DNA from: an uncultured virus (IMG/VR IMGVR_UViG_3300001533_001549)
Taxonomy: Duplodnaviria; Heunggongvirae; Uroviricota; Caudoviricetes
Direction: 5' to 3' (one strand)
IMG/VR virus record: IMGVR_UViG_3300001533_001549
DNA length: 20,000 bases
In this document: in pieces, positions 1 through 20,000 of the stretch
Layout of the letters: every line of letters begins with the position of its first letter
How positions within the stretch are numbered: the stretch's first letter is position 1
Notes under the pieces: model-generated
Told to the model about the DNA's origin: nothing
The model's input: only the letters and a program-made list of their open reading frames with translations
The model's database searches: none
Made by a program: the position numbers and the translations under genes

Positions 1-201
1 CAGGTCGCCGCCCAGTACTTCTACTACGACAAGTACGTCTGCCACCACGGCACGGAGTTCTTCTACCACGTGGTGTTCAACGAGGACGACCCTATGTACA
101 GGCTCACCAAGGACGTTGTCGACAGACGCGTCAGGCTGAACAGGCCTGAGGCGCTCAAGGACCTCATACGCAAGGTTGAAGCCATGACGAAGGAGGACTG
201 A
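1..201 (+). CDS. Hypothetical phage protein, 5'-truncated (QVAAQYFYYDKYV...DLIRKVEAMTKED)
   Basis: Frame 1 is open from base 1 to TGA at 199-201. Its tail contains AAGGAGG serving the next ATG (204). Absent from the ORF track because the start lies outside the window. Confidence 0.7.
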   Translation, partial: QVAAQYFYYDKYVCHHGTEFFYHVVFNEDDPMYRLTKDVVDRRVRLNRPEALKDLIRKVEAMTKED

Positions 202-203
202 CC

Positions 204-467
204 ATGGAACGCGCACATCTGATCCACAAAGAGATCGTCCATATGGGGTATGTCATGCGGCACGCTGACCTGTTGATGAGGTCGAGAGGACGGCGTCATA
301 CTTTCTACACCGAGTACGTCATCGAAAAGAACGACATCGAGTACCGGTTGCATGTCAAAGCTTTCGGTAAGCCCCGCTATTATCTCTACAAAGGTTCCGA
401 CTTGGCGGATGTTGTGCCGAGACAACGCGACATCATCGCGCTTATAAGAAAATATGAGGAGGAATAA
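204..467 (+). CDS. Hypothetical protein, 87 aa, probable paralog of the upstream gene
   Basis: AAGGAGG RBS upstream of the ATG; tight packing; shares spaced motifs with 1..201. Confidence 0.75.
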   Translation: MERAHLIHKEIVHMGYVMRHADLLMRSRGRRHTFYTEYVIEKNDIEYRLHVKAFGKPRYYLYKGSDLADVVPRQRDIIALIRKYEEE

Positions 468-469
468 CC

Positions 470-925
470 ATGGCATTTGATGACATCATGAAAAAGATTG
501 ACGAAGAGATCGCGGCTTCGAAAACCGAACCCGTGACCGTGGCGGCCAAGGCCGCACCTGAAGGTGAGCCGGGCGGAACCGTGCAGGGCACACCTGTCGC
601 CAAGCCTGGCACGGAGCGTGTGACGTTCGATGCCCAGACGTTCCAGATGATGGAGTGCATCACCAGCGCGACGGGCATGAAGAAGCAACGGTATTGTGTG
701 GTGGAGAAAAACGTCAGGCCGAAGTACGGCAACCAGTTCGTGAACAGCAACGGTTTCCGTACACACGTGATCACACGCGAGGCTTATATACTGCTGACCG
801 GTGTGCTTGCCAGCGCCCGCGCCCAGATCAAGAAACTTTCGGATGCCCTTGAGCGTGTCGAAGAACAGCGTGACCTGTTCAAGATGACGATCGACGCCCT
901 TCGCAAGAACGGAGTGATCGACTGA
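470..925 (+). CDS. Hypothetical protein with low-complexity N-terminus and C-terminal coiled coil
   Basis: GAGGAGG RBS; heptad-like QIKKLSDALERVEEQRDLFKMTIDAL; stop overlaps the next start (TGATG). Confidence 0.8.
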   Translation: MAFDDIMKKIDEEIAASKTEPVTVAAKAAPEGEPGGTVQGTPVAKPGTERVTFDAQTFQMMECITSATGMKKQRYCVVEKNVRPKYGNQFVNSNGFRTHVITREAYILLTGVLASARAQIKKLSDALERVEEQRDLFKMTIDALRKNGVID

Positions 926-1461
926 TGAAACCACTGACCAAGTATGAGCAGGGTTTGATTCGAGGGTTCGCCACTACCGTTTCTTATGCGATTATGGTGC
1001 TTGATGGCGAAATAGACGCGATTGCGATGGCCATCGAAGACGGCTTGGGTGCTTTTGCCAAATGGTCGGAGCTTGTCAAATACTGTCNNNNNNNNNNNNN
1101 NNNNNNNNNNNNNNNNNNNNNNNNNNNNNNNNNNNNNNNNNNNGAACAACTGATGGACCCCTACGACGACATAGCCTTCTGGACAACAGGGCTTTCCAAC
1201 AAATGGCTGAAAGAACTTCGTGCGATGAAGAACGGAAAGCATGTGCCTGGACTCAGATTCTTTATCACGGATCTCAATGACATAACAGGTCGCTTTAAGG
1301 GGGGATTCAGGCACGTGTCAGGCAACAACGCGATTTATGTCAGGCCTTCCGGAGAGATCGTATACGGAACATACATGAGCACTAATGTATACAAAATGAG
1401 ATTCGATTTGATTGAAGACCTTTTCTATGAAGGTCTCGTCGAAATAAGGAGGATATCATGA
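925..1461 (+). CDS. Hypothetical protein spanning an assembly gap
   Basis: TGATG coupling upstream and ATGA coupling downstream. Continuity across the N-run is not verifiable. Confidence 0.6.
   Translation: MKPLTKYEQGLIRGFATTVSYAIMVLDGEIDAIAMAIEDGLGAFAKWSELVKYCXXXXXXXXXXXXXXXXXXXEQLMDPYDDIAFWTTGLSNKWLKELRAMKNGKHVPGLRFFITDLNDITGRFKGGFRHVSGNNAIYVRPSGEIVYGTYMSTNVYKMRFDLIEDLFYEGLVEIRRIS
1088..1143. other. Assembly gap (56 N)
   Basis: Run of n characters seen directly. Confidence 0.99.
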
Positions 1462-1913
1462 AGAAACTTTTGATGCTGCTGTTGTTGTTCTTTCTGGTCG
1501 CCTGCAAGCCCACAGACGACAGTCTGCTGCGTGACACCCTTTCCGGTATGGGAGGCTACTCTTATCTGGATACTGAGTTCGAGTCGGAGTATTCCGGTGA
1601 TTCGTTCAACGGAGAAGGGTTCTTCGTGTTGGTTTACGAGGACTCGATCAACGCCGCGTACTTCGCAGAGAACAGGGTCGCGCTGATCGAACTGACCTAC
1701 TATATAAAGCTCTTCAAGGACGACATCAAGATCACCGTGGCCAGTCTGACCTACACGGATTACGAGTTGGAAGTCTATGTCGATGTGGAGTTCTATGAGG
1801 AACCTTTCGACGGAGGACATACCATGGATGACTATGTCGAGCTTCTTGAGAGTCTGGATGTCGAAGACATCAGGGAGATTCTTGCCGACTCGCATTTCCT
1901 TGATAAGAAATGA
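1458..1913 (+). CDS. Acidic lipoprotein (signal peptidase II substrate)
   Basis: MKK plus hydrophobic LLMLLLLFF plus lipobox LVAC; AAGGAGG RBS; D/E-rich mature part. Confidence 0.8.
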   Translation: MKKLLMLLLLFFLVACKPTDDSLLRDTLSGMGGYSYLDTEFESEYSGDSFNGEGFFVLVYEDSINAAYFAENRVALIELTYYIKLFKDDIKITVASLTYTDYELEVYVDVEFYEEPFDGGHTMDDYVELLESLDVEDIREILADSHFLDKK

Positions 1914-2269
1914 CGAAGGAGAAACAACTCGAACGCAAGTTCTGCAAGTGGTGTCGTTTGAAAGGCATCGAGCCTGTCAAGGGGCCTGCCGAATACGCGA
2001 AGGGCTTTCCTGACAGGTTCCTTCAGCTTCCGAACGGAGGTGGCACGATCTACGTCGAGTTCAAGGGTACAAGTTACTACGGGCTCACGCCGCTCCAAGA
2101 GTGGTGGAAGAAGTATTTGCTGGACTCGGACCCGAACAGATATTACTTTGTCGAGGATGACGCGGGGCTTGCGGCTCTCCAGAAGCGCTGTAAAGACCTG
2201 ATTGCCATAGGCCCTGCTCTTGTGATCTATGAGAAACAGTTGCTGGACCAGTTGGAAGCCAGTAAATGA
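1910..2269 (+). CDS. VRR-NUC domain nuclease (PD-(D/E)xK fold)
   Basis: EKQLERK...GFPDRF...IYVEFKG...LTPLQEWW is the typical VRR-NUC motif series of phage proteins. Confidence 0.85.
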   Translation: MTKEKQLERKFCKWCRLKGIEPVKGPAEYAKGFPDRFLQLPNGGGTIYVEFKGTSYYGLTPLQEWWKKYLLDSDPNRYYFVEDDAGLAALQKRCKDLIAIGPALVIYEKQLLDQLEASK

Positions 2270-2281
2270 ATATGATATAAT
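2252..2281 (+). promoter_or_regulatory. Putative sigma70/sigA promoter with extended -10
   Basis: TGaTATAAT at 2273-2281; TTGGAA at 2252-2257 (18-nt spacer); followed by AAGGAGG at 2289-2295. Confidence 0.65.
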
Positions 2282-2304
2282 AAAGCAAAAGGAGGTTGAC
2301 AATT

Positions 2305-2565
2305 ATGTTCGAAAGCCTTATCCCGATGTTGGAAGAACTTGGTGTTTCCTTTGAGGAGGATTACGATACAGGGACGCTTACGATTGATGTGGCGTCAATT
2401 GACAAGATCGCATTGATCAGCGTGATCGCTGAACTGAACAACGCCGGCATGCCTTTCACGATAGACGACCAGTCCATTGTTGTCGAAGGTGGCATGGTGG
2501 AAGAACCTGCCATGGACGATTCCGAACAAATGGACATCGCCCTTGACGAAATGATGAATGCTTGA
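2305..2565 (+). CDS. Small, very acidic hypothetical protein (MFESLIPMLEELG...)
   Basis: ATG at 2305 is properly spaced from AAGGAGG (the track's TTG at 2296 abuts the RBS); strongly D/E-rich with almost no basic residues. Confidence 0.75.
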   Translation: MFESLIPMLEELGVSFEEDYDTGTLTIDVASIDKIALISVIAELNNAGMPFTIDDQSIVVEGGMVEEPAMDDSEQMDIALDEMMNA

Positions 2566-3166
2566 GCATACGCCCAAGTACGTAGCGGAATGTCTGCGCG
2601 TAGGGATACTCACGGAAGAGAAGATTCGTGAGTATCCTTTGCGCCCGGCCAATCTCGCCATGCTCTTGAAACTCTACGCGATCGAGACACAGAAACCTTA
2701 CGGTATCGATGTGCTCCGGTTCTCCGAGTTGGACCGGTATGTCCTTTACATGACTGACGACGGGCTCGAATGGATGATCCGTTCGCTCAAGAATCATAGT
2801 ATCGAGTTCCTGCAGCGTACGCTTCAGTTCATGTTTCTGGGCATCGACAGTGTGGACGAACTTCCGCTCACGAATTTCAAAGGCGAGAAGGGCATTAAGC
2901 CCAAAGCCGGTACCAGACAGGCTGCTGTGCTGGTGCGCCACCACAAACGTGCCCGACGGGAGTTCCATTTCGAGACGCTCAGGGAAGCCCGTGCGGAGCT
3001 TTTGAAGCTTACACGGTTCTATCCCATTGACGAGTTCAAGCTTTACCGTGTGCGCAAAGACACCAGGGGCGGCAAGACAACTTACTACCGCGAAGAGGTC
3101 CGGACTGTTCTGCCTCCATCGAAACGAGGCATAGCCCAGGGCTTTCAGAACAGGAGGTCATCATGA
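2558..3166 (+). CDS. Hypothetical protein, basic C-terminal half (possibly nucleic-acid binding)
   Basis: 202-aa ORF overlapping both neighbours in operon style; R/K-rich C-terminus. Confidence 0.7.
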   Translation: MLEHTPKYVAECLRVGILTEEKIREYPLRPANLAMLLKLYAIETQKPYGIDVLRFSELDRYVLYMTDDGLEWMIRSLKNHSIEFLQRTLQFMFLGIDSVDELPLTNFKGEKGIKPKAGTRQAAVLVRHHKRARREFHFETLREARAELLKLTRFYPIDEFKLYRVRKDTRGGKTTYYREEVRTVLPPSKRGIAQGFQNRRSS

Positions 3167-3594
3167 TCCCTTTGGATATTTTCCTTCAGAACGAACCACG
3201 TATGATTCATTTGGCCACCATTTGGAACAGGGCTGAAGCCAACGCCATGGCGTATGAACGCCTTTTTGTGTCGAACCCGCACGAGCTTGCGGACATCATC
3301 AAGCAAGGTACGACCTATGACGATTGGCAGATGTTCATCTCTGACAGCCGTGTGCAGGATTATGTTGACCGTATCATCTACACCCAGGCCGGTATCATGA
3401 TCAACAAGTTCATGAAGGACGGCGTGCATCTGTCCCAAGCTGATGCGACCAAGCTGAACTCCGCGATCAAATACCGCGACGACCACAAGCCGAACTACGC
3501 CATACCTGTGCAATACCTCTACATCCAGACGCCGTTGACACGTGACGAACGGGAGTTCCTTCCGGATATCCCCGAGAACAAAAACTGGAGATGA
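3163..3594 (+). CDS. Hypothetical protein; positional candidate for terminase small subunit
   Basis: AGGAGG RBS; 143 aa; immediately upstream of the large terminase. Function inferred from position only. Confidence 0.5.
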   Translation: MIPLDIFLQNEPRMIHLATIWNRAEANAMAYERLFVSNPHELADIIKQGTTYDDWQMFISDSRVQDYVDRIIYTQAGIMINKFMKDGVHLSQADATKLNSAIKYRDDHKPNYAIPVQYLYIQTPLTRDEREFLPDIPENKNWR

Positions 3595-3600
3595 GTCATT

Positions 3601-5469
3601 TTGAAGCCGAGAAGCATTCTGGACAACGATGATGACGATGATGTGACATCAATCGTCGAAGAGTCATTGCTTTTGCCGGGCGTTCCCAAGGAGACGCTTG
3701 TTTCCGCGCCGCCCGCCAAGCTTGACACTTCGACGATTTCTGTTTGCCCCAGGTGCGGTAAGCCTCTTGTCGCACCAACCGCGGTCGGAGGTGCTCCGAG
3801 TGTGTCGTGGTTGGAGTGTCCCGCATGCGGCGCTCTCGTGAACACGTACAAGCCCACGATATACCAGGCGGTTTTTCTGAAACGCACAGAGCGTTACAAG
3901 ATGGCAGCAGGTGGTTACGGTTCCGGTAAATCCCGCGTCAATATCGAAGACGTGATAAAACATCTTCTCCTTATTCCGAATGCACGTGTCATCGTGGCCG
4001 CGAGATCGTATCCGGCGCTTGACGCGACGTTCGTCAAAGAGTTTTACTCGATGCTTCCGGACAAGCTGGTCCGCAGGAAGAACGACCAGAAGCACGAGCT
4101 GACATTGACCAACGGGAGCGAGCTCCTCTTCAGGTCTTTCGATGACCCGACCAAACTCAAATCGATCAATGCCACAATGATCGTGATCATCGAAGCTTCC
4201 GATGTCCCTCATGAGGGTTTCAGGATGATGCAGTCGCGTCTCCGTAACACGGCGGCGATGCTGCCCGAGTTCGACAAGAACGGACAACCGGTCTATGTCT
4301 GGAACGACAAAAGCAAATCCTTCCGTCCCAAGTACCGTGTGGACGTGAGGCATATCAACCTTGAGACCAATCCGGATTCCGGGTGGGTCAAAAAGGATTT
4401 TCTGTTGGATTCGAAGACGGTCGAGTTCTATGGTGACGCCTTTGATGAAGGCTACGTGTACAACAAGACCCCTGATCCCAACAAGTATACCCAGGTCGTG
4501 TCCACGGAAGCGAACACGCACCTTCCGGAAGGCTATGTCGAAGAACAGACCCGTGACAAAAGTCCGGCGTATATCGCGCAGTTCTTCAAGAGCAGCTTCA
4601 ATTTCTCCACAAACCTGGTGCTTCCCAACGCGGGCATGTGTGTTGTTCCTCCGCATAAGCTTCCGAGAACCTATAACGACATAGGTCAACGGGTGTTGTG
4701 GTTCGCCATAGGAGTCGACTATGGTGTGAACGATCCGACCCATGTCGTCTTCACGGCGTTCTCGACAGAGACACGCAAACTGTATGTCTTTGCCGAGTAC
4801 CGTACGAACAACACTGACGTCAAAGACATATGCAAAGCGTACCGTCACGAGCTGCGTGTCAACGGAACGGATCTTGACGGGCTGTTCATGTTGCCAAGGT
4901 TCGATGGTCGCAGTTACAACAAACGCGAAAGTGACCTTGCCACAATCGGTTCGACCTTCGAGGACGAAGGACTGTTCTTCGATCCGGCGTTCGAAGGCAT
5001 GGAGACACGTATCATCAAGTTGAACTCCCTGTTCAACCATGAACAGATCGAGATCTTCTCCACATGTGAGTTTCTGGTGGACGAACTCTTGAACTGGAAG
5101 TTCAAACTTGACAAGCAGGGCAATGCCACAAACAAACCTGTGGACAAGAACGACCACGGCATCCAGGCACTGGCGTTTGTGGTTGTGGCCTTGCCTCACA
5201 ATCTGATGGAATTCCGATTAAGCGCGTTCCTTCCACCGGGCACACGTGTCGATCATGACAAACGGTTTGTTAAAAAGGCGCCTGCGCCCATGTACAATCC
5301 ATTATCCAAGGAGGATAGTAGAAATGACAGAGCTTTTGATGATTTTGATAGTCGTATTGTTGCTCCTGTTGGTCATCATGATATCCGGGCTTACAGTGTT
5401 TATGATGAAGAACCTTCAGATGAAGAGTCTCATGCAACCCTCAAAGCCTATATCCCAGGAGGTCATTGA
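3601..5469 (+). CDS. terL: Terminase large subunit with N-terminal Zn-ribbon
   Basis: Walker A GGYGSGKS (3910-3933), LTNGSELLFRSFDD, Walker B-like MIVIIEASD, coupling motif LETNP, RNase H-like IGVDYGVNDPT and PVDKNDHG; TTG start with GGAG upstream. Confidence 0.92.
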   Translation: MKPRSILDNDDDDDVTSIVEESLLLPGVPKETLVSAPPAKLDTSTISVCPRCGKPLVAPTAVGGAPSVSWLECPACGALVNTYKPTIYQAVFLKRTERYKMAAGGYGSGKSRVNIEDVIKHLLLIPNARVIVAARSYPALDATFVKEFYSMLPDKLVRRKNDQKHELTLTNGSELLFRSFDDPTKLKSINATMIVIIEASDVPHEGFRMMQSRLRNTAAMLPEFDKNGQPVYVWNDKSKSFRPKYRVDVRHINLETNPDSGWVKKDFLLDSKTVEFYGDAFDEGYVYNKTPDPNKYTQVVSTEANTHLPEGYVEEQTRDKSPAYIAQFFKSSFNFSTNLVLPNAGMCVVPPHKLPRTYNDIGQRVLWFAIGVDYGVNDPTHVVFTAFSTETRKLYVFAEYRTNNTDVKDICKAYRHELRVNGTDLDGLFMLPRFDGRSYNKRESDLATIGSTFEDEGLFFDPAFEGMETRIIKLNSLFNHEQIEIFSTCEFLVDELLNWKFKLDKQGNATNKPVDKNDHGIQALAFVVVALPHNLMEFRLSAFLPPGTRVDHDKRFVKKAPAPMYNPLSKEDSRNDRAFDDFDSRIVAPVGHHDIRAYSVYDEEPSDEESHATLKAYIPGGH

Positions 5470-5710
5470 CGAAAATGACAGGCCTCCGTTAGCTCCCAGC
5501 AGCAATCTCATGGGCGACGACCCTGATGCTGAGGACACGGAGTTGGCGAACCAGGTCGATGAAAACGCGATGAGACGCAAGCAGGAAGAGCGACGACAGC
5601 TTGAAGAGGCCATGCGTGCCAGCATGGACAAGTATAACGAAGCGCTCAACGCCACGCTCGACGAGATCAGACTGGGCAAGCCCGCACACAGACGTACAGA
5701 TGACAGGTGA
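5324..5710 (+). CDS. Single-pass membrane protein with acidic/coiled-coil tail, overlapping the terL 3' end
   Basis: AAGGAGG at 5308-5314, ATG at 5324, hydrophobic LLMILIVVLLLLLVIMISGLTVFMM; its stop overlaps the portal start. Confidence 0.75.
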   Translation: MTELLMILIVVLLLLLVIMISGLTVFMMKNLQMKSLMQPSKPISQEVIDENDRPPLAPSSNLMGDDPDAEDTELANQVDENAMRRKQEERRQLEEAMRASMDKYNEALNATLDEIRLGKPAHRRTDDR

Positions 5711-7452
5711 TGACAATGGCGCAGAACACACACAAAGCCCCGGATCTGATGCAGAAGTTCCGGGAGTATCAAAGCTACAAGCAGAACATTCTTTCCGAAT
5801 GGCGTCTGTTGCGGTCACTCTATAGGGGTGAATTCTGGCTTGTTTTCAAAAAGTATCTGAAGGAGTACACAGTCACACCTGACTGGAACTACTTCGAATA
5901 TGTTGTCCAAGGTTTTTTGAACTCCATTTACAGCGGCGCGTTCATCGGCACTGTCACACCACGCCGCACCGAAGACGAGAAAGCTGTGCAAGCCCTGAAC
6001 AGTTTCATCGCGTACAACTGGAACAAATGGGGCATGAAAAACAAGTTCCTTCACATCGGTGAGAAAGGCGAGCTTTATAACATCGGCGCGCTTCGTGTCG
6101 ACTGGGACGCTGAGAAAGGGCACACAAAACTTCAGACTTTGGCGCCGCATGAGATCTATCTCGATCCAAGTGTTTCCGACTACCGCGAAGGCGAAGCGAT
6201 CTTCATCGAACGTGCGGTGCACATCGATACCCTGAAGAAGAATCCTGATTTCAAAAAAGCTGTCGAAGAGTTCATCAAGAAAAATTCGGGACGCGTTGTC
6301 GACAAGACTGTGACGAACCGCATCGCCGGATTCGAGAACAGCCAGGGTTCGCAGAACAAACTTGTGTCTCTGATCGAATGCTTCATACGCAATGACAAAG
6401 GCGGTATCGACCAGGTGTTCATTCTGGACGAGACCGAACTCATTTTCGAAAAGGTGGGCATCCCTTTGTCAACGTTCCCTGTGGTCATCTATTCCCCGCA
6501 GCTTCCTGACGGAGGGCCCTATGGAAACTCCAAGCTGACAAAGATCCTGAACACCGTCATCGCATTGAACCTTCTGGACAGCATGGAAGCCACACAGCCT
6601 TACCGTCTTCTGAACCGTGTGCGCTTTGTCAATGTCGACGGACGTATCAACATGAGATCGTTCGCTGATCACGGCAACACACCAGGGGCTTCATTTGAAG
6701 TCAAAGGTGACCCGCGTACACTGGTGCATTATCAGGACATTCCTGTGGTTCCTGACATGGGTAATCTGAAACGCCGTCTGGAAGATTCAATATTCCAGGT
6801 CACAGGTGTCGATCCCCAGTACAAGGGCCGTATGACGAACTCGCTCCAGACGACAGGTGCGACCCAGGCTTTCCAGGCGCGCGTCTCAATGCTCACGGAC
6901 AATTCGCGTATCACGCAACTTGAGGAGTTCTGCGAGAACGTCACCCGTCTTCAGCTCGAGTTTTACTTCGAATATGCCGGAGACAGGGTTTACGATATTC
7001 CGAAACTTTCCGCCACGGGTACCAAGAAAGTCGTCGATCGCACTGAGTTGGACTTCAGTCGCATAGGTCTTGGCAAGAATGACTTTGACTATATGATAAC
7101 AGCCTCGACACTTCTTCCGATGAACCAGGCCAACCTCTTCGAAAGCGCGAAAGCCCTTTACGAGATGCAGGGACAGTACGGTTTCAAGAAGGCTGTCATC
7201 ACCGAACAGGACCTTGTCCGCTGGTCAGACTTCCCTCAAAAGGACCTTATCCTTCAAAGGCTCGAAAAAGAGGACCAGGAAAGCGTTGCCGAAAACCTTG
7301 TGGCGGATCTTACGAACTTTGCGTCCATCTTCTCAAGGATGCTTGCGCAAGGAATGTCGGAAGAGGAAGCAGCTCAGCAAGCGATCTCAATTCTCATCGA
7401 AGAAAAGAACGCGATGCAGCAGAATCCTTCCATTGGTCAAGGCTTCAATTGA
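5707..7452 (+). CDS. Portal protein (P22/podovirus-like); start may be ATG 5716
   Basis: 581 aa after terL; FYRGE-W-like start (LYRGEFW), EIYLDP, FPVVIY...PYG, IFQVTGV..QYKG, TTGATQ segments characteristic of P22-type portals. Confidence 0.85.
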   Translation: MMTMAQNTHKAPDLMQKFREYQSYKQNILSEWRLLRSLYRGEFWLVFKKYLKEYTVTPDWNYFEYVVQGFLNSIYSGAFIGTVTPRRTEDEKAVQALNSFIAYNWNKWGMKNKFLHIGEKGELYNIGALRVDWDAEKGHTKLQTLAPHEIYLDPSVSDYREGEAIFIERAVHIDTLKKNPDFKKAVEEFIKKNSGRVVDKTVTNRIAGFENSQGSQNKLVSLIECFIRNDKGGIDQVFILDETELIFEKVGIPLSTFPVVIYSPQLPDGGPYGNSKLTKILNTVIALNLLDSMEATQPYRLLNRVRFVNVDGRINMRSFADHGNTPGASFEVKGDPRTLVHYQDIPVVPDMGNLKRRLEDSIFQVTGVDPQYKGRMTNSLQTTGATQAFQARVSMLTDNSRITQLEEFCENVTRLQLEFYFEYAGDRVYDIPKLSATGTKKVVDRTELDFSRIGLGKNDFDYMITASTLLPMNQANLFESAKALYEMQGQYGFKKAVITEQDLVRWSDFPQKDLILQRLEKEDQESVAENLVADLTNFASIFSRMLAQGMSEEEAAQQAISILIEEKNAMQQNPSIGQGFN

Positions 7453-7461
7453 CGCACAAGG

Positions 7462-7491
7462 AACACAGACTGTTTACAGTCTGTGTTTTTT
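7462..7491 (+). terminator. Inverted repeat plus T tract after the portal (intrinsic terminator and/or operator)
   Basis: AACACAGACTGT (7462-7473) tt ACAGTCTGTGTT (7476-7487), a perfect 12-bp inverted repeat, followed by TTTT. Confidence 0.75.
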
Positions 7492-7501
7492 ATGTTATAA
7501 T
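7473..7501 (+). promoter_or_regulatory. Near-consensus sigma70/sigA promoter
   Basis: TTTACA (7473-7478), 17-nt spacer, TATAAT (7496-7501) with extended TG at 7493-7494. Confidence 0.75.
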
Positions 7502-7533
7502 ACAGATGTAAGATACCATAGTGAGGTGAAGAT

Positions 7534-8052
7534 ATGGCTGATACGCCGAAGAAACAGATGCACAAAGTGATCATCACGCTTGATGATGAAAAGCAACGGA
7601 TCAAAGTGGACTATCGTCCGAAGCTGGATCGGACGAACCTGAAGGATGTCAACCTGTTCATCAATGCGACATACACAGGTATGAACATGAGTCTCAAGAT
7701 GCTGTTGCAGGACGCGCCGGTTTTGCGCCCGGCGAGTGAGTTGGAACAGGAAGCGCACACGTATGTTTTTAAGGATGTTCTAAAAGACAACCAGCTTTAC
7801 AGAAGTCGGAAGGCTTTGCATGACAGCATCGCGTCAGGTTTCAATACGTTGCTGAAAGAGCTGTTCCCTGATATCCAGTATATCGAACAGTGGCAGAAAG
7901 CTGAACAGGAACGTGTGTTCGAGATGTCTTCTGAGGAAGCTGAAGAACGTCGTATCGAATTGGCGCGTGTCGCCGAACAGGTACGCAAAGGAGAGGAATC
8001 ATGCGACTCAGAGAATTCATCAAAGCAAGACGAGAACGTCGAAGACGCATAA
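7534..8052 (+). CDS. Hypothetical protein, 172 aa, acidic helical C-terminus
   Basis: GAGGTG RBS; first gene after the promoter. Confidence 0.8.
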   Translation: MADTPKKQMHKVIITLDDEKQRIKVDYRPKLDRTNLKDVNLFINATYTGMNMSLKMLLQDAPVLRPASELEQEAHTYVFKDVLKDNQLYRSRKALHDSIASGFNTLLKELFPDIQYIEQWQKAEQERVFEMSSEEAEERRIELARVAEQVRKGEESCDSENSSKQDENVEDA

Positions 8053-8198
8053 GACGTATGTCTTACGTGCCTGCGACTTCGTCTGACAATTTCACGCAGG
8101 ATGATTTGGAAGCGCGCTATCCTGAACGTCGCTGTGACAGATGCGACCGATGCGATCGCGGAGATGCTATGGAACCTGATACGGAGGAAGAGCAATGA
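8001..8198 (+). CDS. Small protein with Arg-rich N-terminus and (CDR)3 repeat
   Basis: AAAGGAGAGG RBS before the ATG; ATGA coupling with the next gene; fills otherwise empty 8053-8194. Confidence 0.55.
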   Translation: MRLREFIKARRERRRRIRRMSYVPATSSDNFTQDDLEARYPERRCDRCDRCDRGDAMEPDTEEEQ

Positions 8199-8479
8199 CA
8201 TTCGGACAAGCTTTGATGGAAGTGAAACAGGGTGAGAAAATCGCGAGAGTCGGTTGGAACGGCAAGAACATGTGGGTCGCCATGACACCTGGTAAAGTTC
8301 TTGATCTGGAGAAAAATGACATCTGGCCGAAGAACATCAAGGATGTCGCGGTCGCCAATGGTGGAACCGTTGAGATTCTGCCCTATCTCACAATGAAGAC
8401 TGTTGACAACAAGATTGTGATGGGTTGGCTTGCTTCACAGACCGACATGTTGGCCAACGACTGGTTCATAGTAGAGTGA
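8195..8479 (+). CDS. tad2: DUF2829 / Tad2-family protein (Thoeris anti-defence 2-like nucleotide sponge)
   Basis: MTFGQAL..VKQGEKIARVGWNGKNMWV ... PYLTMKT..NKIVMGWLASQTDMLANDW is the hallmark DUF2829 sequence; GGAGG RBS. Confidence 0.88.
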   Translation: MTFGQALMEVKQGEKIARVGWNGKNMWVAMTPGKVLDLEKNDIWPKNIKDVAVANGGTVEILPYLTMKTVDNKIVMGWLASQTDMLANDWFIVE

Positions 8480-8480
8480 C

Positions 8481-9062
8481 GTGCGGTATCTCAAAAGGAT
8501 AATCAGAAAAGCCACAAAGCCCATCAGAAACAACATCAAGGGTTTTGTCGGCGAAAGTGCTGTTGCGAAAAAACTTTCCGGTTTCCGATACTCCGTTCAT
8601 GACTTGCTTTTCAATGACGGCATCAAGAGCGTCCAGATCGATCATATCGTTATCACAAGAAGCGGAATCCACGTCATCGAAACCAAGAACTACGGAGGAA
8701 AGATCTACGGCAAGCCGGACTCGAAGACTTGGTATCAGTATGTTGGAACAAAAAAATCCGAGTTCATGAATCCTGTCCGACAAAACCAAGGACATATCTG
8801 GGCTCTTCAAAGAGTCTTGGGGAACAGGAATGACGATCTGTTCCATTCGTATGTCGTTTTCACGGACAAAGCTACAATAGCGACAGAGCTTCCGATTGTG
8901 GCATTGTCGGAAATCAAAGGAAAAATCGAAGAGCGATCGCCATTCTTGAGCGAAGACCAAGTCGAAGGCCTTTACAAAAAGATTATGACAATCAAAAAGA
9001 ACAACACCATAACAAAACGACAGCACATCAAGAGTGTGCAAAAAAGAATGAAGAATGTCTGA
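8481..9062 (+). CDS. NERD domain nuclease-related protein
   Basis: KGFVGE..V, HDL, QIDHIVITRSGIHVIETKNYGGKIYG, W.Q, NPVRQNQGHI are classic NERD motifs. GTG start has a weak RBS. Confidence 0.9.
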   Translation: MRYLKRIIRKATKPIRNNIKGFVGESAVAKKLSGFRYSVHDLLFNDGIKSVQIDHIVITRSGIHVIETKNYGGKIYGKPDSKTWYQYVGTKKSEFMNPVRQNQGHIWALQRVLGNRNDDLFHSYVVFTDKATIATELPIVALSEIKGKIEERSPFLSEDQVEGLYKKIMTIKKNNTITKRQHIKSVQKRMKNV

Positions 9063-9228
9063 TTGGTACAGGGGACGATATCGCCCTCCGAAAAGAAGCG
9101 GCGGAGACACCGAAGGAATCCTCGGGGTTCTGGTCTACGGAACAATGATCATGATTGTTATCTACGCTTTGCCAGTGATTCTTATTGTTCTTTTAATCAA
9201 GTGGATTGTGGACTCAACAAGAAAATAA
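9055..9228 (+). CDS. 57-aa membrane protein missed by the ORF track (MSDWYRGRYRPPKRSGGDTEGILGVLVYGTMIMIVIYALPVILIVLLIKWIVDSTRK)
   Basis: Manual translation from ATG 9055 (overlapping the NERD stop) to TAA 9226-9228; long hydrophobic segment flanked by basic residues. Confidence 0.65.
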   Translation: MSDWYRGRYRPPKRSGGDTEGILGVLVYGTMIMIVIYALPVILIVLLIKWIVDSTRK

Positions 9229-9232
9229 ATAA

Positions 9233-9350
9233 CCTGGCGTCGCTGTCCGGCATCTTCTAAACACCACGAGCCAAACCGGTCAAGCCGACCGCGGGGTGCG
9301 TTCCATATATTGAATACACAGCCAATTGGGCAAAGGGTTGTGGCGCCAGG
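9233..9350 (+). ncRNA. Candidate structured RNA of unknown family
   Basis: Largest non-coding stretch in the window. Nested helices: 9233-9243/9340-9350, 9244-9250/9326-9332, 9250-9256/9293-9299, 9277-9281/9287-9291, with many G-U pairs that work only on the + strand. Confidence 0.5.
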
Positions 9351-9368
9351 GTACAAGGAGGAAATACC

Positions 9369-9587
9369 ATGCGTTTCGTATATTTGAAGGAAGTATCGTT
9401 TGACTTGGCACATCTTGTGGCGTTTAGCGCGACGAGCATTCCGGAGACGATGAGAACTCCGGAGTACCCGACACTCACATTGTGGCTGCATGGGTTCACC
9501 CAACCTGTCGTAGCTGTCTATGAAACGGAAGAAGAGCGTATGGAAGCGATCAATTTTATCAAAGAGTCTCTTGAGTCCATAGAATAG
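9369..9587 (+). CDS. Hypothetical protein, 72 aa
   Basis: AAGGAGG at 9355-9361; clean ORF ending just before the next RBS. Confidence 0.75.
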   Translation: MRFVYLKEVSFDLAHLVAFSATSIPETMRTPEYPTLTLWLHGFTQPVVAVYETEEERMEAINFIKESLESIE

Positions 9588-9598
9588 GAGGTGGCTGT

Positions 9599-10777
9599 AT
9601 GACTGATAGCAACCTGGACAAGAAGCTAGGCAAGATCAGAAGTATTGTCACAGACAAACGCAAACGGAGTTCATTGTTCTTACTCCTCACATTTGTTGCC
9701 ATTCTCATGTTGAACGGGCTTCTTCCTGTCATTGAAGGTTCCGCGCATTATACTGTGGAACCTGTAGAAATGTCTTATGGCGAATACAAAGCACTCAAAG
9801 CCGAGGATACAAGGTACCAGTTGACGTTTTTATCAGAAGGTCTGATCGAGGTTTACACGCTGCGCTATGAGATCAGTCATCCTGAAGTTTCTTCGGAGGA
9901 TATGATCCTGGTCGAACCTCCCGATAATTTCCCAGTCAAAGCGTACACAAAATTCTTTTTTGCACACACCTTCTGGTACATCTCAACTGCGATATCGTTA
10001 GGATCTTCGATACTTCTCTTCTATAGTCTGTTCAACTACATGCTGATCAGATCCAAGGAAAGCAACGACGATTACAAGGAACTTGACAACAAGGTCAATG
10101 AATTCATTGACAGGTCTGTGGATCCCAATACGTTCGAGCCGTGGATGGACGAAGCCTTCAACAAACGACGTAAGATTCTGCAACATGAAAGCAATGTCAA
10201 ATACGAAATATCGAAACTTGACAAGTCTGTTGATTTCCGTATTAAACAGAAGCTGAAGAAGTACTTCGAGCATGATTGTGACAAATCTTTCGCTCCTACG
10301 GATCTGACAAAACAGGAACAGAAATATATGCGACGTAAAGAAGCTTTGCTTGCGCAACTTGATCCAGTCTATATCGAACAGTACGTCGTGGAAGCGAACA
10401 TCAAAAATTTCAAGTACATTCATCCGATGTTTGTTTATAATGGAACAAACAAAGAAGGAAGAACAACCGACGGGTATTCGCTCATCAAGACTGACGCGGA
10501 ACGTATCGGTGGAGACGCTGGAAGAAAAGTGGCCTTGTTGATTTCGTTTACGTTATTGTTTGCTGTGCTGTTCACGATGACCGCTGTGGCGTCCATCGGT
10601 AAGGATCCGTTTTGGATTATGGTGAATGTCCTCGCAAAAATCACTCCGTTGGTTATGCAGATTCCGTTTGCAATAGACTATACTGAAAACTTCATGTCGA
10701 CTCAGATCATGACCAATCTTATCAGTCGGCGTAACATCGCGTTATTGTACCTTGGTAAACAAAAGGAGATGGTATGA
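9599..10777 (+). CDS. Multi-pass membrane protein (about 4 TM, large central soluble domain)
   Basis: AGGAGG RBS; hydrophobic segments SLFLLLTFVAILMLNGLL, FWYISTAISLGSSILLFYSLF, VALLISFTLLFAVLFTMTAVA, FWIMVNVLAKITPLVM. Confidence 0.8.
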   Translation: MTDSNLDKKLGKIRSIVTDKRKRSSLFLLLTFVAILMLNGLLPVIEGSAHYTVEPVEMSYGEYKALKAEDTRYQLTFLSEGLIEVYTLRYEISHPEVSSEDMILVEPPDNFPVKAYTKFFFAHTFWYISTAISLGSSILLFYSLFNYMLIRSKESNDDYKELDNKVNEFIDRSVDPNTFEPWMDEAFNKRRKILQHESNVKYEISKLDKSVDFRIKQKLKKYFEHDCDKSFAPTDLTKQEQKYMRRKEALLAQLDPVYIEQYVVEANIKNFKYIHPMFVYNGTNKEGRTTDGYSLIKTDAERIGGDAGRKVALLISFTLLFAVLFTMTAVASIGKDPFWIMVNVLAKITPLVMQIPFAIDYTENFMSTQIMTNLISRRNIALLYLGKQKEMV

Positions 10778-11127
10778 TGCCCAAAAGAATATCAGCAGAT
10801 ATCGATATAGCAATCCTCACTGATATCGGACTCGGGTTGCCTTATAAAGATATTGCGGTCAAGCACAATGTATCCGCATCATATGTGTCCAAAGTAGCCA
10901 ATGGCAAAAAAGTTCCTGACATCCATGTTCCGGAGCCGAGCAAGACTCTTGATGACGACATTGAAACATTCACGGACGATATCGAGGCTGTGTCAGAACT
11001 GCTAGGACGCAGAAAAGTTGTAGCGGACAAGAAGTCCGTAGAAGAGTATTTGAAAACGCAATTGTATAGAACAATTGTGCGTGCGAAGATCTATGTCGAG
11101 CTTTTGAAAAAATATAAAGGAGATTGA
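10774..11127 (+). CDS. Helix-turn-helix DNA-binding protein
   Basis: GLPYKDIAVKHNVSASYVSKVANG is an HTH signature; AAGGAG RBS. Confidence 0.78.
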   Translation: MMPKRISADIDIAILTDIGLGLPYKDIAVKHNVSASYVSKVANGKKVPDIHVPEPSKTLDDDIETFTDDIEAVSELLGRRKVVADKKSVEEYLKTQLYRTIVRAKIYVELLKKYKGD

Positions 11128-11129
11128 TT

Positions 11130-11999
11130 ATGCCTGAAAAAGATATGACTCTCGATCAAATGCTGACCCAAGCTGCAGGCGGCACCGCTGCGACAACCGC
11201 GGAAGACGAAACAATCGAAGGCGATGGAGCGACCCAAGCCGATGAAACGCTTGAGGAAGACGTGAATACCGGAAGTGACGAGACAACCGAAGAAGATGAA
11301 ACCTCTGATGACGATGAAGCCGCCGAGGACGAAAATCCTAAAAAGAAACCTGATAAGAAAAAGCCTAACCCGATGAAGGAAGTACGCGATCGATACAACA
11401 CTGAAAAACAAATGCGGGAGAAAATCGACACGCTGATCAACAAGTTCACAACAGGTGATTACAGTTTCAAGTTGAAAGATTTCTCGGTCGACGGCAAGCT
11501 GGACTATGAAGGTCTCGAAGCTGCGATGTCCGAAGCTGATAACAAAGTCAAAGCGGAAGCCAGAGGCGTGTCTCCGGAAGTACAGGCGGAGATTGATCGT
11601 ATCGAAAGAGAGAAGCTTGAACTCGAACGTGAAAAGTTGCGCGTGTCGATGGACAGGGCTTTGACAGACTTGCAGTTGGAACGAAGTATCAAAAGCGCGG
11701 AAATCAACAAGTTCTTCAAAGATTCGATGGCTGCTGGCAAAAATCCTTACACGTGGCTGGCCCAGGGCGGAAGTCTTAACGATCTGTATGACACAATCTA
11801 TCGCGACAATCTTATCCAAAATCGGATTGATACCGCGGTAGCTGAGGCGCGCGCGAAATGGGAAGAGGACGCGAACCGCAAGAATCGCGTGCATCTGCCT
11901 AATCCCGCGAGAAGCACTCCGGATCGAAGCACAGACACAGGTGAAGGTGTTTCGATGGACAAGCTTCTTGCGGAAGCCGCCAGCAAAAGGCGCCGCTAG
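11130..11999 (+). CDS. Putative capsid scaffolding protein
   Basis: Very acidic disordered N-terminus, coiled-coil middle, P-rich linker and short basic C-terminal helix (SMDKLLAEAASKRRR), typical scaffold architecture; ATG 11130 after AAAGGAG. Confidence 0.65.
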   Translation: MPEKDMTLDQMLTQAAGGTAATTAEDETIEGDGATQADETLEEDVNTGSDETTEEDETSDDDEAAEDENPKKKPDKKKPNPMKEVRDRYNTEKQMREKIDTLINKFTTGDYSFKLKDFSVDGKLDYEGLEAAMSEADNKVKAEARGVSPEVQAEIDRIEREKLELEREKLRVSMDRALTDLQLERSIKSAEINKFFKDSMAAGKNPYTWLAQGGSLNDLYDTIYRDNLIQNRIDTAVAEARAKWEEDANRKNRVHLPNPARSTPDRSTDTGEGVSMDKLLAEAASKRRR

Positions 12000-12005
12000 T
12001 GTACC

Positions 12006-12031
12006 AACTGCCCTTTAACAGGGCGGTTTTT
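12006..12031 (+). terminator. Intrinsic terminator after the scaffold gene
   Basis: AACTGCCCT-ttaac-AGGGCGGTT stem-loop running into TTTTT. Confidence 0.8.
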
Positions 12032-12072
12032 GCTTTGAAGGTCTACTTTCTTTATAATGTCTGTGTTATAAT
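12030..12072 (+). promoter_or_regulatory. Tandem sigma70/sigA promoters
   Basis: TTGCTT (12030-12035), 17 nt, TATAAT (12053-12058); second extended -10 TGtTATAAT (12064-12072). Confidence 0.7.
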
Positions 12073-12105
12073 GAAGGCGTATATAGCGATGTGGAGGTGT
12101 GCGCA

Positions 12106-13356
12106 TTGACCCGACAAGAGATTGTACAGGAACTTAACCGGTTGAAACTCCAACATAATTTGACATGGCCTGACGTTCAAAGAGATGCGGACAAAGCGAT
12201 ATATCGTATCAACGCTTACATGGGCGCGCAGTATCCGAAGATGTCAGATATTTTACTTTCGGATACGTCGACATACACTGTACGTGTGGACAGCGTCGAT
12301 CACCCTTTCTTCCCTGAACAATACATACTTGAAGTGGTCATACCTTACATCGCGATGGAAGTCCTGGCACGCGACGAAGAATTCACAACCGTATACAATA
12401 AATACGCCAAGGATCTTGAAGACGGCTTGTTCAATATGTTCCAAAACGAGTTTAACAAAGTCCCACTCGCGTTTAGGCAACAACCTGACCAAGGCGTCTT
12501 TTTTGCTTCCGACACAGTCGAAGCTGCCATTCTACGAAACACTGTGGCAGATCTTCCCGTGTTCAAATTCAGGGTTTACTATCATATCAATTCATCAGCG
12601 ATCACTGTTCCCAACGGATTGTCTTTCGTCGAAGACACACATGCTTATGGTTACGGTGAAGCTGCGACTGTTCTCGGGGCACAGTATGTCGAAAGTGCCA
12701 CGAACCGTGTAGTGTTCATGCATCCTGAAGGACATACCGCATACCTGTTCCAAGGGTGGTACCGTGATCCATTGCTTACCACACCCGTTCCGATCATGCC
12801 CGATGATGAGCTTACTATGAGTATGGACATGCATCTCTACGCGAAATGGGAAGCTGTATCGACATTGTCCTGTTCCGAAGGTGAGCTTTCTCTTGTTGCG
12901 GGTTACGAAAACAGTATCACATATCTGCGTATTCCTGATTATGTCAATAACGTACGTGTCAAAGAGATACCTACAGGGTTTTCAACAGCGGCGACCAATC
13001 TTTCAACAATTGTCCTTCCGAAGTTCCTTACACATATACGTACGCAAGCGTTTTTAAACAGTCCTGTATCGCAGATTATCTTTGCAGAGACTCCTCTTGA
13101 AGAGGGTTTCTATGAAGGTATTACAATTGAAACGCTTGCGTTTTCAGGTACGTCAAATTTTACAAGTGTCGTACTCCCTGCTAATGTAATAGCGATTGCA
13201 GCGAATAGTTTTCCTGTTGTAGCAAATAAACATCTTGATATTTATTGTCGTATTCTTATTGACAATGAGCCTGATGGTTGGGTACCTGGATGGTATGCTG
13301 CAACCTCGGAAGCAGCTAATTACAGTGTAGCTGTAACATGGGGATATAATGGCTAG
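12106..13356 (+). CDS. Head-tail adaptor-like protein fused to InlB-B/Listeria-Bacteroides repeat and BspA-type leucine-rich repeats
   Basis: TTG 12106 after GGAGG (12093-12097). Helical N-domain (DADKAIYRINAYMG...FPEQY...VIPYIA) in adaptor position; YLFQGWYRD...DMHLYAKWE repeat; LRIPDYV..VKEI, LSTIVLPKFLTHIRTQAF, TSVVLPANVIAIAANSF LRR units. Confidence 0.65.
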   Translation: MTRQEIVQELNRLKLQHNLTWPDVQRDADKAIYRINAYMGAQYPKMSDILLSDTSTYTVRVDSVDHPFFPEQYILEVVIPYIAMEVLARDEEFTTVYNKYAKDLEDGLFNMFQNEFNKVPLAFRQQPDQGVFFASDTVEAAILRNTVADLPVFKFRVYYHINSSAITVPNGLSFVEDTHAYGYGEAATVLGAQYVESATNRVVFMHPEGHTAYLFQGWYRDPLLTTPVPIMPDDELTMSMDMHLYAKWEAVSTLSCSEGELSLVAGYENSITYLRIPDYVNNVRVKEIPTGFSTAATNLSTIVLPKFLTHIRTQAFLNSPVSQIIFAETPLEEGFYEGITIETLAFSGTSNFTSVVLPANVIAIAANSFPVVANKHLDIYCRILIDNEPDGWVPGWYAATSEAANYSVAVTWGYNG

Positions 13357-15229
13357 GCGGGCGGTTCAAGGGTACACTGAAAAGTCGTACTATGAAAATA
13401 TAAGGTTCCTCGGGACGGTCGCAACCAATGATCCTTTGAATGAAGGTTATTTCAGGCAGCTTGTAAACTACACCATATCAGATACCGGCCAATCAGTCAC
13501 ACCGCGCGAAGGTTTCTTGACAACCACATTGATTTGCGATGATACCAGGGTCACCCTAAGTGATTCTATTGTCATTTACAAAGACGACAACGTGCAGAAC
13601 CACGTTGTCTTTGATTACAAAGAACAGCGGGCGTTCATTGTTGAACTCTCTCCAACCAATGTCACTGATAAGATGCTGGTTGCGTCATCCGAGATATCAA
13701 ATTTGGATTGGACAGACGTGCTTTTCTATATCAGATCGAATGTCTCCAGCGCTCAGGATTATTATGAAACGCTTACTAGCACTGATGAAGATAATAATGC
13801 AGACCTTTTAGAAGAGCTTATGAAATACATGACTCTTTCCAAAGAGACTTACAAATTTAAGGACATCAATACAATCGATAAAGTCTTGTTGAAATTCACA
13901 ATTATGGACAACGATAATTTTGAAGTTGCAAACAATAAGTTTACGTTCATGGCCAGCGTGTACTATAGGGAGAACGAAACAACTGTAGGTGATACGACCT
14001 ATGCAGCGGATACTTTAGTGTTTCTTCCCATTGATCTGGATGACCACCCAACGTATGATGTGACCGCTCGGAACATTGCGTCATCCAAGTCCATCATTCC
14101 TGATCCGATGCAAATGATCTACGAGGATGAAGAAAGTCCAGCGGGTCACACAGACCTTCTTTGGCCTGCGCTTTACGTCAAAAATTCTAATAACGAATAT
14201 ATGACAAATGCTGTTGAAAAGAACGCGGAGTATTCTTTCATTCCGTTTTTCAATCTGAAAAGTGCGAATGATATCTTGAATCCCGTTGAAGGTGACGCTG
14301 CTCATTGGGCGTTCATGTTCGAAGTTGTCAGCACTGACAACTATACAGACGAAGAGCTGATGCACAAATGTACTATATTTCGAAGTGTTTGGCACACTTT
14401 CGACACTGAAGCGTCGCCACCGTTTGCAGATAGACTGTTTACACGAAGAACCACTTCCGATTTTATTAACACAGATAAGTCTTTGCGGCACTACAAAGAA
14501 GCCACAATCATGATAACGGTAGTTCCTGAAGACCTTGCAAGCGGGACCATCGAAGAGAAGCTTCCCTATGCATCAACTTATACGCCATCGTATCCCACAC
14601 AACCTTCTTATACTTCATATGAGGACAGACATGCTCTTTGGGCACAGACTATCGCAAATTCCATAGAGCTTGTGGATACTATTAGAACTTTATCTGAGAC
14701 TGCCCGTTTTTCTGTATATGATTTGCAGACAGGCACAAATTTTCCTGATAACGGTTTGATCGGGGACTTTAGCGCGGAACACTTATACATAAGCGATGTA
14801 ATAGAACACAATGAACGTACCATCAGTGGGGTGGACTTGCTTAAAATGTGTCTTGAAGGTTTTTTCAAAGAAAAAAACGTAGGGTTTCGTTTACTTCCTT
14901 ATGCAACAAAATTGGATCAAAAATATTATGATAGTTCAGGTTCTCTTGTGTACTCCATGAACTATATCTTTTATTCAAATCTTTCTGAAGTTCCGTCTGC
15001 TTGGGGATGGGACGACGCTGAACTGTCACTTTTTGAGGAGCACAATAATCGTTTCGATGGTCTTGAGTACTTTGGTGTTTATGATGGTGATATGATACTT
15101 TTATCAAGTACGATACTAAAATCGTCAACAGGTGGTTATCCTAATCTTGAATTTGATCTTGCTTCATTGGGATTTTTCCGAAACGGATACCACATCAATT
15201 TCTATATGAGGCCTTATGAAGACAAATGA
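13349..15229 (+). CDS. Tail nozzle / DNA-stabilisation-like virion protein, N-terminal part
   Basis: Follows the adaptor. N-terminal RFLG...LVNY.IS..G.SVTPREG resembles the start of P22 gp10/T7 gp12-like proteins; beta-rich. Confidence 0.55.
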   Translation: MARRAVQGYTEKSYYENIRFLGTVATNDPLNEGYFRQLVNYTISDTGQSVTPREGFLTTTLICDDTRVTLSDSIVIYKDDNVQNHVVFDYKEQRAFIVELSPTNVTDKMLVASSEISNLDWTDVLFYIRSNVSSAQDYYETLTSTDEDNNADLLEELMKYMTLSKETYKFKDINTIDKVLLKFTIMDNDNFEVANNKFTFMASVYYRENETTVGDTTYAADTLVFLPIDLDDHPTYDVTARNIASSKSIIPDPMQMIYEDEESPAGHTDLLWPALYVKNSNNEYMTNAVEKNAEYSFIPFFNLKSANDILNPVEGDAAHWAFMFEVVSTDNYTDEELMHKCTIFRSVWHTFDTEASPPFADRLFTRRTTSDFINTDKSLRHYKEATIMITVVPEDLASGTIEEKLPYASTYTPSYPTQPSYTSYEDRHALWAQTIANSIELVDTIRTLSETARFSVYDLQTGTNFPDNGLIGDFSAEHLYISDVIEHNERTISGVDLLKMCLEGFFKEKNVGFRLLPYATKLDQKYYDSSGSLVYSMNYIFYSNLSEVPSAWGWDDAELSLFEEHNNRFDGLEYFGVYDGDMILLSSTILKSSTGGYPNLEFDLASLGFFRNGYHINFYMRPYEDK

Positions 15230-16655
15230 AAGACAGACACTTCTCAACACTTGGGCAGCGAGCGCATATGTTTCGTCCATCAATGTCCCTTACTACTCTG
15301 CGCGCGATATTGTGACAACCATCACCGAGATACAGGAAATTGATCCCGAAAATGTCCGGAGTGCCACTAAAGGTGCGGTCTACAATGGCTCTGACGGTGA
15401 CAGATACGTAGTATGGCATAGCAATATCCTTTATATATCAGAAGCGGGCATGCCATATTATTTTACTGCGAATGGAAAGAGAGTGTTTGGTGAAAGAATT
15501 GTCAAAGCGTTGCAATTCAAGAATATCATTCTTGTATTTACGACGCAGCATCTGTACGCGGTTTATCTCATGGACGTCGAACGCCGCATAACAAATGCTG
15601 ACGGGGCCGAAACAATTGTCATAGACCGTTATTGGTCAACACAACGCGTCCTCTACAATATTCTTACGGATGAAAAATACGCCGATGCTATCCAAGTATT
15701 CAATCAAATGGTTCTGTTCTATTCGTCTGATGGACAAATGTTCATGATCAAACCTAACACAATGATTGACAGCGAAACACAGTTCACACTGCAGTACTTT
15801 AACAAATCCGCAAACGACGTCTTAGCTAATTACGATACATACATCAATGAACGTTTGGAAGACTACATGTCTTCAGAAAGCGTCACTAAAGATGACGTGA
15901 CAATAAGTGTGCTGTTGTCTGTGAATTATATTAAAATATTCTATACTGTTCCCGGAGTCATTACATATATTCTTGTATATGATGTTATCAATAATAGATA
16001 CTCTATGTATGATACAATGTCCTTCACGGATGTCACTAATAAGTTTTTTGTCGAAGGCGGAGAAATGTATGTGACCCAACAAGATGACAAGACTTTGTTC
16101 TCATTTGCTTACAGAGAGCCTTTTGAAAAAGATGATATTGTTGATATGACAATACTGCACAATTTCAAAAAGGTCCCGATACACGGATGTATCGACCCCG
16201 GAGTGCTTAATCTGAACAACCATTTGAACAAGCGCTACAGGGACTTGTACATCATGTTCAGGAACTTTAGTGCAAGCAAAATGCTCTACCGTGCTGAAGT
16301 CATATTGGACGGTGTACAAAGCTCTCCATCATACAACAACCAGATTGAAATTCAGGATAACCTCGGTACGCTTTCCTACGCGGTCGCGTCTGATCCCACA
16401 CAGCATGATCTTATTGAATTCTTGGACGGTCGAGAGATCGAGAACATCACAGAATACCTTCCACTTGTCGTGGATGAGTTCCGTGATCAGAACATGCTGT
16501 TTGATTTTGAAGATGCTATAGCGGGCAAACGAATGGTACATAAAGCATATGTCCCCGGAAAAAGCAAAACGTTAAGACTTAAGCTTAACTTTGTTTCAAA
16601 GGGTATGTATAAGCTTGAAGGATTTGGAATCGTGTATAAGGAGAGACGCGTATGA
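15216..16655 (+). CDS. Tail nozzle / DNA-stabilisation-like virion protein, C-terminal part
   Basis: Propeller-like NILYISEAG.PYYF, ILVFTTQHLYAV, ILVYDV; ends NKRYRDL...GKSKTLRLKL...YKLEGFGIVYKER like nozzle C-termini. Confidence 0.6.
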   Translation: MKTNERQTLLNTWAASAYVSSINVPYYSARDIVTTITEIQEIDPENVRSATKGAVYNGSDGDRYVVWHSNILYISEAGMPYYFTANGKRVFGERIVKALQFKNIILVFTTQHLYAVYLMDVERRITNADGAETIVIDRYWSTQRVLYNILTDEKYADAIQVFNQMVLFYSSDGQMFMIKPNTMIDSETQFTLQYFNKSANDVLANYDTYINERLEDYMSSESVTKDDVTISVLLSVNYIKIFYTVPGVITYILVYDVINNRYSMYDTMSFTDVTNKFFVEGGEMYVTQQDDKTLFSFAYREPFEKDDIVDMTILHNFKKVPIHGCIDPGVLNLNNHLNKRYRDLYIMFRNFSASKMLYRAEVILDGVQSSPSYNNQIEIQDNLGTLSYAVASDPTQHDLIEFLDGREIENITEYLPLVVDEFRDQNMLFDFEDAIAGKRMVHKAYVPGKSKTLRLKLNFVSKGMYKLEGFGIVYKERRV

Positions 16656-17050
16656 TCATTCATCTGGCTAAGCAAACAGCGACAGTAAAACCTATGAAGG
16701 TGCCTGAGTCACGTAATGCAGTGTACATCAAGTATGAATTTGAAAGGAATACGGAGCATCTAACACCGATTCTTCGTATAGGGAGATGTGACTATCGCGG
16801 AGATAGATTAGCAATCGATATGTCTGATTTGCCTATACGAGGGTTTATGAATATACATGTACGTCTCGTTGATGCTGAAGGTGCTGTATTGCGGAAGTAT
16901 GAAGGGCGTTTGGAACAACATGATTACATTCTGTTCGGGCAACGACCGGTGCGTGCAGATCTGGAACAACATGTCGTTGCACTTTTGAACAAGATCGAAG
17001 ATCTTAAAGAAGACATTGTTAAAATCACTGACGAAGGGGAGGTGATCTGA
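16652..17050 (+). CDS. Hypothetical protein in the tail module (beta domain plus C-terminal coiled coil)
   Basis: AAGGAG RBS, ATGA coupling. Confidence 0.7.
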   Translation: MIIHLAKQTATVKPMKVPESRNAVYIKYEFERNTEHLTPILRIGRCDYRGDRLAIDMSDLPIRGFMNIHVRLVDAEGAVLRKYEGRLEQHDYILFGQRPVRADLEQHVVALLNKIEDLKEDIVKITDEGEVI

Positions 17051-17051
17051 T

Positions 17052-18032
17052 ATGGCTGACAAATGGCGCGTATTTGGTGATTATGTAATTAACGAAACTA
17101 CAGGAGAACGGGTCAGACTTGATTCTATGGCGGGTGCGTCCGTAGGACCTGTAGATGAAGGGACTGAAAAAACATCCACTTGGCGCGTAAGTGGTGGTTA
17201 TGCGATCAATGACACTACAGGGGAGCGGTTCAGAATCGATTACAGCAGTGTCAAAGGTCTTGCCAGAGGTACTACAGGACAATTGGACGCTGCTATTCTG
17301 CACTATCTTAACACAAATACGATGCCCGATAAATCACAAATCACACCACTTGGGTCAGAGCAAAGATGGCGCAATATCAGCGAAGGTCTCGGTGCGTTCA
17401 TTGATAGCAACGACCTCACGACCGACGTTCTTGACGGTTCTGTCGGAGCTGCGGAATATGAAATTGATCCAAAAACTCTTGCGCAAGATGAATATTGGCG
17501 CGATGTCTATTCTTTGGACAAAGGTACAACCGGCGAACGTACTCTCAGAAATCTGGAAGGTATCTACGAAAACCAGGCACGAGAAGATATGCGTTTGGCC
17601 GAAGTGCAGTACCAGCAACAGGCAATGCAGCAGGCACAGGTGGTCAAACAGATCACAGATCAGATAAGAAGTGAGCGTATGGCCAGGCTTCGCGCAGGTA
17701 TGAGTGAATCACAGATCGCAAACCAGGACATGCAAATGCTGATGGCCAATGTCAACAGCCTGAACCAGCAGAACACTATGATGAATCAGGAGCGGCTTAA
17801 CGCCCAGGCAAACATGAACACGGCAAAAGACCAGGCATATCTGCAGTACCTTGACACTGCACAAGGCATGGGCCAAAATGCTGCAGCAAACTACGCTTCA
17901 TCCAGCAGCAATGCCAACTATGCGACACTGCAACGGTTGCAGCTGATGTATGGTTCTGATCCTACAAAATGGACACAGAAACAAAAAGAAGAAGCAGGGT
18001 TGATCACCCTGGGGATCACAGATAGTGAATAA
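17052..18032 (+). CDS. Putative internal virion / DNA ejection protein
   Basis: GGAGG RBS; Q/N/A/M-rich helical C-terminal half; located after the nozzle as in podoviruses. Confidence 0.55.
   Translation: MADKWRVFGDYVINETTGERVRLDSMAGASVGPVDEGTEKTSTWRVSGGYAINDTTGERFRIDYSSVKGLARGTTGQLDAAILHYLNTNTMPDKSQITPLGSEQRWRNISEGLGAFIDSNDLTTDVLDGSVGAAEYEIDPKTLAQDEYWRDVYSLDKGTTGERTLRNLEGIYENQAREDMRLAEVQYQQQAMQQAQVVKQITDQIRSERMARLRAGMSESQIANQDMQMLMANVNSLNQQNTMMNQERLNAQANMNTAKDQAYLQYLDTAQGMGQNAAANYASSSSNANYATLQRLQLMYGSDPTKWTQKQKEEAGLITLGITDSE
17064..17241 (+). repeat. Intragenic diverged direct repeat (2 x ~61 nt, 117 nt apart)
   Basis: WRVFGDYVINETTGERVRLD at 17064 versus WRVSGGYAINDTTGERFRID at 17181; DNA TGGCGCGTA...ACTACAGG is shared. 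Confidence 0.85.
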
Positions 18033-18047
18033 AAAGGAGGAGACAGC

Positions 18048-18596
18048 ATGGAAAGTTTAGTGATGTTTTTAGAAGAATATTGGGGTTATACACTTTTTGG
18101 TGGTATGACAGTAGGTATGCTGGTCCTCAACATATGGGCATTCCTGAAATCGTCAGGCATTTTGAAGTATACCGGAGGTCTTGTCGATTCCTCGATCAAA
18201 CGTGTAGGCGAATACGGCGACAAGTTCAAAGAAATGTCCGCGCTTGTCGATACAGTCATGGCCGGCTTTCTTCAATCCGAAGCTGAAAAGAAACAGTATG
18301 TTGAAGAGAACCAGTACCTGCAGAAAGTCATCGGAACATACACCAAAGCTTTGACCTATCTAATCATGGCGTCAAAGCTGACACTTGAAGACAAGTACGT
18401 ACTTCAAAAAGAATTCGAGACACTTGAAAGAGGTAAGCCTGCTGTACCTGTGGTTGAAAAGTCGCCGGTCAAAAATTTGGAAGATCTTCCGGAGCCCGCC
18501 AAAGAAACCGCGGTAAAGCCAGCGCCTGAGATCGTTTCAAAAAATGAAGTGAAAACAATCATGGAACGGTACAACACAGGTGAAGGCGGTGTCTGA
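18048..18596 (+). CDS. N-terminally membrane-anchored coiled-coil protein
   Basis: AAGGAGG RBS; TM segment YTLFGGMTVGMLVLNIWAFL; P/E/K-rich tail. Confidence 0.75.
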   Translation: MESLVMFLEEYWGYTLFGGMTVGMLVLNIWAFLKSSGILKYTGGLVDSSIKRVGEYGDKFKEMSALVDTVMAGFLQSEAEKKQYVEENQYLQKVIGTYTKALTYLIMASKLTLEDKYVLQKEFETLERGKPAVPVVEKSPVKNLEDLPEPAKETAVKPAPEIVSKNEVKTIMERYNTGEGGV

Positions 18597-19060
18597 TGAT
18601 GGATGAATCCACGCTGAAGAAGCGCAGGTATCTTTACTATTGGCTTGCTTTCGGAATCAGTTACATTATTCCCTTGGCGTATTTTGCAACAAAATTCGGA
18701 ATCACACAAGATAAGAAATCATTAGGGCTTCCGGTCCTTATGGTGTTCATCATCGCCTTGTTCAAGTTGGCGACAGACTTGCCAAGGCTTGTCAGCACGT
18801 GGGAGCCCAGTTTCAAGAAAGGTCTTGTCAAGGGCGTCCCGAAGTTCATCGCATTCATAGCGTTGATCACTTTTGGTCTCGTGTTCAAGATCGTTCTTGA
18901 ACAACAGATTGATGTCGCGTTCCTATCGTATTTCGAGACAGTGTTTGTATTCTTTGGTTCGCTCAGCGTAGGCGCGATTTTTGACGCGTTTCATCTAAAG
19001 TACACTGAACTCTATCTGATATCCAAAGGCTACGTACTCGGTGTAGTCAATAAGCATTAG
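18596..19060 (+). CDS. Four-TM membrane protein (possible holin/lysis function)
   Basis: Four hydrophobic stretches; TGATG coupling; basic N-terminus. The holin role is inference only. Confidence 0.6.
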   Translation: MMDESTLKKRRYLYYWLAFGISYIIPLAYFATKFGITQDKKSLGLPVLMVFIIALFKLATDLPRLVSTWEPSFKKGLVKGVPKFIAFIALITFGLVFKIVLEQQIDVAFLSYFETVFVFFGSLSVGAIFDAFHLKYTELYLISKGYVLGVVNKH

Positions 19061-19071
19061 GAGGGACCATA

Positions 19072-20000
19072 ATGGTAAAAATCGACAAAAAGCCTGCGCT
19101 TGCCCAGAACGGAATACCTCATCAAAACAAAACCAGTGCGAACAGCCTGTCGTTACGTGAGTGGAATGATATTATCAATGTACTCGCACGTCAGACTAAC
19201 CAAAGTACGGAGTATATGAAGAACCTTCATAAGGTTCTGTTTGGTGACTACGATTACACGACAACAGGTTCACACGAACTCGACGACTCTTTCATGTCAT
19301 CGCTTGTTGAAGATATCACTTATGACGACGATACGTCGATAATCACTGTTGTGTTCAAAGGCGCGGATAAAGAAGATCTAACTATTACGTTAAATGATCT
19401 TATAGTAGTTAAGAACTTTTTGGAAACAGATCTTCCTTTACTGTACGAGAAAGTCGCTGTTGCCGATGCCCACCGTGCGCGCACATCTGCTTTGGAATCG
19501 TTCGCGAATAACACAATACCGGAAACATATGCAACAAAAAGCGAGCAAGTTGCTGGAGATGCATTAAAAATCAATAAGAATTTAGCAAGTTATCCGACAG
19601 CAACATTGGCAGGAACACAAGTCACATATGTTCAAGATGGTGCAAGTTATAAAAAAGCAACATTGTCCGCTATGAAAACGTATATGCTTGAAGGGGTTCT
19701 TTCGGGTAGAACAACCGTTGAAAAGGCAGAACAAGACGCAAGCGGTAACGTGATTACGACAACGTATGAGACGAAAGCGGACGCAACTTTGCACAAGGAC
19801 GACACTACCAATCCGCATGAAGTCACGAAGACACAAGTTGGTCTTTCGGATGTCACCAATGACGCACAGGTCAAGAAGAGGGCAAGTTCCACAAGTGGCA
19901 ACGTTCCGACATGGAATGGTACGACAGGTGACGCACTCAATGACGGTTACGGTGTTGAAGCGACAATCACAGGCGGTGCAGGCAACCTTGCAAGAGCGGA
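19072..20000 (+). CDS. Tail fibre protein, 3'-truncated
   Basis: AGGAGG RBS, ATG 19072, frame open to the window end. Contains KAEQDASGNVITTTYETK, NPHEVTKTQVGLSDVTNDAQVK and STSGNVPTWNGTTG, repeats common in phage fibres. Confidence 0.8.
   Translation, partial: MVKIDKKPALAQNGIPHQNKTSANSLSLREWNDIINVLARQTNQSTEYMKNLHKVLFGDYDYTTTGSHELDDSFMSSLVEDITYDDDTSIITVVFKGADKEDLTITLNDLIVVKNFLETDLPLLYEKVAVADAHRARTSALESFANNTIPETYATKSEQVAGDALKINKNLASYPTATLAGTQVTYVQDGASYKKATLSAMKTYMLEGVLSGRTTVEKAEQDASGNVITTTYETKADATLHKDDTTNPHEVTKTQVGLSDVTNDAQVKKRASSTSGNVPTWNGTTGDALNDGYGVEATITGGAGNLARA

Follow-up and report, generated by a model that had tools for sequence, protein, structure and literature searches.

We found that the window, by which we mean the whole stretch of 20,000 nt analysed here, contains one large non-coding gap, and that an element of about 120 nt within it (9233–9350, + strand) is closed by a helix between its ends which, as a sequence feature, exceeds chance (p about 0.005–0.007). 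The element belongs to none of the RNA families tested. On balance it is probably a functional RNA of some kind, and our leading, tentative reading is that it may be a structured element which has been relocated and truncated and which acts in cis as a gate on the downstream ribosome-binding site (RBS).

The window comes from the genome of a tailed phage, with tail-type genes farther along, and the related contigs are 70–82 kb in length. The features of the window to which we refer are as follows.

3601–5469, + strand: large terminase gene, Terminase_3 type, 622 aa, with nuclease-domain motifs kept in relatives
5707–7452, + strand: portal protein gene, SU10-like
7473–7501, + strand: sigma-70-like promoter (11/12, extended -10), 3' of the portal gene, with a similar site in relatives
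8195–8479, + strand: Tad2-like (Thoeris anti-defence) gene in a variable insert (PF11195, E 5e-25)
8481–9062, + strand: NERD nuclease-domain gene in the variable insert
9055–9228, + strand: hydrophobic orphan ORF of 57 aa, whose homology search returned only itself
9229–9368, + strand: non-coding gap of 140 nt between the 57-aa and 72-aa genes, a lineage-specific insert
9230–9353, no strand: TA at 9230–9231 and at 9352–9353, symmetric around the inverted repeat, seen in the sequence
9233–9243, + strand: 5' strand of the 11-bp closing helix
9244–9252, + strand: 9-nt word that recurs unchanged in the leader RNA at the related locus L014
9253–9258, + strand: UCUUCU, a possible weak anti-Shine-Dalgarno segment, which in the folding model pairs with the RBS only without the closing helix
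9277–9291, + strand: 5-bp hairpin (CGGUC/GACCG) with an AAGCC loop, pair probability 0.86–0.98
9321–9334, + strand: 14-nt word with a 12/14 match in the L014 leader RNA, in the same order
9340–9350, + strand: 3' strand of the 11-bp closing helix
9356–9361, + strand: Shine-Dalgarno AGGAGG of the 72-aa gene, shared by relatives and native to the gene
9369–9587, + strand: gene for a 72-aa protein, function unassigned, conserved in the phage family
12006–12028, + strand: intrinsic-terminator-like hairpin, 3' of a scaffold-like gene

Among the 27 gene junctions listed for the window, none is larger than the gap at 9229–9368; the next-largest, of 91 and 81 nt, both contain promoter or terminator signals. 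All six frames of the gap score below background on the codon usage of the window, which marks the gap as non-coding, and the statement of the initial annotation that 140 nt are left without coding in a compact window holds. The gap sits on an unbroken 6.8-kb contig in the DNA runs X1 and X2 (from two studies, either of which is possibly the source) and is therefore not an assembly join. Neither a promoter nor a terminator was found inside it. Since it lies between the promoter at 7473–7501 and the hairpin at 12006–12028, which are the likely start and end of the transcript carrying the element, and has no such signals of its own, the gap is probably part of a polycistronic mRNA. It includes five palindromic 6-mers, a number that is not significant (p 0.07). 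As separate observations on the two ends of this transcript, the promoter 3' of the portal gene overlaps a 19-nt inverted repeat (7455–7501), near-identical in L014 and L027, which may be an operator or a terminator; and at 11124–12090 a capsid gene is absent after the scaffold-like gene, likewise in relatives, with a terminator and a promoter-like site found instead.

In the related phages, all 17 of 17 loci lack the gap before the genes of the 72-aa and 392-aa proteins, with gene order kept, so that the element belongs to the variable insert together with the Tad2-like gene, the NERD gene and the 57-aa ORF. The anti-defence island in which it had been placed is borne out by one gene, the Tad2-like one, and by nothing beyond it. 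The position given for the RBS was correct, as AGGAGG begins 5 nt past the closing stem; this proximity is weak evidence, because in the relatives the same RBS stands directly 3' of the upstream gene. For the 72-aa protein itself, a PH-like fold is a lead only. With the 392-aa protein as a single query no viral loci were obtained, and none with the NERD alignment; an alignment of the 392-aa protein searched against metagenomes gave 8 loci. Nearer homologs of the 392-aa protein are P0002, with 90% identity, and P0003–P0006, with about 57%. The NERD search of genome contigs found 55 distant loci, mostly of Bacteroidota, which are uninformative on the host, and the sole host hint is that the cluster of one NERD relative includes a member of the Acholeplasmataceae.

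The closing helix (9233–9243/9340–9350) comprises 11 bp including two G-U pairs, and both mismatches within the inverted repeat are G-U on the transcribed strand. Its pair probability is 0.93–1.0 in two sequence contexts and about 0.63 in a third. The pairing of the ends that had been reported is thereby confirmed. A helix of at least 11 bp spanning at least 110 nt occurred in 10 of 2000 shuffles, and 0.7% of 1000 shuffles contained one that matched its stability of −21.2 kcal/mol; under a looser test, any helix of at least 11 bp, the count was 46 of 1000. In five related genomes, which are poorer in G+C, 30 of 31 gaps have a best long-range helix that is less stable than this closing helix. 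Moreover, folding is better on the + strand (z −2.14) than on the − strand (z −0.34), in agreement with the strand assigned earlier.

The interior behaves differently from the closing helix. With the latter fixed and the interior shuffled, 57% of shuffles fold as well as the real sequence, and the interior is thus without folding signal once the closing helix is held fixed. The initial annotation had proposed several nested inner helices and a comparison of the fold with shuffles. The complementarities that it listed do exist, but its nested fold reaches −33.8 kcal/mol against an optimum of −43.5 kcal/mol, about 10 kcal/mol above it, and the hairpin at 9277–9291 is the only inner helix common to both; likewise, the closing helix stands out from shuffles but the interior does not. 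The folding z of −2.14 was obtained with the ends chosen in that annotation, and with unbiased boundaries it becomes −1.2 (35 of 300 shuffles); z values of −2.1 or lower were found in 14 of 168 window tiles of 118 nt.

These folding results bear on an inert or decayed spacer, left in the variable island by acquired DNA or by a gene since lost and carrying a fortuitous G+C-rich inverted repeat, a reading that we regard as not very likely. It would account for the interior and for the whole-gap z, which the tiles equal in strength as counted above; inverted repeats of similar length are found in nearby coding DNA (18 pairs in 4.8 kb), no certain homolog came out of the searches run, and the frame of the 57-aa ORF stays stop-free through the gap. 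However, the helix brackets nearly all of the sole large gap, a situation seen in few shuffles, in a genome that keeps almost no spare DNA; the codon scores are negative in every frame, and both mismatches of the repeat preserve pairing as G-U on the transcribed strand. If the gap is inert after all, it cautions against taking a single strong helix in an isolated gap as proof of an RNA gene.

Then we searched for homologs. A blastn search of the element against phages and plasmids returned only short chance matches, and four DNA-pattern scans of viral contigs gave 0, 44, 49 and 49 stretches, none of them similar beyond the seed. The 21 genomes around one unrelated reference were negative for the element, and no search run, covering viral contigs, phages, plasmids and related virus records, found a certain homolog.

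Related phages carry another RNA, a leader of about 150 nt. Of 13 distinct related loci, four have it, and there it fills the interval from an extended -10 promoter to the connector gene's RBS. Its coordinates are 6409–6558 in L014, 12520–12673 in L024, 12294–12442 in L025 and 12489–12645 in L027. Both partners change in 15 of the 29 pairs of this leader RNA, a value reached in 0 of 500 shuffles and above all six slid controls, for four sequences and a structure partly drawn from these same sequences. All four members carry an anti-Shine-Dalgarno segment (−9 to −10 kcal/mol) as the 3' strand of the closing helix, and Rfam gave no match to this RNA. At the level of sequence, the existence of the leader RNA and its covariation are demonstrated in one clade of related phages.

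A collinear alignment of the element with the L014 leader extends over element positions 10–114 (z 3.9, 1 of 1000 shuffles), which by our estimate, given the 50–60 or so comparisons made, corresponds to about 0.05–0.1 with multiple testing taken into account. The similarity summed over the four leader members was equalled in 8 of 2000 shuffles, and among 44 control gap strands z stayed at or below 2.55. The leader RNA and the element have the same orientation and the same position before an RBS; in addition, each has a closing helix and allows several inner helices to be drawn. On the other side, the match to L024 is weak (z 1.9), and with L025 and L027 there is none (z 0.6). Neither the covariance model nor the profile HMM built from the four leader RNAs picked up the element in the window, and in a genome-wide search the chained match to L014, at 13, stays under the 14–19 of the shuffled null. 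Compared with the leader RNA, the element lies at another locus, has no promoter and no first inner hairpin, and is missing the words best conserved in the leaders, those of both ends with the strong anti-Shine-Dalgarno segment and those of the A-rich tract. A fold like that of the family costs 4–11 kcal/mol over the optimum. The phage of the window also falls outside the leader-carrying clade in trees of 16 rows each, which were rooted at the midpoint and comprise the loci with a full-length gene. Kinship of the element to the leader RNA family is accordingly graded by us as plausible while short of probable.

In the cis-gating reading, a lineage-specific RNA element, being a relocated and truncated relative of the leader RNA, would have been inserted just 5' of the native RBS of the 72-aa gene within a polycistronic transcript. 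As long as the closing helix is formed, the Shine-Dalgarno sequence would be open. The 5' strand of the helix might be removed by a ribosome ending the 57-aa ORF 4 nt upstream, by a protein, or by a cut; the freed UCUUCU could then pair with the Shine-Dalgarno sequence, and less translation of the downstream genes would follow. In folding models the unpaired probability of the RBS goes from about 0.6 to 0.09 on removal of the first 14 nt, a truncation picked post hoc (2.5% of 200 interior shuffles), and the strength of the UCUUCU/RBS duplex is ordinary, with 52% of shuffles as strong. Against gating, the relatives, 17 of 17, lack the element and yet express these genes. The transcription of the element, its kinship to the leader, any switching and any trigger of a switch are our inferences. 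Translational riboswitches and leader platforms offer a likeness, in that the RBS adjoins a helix whose loss, in folding models, frees an internal segment to pair with it, but the element has no Rfam aptamer, lies inside an operon and has a weak anti-Shine-Dalgarno segment.

The element was compared with known RNA families as well. The initial annotation had recognised no tRNA, riboswitch or ribozyme family and had taken a match to Rfam as an end to novelty. In agreement with it, no Rfam 15 family, riboswitches and ribozymes included, comes near its cut-off, the best matches having 14 bits and E 1.1, and ARAGORN found 0 tRNA or tmRNA on the element. Our own 5S covariance model (20 sequences, filters off) gave no + strand match at the element, and Rfam 5S was negative too. 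Several resemblances had been noted by eye, judged from features that we take to be typical of these families: the 5S-like and tRNA-like ones fail with Rfam and with the purpose-built models, and the twister-like, T-box-like, SAM-I-like and c-di-GMP-like ones are unsupported by Rfam. Among the papers listed in a literature search we found no published description of the element or of the phage family, though motif catalogues in supplements could include these RNAs.

An accessory small RNA that is excised by a host nuclease at the closing helix and acts in trans, as a decoy or mimic, is in our view unlikely. It has a precedent in a mini-tmRNA of five related virus records, an RNA of about 80 nt that consists of the tRNA-like domain only (L133 13719–13825; L151 2370–2482; L271–L273 1501–1607) and is enclosed in a 13-bp closing helix with compensatory change, spanning 107–113 nt. 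This RNA has an acceptor stem with G-U at pair 3, a short helix 2, a T arm and CCA, and no tag frame; it partially matches the Rfam tmRNA model (E 5.5e-9, under the cut-off) and is missed by ARAGORN. It may be a decoy for SmpB or for ribosome rescue. The position of the element among accessory genes, one of them anti-defence, also suits excision. But no mimic is recognisable in the element, for which 5S, mini-tmRNA, tRNA and Rfam comparisons are all negative; the covariance model of the relatives' mini-tmRNA had no match at the element and none in the window. Antisense targets of at least 11 nt are absent from the window, the longest being 10 nt, and the interior is unstructured relative to shuffles. 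The decoy idea of the initial annotation found no specific evidence.

The terminal inverted repeat raises the question of a MITE of about 120 bp inserted at a TA site, which we hold to be very unlikely. Like TA-targeting (IS630/Tc1) MITEs, the element has about 120 bp, a terminal inverted repeat and TA at both ends; the flanking TAs may be a target-site duplication or chance. Excision at them would leave a compact stop-RBS junction as in the relatives. However, the TA symmetry has a 1 in 16 chance, and the repeats are short (11–13 bp) and imperfect. No second copy was seen: in X1 and X2 there is no second contig over the element and depth is flat, and among 49 viral stretches with the same terminal words none resembles the interior.

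A self-cleaving ribozyme of an undescribed class, which would process the polycistronic mRNA ahead of the RBS, has similarly little probability. Phage intergenic positions and sporadic occurrence are typical of self-cleaving ribozymes, and the element lies between phage genes and occurs sporadically; a few of its words also recall what we take to be twister-type motifs. Against this, the Rfam ribozyme families all fail to reach E 10 on 147 nt, and the searches run gave no certain homolog.

The last proposal, a phi29-type prohead (packaging) RNA, which in the Salasmaviridae is bound to proheads as a loop-loop oligomer, we reject and give hardly any probability. It had been prompted in part by a terminase called odd, which turned out to be a conventional Terminase_3 enzyme of 622 aa with the full nuclease-domain region. 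Comparison of this terminase with solved structures by sequence gave no useful match. A CxxC zinc-finger-like segment is found at its N-terminus, and Q here, or T in most relatives, stands at what we take to be the site of the final acidic residue in the nuclease motif common among terminases. This substitution across the family could be counted in favour of a packaging RNA. So could the shared phage origin, the paired ends and the length, the active phi29 pRNA being described as 120 bases (PMC11476376). In the same source the pRNA is presented as essential and as peculiar to phi29-related phages with terminal proteins, which have a packaging ATPase of the phi29 type and replicate by protein priming. 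An essential RNA would be kept, yet 17 of 17 loci are without the element at this site; a DNA search of 10 related virus records (17–82% complete) did not find it either, and Rfam pRNA is negative. The element further differs in having no promoter of its own, in the size of the related contigs, and in the enzymes of a relative: G001 encodes DNA polymerase A (DNA_pol_A) and a primase-like Toprim protein.

Another phage RNA with some likeness is Yrl (phage Y-like RNA), described with a CGAA motif in a bulged terminal stem and with a neighbouring Ro60 gene (PMC12135203). The element shares with it a 5'-3' stem enclosing further hairpins, but CGAA is absent from its + strand and Pfam found no Ro60 among the 27 window proteins.

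If the element is functional, none of the 4227 Rfam families accommodates this phage RNA. If it is also kin to the leader, which occupies another locus, such RNA modules would change place within phage genomes and control how downstream genes are translated. A broader reading, that it is a mobile, stripped-down module of a new phage RNA class that enters 5' of RBSs and either gates the translation of virion genes or is excised, we consider rather doubtful. Were it true, the class would provide a ligand- or protein-sensing gate, or an excised small RNA, in phages of about 75 kb, probably of wall-less Bacilli, and the phage family would have at least three undescribed RNAs, the element and the mini-tmRNA among them. 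The family is in any case rich in RNA: besides the mini-tmRNA, which keeps only the tRNA-like domain, it has two conserved leaders that are likewise undescribed. The leaders and the mini-tmRNA of the relatives are better supported than the element.

The second of these leaders is a conserved structured RNA on the − strand (L135 about 560–760; L143 about 1570–1740; L147 about 11700–11870; L152 about 9810–9990). It is present in 4 of 5 related genomes, is followed by a terminator-like hairpin, has no Rfam match, and 3 of its 20 predicted pairs covary; it lies upstream of a possible capsid gene. The element has no similarity to it, and it is a better family-wide RNA candidate than the element. 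A scan of relatives at Rfam gathering thresholds, covering 8 of 20 genome pieces, gave no match.

Further features of the relatives were noted in passing. A giant ORF on the − strand, of at least 5657 aa and with no Pfam match, occupies 2594–19567 in L151 and 13924–19860 in L133; the L133 part contains the word ADNDGD, which we presume to resemble the catalytic motif of multisubunit RNA polymerases, and the ORF is possibly a virion RNA polymerase. In L021, the closest relative by the tree of the 392-aa protein, a different short structured leader lies in the scaffold-to-connector gap (about 10905–11050), and in L137 (genome G002) a long multi-hairpin non-coding stretch at 972–1338 precedes an RBS.
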